In this document: one piece after another, positions 1 to 64,000 of the stretch
Layout of the letters: every line of letters begins with the position of its first letter
How positions within the stretch are numbered: position 1 is the stretch's first letter
Assembly (NCBI GenBank): GCA_046563655.1
Contig: CM102289.1
Location: forward strand, 9,176,001 to 9,240,000
DNA from: Yuukianura sp. NJ FZ-2021
Lineage: Eukaryota
Length of the DNA stretch: 64,000 bases
Reading direction: 5' to 3'
Program-made: the position numbers and the translations under genes
Notes under the pieces: generated by a model
Seen by the model: the letters and a program-made list of their open reading frames with translations, nothing else
Told to the model about the DNA's origin: nothing
Databases searched by the model: none

Positions 1-2468
1 CACTCAAACTCAACCACGCTCCTACCTGTCTACGCTAACTTTAAAAAAATACCGCCAAACCAAAAACTGTTTAAGAACTTCAGCAATTTGCAAAAAAGTA
101 CAACATCTTACATTTTTTAACAAAATTGCTGCAAAGAATTTCTCTAACTTTAAAGTGTTTGTGTCTGTTTTAATCTAAAAAGTTTTACAATTTTGAAACC
201 GGTGTTGGTAATTTTTTGGTTTGAAAAGTCGTTGTTTGTATTTTTGAACCACAAAGTGAATATTTGTTGAAATTTTTAATGAAATACCTACAACCGTGTT
301 TCAAAATTGAAAATTTTTGTTGAATTGGCAATTCTGAAATGCAGAGATTTGTATAAATTTGAAGAGAAATGGTTTTGAGGACTAGTTGAATTAAGAACGT
401 GACAAATATGTCAAAAGTTGAACTTTGTAAAGTTGAAAGGCCTTTTGCACGCATAAAGTGGAAGAGCCACTTGAACAACAATAAAATTCACTTATTTGAA
501 TTCTCAAGGACACTCCACGGCTTTTGTCGATTTCCGCCATTCTGTTCTTCCTAATGAGGCTTAACGCCACAAAACCCGGGTTTTTTAAGCCAAAAGCAAA
601 ATTTTCCAGACTTTTACCAAAATGATGAACATCAATTTCTGAACTTTGTTAAGCTAAAAGCTACAAAACTTTTTGATGTTGGAGAAAACAGGTTAAGTTG
701 ATGAACAAACGGACGAGGAAAGAATTTGGCAGCAAAAATAGTAAGGTGAAGGTGGGATACTCTAATTAGCGAGAGATCTCGAGGGACGCAGACTCCATCA
801 TAAAGAACTTTTTTCTCGTTTTTTTAGTTTTTCGGTTTTTTTTTGGAAAACTATGCCTGGATGTACTTCGGCGTGTGACCCGAGGGATCATCCGGACTTT
901 TCAGTTCGTTGAAATTCATTTCGCACCCTCCGTCCAAAAAAAGGCACATGTCGAAAACTTTCTCTTGTCTATTCTTTGATTCTTTTCCAAAATCCTGAGA
1001 CTTCCAAGGTAGAAAGGCTTGCCAACTTTCTCCTCCCTTCAATTTGCTCACCAGAGTTGCTGTTTTTGAGGGTTTTCAAGTTTTTACCGGTTTGACTGTA
1101 CCGATTTCAAACCGGTACAAGTGAGAACACTCAGCGACTTTTGGAAACCTCCAAATTTTCAGCGAAAGTGAAAGCTTTTTCTACAAGAATGTCCAAATTC
1201 AAAGCTAAAGAGCATCAAAATGAAACTGATTCAAAGAATTGTTGAAATTTTATTTTGAAAAATTGAAAATTTGGAATGTCGTTTTGGTTATGCCAATCTC
1301 ACCAACTATGTTTTGTAGAAAGTAATCCTCCGATGGCATTCTTAGGAAAAGACAAGAAAAAAGTGTGGTTAGCTGGAGACTTTGTGGGTTGATTCCCCTG
1401 GCTCCCCAATGGACGTGGACGGAATTGATGGACGGATTCAACTACTCCGCCCCCTCCCTGTTGCCCCTTAATTAAGCAAACCCACGGCCCCACCATGTCC
1501 CACCAAGCCCCACCAACCGATGTTGACACTCTACACAAAGCACCGTTACAATAATCCTCCCTCCAATATACCTTGAGCTACACAAAAAGTTACAAATCGT
1601 CGAAACACATCTTTAATGCCACCCAAACTTCAATAATTTTTAAAACAAATTTTCAGTCAATTTGTAAAAAGTTTTCTGTAGGGTAACCGCTGCAAAAATT
1701 TAAAAATCACAGCAATCTAAATACAAAAGTGGATAAAAACATGAATACTATTTTGTTTGAGTTTAACCGATAGAACTCGTGCGACATCTCCTGCGTTGTT
1801 TCGGAAGCGTTACAAACATTTTTAATAAGTAAAATCCACAGTTCGTTAAAAGTTAAGATTTTATTGGGAGTTTGAATTTTGGCGGATTTTTACTTTTGAA
1901 CTTTACGGAAAGCAGATTCATGGTTGACCGTGAGGTCAAACGAGTCATGCGTCCATGTCACTTTATGTTTTACTGTCACTGTACCGGTGGACTTCCAACA
2001 TGTTTGTTTGTTTCTCAAAAATGCTGTTCGGATCAGGTACTTTGAAAACATCAACTCAAACTTGTTTTTCCAACAAAAAAGTTGAACTTGATCCACGATT
2101 TTTTATAGTCTTTTAGGCCTTGTAGTCCCCTTCCCCTTGTGTTTTTAAAAACCTAACGACCAAGGCTCATCTTCTTGCTCATCTTCAATCTTTACGCGTC
2201 CCAAAAAATTTTCATAACTTGACAACTTAAACTTGAAAACTTGAATTCCTGTTGATGAAGCTGGATTTTTTGGCTCTTTCTTCAATTCTCCACTCCCTCA
2301 AGCTTTTTGTGATTAAATTCAAGCAAAACGAGATTTTCAAGCGACAAGCTAAGAGACTTTCACAGTGTCCAACCGACTCTCTGTCAAAGTAGTGCTGATT
2401 TACAAGTTCCAAGTGCCAGTTTCTAAGTTCCTGTAAGGAAATTTCAAGGTCAGAGGTCAAAGGTCACC

Positions 2469-3880
2469 ATGAGACCTGCGTTGACCTTGAGTTTAGTACT
2501 TCTGTGCTTAGGGACATGCGTTAGTGGAGATGAAGGTGACTGGGACGGGGGTTTCTACGAGTGGATTTGGGGCCCAGAGGCTTCGGTAACCGTCGGAAGT
2601 CTAAATTCTTCTCGGGAATCTTCGGAAGAAGAAGATCAGCAAGGCACGTCGCTCCTGCAGCAGCTTTTTAAGCTAGTCAAACCTGAAATCCAATCAGAAA
2701 TTGTCATCAACGCTAAACCTCTGTGGGAAAAAGATTCTGACAAATTTCCAGCTCTGGGATTGGATGTATGGCGAAGTCCAGAAAAATTCGAGTTTTTCGA
2801 AAACCTTGAAATTTTGAAACTTTTTCATTTTTTGGTTTAGGGCGTTTTGATCAAGTCGGAACCTGTCCATGCCTGTACCAGAGTCGAACCACATCCAGAA
2901 TATCCCACAACAATTGAAGAAGTCATAGAAGAAATTGATCTGAACACAACGCATGTCGGAAGGACAAAGTGGATTCTGATTGCAAAAGAAGGAAAATGTA
3001 CAATTGAACAAAAATTGGGAAACGCTGAAAAAGCGGGATACGCTGCAATTTTGATTTTGTCGACCGATCCAACTTCTGACGAAGATTTGACCAATATCAA
3101 GGAATTAAAAATTTTTGGAGCCAAAATTGCTATTAACGATGGTCTTACCCTAATTGAAAACTATGCTTATCCAGAACCGTAAGGAGACTTTTGGAAAATT
3201 TTGACAACTTTTTACAAAAATTTACAAAAATTTTGAAAAAGTAAAAAAAATTTGTTTACTGAAGCGCCGCGGCAAAACTCGAAGACCTTCGAAACTTGCA
3301 ATGGACGCATTCAATTTACAAGATTATTGGAATGGTCATCGCCGCAATTCTGTTACTGCTGTCGTTGTATGGAATATTCTGGAAAGTAAATATTTCAAAA
3401 TTTTGAAAATTTTCAATTTTGTCTAAAATTTTGTAACTTTTAGTTGTATAAACTGAGGAGACGATGGAAAGAGGAAAAGGCTGCCCGAGAATTGCAGGAA
3501 ACTCTGCGCAGGGCAATTGAAACAATGCCACTCACAATATGGGAGTTGAATCAAATGACGAAAGACGAAAAGTGCCACATTTGCTATGGCCTCTTTTACC
3601 CGAACGATGTTGTGCGTACTCTACCTTGCTACCACAGTAAGAATTTTGCACAAATTATAAATTCAATCAACATTTTTCAGTCAAAACTCGTTTTTTCAAA
3701 ATTTTATCGTTTTCAAAAAATTAAGCACCAATTATGTATCTTTTTTCGTTGATTAATACAGGATTCCATCAGAGATGTATCGTCACAAGATTTGAAAATT
3801 TAAACACCGAATGTGCTGTATGTCACTACCAAATTATCACACCGGAGAAGAAATCTACCGAATCCACACCATTGTTGTAA
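2469..3880 (+). CDS. PA-TM-RING-H2 E3 ubiquitin ligase, RNF13/RNF167-like, paralog 1 (~355 aa, 5 exons)
   Basis: Exons 2469-2765, 2841-3178, 3265-3385, 3444-3636, 3762-3880 join in frame via GT-AG. Signal peptide MRPALTLSLVLLCLG; PA domain (GVLIKSEPVHAC...GKCTIEQKLGNAEKAGYAAILI); TM IIGMVIAAILLLLSLYGIFW; RING-H2 CHIC...LPCYHRFHQRC...CAVC; C-terminal ESTPLL dileucine-type motif. Confidence 0.85.
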
Positions 3881-4840
3881 AAATTTTGAAAAAACGAACA
3901 ACAATTTTTTAAAATGTCACTTTTTTGGAATTGAAATACCGCTTTGGAATTCTGTAAAAAAAATGCAGAAACAGGCCTGGTGGTATCATTTGTTCTATTT
4001 AAAAAGCTGTTGACTAGCCATTTGTTTTTATGTTCAACTTTTCAGTGAAGTTGTGTACTTTAGTTGTAAAATTAACTTTTTGCAAAATATTACAAAAATT
4101 TCAAAGATTTGTGCTCAATTCTTGTCTACAATTAAAAGTGTAAAATATCACCTTCAAAGAGCATCTTCTAAAAGTTTGATTTAGCGGAAACCGGTTTGCT
4201 ATGTTAAAATACATTGTTTTAAGAGGTCAATGAACTCAATTAAACTTCAATTTTCATCCAAATCTTCTACGTATAGCATTAACCTGCACCACCGTTGCCT
4301 TTTAGTTAAAAAAGAACAAAGTTAAGAAAGGTTTTGCAACAAAAAAAAATGTAAAAAAGGCGTTACTTTCAAAATTATATTTAAAACTTTTTAATTTCTG
4401 GTAGTAATCGACGTGACAACCTTAAGAAGGGCTTTTGACTTAAAAGCAAAAGATGTTAAATTCTTGAATGGAGTTATTGTTGGTCAAATATTGGAAAATT
4501 TGAAAATTCTTGAGCATAAACGGTTTTTACCTATTGTATTGTTTCACTTATGTGCGTAAAATTGCGTGCAGAATTTAAGACCAAAAAGTAAAAAAATTGA
4601 CAAAAACTGGCCAAGCCTTAACGTACGAAACAATTGGAAAGAGTCATACATTTCTGCAGAACGAAGAAACATTTTTTTTTCCTTAAAAACCAGTCTCAAA
4701 ATCAAGATTCCGATATTACATATTCAATTTTTAAGGAAGATTGAACGTTGAACCCGCAGTCTAGTCACGAATCGGAACAAAATCCGCCACACTTTACACA
4801 AAAACAAAAGTTCAAAATAATTTATATACTTTCGAGCATC

Positions 4841-6868
4841 ATGTACAAATTCAACAGTATTTCTTTAGTAGTTTTCATAATAGTTTTAATACAACTCCTG
4901 CCACACTTCAGCACCTCACCAACACCATCAGAATCAGAATCATCAGAATCTCCAGCATCAGGATCATCAGCACCACCAGCATCAGCATCAGCATCCCCAA
5001 TAAGTGCTGTCAATTCCATCAGTACTGCCGCTGGCGTTGGTCCAGTCGGCACAAGTTTCTGGGGGTGGATGCGTATCATTAAAACTTGGCTCGTCGGACC
5101 AGACGGTACAATCGCTGTACAGCGAGGTCAACAAGGTCAAAAGTCAAGCTTTTTCTCATTTTTCGGGTCAAGCGGCAATGGATTCTTCAAGGTCAACATG
5201 GAACCCCAGTGGAGCGTCTTTTCACTTTTGTTTCCTTCGGGTGGAATGCAAGTAAGTTAAACTTTCTTCTGGATTTTCAGAAAAGTCTGAAATTTCGAAA
5301 ATTTTGCAATTTGAAATGAATTTTGATTTTTTTTTGACAGGGCATCCTTGTCAAAGCAAATCCGGCGGACGCTTGTTTCAATTTAAAAGGTCCGCCAAAA
5401 CACTCTTGGGCGGAACGGATTGTGGACGTGGCGACATCCAATGTCACCGCGACCGCGCTTTTTCAAAATTGGTTTCTAGTGGCAGAAGATGGCTACTGCG
5501 ACTATAACACTAAAATTCAAAATGCCAATTCGGTCGGTTATACAATTTTGATCATTCGGCAAAGTTCGGCCTCGTTCGACGAAGACGGAAATCCTGCTAA
5601 CAGTACAATTATCGACACCAGCAATTCGTCAGTTACAATTTACACTTGTACTGTACCGGATAGAGATGGATATCATCTGGGACAGTACAGCTACCCAGCC
5701 GAGTACATACACAACATACAGTCAAAATTTTGAAAAAATGGAAAAAAGATAACTTTTTTGAAAAAAATTCAATTGTTTCAGTTTCTCTGCAGTCGTAACA
5801 GATCTCAGGCCAGGACAGTGGAAAAAGGCTTTCCTGAAGCTGCTTTGCATTTTTTTCGGAATTTCGATTGTAGGTGCTGCAGCAGGAATTTTGGTTAACG
5901 AGGTATAAACATATTTTTTAGAAAAACTAAAATTTTGAAATTTTTTGAAAATTTTTGTTGAAATTTTTACAGATTGTGAAAAAAATTAAGGAGAAGAGGG
6001 AAGCCAAAGAAATAGAAGCCCTTGAGAAGCTGGAAGAAGCGCGAGAGCGAATCGCCGAGAGTCTTCCGACTGAAAAATGGCGCCCAGATCCAGAAAACAT
6101 GCGCCAGAGGTGCCAATGGTGTCACAGGAGATTCGACCATGACGATGAAGTGACAGCTCTTGCATGCTCACACAGTATAACATAACATAATATAAAAATT
6201 AATATAATATAATATATTTTATACTTATAATACGAAATTAATAGTGTTCCACACGGAATGTCTGGTTCCACGAATCCTCAGAGGTCACGGATACTGCCCG
6301 ATTTGCCAAGAGGCAATCCACTCTCCGCCGACTCCCGAATCAGCGTCAGTTCCAGCATCATCGCAGCGTTCTGACATGGAAAGGTCAACGAGGTCAACCG
6401 AGTCCACTCCTTTGCTGTCTGTCAAGGAGAAAGCCAAGGTCACAGAAGAGCAAACCAAGGTCAAGAAGTACCATTGTCACATTTGCGAAATCCTTGGACT
6501 TCCGCTGAAGGACGAGCTGGAATTGGTGGACGAGTTGGCCGAGCAAGTTGGAACGTTGAAGTCACAGCACTACGAGTTTCGAATTCCATCTAGACATGCC
6601 AGTTTGCTTAGTGTCGGGGATTCATCAGTAAGTAATTGACTCTTCAATTAATAAACAACATTCGCTAAACGTTAAAAAACGTATTAAAAACGTTTTTGTG
6701 ACTCGTTTTCTACAGGGTTCGGCATCTCTGGCTGACGATGACGAAGCAGCGGATGCCGAAGTTAGACAAATCATATCCAATTCTGAGGCTGACCTGCTTG
6801 GAAGGTTACATGACGTTATGGAAAAAGAGGAAGAAGAATTCGAATCTCCGAGTCTACTCGAAAGTTAA
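4841..6868 (+). CDS. PA-TM-RING-H2 E3 ubiquitin ligase, RNF13/RNF167-like, paralog 2 (~543 aa, 6 exons)
   Basis: Exons 4841-5251, 5341-5702, 5782-5902, 5973-6174, 6245-6627, 6716-6868 in frame. Signal peptide, Ser-rich linker, PA domain (GILVKANPADAC...GYCDYNTKIQNANSVGYTILII), 121-nt TM exon as in paralog 1, RING-H2 CQWC...ACSHMFHTEC...CPIC, STESTPLL motif, acidic tail; AATAAA near 6914. Confidence 0.85.
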
Positions 6869-6986
6869 TCATTAATTAATTAATTAATTAATTACTTTTG
6901 TAGTAAAGTAACTAATAAAATTTAGATTCGCCGTATAAATCTGTAACTTCTGAAGTGAGTATTGTTCAATGACTTGCGATCCAAGG

Positions 6987-7253
6987 TCATCTGGATGTCC
7001 AATACTGCGCAGTGAGTTGTGATCGAAGGTCATCTAGGCGTGATCTCATCGATGAAAAGTACGGATGCGCATAGCGTACACTCCTGGACCGACTTTTGGC
7101 GATTCGTGCGCAGAGAGGAGATGGGACGAGAGGCACAGGAGAGAGGAACACTTGAGAGACGGGATTTTTTAGGGTAAGAGAATCTGCACTTGTGCTCATG
7201 CCAAGTAGAGTGTGCGGGTTCTCCTCCTTTGGATCTGGATGGAAATAGTCCAT
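6987..7253 (-). CDS. possible small orphan ORF (88 aa from ATG at 7253)
   Basis: Uninterrupted ORF with coding-like GC content in AT-rich flanks, divergent from the zinc-finger gene; no recognisable domain. Confidence 0.3.
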   Translation of the reverse strand: MDYFHPDPKEENPHTLLGMSTSADSLTLKNPVSQVFLSPVPLVPSPLCARIAKSRSRSVRYAHPYFSSMRSRLDDLRSQLTAQYWTSR

Positions 7254-7817
7254 GTCATCAGTCAACTTTAATCATCAATTAAAACCAAGGTAAGTCCAGT
7301 TAACATAGTTTTATAACATATTCCAACAGTGGAGTAACGAAATTCAGACGAAAACGGTCGCTAACGGCCACTAAACGTTCGGTTTCTGTTTCCAGTCGCC
7401 ATGATGGGCGTGACCACATAAGGACAAGTGATGGCTTATTTTATCCACGTCATGGTTAACTGGATCTCAAGTAATTCATAACAACGACGTCGATTTAACG
7501 TTCCCTCACTCGCTTCGTCGCTTCACATTCACCAAATCGAGCGGATTTGAAAGTTAACATCAAACGAGGAGATCGATCCGACTTTCTCCGACTTTTGGAA
7601 GACCCTGCTCAAAATCACAAAGTCAATTCAATTTGTGTCTAGTCGACAGACAAACGATCCACGACAGTTCAGCTATAGTAAATAGAACTGTCCGTCTCTC
7701 CATTTGGTACTTACACTCGTCATATATTAGGATACTGAGCTCCAGGTACAATCTACGAATACAATGTCACTAACGACACACTAACACTGCTTAATTTATT
7801 GCAGATTATAACCGAGA

Positions 7818-10766
7818 ATGCAGGGAAAGGCCATAATCGTTACTATGAACAATCCAGTTGTATCTTCTCCGGATAGATTGGCTGTCAAGATGAACGGTTC
7901 CAACAGTACAAGCATTAGTCCGTCGACTAAGTCGCCGTTAGCAGTGTATCCGCCAGCACGGAAACCTGCTGGTTCGAGCCAGAACGAAGTTATCACATGT
8001 TCCCCAACGTTACCGGGTATGATTCCTAGCAACGCAAAAAGACGCAGAACTTCTGCCGAATATGAATTGACAACAGAGCAAATCAAGACTGAAATATTTG
8101 CTTACGGAAAGAAACCAGAAATTAAGCTCACCTTATTCTCAGAAATGTACTCGTGCTCAAACTGCTGCGAACTGTAAGTTGAATCTAATCTGTGACTAAT
8201 CTGAGATTAACCATAACCTAATTTAAACTTTAGGTTTTACACTGAAATGGGATTACGGGATCACCAGCAACGTGAAATCTTCAGTGTCACTTTAGACTGC
8301 CCTCATTGTTCACTAAGGAAATCTTATGCCAATCGATGTCAACTACTCAATCACCTTAAGTCTCACGGTGTCACGCCTACAGTCGAAAGCCTAAAAGGTG
8401 TCGTCAGCTTTGCACCGATTCCAGAAGGCAAAGACTTTCACGATTACTCCATCATAATCCCAACGAGACATCCTGGCTATGTCCCGACTGCTCCTACTAC
8501 TATCATACCTAGTCAACTTGACGTTACGAAGACCGAGCTTCAGAAAACCGGGATAATTCTACGCGGAGAACGTCAGTACAAAATCATTCCTGTCAGTAAC
8601 GTCCAAAAAGCGTTGAACATGGCCGCCGCAAGTACAACTTCTTCATCAAACAACGATCCAACCGGAGTAATAACGATTTCGGATCGTCAGCTGACTCCGA
8701 AGTATGCCAAGGACTTTTTCTGTGCCGCCTGTGGCTCCAACTTTACCAACGGCACAGAATTTGTTGAGCACATCAAATTATCCAATATGAGCAGCTCTGA
8801 ACTTACGATTTGTGGATCCGATGGAGTACCAACCAGATCCCAATGTGAAAGGCACCTACACACTCGCATATTCCATGACAAAGAGGGGCCCTTCGTCTGT
8901 CCAGAATGTGGACATCAATGTCAAGACTACGAAGAGCTAAGGGCCCATGACGACAAAGTGTGCTTCCACCTCTCTAGATCGCTCATCTACACATGTATTT
9001 TCAACAATGGGAAGAATTCTGCTAAAGACGGTGGTCCACAGAAGAATACTTGCGGAAATGCTGGCAAGTTTGTCAATACAAATCAGTTAGTCAAACACCT
9101 TGAACAGCACTGGAGAGACATCCACAAGTGTAACTCCTGTCCACAGGCGCTGTTGAGCTTAGAGTTACTGGAGAAACATGTCGAAGCGATTCACAAAGAC
9201 GATGAAGTCAAGATGGAGCAGAAAGGACTCAACTTCGTGCAATGTTTGGTCTGCAACGTTATATTTTTCACTCGGGCGCTGTTTCAAGAACATTTTTTGT
9301 CCAAACTGAAGGATCACAGTCAAACAACCTTGGGCTTCCACTGCAAAAAGTGTCGCTACTCTTCCGAAAATTCCAGACAATTTGCCAGTCACAATTGCAA
9401 TCCTATCCAAAATGACACAAACCGAACGTCGCTACTGAAATCCGTGACCTCTGGAGGTCACTCTGCCAGCTCGACAGGTCATCGCTGCGTATATTGCAAG
9501 AAGTCTTATCCAACCGTTCGAACTTTGAAGCGCCACCAACCAACATGTGATCTCAAATCAATCGTTGTACAAAGGAAACCCGCCGTATGTAAAATCTGTT
9601 CCAAGACGCTCCAAGGTTCTAAAAGTTTTCTGGCCCATGGGATGACTCACCTTAACGCTGGAATGAACATTTGCTTGTTCTGTAACAACAAGAAACTGGA
9701 CGACTCCGATGACCTTGACACCCATTTGATGGCCCATGTCAAGGCCATTAAAGTTTTTCCGCACGAATGTCGCTTTTGTAACCTCAGTGTTGAAGATCGA
9801 GACGACGCCCATGAGCATTTTGCTGCCCATCATGAAAAAAAGGGAAACTGCTTCAAATGTGCTACTTGTGGCGACCATTTCGACTCTGTTCCAGAACTAA
9901 CTGTGCATAAAACGACTGCCCATGCTGCTTCAGCATCAGTTGCTCCGCCAGTACTAAACAATGGATCTTCCAGTACTAAAACTCGGGTCATTCGTCCAGC
10001 ATTTAGCTACTCATATCAATGCAAATACTGTCCCGATAGAAAGTTCCAGACACGCCCAGGACTCCGGAAGCATCTTAGAAATCACCATACAGAGATCGAT
10101 TTCACTTCGGTAGATTGGAACGAAATGAGAAGAATCACCCGCACAAGTTCAAATTCAGCGTCGGTTGGATCTCATACTTCGTCGTCATCGTCACCAAGAC
10201 GACACAGTTTGAGAGACAGAAGTGCTGCTAATAGAACAGCACCGCCCAGTATCATTGGAACACACTTACATTCTAACAGCATGGAAGACTCAGATGACGA
10301 CAATCCCGGAAGACATCGAAGTGCTCGCAGCGATGGCGGGAAGTTCCAGTGTCTCAAGTGTCCAAATGAAGACGACGTTGACAAAACGTTTGATTCCGAA
10401 TCAGCGTTTTTTGAACATGTGAGAGAAGTTCATGTTTGGGAAGAAGCGAATCTGGAACAAAGCGATGATGGCAGCGATTCTGTGAAACCCAGAGATCAGT
10501 GTTTCTGGTGTCCGGAATGTGGACTGGAATTTGTGGCCAAACCGTCGTTTAGAATGCATCTCCAATTTGCACATTCGTTTATCAAAAACGTTACGGAGTA
10601 CTTGGACAACGTTGGTTACGGAAAAGAAAAACCGCTGAAACAGAATCAGTGCTCAGTATGTCGTCGCCAGTGTCCAGATTCAGCTGAGTACGAAAGTCAC
10701 ATCAGGACGCACGGAATGGCGTTTCTGCGACAGCGAAGTCAGCGTCCTTCCTCTGTTTCTGTTTAA
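7818..10766 (+). CDS. multi-C2H2 zinc finger protein, ZNF532/ZNF592/ZNF687 family
   Basis: Two coding exons (7818-8173 and ~8234-10766) giving YSCSNCCELFYTEMGLRDHQQR...CPHC...YANRCQLLNHLKSH; many CxxC...H...H fingers; family-type motifs FVCPECG, KVCFHLSR and C-terminal HIRTHGMAFLR. Confidence 0.85.
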
Positions 10767-12143
10767 AGTTAAACTTAACGTTAAAAAGTTAGTTAAAGTG
10801 AAAGTTAAGAAGTTAAGCTTAAAGTTAAGAAGTTAAACCTAAATGTTCAAATTGAAATTTTTATGGGCGCAAGTTAGTCTTCTTACATCGTTTATAACCT
10901 TTACTTTTTATTTTTAAAGTTATAATTATGAAAAGGGTATGTAAGTTTTATAATCTAGGCATTTTTGAAAATTTTTGACATTTTTGAAAGTTTTTTTTTC
11001 TTTTCAAAATTTTTGCTCATTCAATTAACTTGATTTTTTTGTTTGGTACTTAAAATGGTAGAGAAAGTTAAGAAATTATTTGTGTTTTTACTAAAATTCA
11101 GTTCCATACTTGTAAAAACTCTTTAAAATTTAAAATTTACTTCTGAGGACTTGAAATTTCAAAAAAATTTCACAACTTAAACTTTGAAAATGGATTTATA
11201 TTTTATTAGATTGGTCCAACTTATTTAATCTTTTACTTTTTATTTTCATCGTGATTTATTTTGTGTAATAATTAAACTGTTACACGTTTTACAGTTGAGA
11301 ATCAACACGAGCGTTAAAATTTTTCATTTTCTTTGAAATTTTTGTTCTCGGGTGACTGAATTTTGAAAATGTAATGAACCGAAACCTAATTATTTTTTCA
11401 TGGTTTTAGGTTTCAGCGGATGTGAACTTTAGAAGAGCGGAAACGGAGCCTTGTACCTGTAAGAATTGTTACATTGAAAATTGGAATTTGAATGTAGAAA
11501 CTTCCCATGAGAGCTTTAGGCCACCACAAGGCGTCATTTTTCTTCAAGGTAAAAAGATCTGTTAGTTTCAGTTTCAGTTCTTCTTCCCTTCTTCAACCGT
11601 TAACATCTTCACAAATTGTAAACAATAGAAAGCACATCATGCAGTAGGTGAAGGAAATCAAAATTAAACTTAACGGAAACTGCAAAACTGAAAAAGTTTT
11701 AAACTTTAGCAACATTGAAAAATAAAGTTGAAGAAAACAAAGTGGCTTGAAGCTGTGACTTTTGAATTTTTGGGACAAAATTTTTTTTCCATGTTTTGCA
11801 ACGAAAAACATCGCATTTCATATTTTGCGGATTGCAAGTTTTTTAAATTTTAAATTTTTTGGTCCCAGCTCATAAGAGTGCAGTGTCAATATATTTGAAA
11901 GTAAAAGTTCTCTGACCCCTGGCAGAAATTTGCAAAGTTGTAAAATCTTGTGTGTGCTTCTGAAGTTGAAGAATCAAGATCTTGTGCTGGCAGTTGAGTT
12001 GATCAAAATTCGTGTGTTTAGGAGATTGGAACATCTTTTGACAAGATCTTCCCGTGAGAAAAAGTCAATCAAGTTGATTCCCATTACAACTTCATGTTCT
12101 TGTTCAATTGTTAAAACACAAACAGGAAATTGGAACTAAAAAG

Positions 12144-15100
12144 ATGAAGTGCTTTGGAGAAAGGATCAGGAACTACCACTGTAAAGTCGTTCTTCTGGAT
12201 GATCAAGAACTCATTCAAGAAATTCAGGTCAGAACTCTCAATTAACTTTTAATTTTAACACTTTAATTAAGTATTCTCATTCATCTTAACTTATTTTCAA
12301 TCATCTTTATCCTTGTGCTTTTCATTCCAAATAGGTTTTAGCACAATGTGTCATTTTTAGTTATTGTCTTCATTGTCTTTGAAAGTGTTGCAGCAACGTT
12401 TGTTTTCAAAGTTAAAAAATCAATCACTTTTAAACATTCTCTGTGATTTATGATTTTTAAATGCAAACTTGTGTTGGAGTTGGTTGCTGTTTGAGCGTTT
12501 ATCATTTTCTGAGAAAATCCACACTTTAAATTTTGTGAGTGTTAGTTTCTAAACATTTAAACTCGGTTTAATAAATGCCCAAGATCGAAAACTAAAAAGT
12601 TCAGTGTCAACTTTTAAAAGCGGTCTTTGAATGTTTCAAATGGGATTCTAGAAGTACAAGATTTTGAAAAATTTTAGTCAATGGTTGCAATTATTTGAGT
12701 GATTTGTGGAGCAGGAAGTGACAAATTTTTTTATTATTTGAAAACAGTTAGCTTTTCTCTGAAGGCAAAACGGGTCCGATTTTTATTACACTTCTTGTCA
12801 ATTCGGGTTTTGTTTGAAGATGAAGCGAGAAAAATAATTATTTGCTTTTCACTTTTTTTTTGTGATGAGTGTATGAATTCTGTTGTTTGTCGGTTGAACT
12901 TTTTTTAAATAGTCAAAAAATTAATTTTGCTATGCTTTGTAAGGTAGCGAATTGATCAACGCAATGGAAAAAAAGTTGAAGGATAATTTTGAAAGATTTC
13001 TAGTTTTTTGAAAAAGCTTTTTTTTTAAATTGACGAGTTGAAAAATTGACAGTTGGAGTTGGACTGTGTTTTTCCCACGGTCGTTGCACATGAATTGCAG
13101 TGCACAGGATGTCATAAAGTTAGAGCAGGGGTCAGGAATTTACGACTTCTTCCAAGTGTCATGTCAAGTGTATCATCAAAGTAGGCGTTTTTGGCGGGAC
13201 TTTTCAAAATGTAAAAAGTCGAATTTTAAAAGTACTAAATCTAAAGTAGGTTAGACTACAAGTCATTAGGAAGATTGTATGATGCAAGGGAAAGGATTTA
13301 ATATTTAGTAATTAAGAGTTTTACTTTCAAAGTGTAAAATGTTGCATAAAAAGAGCAATTATTTGACACCAGAGGTCTAGTTTTTATAAAAACAAACCAG
13401 GGAATTACTTTATATTCTCACAGAGTCCAATGAAATTTTTTTTATAAAGTAGACAATACATTAGGCACAGTTAAAGACTTTAGACTTGACTTCAATCCCA
13501 CGACTTTCAAAACATCTTGTATACTTTTTTTTGCACTGTGGAGTTAATGACTTCTAATGTTTCCCCTGTGGCCACATCACTCAAAAATTACCTATGTCCA
13601 TTGACTGTACAATTAAAAGGAATCAACGCAATAGTGCCAATTCGCATTTCAATTCGCACCAAAATGTTTAACATTCGCATCACACAAAACTTTTGAGAAA
13701 AATAAAGATTTTGATGAACAGTTCCTGAAAAGTTGACCGGATTTCTCCATATTTTTTAAATATCGGCGTCTAATTGTTGCAGACCTAAACTCGTAGGAAA
13801 TTTTAAATTTTTTGTGCTATTTATATTCTATCTAATTCTGGACTTTCAAATTGAAAATCGGTTTAAAACGTGCAAAAACTTTACTTTGGTTGTGTTTCTC
13901 CTTCTGGCCTTTGAAACATTTTGATCTACCATTTCTTTTCAATTTGTTCTTGAAATTTTTTAAAAATATTTGACGGAAGTTAAACTTTGCAAGTTTTTTT
14001 CGGAGCTTTTCTTAACGCTTATTTTGTATGCAATCAAAGTATACAATTGATTTATACCGAGATCCGATTTTTTGCTGACTGTACTAGAGTATACTAAAGA
14101 ATTAATTTTGCAAAAAGCAGCGTCAGAGGTAGGATTAGGCCGTGAGATTTATGAAGATGATTAAGAGGATGATAAACGGGAAGAAGCACATTGCACTCCC
14201 TCATCCATTTTCAACCAAGCAAAGGTCATTGCCCCCCGAATTAATCTGGATACGCCAAACACCAAAAAAGTTGGCCAATGTTGAAAAAAAAATCATAAAA
14301 CGTATATATGTACAGCCCTGATCTGCTCTAAATTCAAAACGCCTGTGTCGAATTTGCAAAAAGTTGTAAATTTTGGGGAAACCGTATAAATCATCTTGCA
14401 AATTCTACGCTTGTCAAATTATAGCGAAGTTGCAAAATTTTTTGAAAAAGCAGAGCAGAGGAGGTGGGGCTTGACCTCTTGATTATTACTTTTGGTTTTT
14501 ATTGTTTTCTTTTCATGTGAATTGAAAATAATAATTTTGTGGGCTTATCGATGGAAACAAATTACAAGTTTAGTTGTAATGTTAACTTATGAAAATTTTG
14601 AATTAAGGTGTCAAAAGGGCTCAAAGTGAGCAACGCTGTACCTGATTTACAGTGTAAATAAAAATGCAAGTGTGAAATATGACACCTAGACATTATCACA
14701 AAATGTAATTAAGGGCCTCTCACACCTTCGTCTGCGCAGTGCTGATTACGAACTCACTTCTGCGCATGCCCATTCATCATCCAATAACAAAACAAGCATC
14801 TCGTTAACCATTTACTTCACTTTTTTAATCATTCACAAACGTCAAAGCAGTTTCAGACGAATTACTATTCGCCAGATACAAAATTCCAAAAAAAAAAAAA
14901 AAAAAAAATTATAACCAAAGTCAAATGAAAAGTTCAGCTAATGGAAAAAAAAATCTCGTCACATTTTTTTTTATAGGCTTCACCTCTAATGAAAGTTTGT
15001 GCAAATTTTGTGCGAAAATTGTTCACTTTTGTGCAAATTGTTTGCTTTGGGCTAGATTTTTGTTTGTTTGATGATTGCACTTTTCATTTTTTATTTAGTA

Positions 15101-18100
15101 GAACGAATTTTGCATTTTGGGAACTCTCAACACTTGTTCATTTTTTGGCGAAACAACTTTCACTTCAATTTGACTCAGAAATTAAACCTGACTAACGCCT
15201 AATCTTAAATTTGCAAGCCTAACCTTAACTTCAAATGTTGAAATTAAATAAGCATACCCATTTTTGTAAAAACTTGATCCTCTGTAATTTGAGAGAAACT
15301 TAAAACGTTTTGTTTCATTTCTTAGAAAAAAGCAATCCATCTTCATAATTTATCCGCTTTGTTTTAAGTTTTGCCTCCAAACAGAGTTTGCCAAAATTCC
15401 ATGCAAACATTTTGGTCTGAAGCGTCAGTGAGTCCATTTACGGGAGTCGGAACTAATAATTGAGCGAAGCTTTGAAATGGGCGGGACTTTCCAAATATTA
15501 AAACTTTATTAAATGTTTATTACTCCATTGATCCTGTTTTTGAATCACCAAAAAATTAATTTGTAGGTACTTTTTTTTTCCAAAATGTCTAACATCATCT
15601 TCTCTTTTGTTGTGTTTCAAAAAAATGATTTCGGTTTTGAATTAATTTTGAGACTGGTCTTATTCAAGTTTTGAAAGAATTTCCCGGAGGCCAAAATTTC
15701 ATAATTTCTGAGTCTGGTTGTAGTAAATCAAGCGAGAGGAGGCGGAGTGTTTAAAATTTCCTTTTCAAAACGAAAAAATGTTAACTTATGTGTCTCACAT
15801 AACAAAAAAAAAGTGAAGTTTTTTGAATTTTAAAATAAACTTGAGAGTCATAAACAAGCACAAGCGCTGTGCTATGATAATGAGAAGGCGTGCGTGCCCA
15901 GACTTTTGGAAATTGAACACGTACAACACTTTTTCAAAAAAAAAAATCAACTTTTTTTAAACTTTGTTCCAACAAAAGATGAACCGAATGGAAAATGATG
16001 ATGATGCGCGTCGGTTAATTACAGATTTTGAATTTCAAAAAAAAATTGAGCCCCGAGGGCATTTTGTGACCTCTGACCCCGCTGAGTTCCTTTTTGTTTT
16101 AAATGAACGTCATAAATTACTTTTGTATTCCGCTTTTACATAATTATAGAGTCTCCAAAAATTTATTTCAGAATAACAAATTTTGAAAACAAGAAAACGT
16201 AGCTTTTTGAACTGCAGAGACTCACAAAAGTAGTGCAAATTTTTTTACTTGAACCTTTTTTTCTAAAGCGGGGTCAAGTTCGCATAACCTTAGTCGTGGC
16301 TCATGCGCAGATGACAATTTTGTGGTCCGTTGATGCTAAAACCCAACAATTGAAAAATCGTGCAAGTAATTGTTCAAATAAGTCTGAAATTAGTCAAGTG
16401 ACTTCAGAATGAGAGCATTGACGTTGCAGAAATTGTAACAATGAAACGGGAATTGTAAGTCAAAAGCCTCCTCCCATTGTTGTCACTCCGACTGTGTTGG
16501 CAGTATCATGGTTTAGATACTATGTACTTTGAATTATTATAGGATGTAAATTAGTTCTAATGTCACACTTTCCCCTCATTGCGCAGAATCTTTGCACAGA
16601 CAGTCGCTGACGCGCCCTCATCTTGTTTCATGCTCCGTAAATAATTTGTAATCCACTCTATGTAAAATTAGACACGCACAACGCACCTCAAAAAATGAAC
16701 GTCGAAGAAAAATTTCAAATTCAAACAATTGAGAAACACCCAAAAGAATTTTTATCGGCGCTTAAATTTCAGACGAGGACCTAAGTTCTAAGACACAATT
16801 TAATTTATGAATTTTGACTCTCTTTTTTTAATTAAAAAAATTATACTTTTGTTTGTAGAAATTAAATTCTAATGGTAATGATAAGAAAAGCCCGACGCAA
16901 ACTTGCAACTGTAACGAGAAGGAAATAGTGAAAGTTAAAAATTAAAAATATGCTTGAACGGACGTTAAATTCTTTAAAAAATATTTTTTTCTTTGAAATT
17001 TTTGCAGAGTGGATCTCTTGGTCAAGAACTTTTGGAAAACATCTTTAAACATTTGAATTTGATTGAAACGTCTTACTTTGGACTACGGTTTATTGACTCC
17101 ACAGACCAAACAGTAAGTGCTGATTCATGAAAACGATGCAAACACTATCGCTTGAATCAAAATTATTACACTCCATTATGATCACATATAAAGACAAAAA
17201 ATCCTAGATTTCATCAACGGATGCAAAAATATAAACTTGGATTATGAATTGTCGGTTCTGCACGTCCTTTTTTCCATTTTAGGACATTGTTTTTCGCCAC
17301 AATTTTTGTTAAGTCATTCCTGCATTGAGATAGTTTTAAGCTAAAGTCAACGTTCCGTTCCGCCTTAAATTTAAACAATTCAGCACAAGATGATTTAGCA
17401 CTTTCTTTATTTTGAATCCATTACACAACTTTTTTTTGTACTACACGAAAATTTGAAGTTGTAGCATTAAATTATTTAAATTTCAGAATTTTGTATTTTG
17501 TGTTTTTCAAATTTTAGCACTGGCTAGACGCTGGAAAAAGAACAATCAAGCAACTGGAAGGTACTAACATTTTTTGGTAAAGCCCTAAAACCTGCAGTTG
17601 ACAGAAAATGTTTAATTAAATTCAAAATTTATTTAGTAAATGACGCTTAAGTTTCAACTACAATTTTAATTGTAATTAACATTTTAATTGTAGGAACTGA
17701 ATCCTTTACGTTGTATTTTGGTGTCAAATTCTATGCAGCAGATCCATGTAAACTTGTGGAAGAAATTACCAGGTAAATTTATTGTTCATTTTGCCATTAA
17801 AACTTGACTGTAGTAGATTTTAATTTTTTTAATGGTTGCAACACCAAAACTTTTAAATGGTGGATTCAATTACTTCAAATAAATTTTGCAAAAGCTACCG
17901 AAAACTTTTCATTTCAAAGCAGTAATCTTCTATCATAAAACTTACACTTGTTTAGTAACAGCACTTCACTAAAGCAAAAAACTAAAATGTTTCTGAAATC
18001 CTTTTAAAACAAGCCGGAATCACTTTTATTTTCAAATTAACGTCAGGTAGTGATGTAAGGTAATGGGAGGCTTACAGTCATCGAAACAACAACAACATCA

Positions 18101-21100
18101 ACGCAACTACAACACTTTTTACATCCATTACATAACTATTTTCTCATTTTACATTATGTTTTTGTACAACTAAACTTATTCCAAACTAACAATCTCTCAA
18201 ATCTTACCGAGAAAGCACAACATTAAAAAAATTCAAGATTATAATTTCATAAACAAACACAAAGAAAGTTTTCATACAAAAAAAAATGAAATTTTCTTGG
18301 AAATTTTCAGGTACCAATTTTTTCTGCAAATCAAACAAGATATTTTGCAAGGTCGACTTTTGGTTCCAAGCGATCTGATGCCAGAACTGTGCGCTTATGC
18401 ACTTCAATGTAAGTCAAACATTTTTTCATGACATAAAATTTATGTAAATATTAACACAACTTATCAATTACTTTGAATTTGGTAACAATTACACTCTACT
18501 AATGAAAAAAACATGACGAATTCACATTTCCTTTCACCGTTAATTCTAGTCTAAGTTATTTTCTCAACGTGTTTACACACCGAAACGCCATTTTTCATTC
18601 AATCTTAAGTCGTAAAAAACTGCAAAATCCGCAACTGTGCAAATTCATTGCCTTCAGCAGCCGGAAACCAAAAAAGAAAATCAGCATCACGTCTATTCAC
18701 ATTCTTTTTCGGTTCCGTTTGACTGCATTTCGTGGCGTTTTAGTTGGACAGTTTGCGGTAAACTGGGCAGCAGCAGGCAGTTACAAAAATTGATGCAATT
18801 TGGTCACAATTTTCAAAAATTTAACTTCAACCGCCGAAAACTAAAAAAAAGTAGAAAAGAGAGAAATATTGCTTTGTTGAAAACATCTCTGTTTGCCTAA
18901 TTTGTAACTTTTTGGGTTTTGATGCCGACTGAAGTTGTGGGCAAGCCCAATTTTTGTTGAAAAGTTTTTATGACTGGACGGTTGACAGTGAGTAGTGTAA
19001 GTTTTAGTTTCGCCTACGCTAAGTAGCCTTGTAACTTATTTGAAATGGGCGGGAGAGACATCATGAATGGGCAATTGGGACTGACTGCTGAGTGGCCGAC
19101 GACTGCGCAAAAGCACCAAAAAAAAATGACAATGGACGTGGGACTTTCCTATTGTTTAACTTTCAAACTAAATGAGCGGCATTTCAGTAGATCCAACTTT
19201 AGCATAGCAATTAGCCTACCTAAACGCAACTAATAAAAATCCTAAAATGGATTTTAATTATAGACCTTGCTCTTCACAAAAAAAAAAGTAAAGATTAATT
19301 CATGCAACACCTTCTACATCAAAATTAATTCATTCAACACTTTCTACATAAAAATTAAAACAAACTTTTGACTTTTTGTTGCCAAATTGCGACAACGTTT
19401 ATGCAGTGGAACCTACATATACTTTTTACTTTTTAGTTTTTCTTTTAAAAAAAATTGGATGGAAGTTTCGCTCGTGAAAATTGAGCGAAGAATAATGAAC
19501 TTTGACATTTCAATGTTGTTAAAACGCCAAGGTCAAGGACCTTTAGAAAATAAATTGCTTTTAGTTTGTATCTAAATGTTAATGATTTCCTTGTCAAAGT
19601 TTACAGAGTGTGCGCATTACTTAACGCAATTGAAATTTGAATTGTTCGTAAAGAAGTAGGAAGGTTGCTACTTTTTCCTTGTTCGTGAATGATAGAAATA
19701 CAAAGTAAATTGTATAAAGTTTTTAACTTTATGTAAATTGTGACACCTTCAAATTATCACCTTTCAAACCTTTTTGTGCAATTTCTTTGACAAGAAGTAA
19801 AGTGGAGGAAATTGCACATTCTGTAAGTGTGAACCATCCGCCCTCGAGGTTTTTCGAAAAAACAACAACAATTTCCTAATCGATTTTTTTTTGAAATTTC
19901 AGCGGAACTTGGAGATTTTGACCCCAGGAGACACGGGCAAGGCTATACTTCTGAATTTCAGTTTTCGTCAACCCAGTCACCAGAATGCGAAAACAGAATT
20001 GCCGATCTACACAAGTCCATGATGTGAGACACCAAAACTTTTCTACTCAAAAAATTAAAAAAAAAATCTTTTTTGAAAATTTAAATTTTGAAATTTTCAG
20101 AGGTCAAGTTCCAGCAGTTGCAGAACTCAACTACTTAGAGAAGGTCAAATGGCTAGAAATGTACGGAGTGGATCTTCATGCAGTTTTGGTAATTTTAACT
20201 TTTTTTTAGTTTTTGAAAATTTTCTTGTTCAGTAGCCATCACCAACCCATAATTTCCCAACGGCCGAAAAATTCGACTTGGAACCTAATCGGTTTAAAAA
20301 AATCTTCTTTTTTTTAAGTGTGTATCAAATTGGAGCCTTCGGAAAAAACCTGAGGGTCAATGGCGGTTTCGAAATTCGAAATTTTTGTAATTTGGAGTTT
20401 GGCACCCAGGGCGCTCATTTTTTGGAAGAGGAGTGTTGTATGTTGATTCCAGTGATTTAGATGTTGAGGTTAAGGGGTCAGCTAGAGACTTAAGGGCATG
20501 AGCATTCTTCCTTTGTCCAAAAAGACTTTAAAAGGCCGTCCCATTGTTAGTCCATGACTCCAAGTTAAGGTTATGTTGAAAAAGTACCTGTTGGATCCCA
20601 TTGTTCTCCAGGAGGTTAATAACAAGTTATCAAGATCACAAGGCACCAAATTCATTTATTCCTCCAGATTCCTAAGGGCCCCCTCCTCACCTAACCTGCC
20701 CTTTACACTAATTAGTCTGTCCAAGGTGATCCCTTGGAGCCCTTCAGGGCCTTAAAATCACATACAAAGCTTAAATCCTGAACAACTCTGAGCATTTTGA
20801 ACAAAATTTCAAAATTTTCATACAATGGAAACTTCGAAACAGGTATTTTTCAACTTCCCGCCCCAGAGATCCTCTCTGGATAATTTCAAATTATAAAAAA
20901 TATCAACCAGAGGTTGAAACTTTTTTTTACAAAAAAAAAAGTTATTAAATTAAAACGTCACAATACTAAAACTTCCTCGTCAATGCAAACCGGTGGGAAA
21001 AAACTGAAATTTTCCCATGTTCTGAAAAGATTAAAAAGTTTAGTTAGAAAAACTAAAAAGTAAAAACTTCTCATCGGAAAAATTTTTAGGAGCACAGTAC

Positions 21101-24100
21101 TGGAACGGTTTTAATTTAATCCGGATTTTCATTTTCTTTCTGATTTTTTTTGGGAAGCTTTTAAAATTAAAATTTTGGAAAACGTGTTTTGAGCAAACCA
21201 GAATCGTGATAATTTGGGTTTAAGTTTTTAATAAGTTTGTCAAACAAAAGGGATGAGTTGTGGAAGTCTCTTTTCCATGAAAATTTCATTCACGAATTGT
21301 ATGGATAATGAAGAACGTCTTCATCTTGCTCGTGAATCAGTTAAAAAAACAGTTTTTGAAATTCAGTTTTTGAATTCATTTTTTCAGGGAGAGGATAACA
21401 CAGACTACTTTCTGGGCCTTACCCCCGCTGGAGTCATTGTCTTACGAAATAAAACCAAAGTCGGAAATTATTTCTGGTAAGAAAACTGAGATTTCACAGG
21501 GATTAAACTCTCGACTCAAATTTTTGACGGTTTTATCTTTTTCAAACAATAGAAACGGAACGGAATTCTTGTAAAAAAAATGCGTGAGAAAACCTTGAAA
21601 ACTTAATTTTCTCATAGTTTTTTCTTCTTTTTCCAGGCCCCGAATCACAAAACTCAACCAAAAGGGAAAGTACTTCATGTTGAGAGTCAAAAACAAAAAT
21701 GTAAGAAAATTCTTTCAAAAGAACACGAGATTTTAAAGGCCAACGTAGTTCGCTTATGGGCGACAGCCCATCCGTTCGATTTGTCTGAAAATTTGCATAG
21801 TTGATCTCGAGGTCAATATGAGAAACTTTTGTACAGTGCCCAGATGGGGCATCAAGCGGTTTGACCTCCAGGGGTCACCAAAGGTCATGGGGGTCATCTT
21901 ATGCCGACCCCTACAAGTTAGGTGTCGTTGGAAAGCTGTAGATCTGCTGATCCCAAAAATATATGGGTATCCATACTTTGGTTCAACCGCTTAGCCGATA
22001 TAGGTCAAGAAAGGTCATGTTTTCCGTTGGAGTCGTGCAACATATTTAAATGAGACCTTTCTTGAACCATATCCGTTACGCAGTTGAACCAAAATATAGG
22101 TATCCATATATTTTTGGAATCAGCAGATCCACAGCTTTCCAACGCCACCTAACTTGTAGGGGTCGTCATAAGATGACCCCCATGACCTTTGGTGACCCCT
22201 GGAGGTCAAACCGCTTGATGCCCCATCTGGGCCCTGTACAAAAGTTTCTCATATTGACCTCGAGATCAACTATGCAAATTTTCAGACAAATCGAACGGAT
22301 GGGCTGTCGCCCATAAGCGAACTACGTTGGCCTTTAAAAAAAAATTACAACGCCTGTATCACAATGTTAAACAAAAGTTGAAAAAAAGATTCAAATTGGA
22401 GCTTGAAATTCAGAAGTTTTGCAAAATTTTGCTGTGTGTCGAATAAACCTGATCTTTTTTTTTTTGAATTTTCATTTTTCTGCTTCTTTGTTTCGTTTTG
22501 CAACAATGGTCAATTGAAGCATGACGGCATTGTTAAAATTTATTGATGCTAACTCAGCTTTTTTTCAAAAACTTTTTGCAAATTTTTTTTTCAGAATGAG
22601 GAACAGACTTACGGATTCGAAACGCCGTCGAAAGCTGCGTGTAAGCACCTTTGGAAATGTGCTACGGAGCATCATGCTTTCTTCCGCCTCCTTCAAGTAC
22701 CATCCTACTCTAAGCCATATACACTCGGATCACGATTCCGTGACAGGTCACATTAGCAAAACAGTTATCAATACATTAGCAATTGAAACATATGCAAAGT
22801 ATCAAAATTTTGAAATTGACAAATGGAAATTTGCAAATTTTCAGTTCTCGAAGTGATTGTTCTGTCCGCGGAAGAGCTCAACCACAATTTGTTCGCACTC
22901 CAAGTAGGCGGTACCAACGGCGCATTGTTGAAGGGGCTCAAGACGGTACCAAAAAAAAACTTTTTTTGAATTTTTTTTTTGAAAGTTTTGTTTTATGAAG
23001 TTGCCAAAATCAATTGATTTTTTTAGACTCCGACACTAAAAATATTTGTAATGCCGAATCCGGTTTTCAGCGATTTGTAGCTGTAGAGTCGAAACCAGTT
23101 GAAAGGTAGTTTTTACTTTTTTTTAAACTTTTTTTAAATTGAAAACTTTTTGAAAAACTGGAATTGGAATGGGCAGTGGGAGGTCGATTTTTTTTTAAAT
23201 TATGAATTATTTTAGTGGAAACTTGTCCAATTTATCATCCACGGCAGTCCCTACCTGTGGACGTGAATCACCGAAAAGTACAAGAAGTGCATCTTGGGCG
23301 CCACCGACACGAAAAACTTTACCGAGTCCGAAATCGGTTCGGTCTGCCGGAGTCGGAAGTTCGACACACCGAGAACGACATGCCGACAGACACCACCATC
23401 ACAGGAGTCGCAAAAGATCTGGAAGTGGGGACAGTCATAGTTCAGCGGATTCACAAACTCGTCGCAAGTAAAATTTTGAAACCATTTCAAAACCTGGTTC
23501 AAAATAGTTTCGAAATTTTGAAATTTCATTTTTTCAAAATTTTAGACATCGTCACAGACGAAGGAGTCGACGCAGTTCGGATGCGGAGAGTGAAGTTTCC
23601 AAAGCTTCTGGAAGATCTCACAAACGTCGGCACCACAAAAGCGGTTCACTCAATCGGCACGGCGAATCCGGTTCCGAATCTGAAAATTGCAGCAGACGGA
23701 ACAGACATCGGCATCGCAAGAGGTATTTCATAAAATTTCAAAACTCAATAAAAATTATTACCGTAATTTGAATTTTTTCAAAATTTTGAACAGCGACACC
23801 AAAAAATATGAAATGGTCGACTCGGAAGCACAGTGGAAAGAAGTTCAAAGGAAACAAGCTCAACAAGCTGTGCAGCAAGCCGCTGTTGTCCAGAATTCTG
23901 GAAGTTTACCTCAACAAGATTCAGTTGCTGTGATCAGTGATCAGTTCCGATCCGTGATCAGTGATCAGAATAGCCGATCAGTGATCAAAAGTCACCCTAT
24001 TTCGACCACTTCTGCAAGGAAATCGGGGTACATGAACAGTGGAGCCGAAAGTGGAGCTGAAAATGGTCATGCGCAGACGCGTAGGCGACGACGCACCCAC

Positions 24101-25886
24101 CGCTCCAGCTCTCCTGACAAGCACTTGGCTTCTGAAATCAAGCGACATTTGGACTTTGAACTGATCGACACAAAGGGCATGACTGAAGAGGAGCGTAAAG
24201 AAATTCCTTATGTTCAAGTTGAAACGACGCAAGTGAGTGGCATCAAGTCAGGCAGAATTCGGCATTCCAGTAGTGTCAAAAGCAACCGGTTGCCGGGAAA
24301 CAGCAGCCACCAATCAGGAAAGTCGAACGAAGGAGTCGCAAGGTCAGTTTGATTTCAAAATTCTGAAAAAAATTCAGGAAATTTTTAGGAACTTTTAATT
24401 TCCTTTTTTAGCATTCCAACGTTAGAGGGCGTGAAATTAGCTGAATTTGGGATTTGCAATTCGGATAGCCCGCCACCTCCGTACTCACCGCCGGCAACTT
24501 CAAATTCAAATTTGGCAAAACCGCCCGTACCACAGAAACCGGTTGTCATCGGTAATCTAAGTTCCAGCTTAGGTACAAAGATGACAACGGCACCTCAACA
24601 GTCTATGGACAACCGAAGAAATCCAAACGCTCAATCAAGGTAAAAATTTTGAAAAATTTAAAAAATAAAAATTTTAAAAATAAAACTTTTTTGAATAATG
24701 TTATGAAATTAAATGTTAGCGGAATTTATATTAAAGGAATTTGTCAATTTTTAGATTCAAAAAAATTTTTTTCTAGAAATCTCGTTGAAAATGGGGCTGA
24801 TCGACACTTGAATCAGCGCCATTTTCAAAACGCTTCGCCACAGAAGCAGTCTGTGCCCAGCCATCACGAACTTGGACTTCCAAGTTCTTTTTATCCATCA
24901 CCATCAGAGTCTCCAGACAGTCAAAAAGTGGATTCTCACCATGAAAACAGCGATTCTGGACTGGGAACGGACCATCAGGAGTATTACAAGTATTTCAAGA
25001 CAGGTTTTTAAAAAGGCCCCAACTGTTCTGAAGTTAAAAATTCAACTTTTGGTATTTTAGAAACGAGAATTTTAGTAGCTTGGGATACGAGGTATCAAAA
25101 GAGCAGCACCAATCAGGTAATCAAGTTTTCACGCGGGAAAATTTGAAATCGACCAATTGGAATCGAGACGCTCAAACTCCCGCCACACCTTCAAATAATT
25201 ACACAAAGACAATGGGCAACTACTGGTCTAATTTGTCCATGGCGCAGCCGCAAGTAGGACAACCCTGGGTACGTTCATGCACTTTTAATATAGTATAATA
25301 TATTTAAATATTATTATTATGTAGTTAGTTTTTGTTAATCACTGCTTGTCACATGCTTTGACTAAACTGCTATAAAGGGGCACAGGTTAATTGTAAATAT
25401 GGTGGCTGTTTAGTTGGTGAAGGAAGTTGAGCAAAAGTCAAGTTATTCCAACAGCCTCAGTCGAATCGACTACAAACAGAACAGGAAAACGGCGGCGGAA
25501 AATTTCAAAAATTTGACAGTAGCCAAACTCCGGGATTCGTCAGTTTCATCTTCTGCTAACTATAACTCCAGTCGAGTTTCTGGAATTGGTTATGACAAAA
25601 GTAGTTTTAGTGGTGGGAGGTCAAGGTCATCTAGTTTAGAAATGATTCTCAGTCCGCTACTTGCTAGCACTCGCACTAAATTATAACCTCAGTTAGTTAA
25701 ATGTTAAGTTAGTTAAATCAAAAATTTAAAACTGCAAAGTAAATTTTTCAGGAGGCCAATAGGATGACCGGAAGGTCATCGAATCAAACTGTCCAACCTC
25801 ATCAATCAAGAGAGCAACACAATTTAATGGATCAGCAACAGGGAGTGCCCAAGGGAGTTGTTCATGAAATCAGTACTGAGCTTTAA
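12144..25886 (+). CDS. EPB41L4A: band 4.1-like protein 4A (FERM domain protein)
   Basis: Exons at ~12144-12228, ~17008-17112, 17518-17560, ~17694-17772, 18311-18408, ~19903-20023, 20101-20188, 21388-21476, 21637-21700, 22595-22746 and onward give [97 protein letters not shown]; subfamily motifs [11 protein letters not shown] and [23 protein letters not shown]. Confidence 0.9.
21737..22333. mobile_element. 597-bp foldback MITE, TTAA target duplication, AGG termini (Kolobok/T2-MITE-like)
   Basis: Arms ~21737-22016 and ~22052-22333 are near-perfect reverse complements (AGGCCAACGTAGTTCGCTTATGGGCGAC... / ...GTCGCCCATAAGCGAACTACGTTGGCCT); TTAA at 21733-21736 and 22334-22337; lies in an EPB41L4A intron. 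Confidence 0.85.
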
Positions 25887-26197
25887 CATTTAGCGTTTTT
25901 TATGTTTTCAATAAAATATATTATAATAAAATATAATTAAAAACATTAACAAATAATAACTTTATTCCAGATTTTATTTTTTCTTGCAATAAAGTTGGAA
26001 CAAAGCCGTGTGAAAAAACTAATCAACTACTTTCTTTCTGAGAAAAATTAATCAAAAATTGTTTCTGCAGTTGCTAGGAACGTCAAAATTTCCGTGTTTT
26101 GTTTTCCTTTTTATTAAAAAAAAACTGCAAACGCTCACTCCACGAGTTGAGTTGAATTTTTGAGAAATTCAGTTTGTTTTGTCCATAAAATCCAAAA

Positions 26198-28144
26198 TGG
26201 CGGCGGAATTTGAAAGAAGATGTGACCATGAGCTCACTGCAGAGGACTACCGAAGGCTTCCAGAAACTGCGAGTGAGTTTTTTCAGAAAAATTTAAAATT
26301 GACCTTGGTTGACCTTGACAATTTTTCAGAAGCCTACGAGGGTACGGCGGAGAACCATCTCATGAAGGTGACTCCTTCTGTTTTGAAATTCCCGCTGAAC
26401 GACACTTCACTCCATTTGCTCAAACTCGTTTTATGGAACAAAACGAAGAAAAGACTGGATTTTCGGCTTGAAATGACCACACACTCCAATCACTTTGCAC
26501 TTTTTTATGAAAAGGTGAAAGGTCAAGGATTAGATTCTTACAAAATTCAAATTTCCACTTTCAAAAATATTTTCAGACAGCGATTTACGGTGGTGGTGAA
26601 GAAACAGTGTTGGTTAAAGTGAAGCCGTACGATCGACGCATGATCTCAACGACGCTAAAAATCCAAGTGGGCAGCGGCGGTTCGGAGGCAGACGCTGGAG
26701 AAATCAGTGTCCCAGTAGAACTGTTTCCTGATTCCAGTTGGTTCCAGTTGCCAAGAGTCATCATCATGCCAAACGTTCCGATTGGAAAATGGTTAGCATT
26801 ATGTTCAACCTAACCTAACATTTTACATAACCTAACATTTTAAAATACTAACAATTTTGTTCATTAGTTTTGATGCTGTGCTCAGTCTTCCAAGTCCTCC
26901 GAATGACCTGGAAGATGGACTCTACTTTTTCGTTTCTAATGGAAAGACGGACACAGTCACTGTTTCTCCGGCAGAGGGTTGGTGAATAACACTCCAACTT
27001 AACCATAACTTCTTTTTACTTTTACTTTAACTGATTTCACTTTGCATTTTTTTGATTCTAGGAACAATTTGTGCAGAAAGTTGTCCAGACACCTTGCAAA
27101 TCAGTTACCATCCACGGGAGTACATCACAGTTGCTCATACACTTTTCATACACTTTCCAGCAATTCACAAGAAACCTTATGAAGTTACTTTGTTTCTGCG
27201 CTGTAGGCCGTGAGTTCATTCTGCACATGCGTAAATTTCACAATGTCTAATGTCAATAGAGCAAAATGATTGTATTTTCATTATTCTTTTAAAAAATATT
27301 TTGTAGACCACCTTTCGAAAAAGATGACTTTTATTTCCCGCCAATACCAATCAAGAAACTGCCACTAAAAGCAACAAAGTTAAGAAAAATTGAAAACAAA
27401 GAAGAAATGGTGAAGGAATTTGAAACTGAGGATTTGACTACTCCCGCCGCAGTGGTCAAGTTCCTTCTAAAACCATCCGGAAACGCCGCATCTTTAACAG
27501 ATTTGAAAGGTAAGACTAAAAAGTGACTAACTTTGACCTTTGACCTTAACTTGACCTCGCAACTTAGGTCCCACTGGACTCACATTGTATGAAGAGCACA
27601 AGGCTTACAAATTAGCAGAGAGGAAGTTCTATGAAAAAGTAGCTCAACTGCAAACGCTTCAACAGAATTTGCATCTGCAACCATCCAGAGCTCTCGTTGG
27701 AGATGAAGCACTGGAAGAACAGTCTGGCCTTGCTAAGGAAATTGGAGCTGAAAGGGACAAGCATCAGTTTCTGTACAATGTAAAAATTTTCAAAAATTTT
27801 TCAAATTTTTATTAAAAAATTTAGATATGAGTTTTTGTGTAACAAATATTTTCCTCATTTGGTAGAAATGGCTTGGAGTTGCAGGAAACGACCTAGAGGA
27901 TTTGACCCGTCGAAAACCAAAACTGGCTTGTCGTCGTGGCCTGCGTGACCTCGATGAACTCAACTTTCCTGAGCAGGTCAAACCTCCGAACATGACCCGT
28001 GACCTCGTCAAGCAACACATTCTGCGTCCATTTATACAAGCAGCATTGACAGTCATTACACGCCAAAGAGCGGCCAAACGGATCCAAAAACTTCGGATTC
28101 TGATCAAGCAGAAACGAAGTGAACAAGGAAAAAGCGCTAAATGA
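26198..28144 (+). CDS. CFAP221: cilia- and flagella-associated protein 221 (PCDP1)-like, divergent and short
   Basis: Multi-exon frame: NHLMKVTPSVLKF..., FQLPRVIIMPNVPIGK, VSPAEGTIC, ISYHPREYIT, KPYEVTLFLRCRP, LTTPAAVVKFLLKPSG and IQ-like FIQAALTVITRQRAAKRI occur in the same order as motifs I recall from vertebrate CFAP221. Confidence 0.6.
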
Positions 28145-28492
28145 AAGTTTTAAGTTCGACGGAATCTTTGAACAAAACTTGTTCGTTATACAACATTATT
28201 AATTTTTTCAAAAAAAAACGGAAAAAAAATTTACGACGTACTATCTTTAGAGTTAAAATAAAGCTCAAAGTTTCCTAAAATTCACGACAATTCCAGAAAA
28301 ATTCCAAAATATTGTTGTTGTTTTTTAAATACCATTACACTTTCAATCTAGTGCTTTACTTTTGGAAAAAACTGACGTTCAGGCTAAAAAATTTCCTAAA
28401 ATGCATTTTCCTCATTCATGAATTTAAGGAAAATGGAAAAAAAATTGATGATGATTGGAAATATTTTATTCAGTGATTGTTTACATTTAAGG

Positions 28493-28723
28493 TAGAGGTC
28501 TCATAATCCAGAATCATTCCCGAGAATTATCGATAATTATCGAACTTTTTTTGTCGTGATCGATCATTTTCGATAAAATTGGTCGTATTGAGGGGTATGT
28601 AATTCGAAGATTTTGATAAAATTATTGCACGGTATTTTTAACCAGATAAAATTGTATTAAATCAATAAAATTGAAGTTCAACCAAAAATCAGTTATCGAT
28701 AAATATCGATAATGCGATCCCTA
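28493..28723. mobile_element. degenerate hAT-type MITE
   Basis: Termini TAGAGGTCTCA / TGCGATCCCTA (8/11 inverted match), 8-bp flanks ATTTAAGG / ATTTAAAG, internal TTATCGATAA repeats near both ends; in the probable 3' UTR of the metalloprotease gene. Confidence 0.55.
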
Positions 28724-28767
28724 ATTTAAAGGTAGATGACCTTAAATTTGACCTTTGACTGATGCTC

Positions 28768-30881
28768 TTAAATTTTCCACCTCATGCTAGTATCAGCGCT
28801 ATTGCACGGTTGAAGCATGATTTCAGTGCCAATTTGCTTTGCACACGTTTGGAGAGGTTTGTGCTTCATTAGATATTCGTAATTTCCCAATGGGACGAAT
28901 TCGTAATGTTGCCATGGGTTAGCAGGGTCACACTGTGCAGTAAACAATTTGTATCCTTCGGCAGTTCCCGTTACTACACATCTGTCGCCATTTTCTAGAG
29001 CGCTTGGGGAGTTGTAGGGAGTCGAAAGGGAAACGCCAAGAGAATTAGTGTTAAGTGTAAACCGATCCAAAGGACTCCAGTATGGCCTGCAAAACAACAA
29101 AAGTCACTGCAAATGCAATCTGAAACAACAAATTGTGCTAAATAGCTAATTAATTACCACGGGGGACAGTCTGCCATTTCAAGAAAGACCCTTGCAGCAA
29201 ATGGATTTGGAGGATACATGCATTTACCACTGGCGACATTTTGAACAATTTTCCCAATTTGTCGGCATCTCCCCCGGAAACATCGCTGAATAAAATAAAT
29301 TATACTTATATTAAGGAGTTTGCGTTTCAAACCATTTATAGAATTTATAGAAAGTATAGAATTTAGCAAGTCCCGCCTCTTTTCACCTCCTATCCGTTTT
29401 GTCACGGTTCCCGTGATTGGCGAATTTTAAATCTATGACGTCACTTTCCAGACTTTTCTCGTTTATGGCATTTCCGTGTACCGTGTTTATCAATTTTGGA
29501 AATCCGAAAAGTTTAAAAAGTGACCCCACTCACCATAAAGTCTATGTTTTCTATAAAAACTTCCCGGAAAACTCGGAAACTTCCTATTAACTGACTTTAC
29601 AAATCGAATCATAATTAAATGTATCAACTTACCCCACCCCCAAGACAAACCGAGTCATCAACGGGAGCTCCTTCCCGTATAATGGAACCCATCTGGCATT
29701 TCATTTTTTCACAATTTCCAGTGTCAGCGTCCGAAATTGAGTATCCAGTTCCAAACCGTCTTTTGCACTGTTCCAGCATGGGCGGAGCCAGAATCATACT
29801 GAAATCTGGGCTAATGGGATAATTTTGAGGTCCATCTAGACGTCTCAAGCAGGCAGCCTGACTGGTTTGCACAAATTCACTGATGTATCTGTCACTGCAC
29901 GGGGAAAAGAACCACCGGAGCGTTGTTGCCCCACTCATTATGTAACCGTATGGTTGACATGCTTGTGGAAAGTCATCATCATGTGGAGCTCCGAGGCTGA
30001 AATGGAATTATTTATAAATTTTCATTAGCGAACCGTGCGTGGATAGAAATGGATATACAGGGTGTGGCACGTTAAAGTAAACGCTCGAAAAATAAATCGT
30101 CGATTGAAGGAATTACCGGGGGAGAAATGTAAACCTAACTTTTTACTTTTTTAATATAAATTATAATATTTTATATATATAATAGTATATATTTAAATAT
30201 AACATTACGAAATCTTACGTATGGGCGATTTCATGAGCTGCCGTTGCAACCGACTCCCAGTCACCGAAATCGGTAATAAATGCGGTAGCCGGGTTACACA
30301 TTGATTTGCCATACGCTACTCCCTTTACCGGTCCCCACTGTTCGCCAGTCATCAGGATTGCCAAATCAGATTTAGCTAATGAATTTTTGTTTTCAACTAT
30401 CCATTGACTAAAGTGGTACAGAATGTTGTTGTTGTCTGCCCTAGCTTTTGCAACAAATGGTTGGTCGCTTTCTGTTTGGGCTTTCATGACAGATACAACT
30501 CGGAAAGATATCCGAGAACTAGGTAACGTTTTGTAGCGCATGTTCATATCCCAAAAGTAGACAGTCAAGTAGTCAAGGATTCGAACCATGTCTTGATTGA
30601 ATTTGTCTGCCAACGTTTTGTCGACAAACACGAGCGTTTCAATGATCATATCATTCGCAGCGAGAAGTCCTGATGAAGACGGCATTGCCTTAAACAGACT
30701 TGAGTTAGCCGTAGGTACAGCAATACCGTCAGGGTGAATAACTGGAAAGTAAGCATATCGGTAAGTTTTGAGAAATTGGATCAGCCAGAATTACGACAAT
30801 GGAATGTGAAATATGTCTACCTGAACACAATGCAGTAGCGCTTATAGCAGCAAATGCTGCTACGAACTGGAACAATCTCAT
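28768..30881 (-). CDS. secreted M12B (reprolysin/ADAMTS-like) zinc metalloprotease with Cys-rich and ricin-B-like lectin domains (~464 aa)
   Basis: Exons 30881-30821, 30741-30219, 29996-29633, 29285-29158, 29086-28768 in frame. Signal peptide MRLFQFVAAFAAISATALCS; IETLVFVD; HEIAHTLGAPHD zinc motif with Met-turn GYIMS; FSPCS; Cys-rich EQCKRRFG...VCLGGGRCFRGRC; tail with NVASGKCM, AQCDPANPWQHY, QPCNSADTSMRW. Confidence 0.85.
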
Positions 30882-31675
30882 GTTGAAGAAAGAGAAAAAA
30901 CTTACTGGAAACTCGGATGGCAAATTTGGATGTTTCGGAACAGTAATTTCAGCGGGCTTTATACTAACTTATGACGACAAGATAATAAAAGTACCGGGAT
31001 TAAATTAATTAAAAGTACCTTATCTTAAGGATAAGGAATTTTATTGTTCATTGGCGGTTCGGACAGTATTAGTTCTTGCATCAAATTCCATGAATTTTGT
31101 CCTAAGCTGCAAAATATCAAACTAATCCCAGAGGATCGTATGATGTCGATTGTTCACATATTTCATGACAAGTTAACTTAACACTTCTATTAAGTGGTTT
31201 AAAAGATAAGGATGATTGTGTTCTTATGTTAATTTTTAAATGTGTGCAAGTGCAACCAAGGCTCCTTGACAACCGAATTGTATGCCTACCACAAGTTGTC
31301 CAATAACTCAGGATTTTTTAATTTTTTTAAAAAATTTTACCCCAATTTCTATTACAAAACATGTAAATAATTACCATCGAAAGCTGCAGGAGAAAATTTT
31401 TTTTAACGAATTTTTTACCATTTCTCAAAACATGGCATTATTGGACAACCTGGTGTAGAAAACACTATTTTTTTGTTAATTTACGAACCTTGAGTGCAAC
31501 AGATATCATAAAGAGCCTTTACTGATTTATAGTAGCTTACAAACTGAAAAATTATTGAGATGCTGATCTCATATGTTTTCCCGATGACGATTATCGAAAG
31601 AAGACGTCATAGGTATAAAACAATAAAACTATTAGTCTATTAACAACTACCAGTTAATTGTAATAGTTGTTAGTT

Positions 31676-31743
31676 GTCGTGACCTGCGTGACCTTGATGA
31701 ACTCAGCATTCCTGAACAGGTCAAAGCCCCGAACATGACCCGT
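31676..31743 (+). pseudogene. duplicated 68-nt fragment of the last CFAP221-like exon
   Basis: Matches 27933-28000 at 61/68 positions without gaps. Confidence 0.8.
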
Positions 31744-31769
31744 TTAGGAAAAACGTGTTCGTGTTCTTG

Positions 31770-32150
31770 TTTTGGAAAAAGTCAGATTAGGCTAACAAAT
31801 ACACCAAAGTGTATTTTCCTAATTTATGAGAATTTTAAAAATTTCAAAAAATTTATTTTTCAAAACATCATCACACCTTCTAACTTTCCACAGAAGGACT
31901 TTTGGAAGAAGTCAGAATAGGCTGAGAAAATCACTAAGGTGTATTTTCCTAATTTATGAGAATTTTAAAAATTCCAAAATATTGTTTTTCTGAAACCCCA
32001 TCACACATTCTAACTTTCTACAGGAGGACTTTTGGAAAAAGTCAGGATTAAGCTAAAATATTCACTAAAGTGTATTTTCCTAATTTATGGCGAATTTAAA
32101 AATTCCGAAATATTGTTGTTTTTTTCAAAACACCGTCGATTACTGTTGGA
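31770..32150. repeat. ~130-bp tandem repeat, about 3 copies
   Basis: Recurring GTGTATTTTCCTAATTTATG...CATCACAC.TTCTAACTTTC.ACAG.AGGACTTTTGGAA.AAGTCAG; a diverged relative lies at ~28260-28425. Confidence 0.8.
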
Positions 32151-32544
32151 AAAAAAACTAAACTAAAAATAGCGTGCTGAGTATACGGGCTGGGATATCG
32201 CCCGATACCCGCTTTAATCAAGTAATACTAATTCATAGATTTTGAAACTTTCAAGCAAACAATTTTTTTGGTTCATTTCATGATTGGTTGATTGAAAATA
32301 AGTTTTAAGGACGTGTGCTATGCGTCTAATCAACAGCAGTTGTTAAATTTAGTTACCACGATAACCGAACTTGTGTAGTTAGTAAAAGTTGCAGACATCG
32401 ACAAAAAGAAACACTCATCTGAAAAACGATCAGTGCAAAGATGGTCAAAAAAGTATAAACTTTCAAACAAACAAAATACTGACTCAAGTTCGGTTGCCGT
32501 CGTTTGAGTTTTGTAAATAAGTTTTCTGAAACTGCGACATTGAA

Positions 32545-32829
32545 AATGAAAAATCGTGGGGATCAGCGTAGAAAGGTCGTACAATGACCTACAATATATC
32601 AAACTCTAGGAAAAGACCTGATCTAGTATCCTGTTGAAAAAAATTACAAAATTTTAGTTCTAACTGTGAAAAAAATTGACCCAAACATTCCACCTCCATA
32701 TTTACATAGATAGAACTAAAATTTTGTAATTTTTTTCAACAGGATACTAGGTCAAGTCTTTTTCTAAAGTTTGATATATTGTGGGTCATTCTACGACCAT
32801 CCTACTCTGATCCAGACCATTTTTCATTT
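32545..32829. repeat. inverted repeat, ~118-bp arms with ~48-bp loop, probable DNA-transposon remnant
   Basis: CTAGTATCCTGTTGAAAAAAATTACAAAATTTTAGTTCTA (to 32662) is the exact reverse complement of TAGAACTAAAATTTTGTAATTTTTTTCAACAGGATACTAG (from 32711); imperfect pairing extends outward. Confidence 0.75.
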
Positions 32830-33119
32830 GACGAGTTACAGCCCCATTTTGACCCCCCGTTTCCAGGGTGTTCGTACACCTTAAGTGGGTTTGAGACAAA
32901 AACTGAAAATGAAATTATTGTTTTTAATTTTTTTTGATGATTTTTTCATTAAGGCAACCAAATTGTATTTGTAAGTTTATTTGTTTTACTATGACTTGTT
33001 TTGATTTCGTTGTTGCAATTCAAGTTGATGCAATATTTAAAATGTTGAGTTTTTTAAAATTCTAGCCAAATTCAAAATTTCAAAAATTTCCAAATTCTAA
33101 ATTTTGAACAACTTGTCCA

Positions 33120-35386
33120 ATGGACACTCAGGGTCGTAGTGCCTTGTGGCACAGTGTCTTTGGTCCTAAAGTTCCAGAGCAACAGCCAATGGAGTGGCAG
33201 GAATCCCAGGGCGTTGCTCAAGTAAAAACTTAGCTCATTTAAAAATCTAAAAAAAAGTTGTTTAAAAAATGGTTCAGCATTTTAAGTTTTTTTTAAGTTT
33301 ATTTTTGGACAACTAGAATTTTGGCGGGTCTTCATGGGGATACCATCAGTGGCCAGTCTGGACACAACAACAGGTTCCTTGTCAACCAATCACAGGCCTC
33401 GAAGGGGGTACTGCAGTGACGCACTTTGTTAGCCCTTGGACATCTCAGCCTGTGATGCAACAACAGTTCGTTCCTTACGTCAATGGCCAGCAGTATTACC
33501 CCGTTATTGGTCAAGGTCACACGGGTCAAGTTCAAGTACCCCAGATTGGACAAGTTCAAGTACCCCAATTGAGTCAATTTCAAGTGCCCCTGATGGGCCA
33601 AGGTCACGTACCTTATATTCAACAAGGCTATGTACCCCAGATTGTTCAAGGTCATGCACCTTTCGTCGGTCAAGGTCAAGTACCCCTCATTTGGCACCCT
33701 GAACAACCACTTTTCCAAGGCCAAGTGTACCCTCACATGGGTCAATTTCAACTGGTGGGTCAACTTCCAGGAGTACCTTTGACCCCACAGCCTTTTCAAG
33801 GTCAAGCATCGCCCGAGGCACTTTACGACATGAGAAGAATCGGTCTTGAGTATGACCCGCGTGGTCTGATCACTGCGCAGCCGAAAACTGTTCCCCATCC
33901 GGCGTCAATTTTCCCACCAGCCACGGGTATCACGATGTCACAATTAATTACATAATGTATTTAATTTAATATAAAATATTTTATTATTTATAACTTATTT
34001 TTAACATTTTACAGATCCCGTTGCAGAGTTGCGAACGACGCAACCCGGGAAATACGTTTTAGTGGACGTCGATCGCTTGGCAACGGTTTTACGAAAAAGT
34101 CGTTCTGTCGAATTGACACGAAAACGGAGTTGTCCGTTCCAAGCTGAGCGGGAAGCTTATCAAAACCGGACCATGAACCGATCGAACTTTTCTCAAGGTC
34201 ACACGGTAGAGCCGTCCTGGAGGTCAAGATCAGCTGAGTTCCTACTCGGGAATAATCGGAACCGCTCGGCATGTCCAGCCTACTGTAACTACAGCAACGA
34301 CCTTGACGAACTCAACAAACGGCTGGAGCGACACACTCAGGAACTTCGCCATCTTGGACAGTCCAGATCTTTCAACAGGATTACCGGTTTCACTCAGCAT
34401 CAAAATTCCGGACCGCCTAGGAACAATTCCGATCCGGACACGGCTCTCGGTTTTTTCGGACGCTTCCACGACCGGCGTGCAGCAGCATTGAAGTACAATC
34501 AGCGTCCAGCGCAAACCGCTGGAAACCTGCCATACCGTTTTCCGTCACAAACTACATTGAGCTTGTATCCAACTCCGACCAAGCGTTCTCGAAGCAGCGA
34601 AGCTCGGTTTTTCCGGAATAGTCGAACTGATGGCGACATCTGCCGAGTTATTCCAAACGCTGGTTGTAGAGACTTGAGTGTCGACATTGTACCGTTTCGG
34701 ACCGTCCAGGAGCAACCCGGTATTTGGGACCGAATTATGAACTTGGTCCGGACACCAGCACCGTCTCCGGTCAAGCGGACACCTTCTGGATACTTTGACG
34801 CTGGAGTGACGCTGACACGCAGCGATTATTTCTGTGAACCGCACTGCCGACAGTTAAACAGAAGAACCACAGCGACTGGCCAATGTTTTGTAACGGGCTT
34901 TGTGATTGGTCATACCATTTGGGGAGAACTTAAATTCGAAGACATGTTTGATGTCAGTGGACTCAATCTGGATGAGCTCGGTAAGAGGTCACTGACCCCG
35001 CCAAAGGTCAAATTAGCGAAATTTTAGAAATTTTGGAAAAATGATTTTTTGAAATTTTCAAAAACTTTTCAGTTGAATTTGGCCAGTCGTCTGTCCTCGT
35101 GTACCCACCGTGCCACGGTCGTCAAATCCCGCCTGTGGGAGAAGGTTTGAATCGTCCCGCCACTGTAACCCTGCGCCGTGTTTTCCCAACCAATCCAATC
35201 ACACAACGGTCCGTCACAGAGCCAGGGAAAATTCGACATTTGAATTTTGAAGATCAGTTGAAACAAAAAGTTGAATCGTACAGGGGAACTTTTGTGAGTT
35301 ACGATCCGGCAGGAGGTGTTTGGACTTTCAAAATTCCGTATCTTGTTCCGAATTCAATTCGTCCGTACTACTCAACTTTATACTAA
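33120..35386 (+). CDS. Q/G/P/V-repeat protein with C-terminal Nup98-type autopeptidase (peptidase S59) domain lacking the HFS motif (~663 aa)
   Basis: Exons 33120-33221, 33317-33926, 34015-34980, 35073-35386 total 1992 nt in frame. C-terminus VTLTRSDYFCEP...GFVIGHTIWGELKF..DVSGLNLDELVEF...PPVGEGLNRPATVTL..VFP...FVSYDPAGGVWTFKIPYL follows the Nup98 autoproteolytic domain pattern. Confidence 0.8.
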
Positions 35387-35707
35387 TAAAATTAACAAAA
35401 TTTTTATTTTAGTTAAAATTTATTTTATAACTTGATATGATTTATAAGATTTTTTAGACTCTGAAACTCGTGTTGGTAAGGAACATACCGACGCCAAGAA
35501 AAAGCCCGCGAAAATTTCGTCAGAATTCAAATATTTTTTTTGTAAACAGTCACGTTTGAAATCAGCTGTTTCTTTTGCCGCTACTTCTGCTGTATTGATG
35601 TTCGTGGAGGGATTACTTTTAATTATATTCCTAATTAATTATTCATTGATTATTAATTAATTAATAATTATTAATTAGTTGAAACTTAGAGCGAGACAAG
35701 GGATACG

Positions 35708-38700
35708 ATGGCAACATCCGACAATGCAACCTTTGGACATACGTAAGTGAACATTTTTTATGCAATAACCTTTTTCACTTAATCTCCGGATAAACTAAAT
35801 TGGTCGTTTGATTTACTAAATACTAATCACTAGGCAATTGTTAAGCACAATGGCGACACAACCGATTAAGAATCTGGGTACGGCAGTCATCTACGATACA
35901 GGGACCACAACTTACAGAATGTCATATAAAACGTTTAAAACGGTAGCCGACCACATTGAAATGCAGTTGAAGAGAGCCCACTGCGATTCTGACGGAGGAT
36001 TTGTCGGAGTCGTTGTTGAACAGAATGAAATGTTTCCTGCAGTTCTTCAAGGGTAAGATTTGACCTTGACTACTTCATATATAAGTTCCAGACGAAGTAA
36101 CTGACATCTTTCGTTGTTCTGACGTTTCTTTGTTCTAGAATTCTACAAGCCGGGATGGGATTCTATTGCATGACGGTTGAGACGGATTTTTCTGATGCTG
36201 AAGAACTTCGTACATTACAGATGCTGAAAGTTCGACTAGTGATTGCTCAGGATGGCGTCGATCTTCCGATATTCCCAGACGTAAAAGTCATGGATTTCGG
36301 AATAACCGAACCAACATCGACAAAACTACGTTTATTGAAGTTGGATTCCACTCAAGCCTCGTCTGTACAGTATTCATTCTTTTTCAACAACGAGGATCAT
36401 CATCGAGGTACCTTTACCATGACGCCGTTTGAATGGGCCTACGCAATACGAACTTCCGGAACAACCAGCTCCAGAAAGCTGGTTCTTGTCTCCCACCGGT
36501 CTATTACACCGAATATTGTTGACTTTGTTCAAACATTTAAACTCGGCCGGAAAGATGTCATCTTCGGTGCTTCTCCGCCTACATTTGATCCAAACGTGAT
36601 CGATGTGTTTACAGCATTGAAGGCCGGAGGTACCATTCTATATACTACGAAAGCTATAAAACTCATTCCAGAAAAACTGACGAGTTTATGCTGCAAGCAC
36701 GGTGTGACATTTATTCAGTGTACTCCAAGTTTCTTCTACCGATTCGACACTGCAGAAGCAACAAACTTCGTTATGAGCAATATGCATCTTAGGTTCATTG
36801 CCTTTGGAGGAGAACCTTGTCCGAAACGGGAGTACTTACGCAATGTGATTCCGCCTCATCGTCGTCCTACTCTTTTAATTTACAATCTTTACGGCACAAC
36901 GGAGCTTTCATGTTGGGCATCCGTTGACCTAGTGACACTGAAGAATTCCGATTCAAGGGAAATCGGCATCTTGCAAACGCTGATTTACGACACAAGTTAT
37001 CGACTCGTCGACACGGATGATCCAAATGAAAAGGAAATCTTACTTGGTAATTAATACTAAGCATGAAATAGTTCAATGTTGACCGATTTTTCATAATTTA
37101 TCTAGAAGTTGTTAACAGGCACCAGAAATCGTCGATGTCTCATTCTGAACTGTGAAAATGGCCAAGTGGATCCACCAGAGCTCATCGACGACGACAAAAC
37201 TACGTTTAGACGAACCGGTGATGTTATTGATGCAACTGAATTGCCAAAGTTGGTTTACAAAGGCCGAACGGACAACAAAATGAAGCGCCACGGTCACTTT
37301 GTCGATCTGCAAGATCTGGAGCAACGACTGGCCTCAATTCCAGCAGTTGAAAGTGTCTTTTGCTTTGGTGATTTTGGCAAAATCTATGCCGTTCTTACTC
37401 TAACCACCGCAAACTTCTCCAGTACCTCCTCCGAGTCTAACTTATATACCAGTCAATTGTTTTCTGAAATTGAACGCAGAGTGCCAATCAGAAGTCTTCC
37501 AAATCATGTGATCATTCTCCATCCAAAGGAAATTCCGTTAACTGCTAATGGAAAGTTTGACCTCAAGGGACTCAAAAGATTGATTTTGGATAAGAAGATC
37601 GGAGTTGCTGAAAAACAAAAACTTCAGGTTCAAGTGGACGATGTTGAGTTCATTTTGGAAAATGCTTGGCACATTTATACTTCCTCAGCATCAGCATCAC
37701 CCAATAATCAAGAACTCCTCGAACAGAATTTCATTGAAGCTGGAGGTGATTCTGTAAAGGCAATGCAATTGACTGAATACGTCTTTCAAGAACTGAATCT
37801 CTTTGGAACTTTTCTCCAGCAGCATCACAGTCCCGAATTACTTAGAATTCTAGTTCGGTCGAAGTATTCTAATTTAATCGATTACGTTCGTAATCAAATT
37901 CTGCCAGCAGCAAACTACAACGTCGCAGTGTCGTCGTTTACTGAAGAAGACTTGGACGCTGGAAAAACTCAAAACAGCAGCGATGACGCTGAACCGTGTC
38001 ACAGTTGCACTGAACTACTGCTAAAAATTGACACTTCTGCATCTGATGATGCAAATTGCGACACATCGCAATGCCTGCAATACTCTCATCAATTAGCGTA
38101 CAATCTGTACGGCTGTGTAGATGCAACTCCGGTTCTAGTGACACATCCAAGTAAGATCTCAAAGATTTGATTGATACAGATAATTGTCTGATTTCTTTCG
38201 ATTTAATGATTACTGATTCAGATTACTCATTATTGATTTAGATTACTGATTCGTTTGATTTTCAGTACTTGGAAAGATAGTGATTGGCACAAGCAATTCT
38301 GGGTATGTCATCGCTGTCAAATCGCAAAGTTCTATGAAGTTCGAGAATCCAGGAGGCAGTATGTTGTGGTGGAAGAAATTTCCAGATCGGATTGTAGCCT
38401 CTGCTGCCTCCAGTAGAGATCAACTGACTGTGTTCATCGGTAAGTTTTTTGGAACCTAAAACGTATGATTAACGTTTTACTTCTTGAGCTAATGAATGTG
38501 TCCTGACTGAAATCCTGCTTTTTAGCCTGCTGTGATTGTCGCCTTTATGCTGCCGAAGTTGAAACTGGCAGTATCAAGTGGACCTACTTCTGCGGAGGAG
38601 TACTTCTGACATGTCCAGTTGTAGTTCATGACGTGGTGATTGTATCTGCCGATACTGGATGGATATTTGCGGTGGACCAATCGGTGAGTCACAGTTTAAG

Positions 38701-39575
38701 TTCACACATCGACTGTGCTGCTGAATTCAATCTTTGTTTTTTGGTCCAATAGCTCGGAACGCTGCGCTGGAAGTCAGAAATTCCGAAGCTGAAATCCAGT
38801 CTAGCCCCACATTTGTTCTGTGATCAGTTGTTGGTCGCCACTGAAGAAGGGATTAGCTCCATAAACTCCACTACTGGAAGTATTTCCAGTACTTTTCAGC
38901 TCAAAACAGTATGTACCAACTTTGCCGGCGACCGTGGTCCAGTACTTTGCGTCGGATCCGTTGAAGAAGTTTCAAGCTCTAACTTTCTGCATGTACTCCG
39001 ACTTCGGTCGAACAAATTCGAGGAAGTAAGGTTTCAATGGTTATGTTAATTAATTTGAATGAATTCTGAGACTAATCCTTATTCATTTGTAGGTCTGGAG
39101 AGTTCAAACTGATGGAATGGTCCATACGCCTGCGTTTTATTGTCATCGGACTCAATGTATATCGTTCCTCTGTTTGGTTTACATCACCAGCACAGGGAAA
39201 CTTGTAATCCTCAGACAGGCTCAGACATGCGTGGTGTATAACGAACTGGAACTTGGTGTGCCCGTAGCTTGCCCTCCGGCGTTTCTCGAAGTTGATGGTA
39301 CGACATACGTTGTCACTATTTCCAAGGACACCAGACGCCAAAATACAATTGAGTTCATCCTCGTCAGGGTTCCAAGGGATGTATACTCTGCGAAATTGAA
39401 TGATCCGCCGGAAGTGCTGACGTTTTATTCTCCACATGATGCGCCAATCCTGTCCAGTATTTTGATTGACGACGAATGTGTCGTCTTTGGGAGGAGGGAT
39501 GATCGATTGTACTTTGTGAACTTGGGACATAGAATTAGGCAAGTTCAGGACAAGAAACAGGAGATGACAAACTAA
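35708..39575 (+). CDS. AASDH: beta-alanine-activating enzyme (NRPS-like: adenylation, carrier and PQQ-type propeller domains)
   Basis: YAIRTSGTT, SPPTFDP, FGGEPCP, YNLYGTTELSCWA, RTGD, YKGRTD..MKRHG, PLTANGK; carrier motif NFIEAGGDS; GCVDATP propeller start; terminal VFGRRDDRLY. Confidence 0.9.
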
Positions 39576-40048
39576 CTGGACTGATCTGCGTTACCTAGAA
39601 CTAAGTTACACTTGTATTAATTAGTTAAATGAGTAATCGGTTAACGTGAGCTGAGCATTTGAGGTGTCAAAGGTCAATTTTCAATACTTTTCTAGATTAT
39701 TTCATATCCATAGCATTGGAGATGTTTTGTAGAAGCCTCAAACCATATGATTTCAATGCGCCAAAACATCTCTTTGAAAAGTAGAATAAAAAGTTGGGAA
39801 AAAAATCACAAGAACAATTTGAATTGGTTGCAGATTATTCGATTAGTTTTCCTTTGATTTAACTAACAATTGATTGAAGATTGTAAACGTGGGTTGATCC
39901 GTTCATCTTGGTGGTTGAATCGAGGAGGAAGTCTATTCAATTTGGCATTGAAGTTCGTAAGATTTTTAATTCTCATTGCATATTGTGAAATTTGAACAAT
40001 TTTAGTAAAAATTCTGATTAAATTTATTTAGGACAACCGAGGTCAAAC

Positions 40049-41220
40049 ATGATTAGTTCAAAGCTAATCTTGAGCTCCGGAGCCTTTGGTCATCCCATAT
40101 TGATGGTAAGTCGAGAATTAATTATGTTTTCGTACGTTAATTATAGATAAGAAAAGTAAGGAACTGAACTGCAAACTGTTTTTTTAGCTCCAGGCAAAGC
40201 GCAGCGCTGCAACGGCAGCAGCAGCATCGAAAAGGGTGAAGCAGTTTGCAGTGTACCGATGGGATCCGGACAGGAAAGACGAGAAACCGCGACTCCAGAA
40301 CTACGATATTGACCTCAACGCTTGTGGTCCAATGGTGTTAGATGCCCTCATCAAAATCAAGAACGAAATTGACCCGACATTGACCTTCCGTAGGTCGTGT
40401 CGTGAAGGAATCTGTGGTTCGTGTGCCATGAACATCGGAGGAGTCAACACCCTGGCATGTATCAGGTATGGTCCAGCATTAATCAATTTTGTTGTCTGAC
40501 TTGTAGAAAACGTAAGTAATTCGATTATTTTGGTTTGATCAACAGTAAAATCGATACTAACACGAACAAACCAACGAAGATCTACCCACTGCCGCATATG
40601 TACGTAGTGAAGGACTTGGTACCGGACATGAACAACTTTTATAACCAATACAAAGCAATCCAACCTTGGTTGCAGCGGAAGGACAACGACAAGCCAGGCT
40701 CTGCTCAGCTATTGCAGAGTGTCAAGGACCGAGAGAAACTGGTATGAAAAGTCGAAAGACAAACGTTTCTCTGATGGAGGTCAAAAGGTCACGTGTTTCT
40801 ACTTTTTGTTTCAGGATGGTTTGTACGAGTGTATCTTGTGTGCTTGCTGTAGCACTTCTTGCCCGTCTTATTGGTGGAACTCTGACAAGTACTTGGGGCC
40901 TGCCGTTCTGATGCAAGCTTACCGATGGATAATTGACTCTAGAGATGAAAAAACTGCAGAGAGACTGGACAAACTGAGAGATCCGTTTTCAGTATTCAGA
41001 TGTCATACCATCATGAACTGTACCAAGACTTGTCCTAAGGTACGTTCAAAATGTGCTCTAGGTCATTATAAAGGTCAAACATTAAATGTTGTTCCCCGAA
41101 AATCTTAATTTTCAGAGTCTGAATCCCGGAAAAGCGATTGCGGAAATCAAGAAGCTGCTGTCTGGAATAGCATCAAAGGAAAAGCCTGGATTGTCCGGAA
41201 AGTTGCCAGCAAACTACTAA
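40049..41220 (+). CDS. SDHB: succinate dehydrogenase iron-sulfur subunit, mitochondrial
   Basis: [84 protein letters not shown]; 5 exons. Confidence 0.97.
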
Positions 41221-42066
41221 AATGCTTCCTAGATTTCGTCACCGTTAGAACTTTACTGTATTCCGAACGTCAAGAATACGACGTAGCCTAGGTGACCTAG
41301 GTCATTCAATAGTGATTGAACGGCACACCCCAATACCCTATTAAAAATTAAACAATTAAAATATGTTCAATATGCATGAAAATTATCATGATTTCGATGG
41401 CGCTTTGAAATGAAGTTAGAAAGTGTTGAAGTGATAGAGCCGGATCCTGGATACGCTAAAATTGACATGACAAATGAGCCAATTAAGGTCAAAGCCTTGG
41501 ACAATTTAGGAATCCAGAACCGATGTCTATCATTTCCACACTTTTTAGCATTTGTGTCTTAATTATCATAACAATTGAAATGATGTACATGAAATTGTAA
41601 ATTCAGGAGTGTCAATTTGCTCAAAATGTCATGAAATTAAAGTAACCTAGCTCCTCCCAAGAGGTTGGCCATGTGCCAATTATCCAATCAGGGATTAGCA
41701 CATGAGCAATTTTGCCGTGTTGGAGGTTTGTGATTGTATTTTGAAGTGATAAAAAAAAAGTCTAACATTAGGTGAATCTGCCAAGGAAAACCGGGGAACA
41801 GCGGAGTGTGTAACACTTGGAGAGTACAGGAGCAAGTGAAGACTCTTTTGACTTTGTCATACGGTAATTGAGTAAGTTGTTTTTTCAATTAGTACTTTGT
41901 CCATACCCTGATTGATCCCCTCTTCTATACTGGAAGTTGGATGAACGTGGAATCGCTGGAATCCAACTTCTCTCCTGCTGTACTCTTTCCTTTTATTCAT
42001 TGTTTGACAGGCGGACGCGGAGGTTGCGTGTCACTGCGGAGACATCGATTAAGGATCTTCATCATC

Positions 42067-43532
<1,466 letters not shown>

Positions 43533-43935
43533 ACCAGCACTAATCAATTCAAAGTCCTGCTCACTATACGTCCACCGTCAATCCTTGATAAAAAAATCTT
43601 TCATCTGTTACTACTTTGAAAAAAAAAAGTTTTTTTTTTTCAAAAACCTAAACTCCCTTCTGTTTCTTTTCGTCACCTCAAGGCAACTTCTTTCGATTTA
43701 CTACATTCGGGCACTAATTCAACTTACTAATTAAATTATATCAAGCTTACTCGGTCAAAAAGTCAAATTGTTAACAGTTATCCAACTGATTTTGTTGAAT
43801 AAAACCATAAAAGACAACAAACGACATTTTAAGTGAACAGAACAACATTTTAATTGTTAAAAAAAACTAGAAACTAATTGCCTTCAACTAATTGAATCCT
43901 TTGATTAACTGACTTTTACTCCTCTGTCCAGGGGG

Positions 43936-45749
43936 CTACTCACTCTTGATACTCTGCCTAATGAAGCGATCGTAGCTTGGTGACCTCTGTGGACGAAATT
44001 CGTTCCTCCCGCCGCGGAAACTGCGTTCGACGTTTCGCCGATCTTGACCGAAACCCGTTCGTGATCCAGACGGAGCGTAACTTCCAGGGCCAGTCGGCTG
44101 CTGCGGGGCTCCAGCGACTTCTACGTCTAAACAGTCGCTTATAGTCTGCAAGTATTTGAAAATTAACAATTAAAATACGTTGACTAATCGTCGTAAGCAA
44201 ATCTTGCTAGTTGGAACGTACCGTTTCTGAAATCTGATTTGCCGACTGCAGTGCTTTGACAATCCGCTCAAACTCTACCGTAACGTCTTTGTTATCCAGG
44301 CGGTCCACGGCCAGTTTAACTTTGTCCAACTGTAAAGCAGAAAGCGGTCGTATCAATTAAAGATTAAAGTAATTAGTCAAATTAATTAGTTAATCAAGAA
44401 GTGTACCTACCACTTCTTGGAACACTGTCTGCTTTCGGCTTGGATCTGCAGCATCGAACTCAACAGAGTAGCGAAGGATGGGTAGACAGTCATCTGGTCG
44501 ATTGAGTTCAGCCAATGCCCACAACTGCACGGAAAAAGTTAGAATGTCAATGTCATTGGATGTCACTTATTCATATTTCGCGATGTCGGCGACATTATGT
44601 CACCGGATGTAAACTTACTTTAAGGTTTCTGATACTGACGTAGTTTGAGCTTCGTGAGTTAGTCAGAATTTCAAGTGCCACTTGAGGAGCGTTTTGATTA
44701 AGGGCAAGGGCGCTGACGAAAGCGATAGCTCTTCTGACCGGTTCAGCTCCGAATTCCTTCATTTCATTTAGTAACTTCAGAGAGTACTCGTACGATTGCA
44801 AAGTATTCTGGAAAAAAACAGCATTTTAAGATTATAATGTGAGAAAGAGAAAGAGAATGCAATTGGATGAAGTTGAGTTGACATTTGAACTCACCAGTTT
44901 GTAACAAGCACCGAAGACCAAGATGATGACGTTCCTTGGAAACTTCAGTCCTTGAATTTGTTTAGATTTGACTATGTCGAAGACTTGCAAAATCTCGTCG
45001 TACATTCCATTGCGGTAGAGAAGATCGCATAAAATTTGGTATGAACCAAGTTGTTCAAAGAAACTGTCCAGCTCGGGGTCCAAGAATGCCTCCAACGCTT
45101 GTTTTGGTTGATTCAAATGATGGTACATTCTCATCACTACTGGCCCAAAAATGAAGTTTCCAAACCGGAGGTGTTTATTTTGGCTGTTGAATCTATGGCA
45201 AACAAAAATCGGTGAAAATCGGTCTATCTTCCAAGATTAAGTGTTCTAACATTTCGACAAGACAGACAGACAGCAGACAGATCGACGGAAATTCAGACAG
45301 ACAGACAGACACTCATGAATAAAATCATAAAGTGTAAGCATAAAGGTAGGATGAATTACCGTTTCATCATTTGATGAATTAGCTTCAAGTCTTCTGGACT
45401 GTCTCCGATGAGATGAACCATGTGCTTCAAGTCTTCAGTGAAAATCATGTTCTTTGTATCCGAGTACGAAAATTCACTCATCTTGTCTTTGAATTTGTCT
45501 GACATTCCTGTAAATTGTGTCTGCGTTCGGACTCTTTGCTTTTCGTAGCCATCTAGACCAATCGCTTCAGCGGTAAACAGAGTCCTCGAACACTTCGGAG
45601 CCGGAAGTCGGAGAGCTATGAAATATACAATATCGTAATTAAAGTACTGCCAGTATTACTGCCACTGTTACCGAAAGCTATTTAACAACATTACCTCTTG
45701 ATAGGATTCCGGCAGCGTTGAGTGCTTTGAGGCTCAGTTTCGATGCCAT
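43936..45749 (-). CDS. PTCD2: pentatricopeptide repeat-containing protein 2, mitochondrial
   Basis: Targeting-type N-terminus MASKLSLKALNAAGILSR; IFTEDLKHMVHL; LRFGNFIFGPVVMRMYHHL; FFEQLGSYQILCDLLY; ACYKL; ALALNQNAP. Confidence 0.85.
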
Positions 45750-46458
45750 TGCTTTCAGCGATTTGAGAAACTGGTACTGGTAGAAATTCAATTTCTTGTT
45801 CAATTAGATTGATGACAACCGGTTCCACTCCTCTTTCGTGATTGGTCGTAAAATTGACAATACAGGAATGCTCAAGATTCGTGTCAATTAAGTTTCTAAA
45901 CGCTTTGTGTTTGTACAGCAATCCTATTAAGCCGCTTTCGGTTTATGAAGAAGATGCAACGAAGCGCTTTTCGTCAGCAAATAAAAATTGCACAAAAGAA
46001 ATTGAAAATTTGTGAATTCCGAATTGCACAAAAAAAAATAGCGGATAAAAGCACAAGATTTTTGGATTGCCGCTTGGCACAGTCAGGACGCAGTCATTGA
46101 CAAGAGATGGCGAAGGCAGTCCTGGATCTAATGCCAAAGTAGCAATCAAAAGGAATTTTTCAAAATTTTGAAAATCTTCATTTGCTGATTCGAAAATATA
46201 TAACTTTCCAAGTTTTACCCAAGTTTTGATGAAATTCAGCAAAATCGTTTCATAAACGAACTAACTTGGCTCCAATTTATTTATCATTTCCTTAAAAACA
46301 TTCTGAAATACTTAAACTATCATACACAATTTCTTTCCCAAAAGTCTAAATCCATATTTTTTCAAATTTCGAAATGTCAAAAACAGTTTTTCGAATTTCG
46401 AAGTTAGTAATTCAAGCTGTAGTCTACAATTGGCTAATTCTAAGTTTCATTGTTAAGT

Positions 46459-47306
46459 TTATGCTACAACGCGGGCATCTGGAGCGAAAACTCTAGGTTT
46501 GGCCATATCTGCATGGAATTCCTCTTCGCCTAGCCCCCCAAAGACCATGTGACCCAACAGGTCACTCTGATCTGTCACTGGCTTTCGATTACTATCGGCT
46601 AGTGAATTTTTTCCCGCGTAAAAAGATTCTCCCTTTGGTCGTCTTTTGGCGGGAGTTTCAGTTTCTTCAGTGTGTACTGCACCGTTGGGCACGGGGACTT
46701 GACCTTTGACCTCTCCCGGGTTCGCTGACCGGAGCTCCTCCAGCTCTTTTTCGCGGATAATAAACGAAGTGTGGCGAAATCTCTTCTTTTCCCGCGTCCC
46801 CAGCTCTTTACAGCACATGTACAAAACGCCCTAAATTCAAAATTCAGTTCATCAAATTTTCAAATCTCAAAATTTCCCAGAAACGTAATGACTCGATGTT
46901 AAAAATTCAAAAATTCAGTTTATTGACTCAAAATTTCCGAGAAGTCGTAATAGCTCGGTGTTAAAAATTCAAAAAGCTCCAAGTTTTCCAAGAAGATTCA
47001 AAAATAGATTATGGCGTAAACTGAAATAAGTGAAATCGTATAAAAATTTTGCATTTCATAAACAAAACTATTATTCCAAAAGGAAATTGAGGTGATTCTT
47101 TTTAGAAAACACTTTTCTCTTGTTTTTTTTCCCTCAAAAATCTGTCTAAAATTCATGGTTTTAGTTCGTCCCAAAGTCAATGTCGACTAAGAAATTCACT
47201 TTTGCGAAAAATTTTGAAAACGCTGTAATTTTGAAGTTGAACAACTTACAACAATTACGACAAATGAGAGACAGAGTGCAAGGAGTATCAATTCCGATGA
47301 TTCCAT
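46459..47306 (-). CDS. small single-pass membrane protein of unknown function (~142 aa)
   Basis: Exon 47306-47250 (MESSELILLALCLSFVVIV, GTAAGT donor) joins in phase 0 to 46830-46459 (GVLYMCCKELGTREKKRFRH...): N-terminal TM, juxtamembrane CC and basic cluster. Confidence 0.6.
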
Positions 47307-48145
47307 TTTTGTTTTAAAACTTAAAATCCACTTTTAAAGTTTTAAGTCGTTAAGTGAACTTCTGATTACAGACTAACTTCCACTTTCCATCAACTTTAAA
47401 CTTTCTGCCAATAAAAGTCTGAGAATCAAATAAGAAAATGGAAGTTGTTTATATTGAAGTATAGTTTTCAACTCGTTTACAAAATTCAACTTTTAATCTT
47501 ATAGCTAAAGTTCATCATAAAATAGCGGCTGGACGAAAGACTGAGCCTAATCTTGAACATGTAAAATTTAACCTAACATTTTTTTGCAAAAGAATCACAC
47601 TAATGTTATCTCAAAATTTGTCCTTTGATCAAGTAATCTCTGACTTTTTAGTTAAATTTTTTTTTGGACTGGACTTTTTAGTATAAAAGTTCAAGTTCTT
47701 TTACATTTTGGATTCCCATCAACCAGTTTTCCTTGATTTTCACACCTTTAAGTTTTGTTCAGGGTCAAACTTAGAAATTTTCAAAGCTGAAGGCTTCATA
47801 ACTAACGTAAACATAGAACAAAAATTTTTTAAACAATCTGAAAAAATGTTTTGTAAATTTTTATAATAGAAGATCGACAGGCATGTAAACAGGATGAGCG
47901 AAAAAAAACACAAATCTGTTTTTGATTTGCAACTTCCGGAGGCTAATAAGTTCCCCCATAAAACTTTTTTTTAACATTTAGCATTTCAAAAAAGCTTTTT
48001 TAAAAGCTTTTGCATCGGGTGAAAAACAAAGCGTCGCAAAAAGCACCCCGGCAGGTTTTGCTCATCGCGACCTCAAAATCATACTATTTCTGGTACTTTT
48101 TTGTGCACCCTACTGTGGTTACCAGGATATCCAGAAGCTAGGTTA

Positions 48146-48419
48146 CCGTAAATCTCCGAATAGAGCACTCTGGATTCGAAATTTTTAAATTCAGGTTCTC
48201 TCTCTCTCACCAAATGTGAGGCTCAACGAATAACTGTGCAGAAAAAATAATGAGCGGAGTGGGACTCGAACCCATATCTGTTCAATCCGGGAAGAGCTCT
48301 ATCCATTGAGCTATCTGTCCTTCCACACACCTTCAATGAAATTGTTGCCAACTTAGCGACACTAACTTAGCACAACTGAGGAAAGATAGTACCCAGAGAC
48401 AAAATTTGGAGATTTACGG
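48146..48419. mobile_element. Tc1/mariner(pogo)-type MITE, TA target duplication
   Basis: TA|CCGTAAATCTCCGAAT ... ATTTGGAGATTTACGG|TA, 15/16 inverted match. Confidence 0.7.
48250..48320 (-). pseudogene. tRNA-derived sequence (tRNA pseudogene or SINE head)
   Basis: Minus strand GGACAGATAGCTCAATGGATAGAGC...GTGGG-like T arm ATGGGTTCGAGTCCCAC: A box and B box intact; acceptor and anticodon stems do not pair well. Confidence 0.6.
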
Positions 48420-48792
48420 TACTTTTTTTTGGTTATGGTTTCTTTGTACTACAAAAGACAAAATAGAGCCTGCCTTGCGCTGAAACCTTTGAAAGACGAC
48501 CCCACTATACAGTAAACTTCCCTGCACTAAAAGTGTTTAGCCTTATAGTACTTTGCCAACTTTCTTATAGGCTTTTCTGCGCGTATTTCGTGAATGGGTG
48601 TGGGCTGTGTCTCTCTCCTTTGCCTTTTAGCCTTTCCAGATCAATATAGGCACCAAGTACACTTTTGCATACGGCATCTTCAATAATTTTTGCAGTTGGA
48701 ATAGAATTTTGGAATTGTGAATTGTGATTGTGCTAAATTTGGAAAGTTCAGAAATTTGAATTTTTGTGTTTAGTTTTAAGTTGAAACTTCCA

Positions 48793-50826
48793 ATGGCCAA
48801 CCATAGGATCTACTCCCCCTTAATTCTGCTTCTAGTTCTTCTACTGACCAGTTCTTCAGCTTCCAATTCCAGACTAGGTCAGTTTCAAAATTACCGTTTT
48901 CTAAAATTTTGAAAAAAAAATAATTTTTGAATTTTGATTTTAGTGAGGGTAAAGAGAGCACACCCACCTAAAACTGATGGAATCCAAGTCACAAAGGCTA
49001 CTTTTAATAACACCGAGGGCAAAGAAGGTGACACAGAAAAAATTTTGAAAAAAATTCTGAAATTTTAATTTTGGAAATTTTGAAAATTTAGAAATGGTGA
49101 AAGTGACGCAGAAATTTGAGAAGGGGACTAACAGTACAATTAAATGGGACGGTGAAACGGCAAATTTTGTTTGCAATTTGGCCAGAGGAACGGCTCCACC
49201 GGAATCCAACCAATGGAAAGTCGCCTGGCGCTTAAGTAAAATCAACTAACCTAACAAAAGAAACTTAAAAATTTAAAAGAATGTTTCAAAATTCTCTTTT
49301 TTTCAAAATTGTAGAAGAAGATGGAGTGTATCAGTTACCATCAAGCCTCAGAAACAACCCTGACGAAAGGTTTGTGTACGACGAAAACACGACCTCAACG
49401 TCAATTGTAATCCAGAACGTGACGTACACTGACAGAGGTTGGTATCAATGTGCTCTCTACGACTCTCACCGATGTACATCCGCACTCAACGATCTAACAT
49501 GCATTGTATCAACTTATGAAATTCAGCTCAGAGTTAAAAGTAAGCACAAACCTAAGATAAAGTCATAACGATATAGAAAACGAGAACAAAAATTGAAACC
49601 CTTTTCGCGAAAAAAAAGCGCAGTTAGGGTCTTGGTGAGGCAAAAAAGAATCAACTATACAAAAGTAGCGAAAGTTAAACAATTTTTTTTCGAAATTGCA
49701 GATCGAATGGACAAGGTGTATCCGTCGGTGTCAATTTGTGTTGAAGTAGTACTTCTTTTTCTTATTATTGTCATCTACGAAACACGAAAGAGCAAGACAG
49801 AAGTAGAAGAGAGCGATACTGAAGGCAGCCCAGATCAGTAAGTTCTAAAAAAATTATCTAGTATGTTGGGTAAAGTGTTAGTTTTTTTTTTGAAAACGAC
49901 TACTTGACAAAAAGAAAGGCGAACAACGGAATTTTAGGACAAAATTTTTTTGAAATTGAAATCAACCTTTAATAATTTTGGATTCAATTGTTTTTTTTTT
50001 CGGTAGCCAGCCTTTACATGGTTAGTTTGTATTAAGAGTCATTATATCCGGCACAGTCACATACTTTATATAAAAACAAGTTTCAAGTCTATTCTCCTCT
50101 AAACTTCCAAAATCCAACATTACAAATGACAGGTAACGTCAAACTTCTTTTTAAAAAGTTACTCGCGTTCAAAATTTTGAAACTAAAATATTAACTTTTT
50201 TCAAATTTTCAACCCTCAAATTGGTTTGGTTTGAAACCCTTTGTAGATTTGACGATTTCAACCCTGCATTTTCACACAAGAATCTTGCATTGTAGATAAA
50301 ATTTAGATTTTACCGAAAGAAAATTTTTGCACTCACACAGTTAGATAGAAAACTTTGCTTTAAGTTTTTCAGAATTGACTATAGTTTTGGATAGTCTTGG
50401 TTTCAGTAAACTTTGGGCATGTTGTGAAAAAAATTGACATCTTTTCCCCCCAGTTTGAATGAAATTTTGACTTTTTAGAACAGACATCTGCACCTTTTCA
50501 AATTTGAGAGGGTGATTTTGTAGTATGTGCACTGTAGATTTTTCAAGTATTAGACTCTAGAAATTTCTGATTAAGTTTGAGCTGACTTTAATTAACCTTG
50601 GTTTTTGTCATTCTCTGCTTTTTTGTCCCGTTTGCCTAAAAAGTTCTACTTTTTTGAAAATCCATTTTGCATGTTTTATCTTATGAATTTTTAAATTTCT
50701 TATCGAGGGCAAAGACTCAAAGTGCTTCTGAGAATTGACTTTATTTTTTTGAACTTTTGTAGGAAAAATGTGAGTGACACAAATGGTGAAGGAGTATCAG
50801 AAGCCACAAGACTTGCTAAAGATTAA
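48793..50826 (+). CDS. basigin/neuroplastin-like protein with a single Ig domain
   Basis: Signal peptide MANHRIYSPLILLLVLLL; exons at 48944, ~49092, 49315, ~49702, 50763; Ig motifs DGETANFVC..W..IQNVTYTDRGWYQC..IQLRVK; TM YPSVSICVEVVLLFLIIVIYE with intramembrane Glu; EVEESDTE tail. Confidence 0.8.
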
Positions 50827-52718
50827 ATTTACAACAACAGCTAATGTTTAACTAAAGTTAACTTTTTAAAGTTAACTGCAGTTAGCAGAAAAAAGCAGGC
50901 GGCAAGTATTAACTTTGAATCTAGTGAACTAGTTAAGTAGTAACATGAAATCTGGTCATCAAATCCTTTGGCGCGTAAATAATGGATTTGCCATGGCTCA
51001 AAAAACTCATATTTCGTGTCTTGCATTTTGTATTCACTTCTGTAGGTTAAATCTAGGTTAATTTAAGGACTAATTACAATTACAATTAAATTTAACACAC
51101 ATTTCCTGTTCGCTTTCCTTTCACTTTCAAAATTTCCCATCTAAAACTGCTGTGTTTTGCAATTTTCAATTTTTTGTGCCACCAAAGTCTTCCTTGTCAA
51201 AAATGTTCATTTCCTTGCATTCATTTTTCAAAAGTGTCAAAAACCTCAACAATTATTTAAGTCTGTCGAATCATAAATTTTCGGTAATTTTTTTTTTCAA
51301 AAAAATTTCAGCCCACTCAATTTTTTTTTCAAAGTGACCTTTAATCCGGCAGCGTGAATTTTTTTTTACCGAAATTTTTGTTTTCTTAAAAAATTGTGCT
51401 AATTTTTTTTTTCTGAGGTCACTGCAGATTTGGCAATTGTAAAATTTAAAATTTACAAACTTTGAGAGCAACTTTTTGTCTAACTTTAGCGTGTCTTAAT
51501 TGAGCATTTAAATATTTAAAGTCCTTTACCTTGAATCTCTACGTTCATTTTTTAAGTACCAGTTATCGAATGGTGCTAAAACTGCTAAAGATGTTACCTT
51601 AATTAGTAATCTCCGAAGGCTAACTTTTTCTGTACTTAATAAAAGTTGTGTCGTAGTCATTTCCAGATCTGAAATATATTTTTGTCTCTTTTCGAAAATG
51701 GAAAAATTTTATGTTTGCAAAAATGAAAAAAATTCACTTGTGTTCCCCCTTCAACCTTTCGCTGTCTTTCGTTTTGATCAATTTCTGCACAAAAGTTTAA
51801 CATTTTAGGTAAAATTTATGCAAGTGGAAACTCAATGAGCCTTAGCCAATCGTAGTTAAGTTTAGCAGCACTTAATTAAGAATGTAATAATTAGTTAATT
51901 AGAATTTAATAATTAATTGATACGTACCTAACTGAGCAGCGTTAGGAACAGAGGCAGAATAAAATAAGTTAAAAACTAAACTGTTATGATCGGGTGTTGC
52001 TAAATTTAAGAAACTACACTATACCAATTGTTAATTAATTATAATTACACTTAAAACTTTAAATTTTTCCGGCAGCGCACAGTTAAGTTGAGGCAACTGC
52101 GGACAAATCACGCGGACAATTCAACACTTCACTGCCTTTTGCAGCGACTCGTCACCGGTCACCGAAACTGTTTCATTGGAAGTTAAAAATTTCAAAATTT
52201 TGAAAATTTCAAAAAAGAAAGTGTCAAAATGTGATTATGAGTTGATTTTTATGTTAAAAGGTCATAGGTCATAGGGGTCAAGTGGAATTGGGGCTACAAA
52301 GATTTAGCTTCCACAGACCTTATACAAAGACATGTGTAAAACTGAGGGAGATGTTGCTGTTCTTTTATTAAAATATAAATTAATAAATAGAATATAATAA
52401 TCTTTGAACACAATAATTTCATTTTTTGTTTCCTAAATAAAAAAAATACAAATTTATGGCGAATTACTAAACATTTTGTACGCGGAAATACTTTTCTGTT
52501 TTAAACTGTTATGGAATTTCCATAATTTTCAAAATTGTTAACTGTGACCATGAAATTATTCAAAAAAAAACTGTAACTGTTTTTGTTGAAGTGTTAATTT
52601 TAAATGTTAATTAACACTAGAAGTAGTACATGCAGAAGTCAACATGGATTTTAGTTTTCCAAAAGTGTTTCAAGACTTGCAACATTTAAAAAATTTTAAA
52701 ACTTTTCAAAAAACAGTC

Positions 52719-53198
52719 ATGCAAAGTTTTTTGAAAAGCGTTGCTTTCATCTTCGTGTTTGGAGTTTCTTCAAACTTTTGGATTAGACCTGACCTGGTTC
52801 AAGGCCTAATGCAATATTCAAGTAAGTTACACTTTTAAAAACTCTTTTTAATTATTCAAAAATTTGAAAACTCCAGAAAATGAAATTGTGTTTTATTTTT
52901 AGTGTTGCCTGGAAACTGCTCGTTTTTGCAAAGCTATACTCCGCCAAACGCTTCCTGTACTTTCTGTATTTGTTTTCCAATTAACTCTTACAACTGCTGG
53001 ACAAACAAGTTTTGTGTAAATTTTGGATTTGTGACTAAATCGGTTACAACTACGTCACTTGCCCAGAAACCACAAAGTAACATTAAACAAACACAGAATA
53101 GTACAAATGCAACGCTGTTGATGGATTCTCCGAAAATCAATTCCACAATTATCTCTGAAGCGTCTACTTCTAATCAAAATGGAACACAAACTGGCTAG
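52719..53198 (+). CDS. small secreted six-cysteine protein (pacifastin/VWC-like spacing) with Ser/Thr-rich tail
   Basis: Exons 52719-52821 and 52903-53198 in frame; hydrophobic N-terminus; C-x12-C-x2-C-x-C-x7-C-x5-C. Confidence 0.55.
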
Positions 53199-53995
53199 AA
53201 AGTGGAATCAATACTTTACTTTCGTGGCTAAAACCTTCATGTAACGCTCTATGAATTTCAGAATTTGCGTTAATTGGACAATAAACGCAGAATTTTGAAC
53301 TTTTGAAACCATAAACACGCAATTTGTGTCTAAAATTTTAGACTTTTATTCGTTAAAAGCAAACAAAAATCGATTTCCAAACATATTCATATAAAAATCA
53401 GGGAAAGCCACAAGCAAAAAATTCGCACTTTTGTGCATCTAACTTTTTAGTACAAATGGAAAGCTACGAACTAAATTTTTTGGCATTTTTTTTTAAACAT
53501 ATTCTTACCATCCACCAGTGGTATTTCCACCAAAAAATTGCAAGTTTTTAAATTTTTTGCAGAAATTTATCGTTATCGCCCAAGCAAATGATGGGGGCGG
53601 AAATGACGTCATTGTTGAGCAACTTAACCACGAAATTTTTTCTCTTATAAAATTTTCATTATTTTGGAAAAATTGCAATTTTTTTTTCGAAACGCCTTCC
53701 AGAAAGGTTTGGAATAATTGATAAGCTTGTTTCGTCTCCCTGGCATTGACTTTCTCCGTCTTCCTTTTGGAAAGTCCTGAAAAGTGAAAGTGCGCAACTC
53801 CACTCCGTCTCTAAACTTTTACTTATTGTTAGACTTTTCCTGTAAGGTTAGGAACAACATCAACCTTCAAGAACCTGTCTTATAAAGGAACTAATCAAGG
53901 GCAAATTAATTAAAACAAGGTTAGACATCGGTCACCTTGTGACCCCCAGAGCAACAATTAGGACAGACACCACCAGTCAACAAGGGGAACCCAAC

Positions 53996-55081
53996 ATGGA
54001 CGTTTACTACCGTGGAAGATGTCGTGCAGTAGCTGTCATTGACATTGTAAGTTGGTCCCGTGTCTGTCAATCAATCGTTAAGCTAACGTTGTTCCTTGAT
54101 TAATGTTTACCACTATGACTTTGTTTTAGATTTGGTCAAGTGTTGGCCTTGGATCAGCTGTTCTGACGTTCTTTGGCATAGCACTCATTTCGCAAGGTCA
54201 GTCGGCCGGAAACGAAGGTCCGTTCTTCCGCAACACTCGGATTGAATACAAAGACGAAGAGTCGAATTTGCAGTTAATCCGGAATAAAAATGGACAGGAA
54301 GGTAACGTCCACTATGTGGTCATGCCACTCTTCATTGTAAATTGTAATCAAACGTAGTGTTTTTTCAATGTGTTGATGTTCATAGTTCATGTTCTGGCCA
54401 ACGTGATGCTGGGAATGGTAATGCTGGTGATACTGATCAATACAGTTCAGCTGATGGCTGCAATTCGGCTGTTGAAGGCATGCAATCTGGTAAGTCATAC
54501 TAGTAAGACACAGGTCATATAAGTAACGAAACGATGTCGATTCATGTCGTTAAGACTGCTTACTGACCCTAACGTCAGTGTCAACTAGTGAATCAGTGCT
54601 CAATGAGTTAATTGTACTAACTTTTAACTTATAATAGGCAACGGATAACGCAAAGGCGCTCAAGTTCTGCCGATTCTGGAGCGGAGTGACCGTCTTCTTC
54701 GTGGTCTTCATTGGCTTGAACTTATTTTCTACCGGACGAATCTCGTTTCCCGGTCAAATCTTCTCCATGGCACAAATCATGTTCAGAGCTCTTGGACTCT
54801 ACTATGTGAGTGAATTCATTAAGGAACTGGCCCATCCAATGCCGATCCTTCCAATCGTTGGAGACACGTTTGTGGAACAACCGCCTCCATCAGTGCGCAA
54901 CTTCTTTCCAAAACCAACTCCGCCACCACCGTATCCAACAGAGGAAGTTCCACCACCTCCTTACCAAGAGGCTCCACCACCTTACACTGAAGTCCATGTC
55001 ACCACTGGAACCAATGTCGCTCCGGTGGTCGCCGAAGGTGGTCAGGCACATGCCCAGTCAACCGAAAACAAACAACTCTAA
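53996..55081 (+). CDS. four-TM protein with three C-terminal PPPY motifs (LAPTM-like architecture)
   Basis: Exons from 53996, ~54131, ~54386, ~54638; hydrophobic segments IWSSVGLGSAVLTFFGIALI, VLANVMLGMVMLVILINTV, VTVFFVVFIGLNLF, QIFSMAQIMFRALGLYYV; tail PPPPYP..PPPPYQ..PPPYT. Confidence 0.7.
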
Positions 55082-55548
55082 ACACTTTAATCATTTCGTA
55101 AAGACACCCACACACTCGCTCCAATTTCAAATGTTCTCGTCTTAAACTGAAACGTAATAGAGAGGGTGCACTGTAATAACTTAAAAATGTTAATTTAAAA
55201 ATGTTAACGTAAAAATAACGTTTCCTTTCCACTTCTTGCCAGTAATTGCAAAGTGCAATTCAAAAAAACAACAATGCAAGGGCATAAGTTAAAGTCGATC
55301 CGTAGGAAGTAACAATTTTTTCTAAGTCTACGCATTGTTTAATTCAGATTTTCAAATTTTGTCTCCCAATGTTTCAAATTTTGTTAAAAAAAATTCCTCT
55401 TTCTAGTCTTCATTAGAACAAAACCAAAAAATTTTCTGGTGGCTCTCTAACGCCCGTTATTTACTAAATATTACACGCTTGTGATAGTAAAATACCGCAA
55501 CACACTTTTTGAAAATCGTTTTTCAATAATTTGTTTTTTTCAAAATTT

Positions 55549-58500
55549 TTATGCCGAAATTTCGACAATGGCTGAGCCGACAATGTCGATCAATTCTTTA
55601 CTGGAAAAAGTTGCTACCCAGCGTTGTGTTCCTGGCGTCCTTGGAACAAAGGCGTGAGTGTACTCAAAGTCCGCTTCTGCACCAATGTCACTGCAAATTT
55701 CAAAATTTTCAAAATTTCAAAATTTCATTTTAAAAATTGTTGTTTCAAGTTCACTTATTTGGACACTTACGGTAACTTGATTGTTCCAAATCTAGTTAAC
55801 GCTGGTCCTTCGTAATTTACTTTGCATTGCGTCAGAATCCGCTTAAGCGGATTTTTAAAACCGAACTTCACTGTGCTCTGGTGACCCACTTTCAAATCCG
55901 GTGAAACCTGTCATAAAATTTCGAGTTATAAAAAATTTATGACATCTTTTCGAAATACAATTTTTATGAAAATTTTGTGTATTTTGTGAAACTTTTTTAC
56001 GTCAAGACTTAGTATGGGCTTGATGACTTGGAAATCGTCTTCATCCGACCAGCTCGCTTTCGTCTAAAAACCGAATTTTCAAAATCCGGGTATTTGTTGT
56101 GCAAATTATTTTCGCAAGTTGCTAAATTTTGAATATGCGAGAGTTGAATATGGTTTTCACCTGTTCGACGTGACATATTGCAAATATTTTCATGATTCCA
56201 TACTCCACTAGTTTGTCCATGTAGTCCTCTGGTGTGACAGTTAACTTTAACTGCTCAGCTAATATGGCCAAACCACACAAAAGTTGAAGTTAATTAAAAA
56301 CAGTTAATTCCTGCCTCTATACTGAAGTTATCATAAGCCAAGGTTAGGTTTTGTTAGAGTAAAGTTTATGAAGTTAGGATGGAGGAAGTGAAAGTTTTAT
56401 ATGATTAGCACTAAAAAGGGAGAAAGTGTGAGTGTGTTAAATTTCCGGTTTTACTTTCATTGGGCTGGACGTCAAACTTGGTGGTGGCACGTTTTACGGC
56501 TTTGGCACGAATCCCGGTGTAGTAAACACTCTCGGCACTCAGCAGGCAACTTAATGACCGAACTTCCGAAGAATTGTTCTACATTTGATTAGGTTAACAT
56601 TTCAACATTAGACTCAGCTCTGCAAACTGTTTCCATATGACGACATTCGCAAAACTGGTTTCAATTACAACATTTCCGCTGGTTATGCCCGGAAATGCTT
56701 ATAGTTTAGTTGAAATTTTAGGCTGTTACAGAAAACCCTCTCTTATAGCAACTTTTTTGTATACCGTAAAACCGCGCCTATAGCAACATTTTTAAGATAC
56801 CACAAGAGATCTCTTATAGCAACTTTTTTGGCCACCGTAAGAATTCGCTTAGAGCAACTTTTTTGGGTACCGTAAAATCCCTCTTATAGCAACTTTTGTT
56901 TGGATACCTTAAATTCTGTCTAATAGTAATTTTTTGGGTATCTCAGAATCTCTGTTATCTCTGTTATAGCATCTTTTTTGAGCACCGTAAAATCCTTGTT
57001 ACGGCCACTTTTTGGGTACCGTAAAATCTCTCCTGCATAAACTTTTTGGTACCGTAAAACTCCTCTTATCGCAGCTTTTTTGTTACCGTAAGACCTCTAT
57101 TACATCAACTTGTGTTTATGGGTACCGTATAACATATGCTTTTCAATAGTGCTAAACTTTAAAAATGAATTGTTGAGGCTTTCGGTGCTCCTATATCTCT
57201 GATGTGCTCTAATCGGAGCGTTTTCGGTATTAGAGGGAGTTACTATACGAGAGAATCTACTGTAGTTGAAATTATGGTATAATTATATATTATATATTTA
57301 ATATATTTATATATATTATTGAATACCTTGACGACAACTACAACTTGGAATGGTTCTCCAACGGGAACGCGATCCAGGTCAATCAAGTCAAATTCCATGT
57401 CATCGATTGGACTTTTGGGAACGTCATGGAAGAGAGGAGCTCCCGTCGTTCCACGAACGGCGTTGTACAGAGCCAATCTTTCGGCTCTAGTTCCTTATTT
57501 TCAAATCAAAATTGAAATTGGAACATTTGAAATTGAAATTTGGGAAATTTGAAATTCAAAAGCTCAAAATTGATAAGTCCTCCTCACCTTCCTTCCCTTT
57601 GTAAGCCTCTATCACATCTTCCCTGTCAGAGTCTCCATCAGGATCAAATTTGTTTGGGATCTTGGTTAAGATCATCTTTCCAATACTAATACCAAAACCA
57701 CAAAATCATAAGCCCGGATGAAATTTCAAGAAAAAAGAAGTTCGAAGTTTTTGAAATTTTTGAAAATTTTCAAAATTTTGTACTGGTATTTGTCGGAGTT
57801 AATCCGCGTAAATCCGAAATCCGTTCCTTTGTCTTCTCGCCATTTGACGTAGTCTGCATTTACTTCCGCCAGGACAAAAGGAACGTCGTAAGCAAATCCC
57901 ACTTGCCCATTTCTCACGGCTTCCAAAGAAGCAGGTCCGCATTGAAAAATTCCTAAAATTTTGAAAAAAAATCAAAATTTTGAAATGTCAATTTTTCAAT
58001 TTCAGTTCTAACCTTGACTTCTTTCTTGCGGTGTGGAATCAAGTGCTTGCCACCCACCATAGCCTTTAGGCAAGTCAGGTCTAGCCATCCAAACGTCATT
58101 CCAAACATGAAAATTCTAGTTTTGAAATCAAATTTTCAAAAAAGTTTTTTTTGAAAGAATTTTGCCAATTATTTTTTTTCAACTTGAGCACTTTACCCAG
58201 ATTGAATCTTTTCCACCGTTGGGATTATTTGGATCTACTGTCATTTCTTCGTTTTTCTAAAAAAATCAAAATAGTTTTAAAAATGCTAAAATTTCTTTTT
58301 CGAAAAACTTTTTTTTAAAACTTACGTCATTGTAGTAAGTGTCAATGGTAAGACTGGAATTGGCGTCATGGGCAGAAACCAAATTGGAAACAACTTGAAC
58401 AGAAAAAAAAATTTGAAATTCAAAAAAACTAAAAAAAAAAATTGAAATCGCATTCCTCATGCTAAGCTTAAAGTAATCGAAACGGTACAGTTATAAATTA

Positions 58501-61500
58501 AAGTAAAGTAAAATTTAAAATTTCAATATTCTGACTCAAAAAAATTGAAATTCCTTTGAAAAGGAAATTTTTTGTTACATAAAAGTTGGTTTTTTAGAAT
58601 TTGAATCTCCTTTACCTTGAAAAACTAAAAAAGCCTAATAAATTTTGATCTTACCTCTGCAGGGAATCCCCAGACAGCGACACACTGCAGAAACAAAAAC
58701 CGGAAAGAATATCAATCAAAAAAACAAAAAGTAAAAAGCATTCCAGAAAAGTACAAAAGTGAAAGTAAGTTTTTTTTAAATGAGACAAGCACTCAAGCAT
58801 GACATTTTTCTAGAACAGCGTTCATATGTTTTAGGATTTTGTAAAAACAAATTCTAGATTCTTTTGAAACTGGAAGATCTGAATTATAAATTACAGAAAG
58901 AGAGACGCATAAAGCGAAACGAATCTACACAATGAATGTATACGCAATAGATGTAATCATAAATTCCACTTTCTCGGTTGTTTGCGGTTGGAACTGAAAA
59001 CGGCGGGAGAAAAGATGGTCCAGATTTTTGAAAATGGAAAACTCCATTTTCTTTTTTTTGTAGCATTTTAGCTTTTCTTTGCCAACATGATCATCAAGAC
59101 CAAGATCATTTTCGTGTTTGTGGTTTTCAGGAAGAGATTTTTAGTGTTATTTGTTTATTACCTGTGCATAAAACACCAGAGAAGACCCAGCACTGTCCGT
59201 ATTTCACCGGCTTGAGTGCTGTAAAGTACTGCTCCAGAATGGGGACACTTCCAGTCCATGCACTTGGAGCACTTCCGTCAGAGTACTTTCCGTCCCACCG
59301 ACCCACCAACAACCCATCGTCATCATTCGAATTTACCTAACACACAAGAACAATGGATTTATAACACAAAGTCACAAAGACAATGGACGGCTTCCGTCCA
59401 AAGCTGAAGGGGTTCTATGTAGCTCATGCACGGCCAAAAACTGGACGGAATTTATGAACTCAACTGCAAATAATAACTTATGAACAGTGTTGCTAGATGG
59501 ATAGAATTATTCTTCCACCTATATCAAAATAGCTGGAAGTATCCATTTCCATCTGTTTAATCCAGCTATTTCTTCCGGATAAAGCCGGATGAGATATATT
59601 ATCCACTGCGGATATTCACTGGACGAAACATCAAAAAAATTAGATATCCAGCAACACTGCTTATGGAAAAGTAAAACCTCTTTTATGGACAAGGGTTTTT
59701 TAGAAAGTGAGTTTTTATCAGTATTGCTGGCTATCAACTTTTTTGACGTTTTGCCCAAGGGTATCCAGAGCATAATATATTTCGTCCGGTTTCATCCGAA
59801 AGAAATGGCTGGATTAAATGGATAGAAATGCATACTTCCACCAAAGGCGTAGGTAGAAGAAATATTTTATCCATGTGGCAACACTGCTTTTTAGTACTTA
59901 ATGCCGCTGGGCGCTAGATTATAGACGTTGCCATTCCGTTCACTTGTCGCCCGTCCATTAGCGTCCGTACCTGACTAAAGTACTATTTTGAGATGACTTT
60001 TCGTTTGTTACCATTCTGGAGAGTGCCCTGGAGACAAGAACTGGATTTCCACGTGCAGAAAATGCAAGACCAGACTTCTCCAGCAAAATCATGATGAGTG
60101 GCAGCACTGAATCATCAAATTGACCAAAGATCCAGTGGCGTCCCCTCGAGGAACCATGCGGCCCCACCCAGATTTTACCTTGGTCTTCCAGAACATACCT
60201 CAAAGTCAAAAAATATTCCACTTTTTAGTAAAAAGTGTAAAAAATGTTAAATTTTCCTTGATGTTACAAATTATTCAGAACTTACTCATCCAGCAGATCA
60301 GAATCCGCCATGTAAGTTCCGTCATCTGCAATAATTGAAAAGAGAAAGTTTAAAAAAACCTAGTCTAGACTAAAAACTTTCTTTGCAACTTTCCGTTCTG
60401 ATTCTGAAGTGGCACGTACTCATAATTTTAATATGCTAAAATGTTCAACTTTTTTGAAAAAAGTTTTTTGAAGTTCACCTCTCTCCCATGGATTGAAAAG
60501 GAGATACACATCGTCCGGACTTTTGTAGTAAATCTTTTGATCTTCACCTTCAACTCCTGATTCAATCGTACATTTCCAAATGCCGACACACGCGTCTGCA
60601 CTTGTCTTAATCTGAAACCAAAGACATAAAGTTAGTTTAAGCGCTAAATTTCAAAATTAGGCACGGTGCGTGGAACGTAATGAGCGGGATTCCAAAATTT
60701 CAAATCTTCCCGTCAAAAACCATTTCCTCTCCAAGAAAAGACAGTTTAAGTTGAAATTACCTCTACTGAAATGGCATTCTTATCATGGCCGACGATTCTG
60801 GCTCCCCAGGCATTCCCTTCTTTAGGGAGGGGGCCCTTCGTGAGCCTCAGAATTTGCTGAGTCCCTTTGAAAGTTGATGGGGCAGGACCAAAAGTGAAAG
60901 CAATTCGAATCCTGTCAGCCTCATCATCGTATCTCCGATCAGGCGTTTTGAGAGCTAAAAAGAAAGATTGGCCTCTCCGAAAAACGGGAGTTCCGCGTTG
61001 AACTAATTCGAATTTGGCGGTTCGATGATTCTTGCCATTCTGCTCCGAGTAGAAGTAAACTCCATCAATTTTAAGTGGCGGATTTGCAATTACGCCGTTT
61101 TCACCAGCATCATCACCTCCGAGACCTACTTTGTCCAACGACCAATAAAAAAGAGAAGAAAAAAAACTTTCAAAATTTCGAAAAAAAAAAGAAGATTTAA
61201 AAAATTTTAAACTGCATTCCGGCATTTGTGGTTTAAATTAGCCAAAATGACGTGGCGGGGGAGTGTCAAAACTGGAAACTGCGATTTCCAGGAGTAAAGT
61301 CAAAAGTTTAGAAAACATTTCAACGGCGTTTTCAATTTTTGGAATTTCATTATTGTTTAAATTTTGAACGACAGAAACGTGTTTTTGGTCTTTTTAGAAC
61401 TTTTTGTTTAGAATTTGGGACAAAGTTGTTAATAGAAAGGAGTTTAATTGAGCAGGGCCTTTGATGGTTACCGTTCAAAGCTTCTGCTCTCTCTCGAGCC

Positions 61501-61580
61501 CTTCGATCTTCATGGTCCCTTCGCAGTCGTGTAACGAGACTGCTGTAGTACTCTGCGTAATTTTCAGTAGTTGAATCCAT
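55549..61580 (-). CDS. hemocyte-type protein-glutamine gamma-glutamyltransferase (transglutaminase), copy 1, complete
   Basis: [32 protein letters not shown], catalytic [42 protein letters not shown], and both C-terminal barrels ending [15 protein letters not shown]. Confidence 0.95.
56730..57130. repeat. ~35-bp minisatellite, about 11 diverged copies, intronic
   Basis: Unit approximately AAAATCCCTCTTATAGCAACTTTTTTGGGTACCGT. Confidence 0.85.
59485..59659. mobile_element. hAT-type MITE, copy A
   Basis: TIRs CAGTGTTGC...GCAACACTG; 8-bp flanks CTTATGAA / CTTATGGA. Confidence 0.75.
59719..59886. mobile_element. hAT-type MITE, copy B, inverted relative to copy A
   Basis: TIRs CAGTATTGC...GCAACACTG; flanks GTTTTTAT / CTTTTTAG; interior is a diverged reverse complement of copy A. 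Confidence 0.7.
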
Positions 61581-62126
61581 TTCCAAGTTCAAAATGACAC
61601 AACTACTGTCACTAGGTCACTTCCAACTAGGCGTAAATTAAGATCACTTTTAATTATTTTTCAACTCCTGTTTCAACTTTCAACAGCTTCGGATTAAAAC
61701 TCTCAATTTATTCTTAAGCAATAACTTTTCATTGGAATTAAAATTGCAATGGTTTAAACTTTTTAGTTAAAACTCCCTTGAACTCTTTACTTTCATTCAA
61801 AAATGTTGCAATTTGGTTAAATCAAGCGGAAAAGGATATTGACCTGACCACTTCCACTTTTCAAAAGTTTCAAAATAACGGAAACAAAAGTGAATTTTTT
61901 CTAATCAAATTTTGAGAACTCTAAAAGAATTGAACTGACTTTTTCAAAGCAAAATTTCGAGAACTAAAAGAATTAAATATAAAGAAAGACATATTTTTTG
62001 GTTTTCTAGACTAGAAAAAAGCTTTACCAATTTTCAAACAGTTGTATACTTTCTAATGGTATTTTGGAAGAGTATGTTGGAAAAAACTTTTTTTTTGGCA
62101 AATGTTTTTAAACTTTTTTGAAAATT

Positions 62127-63951
62127 TTAAATCTGGACTTCAATCACGCCTGCTCCGACGATATCGATCAACTCCGTTGACGTAAACGTGGCCAGCCAAC
62201 GCTGCGTACCGACTTGGCGCGGAATGAAGTCCTGAATCCATTTGAATTCCGCTAATGGAGCAACGTCGCTGTTTTGAAAAAAAAATGAAAACTTAAAAAT
62301 TATAAATTTCCAAGTTCTTAAAAATGATTTTGAATTTAAATTTGAGAACGCACTCGACTGAAATTGCTCCAGAACGCTGAAATCCAGGTCCCTCATACCG
62401 GACGCTGCAATTGGTCAGTTTGACATCAAGTGGATTTTGGAAACTAAAAGTCACAAGCGCCCTCTGGTGCAATTTCAGAATCGGATCAACCTGGACGACA
62501 AAAAATTAAGGCGCGAAGTAATTTCATTTTCGAATTTTCGAATCATCATTTCTAAAAGTAGAAAAGTGACCTGAATCGTAAGTGTTGGTTTGATGACCTG
62601 GAAGTCATCTTCTTCAAACCAGGTTTGACTCGTTCCATCCACAACACACACGGCAGTTACTTTCATAATTCCGTATTCCACTAGCTTAGGCATGTAGTCC
62701 CCGGGCTTCACAGTCATTCTTAGTTCTTCCGCTGGAGTTCCAAAAAATAAGCTTAGTTTTCAATTTCTTAGTTCCCGCTTTTTTTGAAAAGAAAGTCCGA
62801 AATGTGGTTATTAGTGGAAGTTAATCGGATTATTTTACTTTTGCCTGGTGCTACACTGAACTTTCCAGTTGCCTTCTTAACTTCATTGGCTCTTATCCCA
62901 TTGTAGTACGTACTTTCTGCTCCCAAATCAACCTGAACACTACGAGTCTCTGCTCCTTTGTTCTAAAAACAAAGAGAAAAGAAATTTTGAAAAAGTTGTT
63001 TTTTGAAAGAAAAAAGTTTCAAATCTTACTGTAATTTTGGTTACAACGGCAAAGGGATGCCCTATTTCAACCTGCTCTAATTCTACAAGATCAAATTCAA
63101 AATCCTCCAAAGGATTTGCTTCAAGTTCAAAAAATTTTGACGCATCTCGTGTGCCTAAAAAGGAAAGAACTTAATGCGTGGAATGTACAAAACTGACAAA
63201 AACAATAGAAAAAACTTTTTAAATTTCAAAAATTTTACGTCTCGCGGCGTTGATCAACGTCAAGCGTTCGGCTCGAGAACCTTTTCAAAAAAATTACACA
63301 ATTAAACGTAAATTTACATAAAATTTTGGAACTTTTTCAATATTTTCAACCTTCTTTGTTTTTGTATTGTGCCAAAATGTCTTCCCGATCCGACTCTCCT
63401 TTTGCATCAAACACGTTTGGTTTCTTGGTGAAAATCATTCGGCCGATGCTAAATTTTCGAAAATGAAATTTTTATTAAAATTTGAAAATTAAATTCAAAA
63501 TTTGAAATTTTACTGGTAGTTGTTGCATGTCATCCGTTTGAATCCGAAAGGCGAAGTTGGATCTTTCTTCCAGTGAACTAAATCTGCATTGACCTCAGCC
63601 AAAACAAATGGAACATCAAAGGAAAAACCAACTTGACCTTTACGCACAGCCTCCAAAGATGCTGGACCACACTGAAATGACCCTATGTCAACAAAATTTT
63701 GAAAATTTCTTTCATTTTGAAATTATAAAAAAAATTTAAGTACTAACCTTCACCACTGTCACTTCGTTCTTGTGGCGTCGCATCAATTGCTTGCCAGCCA
63801 CCGTAACCATTCGGCAAATCCGGCCGTGCCATCCACACATCATTCTTAAACGCCGCCAAAATTTTGATTTTAAAATTAGCCAATTTCGTATCATTAATTC
63901 CTTCAGTTTGGTAGTCCTACAGAATTTGAAACTTACCCAAACGTGAAAGTT
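62127..63951 (-). CDS. transglutaminase copy 2, 3' part (5' end beyond the window)
   Basis: [86 protein letters not shown], ending [15 protein letters not shown]. Confidence 0.93.
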
Positions 63952-64000
63952 CTAAAATCAAAAAATTAAAAACATTTTCAATGTATATTTTTCTTGATTT

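Follow-up and report, generated by a model that had tools for sequence, protein, structure and literature searches.

A putatively non-catalytic Nup98-type autopeptidase domain on a low-complexity scaffold in a predicted gene of Yuukianura

Results

The window analysed here, a 64,000-nt stretch of contig CM102289.1 of Yuukianura sp. NJ FZ-2021, holds a predicted gene at 33120–35386 on the plus strand; our sequence-based model joins four GT-AG exons into a coding sequence of 1992 nt that specifies 663 aa and ends in a TAA at 35384–35386. Exon 1 (33120–33221, aa 1–34) begins at the ATG at 33120, with an in-frame stop four codons upstream; exon 2 (33317–33926, aa 35–238, last codon split) lies in an open frame of 212 codons; exon 3 occupies 34015–34980 and exon 4 occupies 35073–35386. 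The predicted introns have the donors GTAAAA, GTATCA and GTAAGA and the acceptors TAG, CAG and CAG, and the borders of intron 1 coincide with a break in conservation between the two haplotypes, as the alignment of the second-haplotype contig runs to 33222 and restarts at 33311. An AATAAA at 35385–35390 overlaps the stop, and some 320 nt further on, in the same orientation, the next gene begins, an AMP-binding, ACSF4-like one. An ADAM-like gene and SDHB are further neighbours; the spliced SDHB is 86.7% identical to that of Bemisia tabaci, its best named match, and 75–84% identical to those of other named insects; a tRNA is the sole Rfam match in the 64-kb window.

The initial annotation had read the last ~150 aa of the product as a Nup98-type autopeptidase domain (APD), and a search with the family profile PF04096 (peptidase S59, as named in Pfam) bears this out, since both exons concerned match it. 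The last part of exon 3 (34803–34980, aa 501–560, last codon split), which ends in LNLDEL and encodes the N-terminal third of the domain, matches profile positions 2–53 of 148 through aa 269–321 of the open reading frame at 34017–34979 (E = 1.9e-6; 28.5 bits, against a curated cut-off of 28.4); the domain part of exon 4 (35073–35338, aa 560–648, to WTFKIP), which encodes the C-terminal two thirds, matches positions 60–141 at 59.1 bits against the same cut-off (E = 7.2e-16). In the predicted mRNA these exons are adjacent and the whole APD is contiguous. Exon 4 alone matches solved Nup98 APD chains in the PDB (E = 5e-14) and, among 1.84 billion representative proteins, 654 at E ≤ 1e-3. After predicted splicing, positions 1–150 of the 163-aa C terminus align with Nup98-96 proteins over the full domain; the E-values of this comparison refer solely to a set of 150 sequences. 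Identity to canonical metazoan Nup98-96 reaches 42% over 146 columns of the APD, and the end of exon 3 is 41% identical to residues 747–805 of Anabrus Nup98-96.

At the cleavage site the protein departs from its family. Alignment to the human chain 2q5x_A, an S864A mutant of HFS, places Y649-L650-V651 (35339–35347) opposite H-F-A, the position of the catalytic H-F-S; the YLV, short tail and stop described in the initial annotation thus lie where it had put them. The TAA falls 15 codons past the H-equivalent position, leaving after YLV a tail of 12 residues, PNSIRPYYSTLY (35348–35386 with the stop), that has no similarity to the Nup96 N-terminus and carries Asn for the conserved Tyr of HFSKY. 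Among the 150 matches listed, 95 relatives have a full-length APD, with HFS in 82, HFT in seven and something else in six, whose fragmentary models end there; all 89 motif-bearing relatives among the matches listed have H and F at the motif position. S59 peptidases require a nucleophile at the scissile bond (PMC3210808), and the H-F-(S/T) of an active autopeptidase, with its hydroxyl, is YLV here. Judged from its residues, the protein should be unable to self-cleave: no Ser, Thr or Cys occupies the scissile position, and neither the His nor the buried Phe is present. The APD would then be a non-catalytic beta-sandwich.

The losses extend beyond the motif. Against the 89 canonical APDs, 11 of the 38 residue columns with at least 80% conservation are changed (R537H, Y540W, E566S, K578I, D600N, K601P, V647I, H649Y, F650L, S651V and Y653N), while 27 of the 38 are kept, as is PPVGEGLNRPATVTL, a segment that both defines the fold and lies at the surface; the PPVGEGLNRPA segment and most core fold residues are retained. 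Over 46 columns the window protein keeps 27, whereas the canonical sequences keep at least 37, with a median of 44. One change falls in the K/R loop, the site of contact with the NUP88/Nup82 propeller: in the column of human K814 (index 99 of chain 2q5x_A is residue 814), 84 of the 89 canonical APDs carry a basic residue, 73 of them K and 11 of them R, but this protein has Pro601 (codon 35195–35197). The adjacent Asp is Asn. In addition, the near-invariant Lys that precedes PPVGEGLN (K in 88 and R in one of 89) is Ile.

Outside the APD, nothing of Nup98-96 was found, in agreement with the initial annotation, which had reported no GLFG/FG array, GLEBS motif or Nup96 part. The 663 aa contain four FG dipeptides and no GLFG, and no frame of the window has an FG-rich open reading frame; functional Nup98 is described as having about one FG per 12.5 residues in an FG domain with a median of about 549 aa (PMC4283134). 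When 25 full-length Nup98-96 proteins (at least 1500 aa) were compared with the window by tblastn, matches were confined to 34700–35400, where the APD lies, and all others had E ≥ 0.59. The same search gave no GLEBS (Rae1/Gle2-binding) motif in the gene outside the APD; matches of the GLEBS region at 9444–9509 (E = 1.7–9.9) were rejected as S/T-rich low-complexity sequence inside a zinc-finger open reading frame. Neither an HFSKY-like exon downstream of exon 4 nor Nup96-like or HFSKY-like coding sequence anywhere in the 64 kb was found. Thus the gene has no long FG/GLFG domain, GLEBS, Nup96 fusion or cleavage junction.

The ~500 residues preceding the APD are of a different nature. Exon 2 is a low-complexity sequence rich in Q, P, V and G, in which a repeat search revealed a tandem array of 24-nt (8-aa) units at 33503–33714, with seven copies at 24-nt spacing and a consensus of approximately hydrophobic-G-Q-x-x-V-P-x. 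Between aa 40 and 200 it is nearly uncharged (D+E 1.2%, K+R 0%, FILVM 28%); its sole Pfam match, to Cornifin, is sub-threshold and reflects composition, and it has no similarity to canonical Nup98-96. The first part of exon 3 (34015–34802, aa 238–500) is a basic, Ser/Arg-rich linker without a known family, with a pI of 10.5 and 42 K+R and 42 S+T in 262 aa. Two protein searches gave no exon 3 homologs for it at E ≤ 1e-3, the best score of these 262 residues in a protein atlas, 0.79, was in the noise range, and Anabrus Nup98-96 has no similarity to the gene outside the APD.

The structure of the gene bears on its origin. Homology to Nup98 is limited to two exons, the end of exon 3 and exon 4; the intron between them, after LNLDE(L/I)+G, has the same position and phase in the window gene, in a canonical gene running from FG repeats to HFSKY (L001) and in a further relative, L030; and the homology stops after WTFK, at the very point at which a GTAAGT intron separates the VKHFSKY exon of L001 from the preceding sequence. 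Together, these three features suggest that the gene is a partial DNA-level duplicate of Nup98-96. As this end point is precisely a conserved intron position, the copy may have lacked the HFS exon from the start; the initial annotation was right about the position of YLV, but a replacement of HFS by YLV need not have taken place.

Alternatively, the gene model could be erroneous, with a transcript that in truth runs on to an HFS/Nup96 exon or with APD exons that belong to another transcript, or the gene could be the lineage's sole, derived Nup98. Several HFS-less APD proteins in databases are products of intron read-through, shown directly for P0006/L001 and inferred for the others, and a GT (CC|GTATCT at 35338) does occur 6 nt past the site of the conserved intron. 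However, at that site itself the window has no GT (AAA|ATTCCG), the 64 kb are free of HFSKY-like and Nup96-like coding sequence, and the overlap of AATAAA with the stop and the ACSF4-like gene closely downstream also speak for the model. A sole Nup98 without FG repeats is unlikely, as conservation of the Nup98 FG domain among eukaryotes is unusually high (PMC4283134). We regard artefact and sole Nup98, taken together, as the least probable of the accounts considered here.

No ortholog turned up in searches of 1.84 billion representative and 5.8 billion clustered proteins and of metagenome contigs, sets from which the animal's own and sister proteomes may be absent; the best identity of any relative was 46%, and 60 relatives at metagenome loci reached at most 42%. 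This fits the earlier view of the gene as lineage-specific. In a tree of 90 APDs, comprising that of the window protein and 89 with HFS or HFT (motif and tail columns excluded, six motif-less sequences left out), the APD of the window protein pairs with another long branch, Seison, and belongs to no supported clade; its terminal branch of 0.9, against a median of 0.17, is the longest in the tree.

A long branch, a lost catalytic motif, changes in 11 of 38 conserved columns and the lack of an ortholog in the representative, clustered-protein and metagenome sets are also what a decaying partial duplicate would show, that is, a young pseudogene or a non-functional reading frame that has yet to acquire a stop; lack of an ortholog in particular is expected of a young, possibly non-functional duplicate. 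Variation within the assembly speaks against this. Two haplotypes are present, with contig depths of 86 and 154 that sum to about the 240 of undivided stretches; the differences considered here are the best-supported 40 of 167 entries and probably come from the same sample as the window assembly. The 36 listed coding base differences fall 23, eight and five times at codon positions 3, 1 and 2, respectively, and make 17 synonymous and 15 nonsynonymous codon differences. All six listed changes at 34769–34808 are synonymous; in exon 2, listed changes are nonsynonymous 12 times and synonymous 11 times, and constraint there is only moderate. Nucleotide divergence reaches about 8%, yet both haplotypes keep the frame: the listed coding indels are a +1/−1 pair 5 nt apart and an in-frame insertion of 18 nt at 33771 in exon 2, unlike the listed indels of 2, 3 and 5 nt in intron 3. 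A second contig joint, from 33996 to 35028 (side 23), was treated as noise because its ends lie in AT-rich introns that have repeats in common with each other.

The third-position bias and the frame-keeping listed coding indels indicate that the predicted gene is probably not a pseudogene, as had been proposed from its four open, in-frame exons. With 663 codons open, intact splice signals and a polyadenylation signal in addition, we judge decay to be improbable.

Discussion

The best explanation, which we hold with somewhat better than even confidence, is a selectively maintained gene that arose by partial duplication of Nup98-96 and whose non-catalytic APD has lost canonical docking and serves as a binding module. 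The duplication would have taken only the two exons that encode most of the APD, and these would have been joined to ~500 residues of new disordered sequence, first the octapeptide-repeat region and then the basic Ser/Arg-rich linker. Docking of the canonical Nup98 type was presumably lost, given that the K/R-loop Lys is Pro and that a short, presumably uncleavable tail would stay attached where the Nup96 N-terminus would lie. The dead APD most likely persists because it binds other proteins, and would tether the low-complexity N-terminal part to partners whose range has changed or narrowed. Origin by partial duplication, loss of canonical docking and a binding-module role are what we infer from the sequence.

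The point most open to debate is docking. Overlapping surfaces of the APD are reported to hold Nup98 in place on either the Nup96 N-terminus or the Nup88 propeller (PMC11148069), and the window protein could still use this second known role of the domain, at the pore or in competition with true Nup98: the PPVGEGLNRPATVTL segment and 27 of 38 strongly conserved columns are kept, and rice APIP12, which is FG-less, is described as binding OsNup96 in yeast two-hybrid assays (PMC5311014). Against this stand the change of the K/R-loop Lys to Pro, of the adjacent Asp to Asn and of the near-invariant Lys before PP to Ile. Human NUP98 K814 is reported to hydrogen-bond NUP88 (bioRxiv 10.1101/2021.10.26.465790); in that study the interaction was broken only when four NUP88 residues were mutated, and loss of K814 by itself may therefore be insufficient. 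Furthermore, the Nup96 and Nup88 sites overlap, and the window protein's own uncleavable tail begins there. An uncleavable Nup98-tail protein is reported to fail to complement in S. pombe (PMC4483485), and a cleavage-site mutant of the Entamoeba Nup98-like protein to lose rim enrichment (bioRxiv 10.64898/2026.09.13.750810). We therefore consider retained docking unlikely. The initial annotation's description of a Nup98 derivative holds for an APD devoid of nucleophile, FG repeats, GLEBS and Nup96, while its suggestion of canonical pore docking or competition with true Nup98 appears weakened by Pro601, Ile578 and the tail; binding of a Nup96 peptide in trans may still occur.

A more speculative reading, which we consider very improbable, is that the protein is a natural 'phenylalanine-free FG-nucleoporin analogue' on an APD tether, tuning the FG phase or occupying Nup98 sites. 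The octapeptide domain, with its regularly spaced aliphatic residues, would then be as charge-depleted as Nup98 FG domains and built on I/V/L/M-G-Q...V-P rather than GLFG, the dead, tail-capped APD would tether the protein to Nup96-type sites, and its action would be limited to certain cells, such as those of the germline or those mounting an antiviral response.

Comparison with known systems sets the gene apart. With canonical metazoan Nup98-96 (PF04096, MEROPS S59) it shares a complete APD and an in-domain intron of the same position and phase, but it has no FG/GLFG repeats, GLEBS, linker similarity or Nup96, and carries YLV for HFS, Pro for the K/R-loop Lys and the uncleavable 12-residue tail. 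Yeast Nup100 and Nup116 are non-cleaving paralogs of Nup145N that bear GLFG repeats. The APD of Nup116 is reported to bind the Nup82 propeller (PMC4315244). Like the window protein, these yeast Nup98-lineage paralogs have the APD fold and no Nup96-type product; they are, however, GLFG nucleoporins, with GLEBS in Nup116, that dock on Nup82, whereas the window protein has neither the repeats nor the K/R-loop Lys. In Trypanosoma TbNup158, described as naturally uncleaved, no HFS triplet can be recognised in the APD (PMC4483485), but orthologs of its type remain fused to Nup96 and keep FG repeats, and the window protein has neither. The Entamoeba Nup98-like protein is described as small, with an S59 domain, a short tail that is not Nup96 and no GLEBS, but it keeps FG repeats and a processed HFT, both absent here (bioRxiv 10.64898/2026.09.13.750810).

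A precedent is rice APIP12, a Nup98 homolog of about 600 aa described as having a C-terminal Nucleoporin2 domain and no FG repeats; it is reported to occur beside canonical Nup98 genes and to be specific to its lineage, other plants having no orthologue (PMC5311014). APIP12 is said to keep GLEBS and 64% identity to the canonical rice domain, whereas the window protein has at most 42–46% identity to any APD and, GLEBS being absent, does not share the APIP12 combination of GLEBS and Nucleoporin2 without FG, a comparison made by description only. The two genes surely have separate origins. Literature on FG-less or HFS-less Nup98 relatives yielded APIP12, Tetrahymena paralogs and the Entamoeba protein; in the main texts, we found no animal paralog of this kind.

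To our knowledge, the Nup98 APD almost always occurs in one context, an FG domain followed by the APD and then Nup96. If an animal gene has kept the APD alone, non-catalytic and devoid of the NUP88-contact Lys, and set it on new disordered sequence, it offers a natural experiment on what the fold can do beyond cutting and canonical anchoring, and an example of a pseudo-peptidase born of partial gene duplication. The biological weight of the gene is uncertain, as no ortholog was found and it is known from DNA alone. One observation reaches further: because HFS-less APD proteins in public sets are in part products of intron read-through, counts of non-cleaving Nup98 relatives drawn from such sets would be inflated.

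Autopeptidase domain without its cleavage motif

Four open segments at 33120-35386 (+) are joined by three predicted GT...AG introns (33222-33316, 33927-34014 and 34981-35072, all +) into a predicted coding sequence of 1992 nt, comprising 663 codons and TAA. The start ATG at 33120 is preceded by an in-frame stop four codons upstream, and an AATAAA at 35385-35390 overlaps the TAA at 35384-35386. PF04096 (Nup98-96 autopeptidase S59; cut-off 28.4 bits) matched the final 53 residues of exon 3 (profile positions 2-53 of 148, E 1.9e-6, 28.5 bits) and, far more strongly, exon 4 (profile 60-141, E 7.2e-16, 59.1 bits), placing the predicted product within the sequence definition of this family. Exon 4 alone matched solved Nup98 autopeptidase domain (APD) chains from frog, human and mouse (E 5e-14 to 6e-12), more weakly the yeast Nup145/Nup116 structures, and retrieved 654 of 1.84 billion representative proteins at E<=1e-3. 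The spliced 163-residue C-terminus aligned with Nup98-96 proteins over positions 1-150 (E-values being relative to a 150-sequence set); the predicted exon 3/exon 4 splice therefore rebuilds one uninterrupted APD.

The initial annotation had read YLV where Nup98 has HFS, followed by a short tail, and the alignment bore this out: K-I-P-Y-L-V lies opposite K-V-S-H-F-A of human 2q5x_A, an S864A precursor whose chain terminates ...KVSHFA. Full-domain coverage is seen in 95 of the 150 relatives listed, 82 of them with HFS and seven with HFT; the other six have different residues at the extreme end of fragmentary models. The tail after V651 is 12 residues long (PNSIRPYYSTLY).

In S59-type autoproteolysis a Ser, Thr or Cys side chain attacks the preceding peptide bond while a buried Phe strains the backbone (PMC3210808). 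Because Val replaces the nucleophile and Leu replaces the buried Phe, the protein is predicted to stay uncut.

Divergence at conserved positions

Against the 89 relatives with HFS or HFT, which define 38 residue columns at least 80% conserved, the gene keeps 27 and changes 11: R537H, Y540W, E566S, K578I, D600N, K601P, V647I, H649Y, F650L, S651V and Y653N. It also carries a two-residue insertion (H574, G575); with gap columns included it keeps 27 of 46 scored columns, against a minimum of 37 and a median of 44 in canonical sequences. The changes bearing on function are K578I and K601P. Position 578 is K in 88 of 89 relatives and R in one; at position 601, where the window has P, 73 of the 89 have K and 11 have R. 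Human residue 814, the K of WPTDKTSR, lies opposite this P in FPTNPITQR (index 99 of 2q5x_A, with H-F-A at indices 147-149 equated to residues 862-864; the H862 numbering is from PMC3210808). K814 belongs to the K/R loop and forms a hydrogen bond with NUP88 (bioRxiv 10.1101/2021.10.26.465790). In a tree of these relatives and the window, with motif and tail columns excluded, the window had the longest terminal branch (0.9 versus a median of 0.17) and no supported position; its top identity in this set was 42%, and no ortholog emerged from the protein and metagenome searches.

Absence of FG, GLEBS and Nup96 sequences

The gene had also been described as having no FG array, no recognisable GLEBS and no Nup96 part, and the searches agree with this. 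GLFG does not occur in the 663-aa protein, which contains four FG dipeptides, and none of the six frames of the 64 kb has an FG-rich ORF. With 25 Nup98-96 proteins of at least 1500 aa as tblastn queries, all 50 meaningful matches fell within 34700-35400, the remainder having E of at least 0.59. No Nup96-family Pfam match was found in the 47 ORFs scanned among 81 of at least 90 aa (overlapping and opposite-strand ORFs being omitted), and no HFSKY-like peptide is encoded downstream of the gene. Every feature checked that marks an active S59 peptidase or a functional Nup98 is missing here: the nucleophile, the FG domain, GLEBS, the Nup96 junction and the K/R-loop residue.

Residues 40-200 are nearly charge-free (1.2% D+E, no K or R), abundant in Q, P, G and V, and hold about 8-10 octapeptide units with the register hydrophobic-G-Q-x-x-V-P-x; the DNA behind these units is a tandem array of 24-nt period at 33503-33714 (+). 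Nup98 FG domains have a median charge of 2.5%, about 550 residues, one FG per 12.5 residues and 13-17% FILVM (PMC4283134); residues 40-200 are likewise charge-poor, but the likeness is in composition only, the segment being shorter, more hydrophobic (28% FILVM) and without FG. Residues 239-500 are basic (pI 10.5), Ser/Thr- and Arg-rich, with RKSR, RKR and KRSR clusters. Neither segment had a detectable relative: word-seeded protein searches with exon 3 returned none, protein atlas scores were at noise level, and a Cornifin match on exon 2 was sub-threshold and compositional. When exons 2 and 3 were each compared by BLASTP with the Nup98-96 of the orthopteran Anabrus (P0095), the APD was the only similar part.

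Probable origin by partial duplication

The intron that splits the domain begins one G past LNLDEL with the donor GTAAGA and occupies the same codon and phase in two metagenome loci encoding other animal Nup98 genes, L001 (LNIDEI+G|GTAAG) and L030 (MNLDEI+G|GTGAG). L001 is a canonical gene, with FG-rich exons upstream and a second intron (WVFN|GTAAGT...) before an exon beginning VKHFSKY. The window's likeness to all relatives stops after WTFK, exactly at the position of this second intron, where it continues ATTCCG... with no GT donor. Since homology is limited to two exons and ends at a conserved intron position, the gene probably arose by a partial DNA-level duplication in which the HFS/Nup96 exon was never included or was lost; the present tail would then be new or ex-intronic sequence. 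It is also possible that YLV arose by in-place substitution of HFS. Under either origin, the predicted protein is without the nucleophile.

Seven database proteins that apparently also lack HFS (P0001, P0005, P0006, P0031, P0033, P0082 and P0093) stop at the intron before the V-x-HFSKY exon, their final residues resembling a translated GT-donor. P0006 was shown directly to be L001 (3253-3900) read through its intron, and the donor-like residues of the others indicate that these too are gene-model artefacts and not natural HFS-less forms.

Two haplotypes and constraint

DNA contigs from two runs of one sample, probably the source of the window, revealed two forms of the locus, with depths of 86 and 154 that sum to the roughly 240 of undivided parts. 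In exon 2 the forms disagree at 44 letters out of about 454, and in exon 3 at 30 out of 376. Among the 40 differences listed (of 167), 36 are coding and fall at codon positions 3, 1 and 2 in the ratio 23/8/5, giving 17 synonymous versus 15 nonsynonymous codon changes; all six listed around the APD start (34769-34808) are synonymous. Of the indels listed, the coding ones comprise a +1/-1 pair, separated by five bases, and 18 nt inserted into the repeats; those in intron 3 are of 2, 3 and 5 nt. This third-position bias, together with the frame-neutral coding indels, looks like the pattern of a translated, constrained gene. Low-complexity exon 2 has 12 nonsynonymous versus 11 synonymous listed differences, by which measure constraint there is only moderate. 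The second form aligns to 33222 and resumes at 33311, the borders of predicted intron 1; by our own arithmetic from record lengths (567 versus 582), an intron of 73 nt that has diverged fits better than a deletion.

Both runs have contigs with the 18-nt in-frame insertion relative to the window, at 33771 in Q/P-rich repeats, and its two versions differ slightly. In run X5, labelled organism B, exon 4 pieces within 33000-35500 matched the window over 155 nt with 0 differences, while those of exon 2 had variants in common with the second haplotype of organism A; at an X5 depth of 2-4, the labels A and B may denote the same or very close species.

Docking versus altered specificity

Besides cleaving itself, the APD holds Nup98, via overlapping surfaces, on the N-terminus of Nup96 or on the propeller of Nup88 (PMC11148069). 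The initial annotation's reading, a lineage-specific Nup98 derivative, is supported in part: a derived Nup98-APD gene, probably functional, agrees with the intact frame and haplotype pattern; its suggestion of canonical pore docking or competition with true Nup98 appears less likely than was supposed. Three features speak against direct inheritance of the anchoring role: the K/R-loop lysine is lost, as are the adjoining conserved Asp and invariant Lys, and an uncleavable tail starts exactly at Nup96's place. In S. pombe, Nup98 with an uncleavable tail does not complement, whereas the cleavable form does (PMC4483485, section 3.4), and mutating the cleavage site of a small Nup98-like protein in Entamoeba lowers its enrichment at the nuclear rim (bioRxiv 10.64898/2026.09.13.750810). 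We therefore favour an APD that would act as a non-catalytic binding module of altered specificity, bearing a new disordered region. Since the PPVGEGLNRPA segment and the greater part of the fold are intact, some interaction of the Nup96 type may persist.

Yeast Nup100/Nup116 are non-cleaving Nup98 relatives with FG repeats. TbNup158 and some apicomplexan or kinetoplastid orthologs are likewise non-cleaving and keep FG repeats (PMC4483485, section 4.2); in contrast to all of these, the window gene has none. Among described proteins the closest analogue comes from rice: APIP12, a lineage-specific homolog of Nup98 that has a nucleoporin2 domain and no FG repeats, bound OsNup96 in yeast two-hybrid assays (PMC5311014); APIP12 keeps GLEBS, which is absent from the window gene. 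In the literature searched, which covers only some subscription journals, we found no animal FG-less, motif-less APD protein. Two dinoflagellate proteins, P0003 (Effrenium voratum, 984 aa) and P0012 (618 aa), each have the APD in duplicate and HFS in neither copy; the one at the C-terminus terminates directly at R-F, the position of the cleaved end.

Genomic surroundings

GC content is 0.44 across 34001-36000 versus 0.35-0.38 in the surroundings. Pfam scanning of ORFs placed an ADAM/reprolysin-like gene (-) upstream. A same-strand neighbour begins about 320 nt downstream and directly follows the APD gene (35708-39600, +); it encodes an AMP-binding enzyme whose beta-propeller signature is of ACSF4 type. 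Next comes a four-exon SDHB gene (40236-41214, +) whose spliced product has its best named match in Bemisia tabaci (86.7% identical), the source organism being probably an insect. A 129-nt inverted repeat (88% complementary, arms separated by 28 nt) and a 130-nt tandem triplet lie close upstream of the APD gene (32544-32829, 31770-32160, 33000-33167); read-contig depth at 33000-33167 is about 4x the gene-body value, which makes a dispersed MITE-like repeat probable at the 5' flank. Further away, a protein with multiple C2H2 zinc fingers is encoded by a single 849-codon ORF at 8217-10763; the GLEBS region of Nup98 gave weak tblastn matches there (9444-9509), on S/T-rich sequence beside a finger, which were dismissed as noise. 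Rfam yielded a single match across the window, a tRNA at 48251-48320 (-), scoring 31.4 bits against a gathering score of 29.
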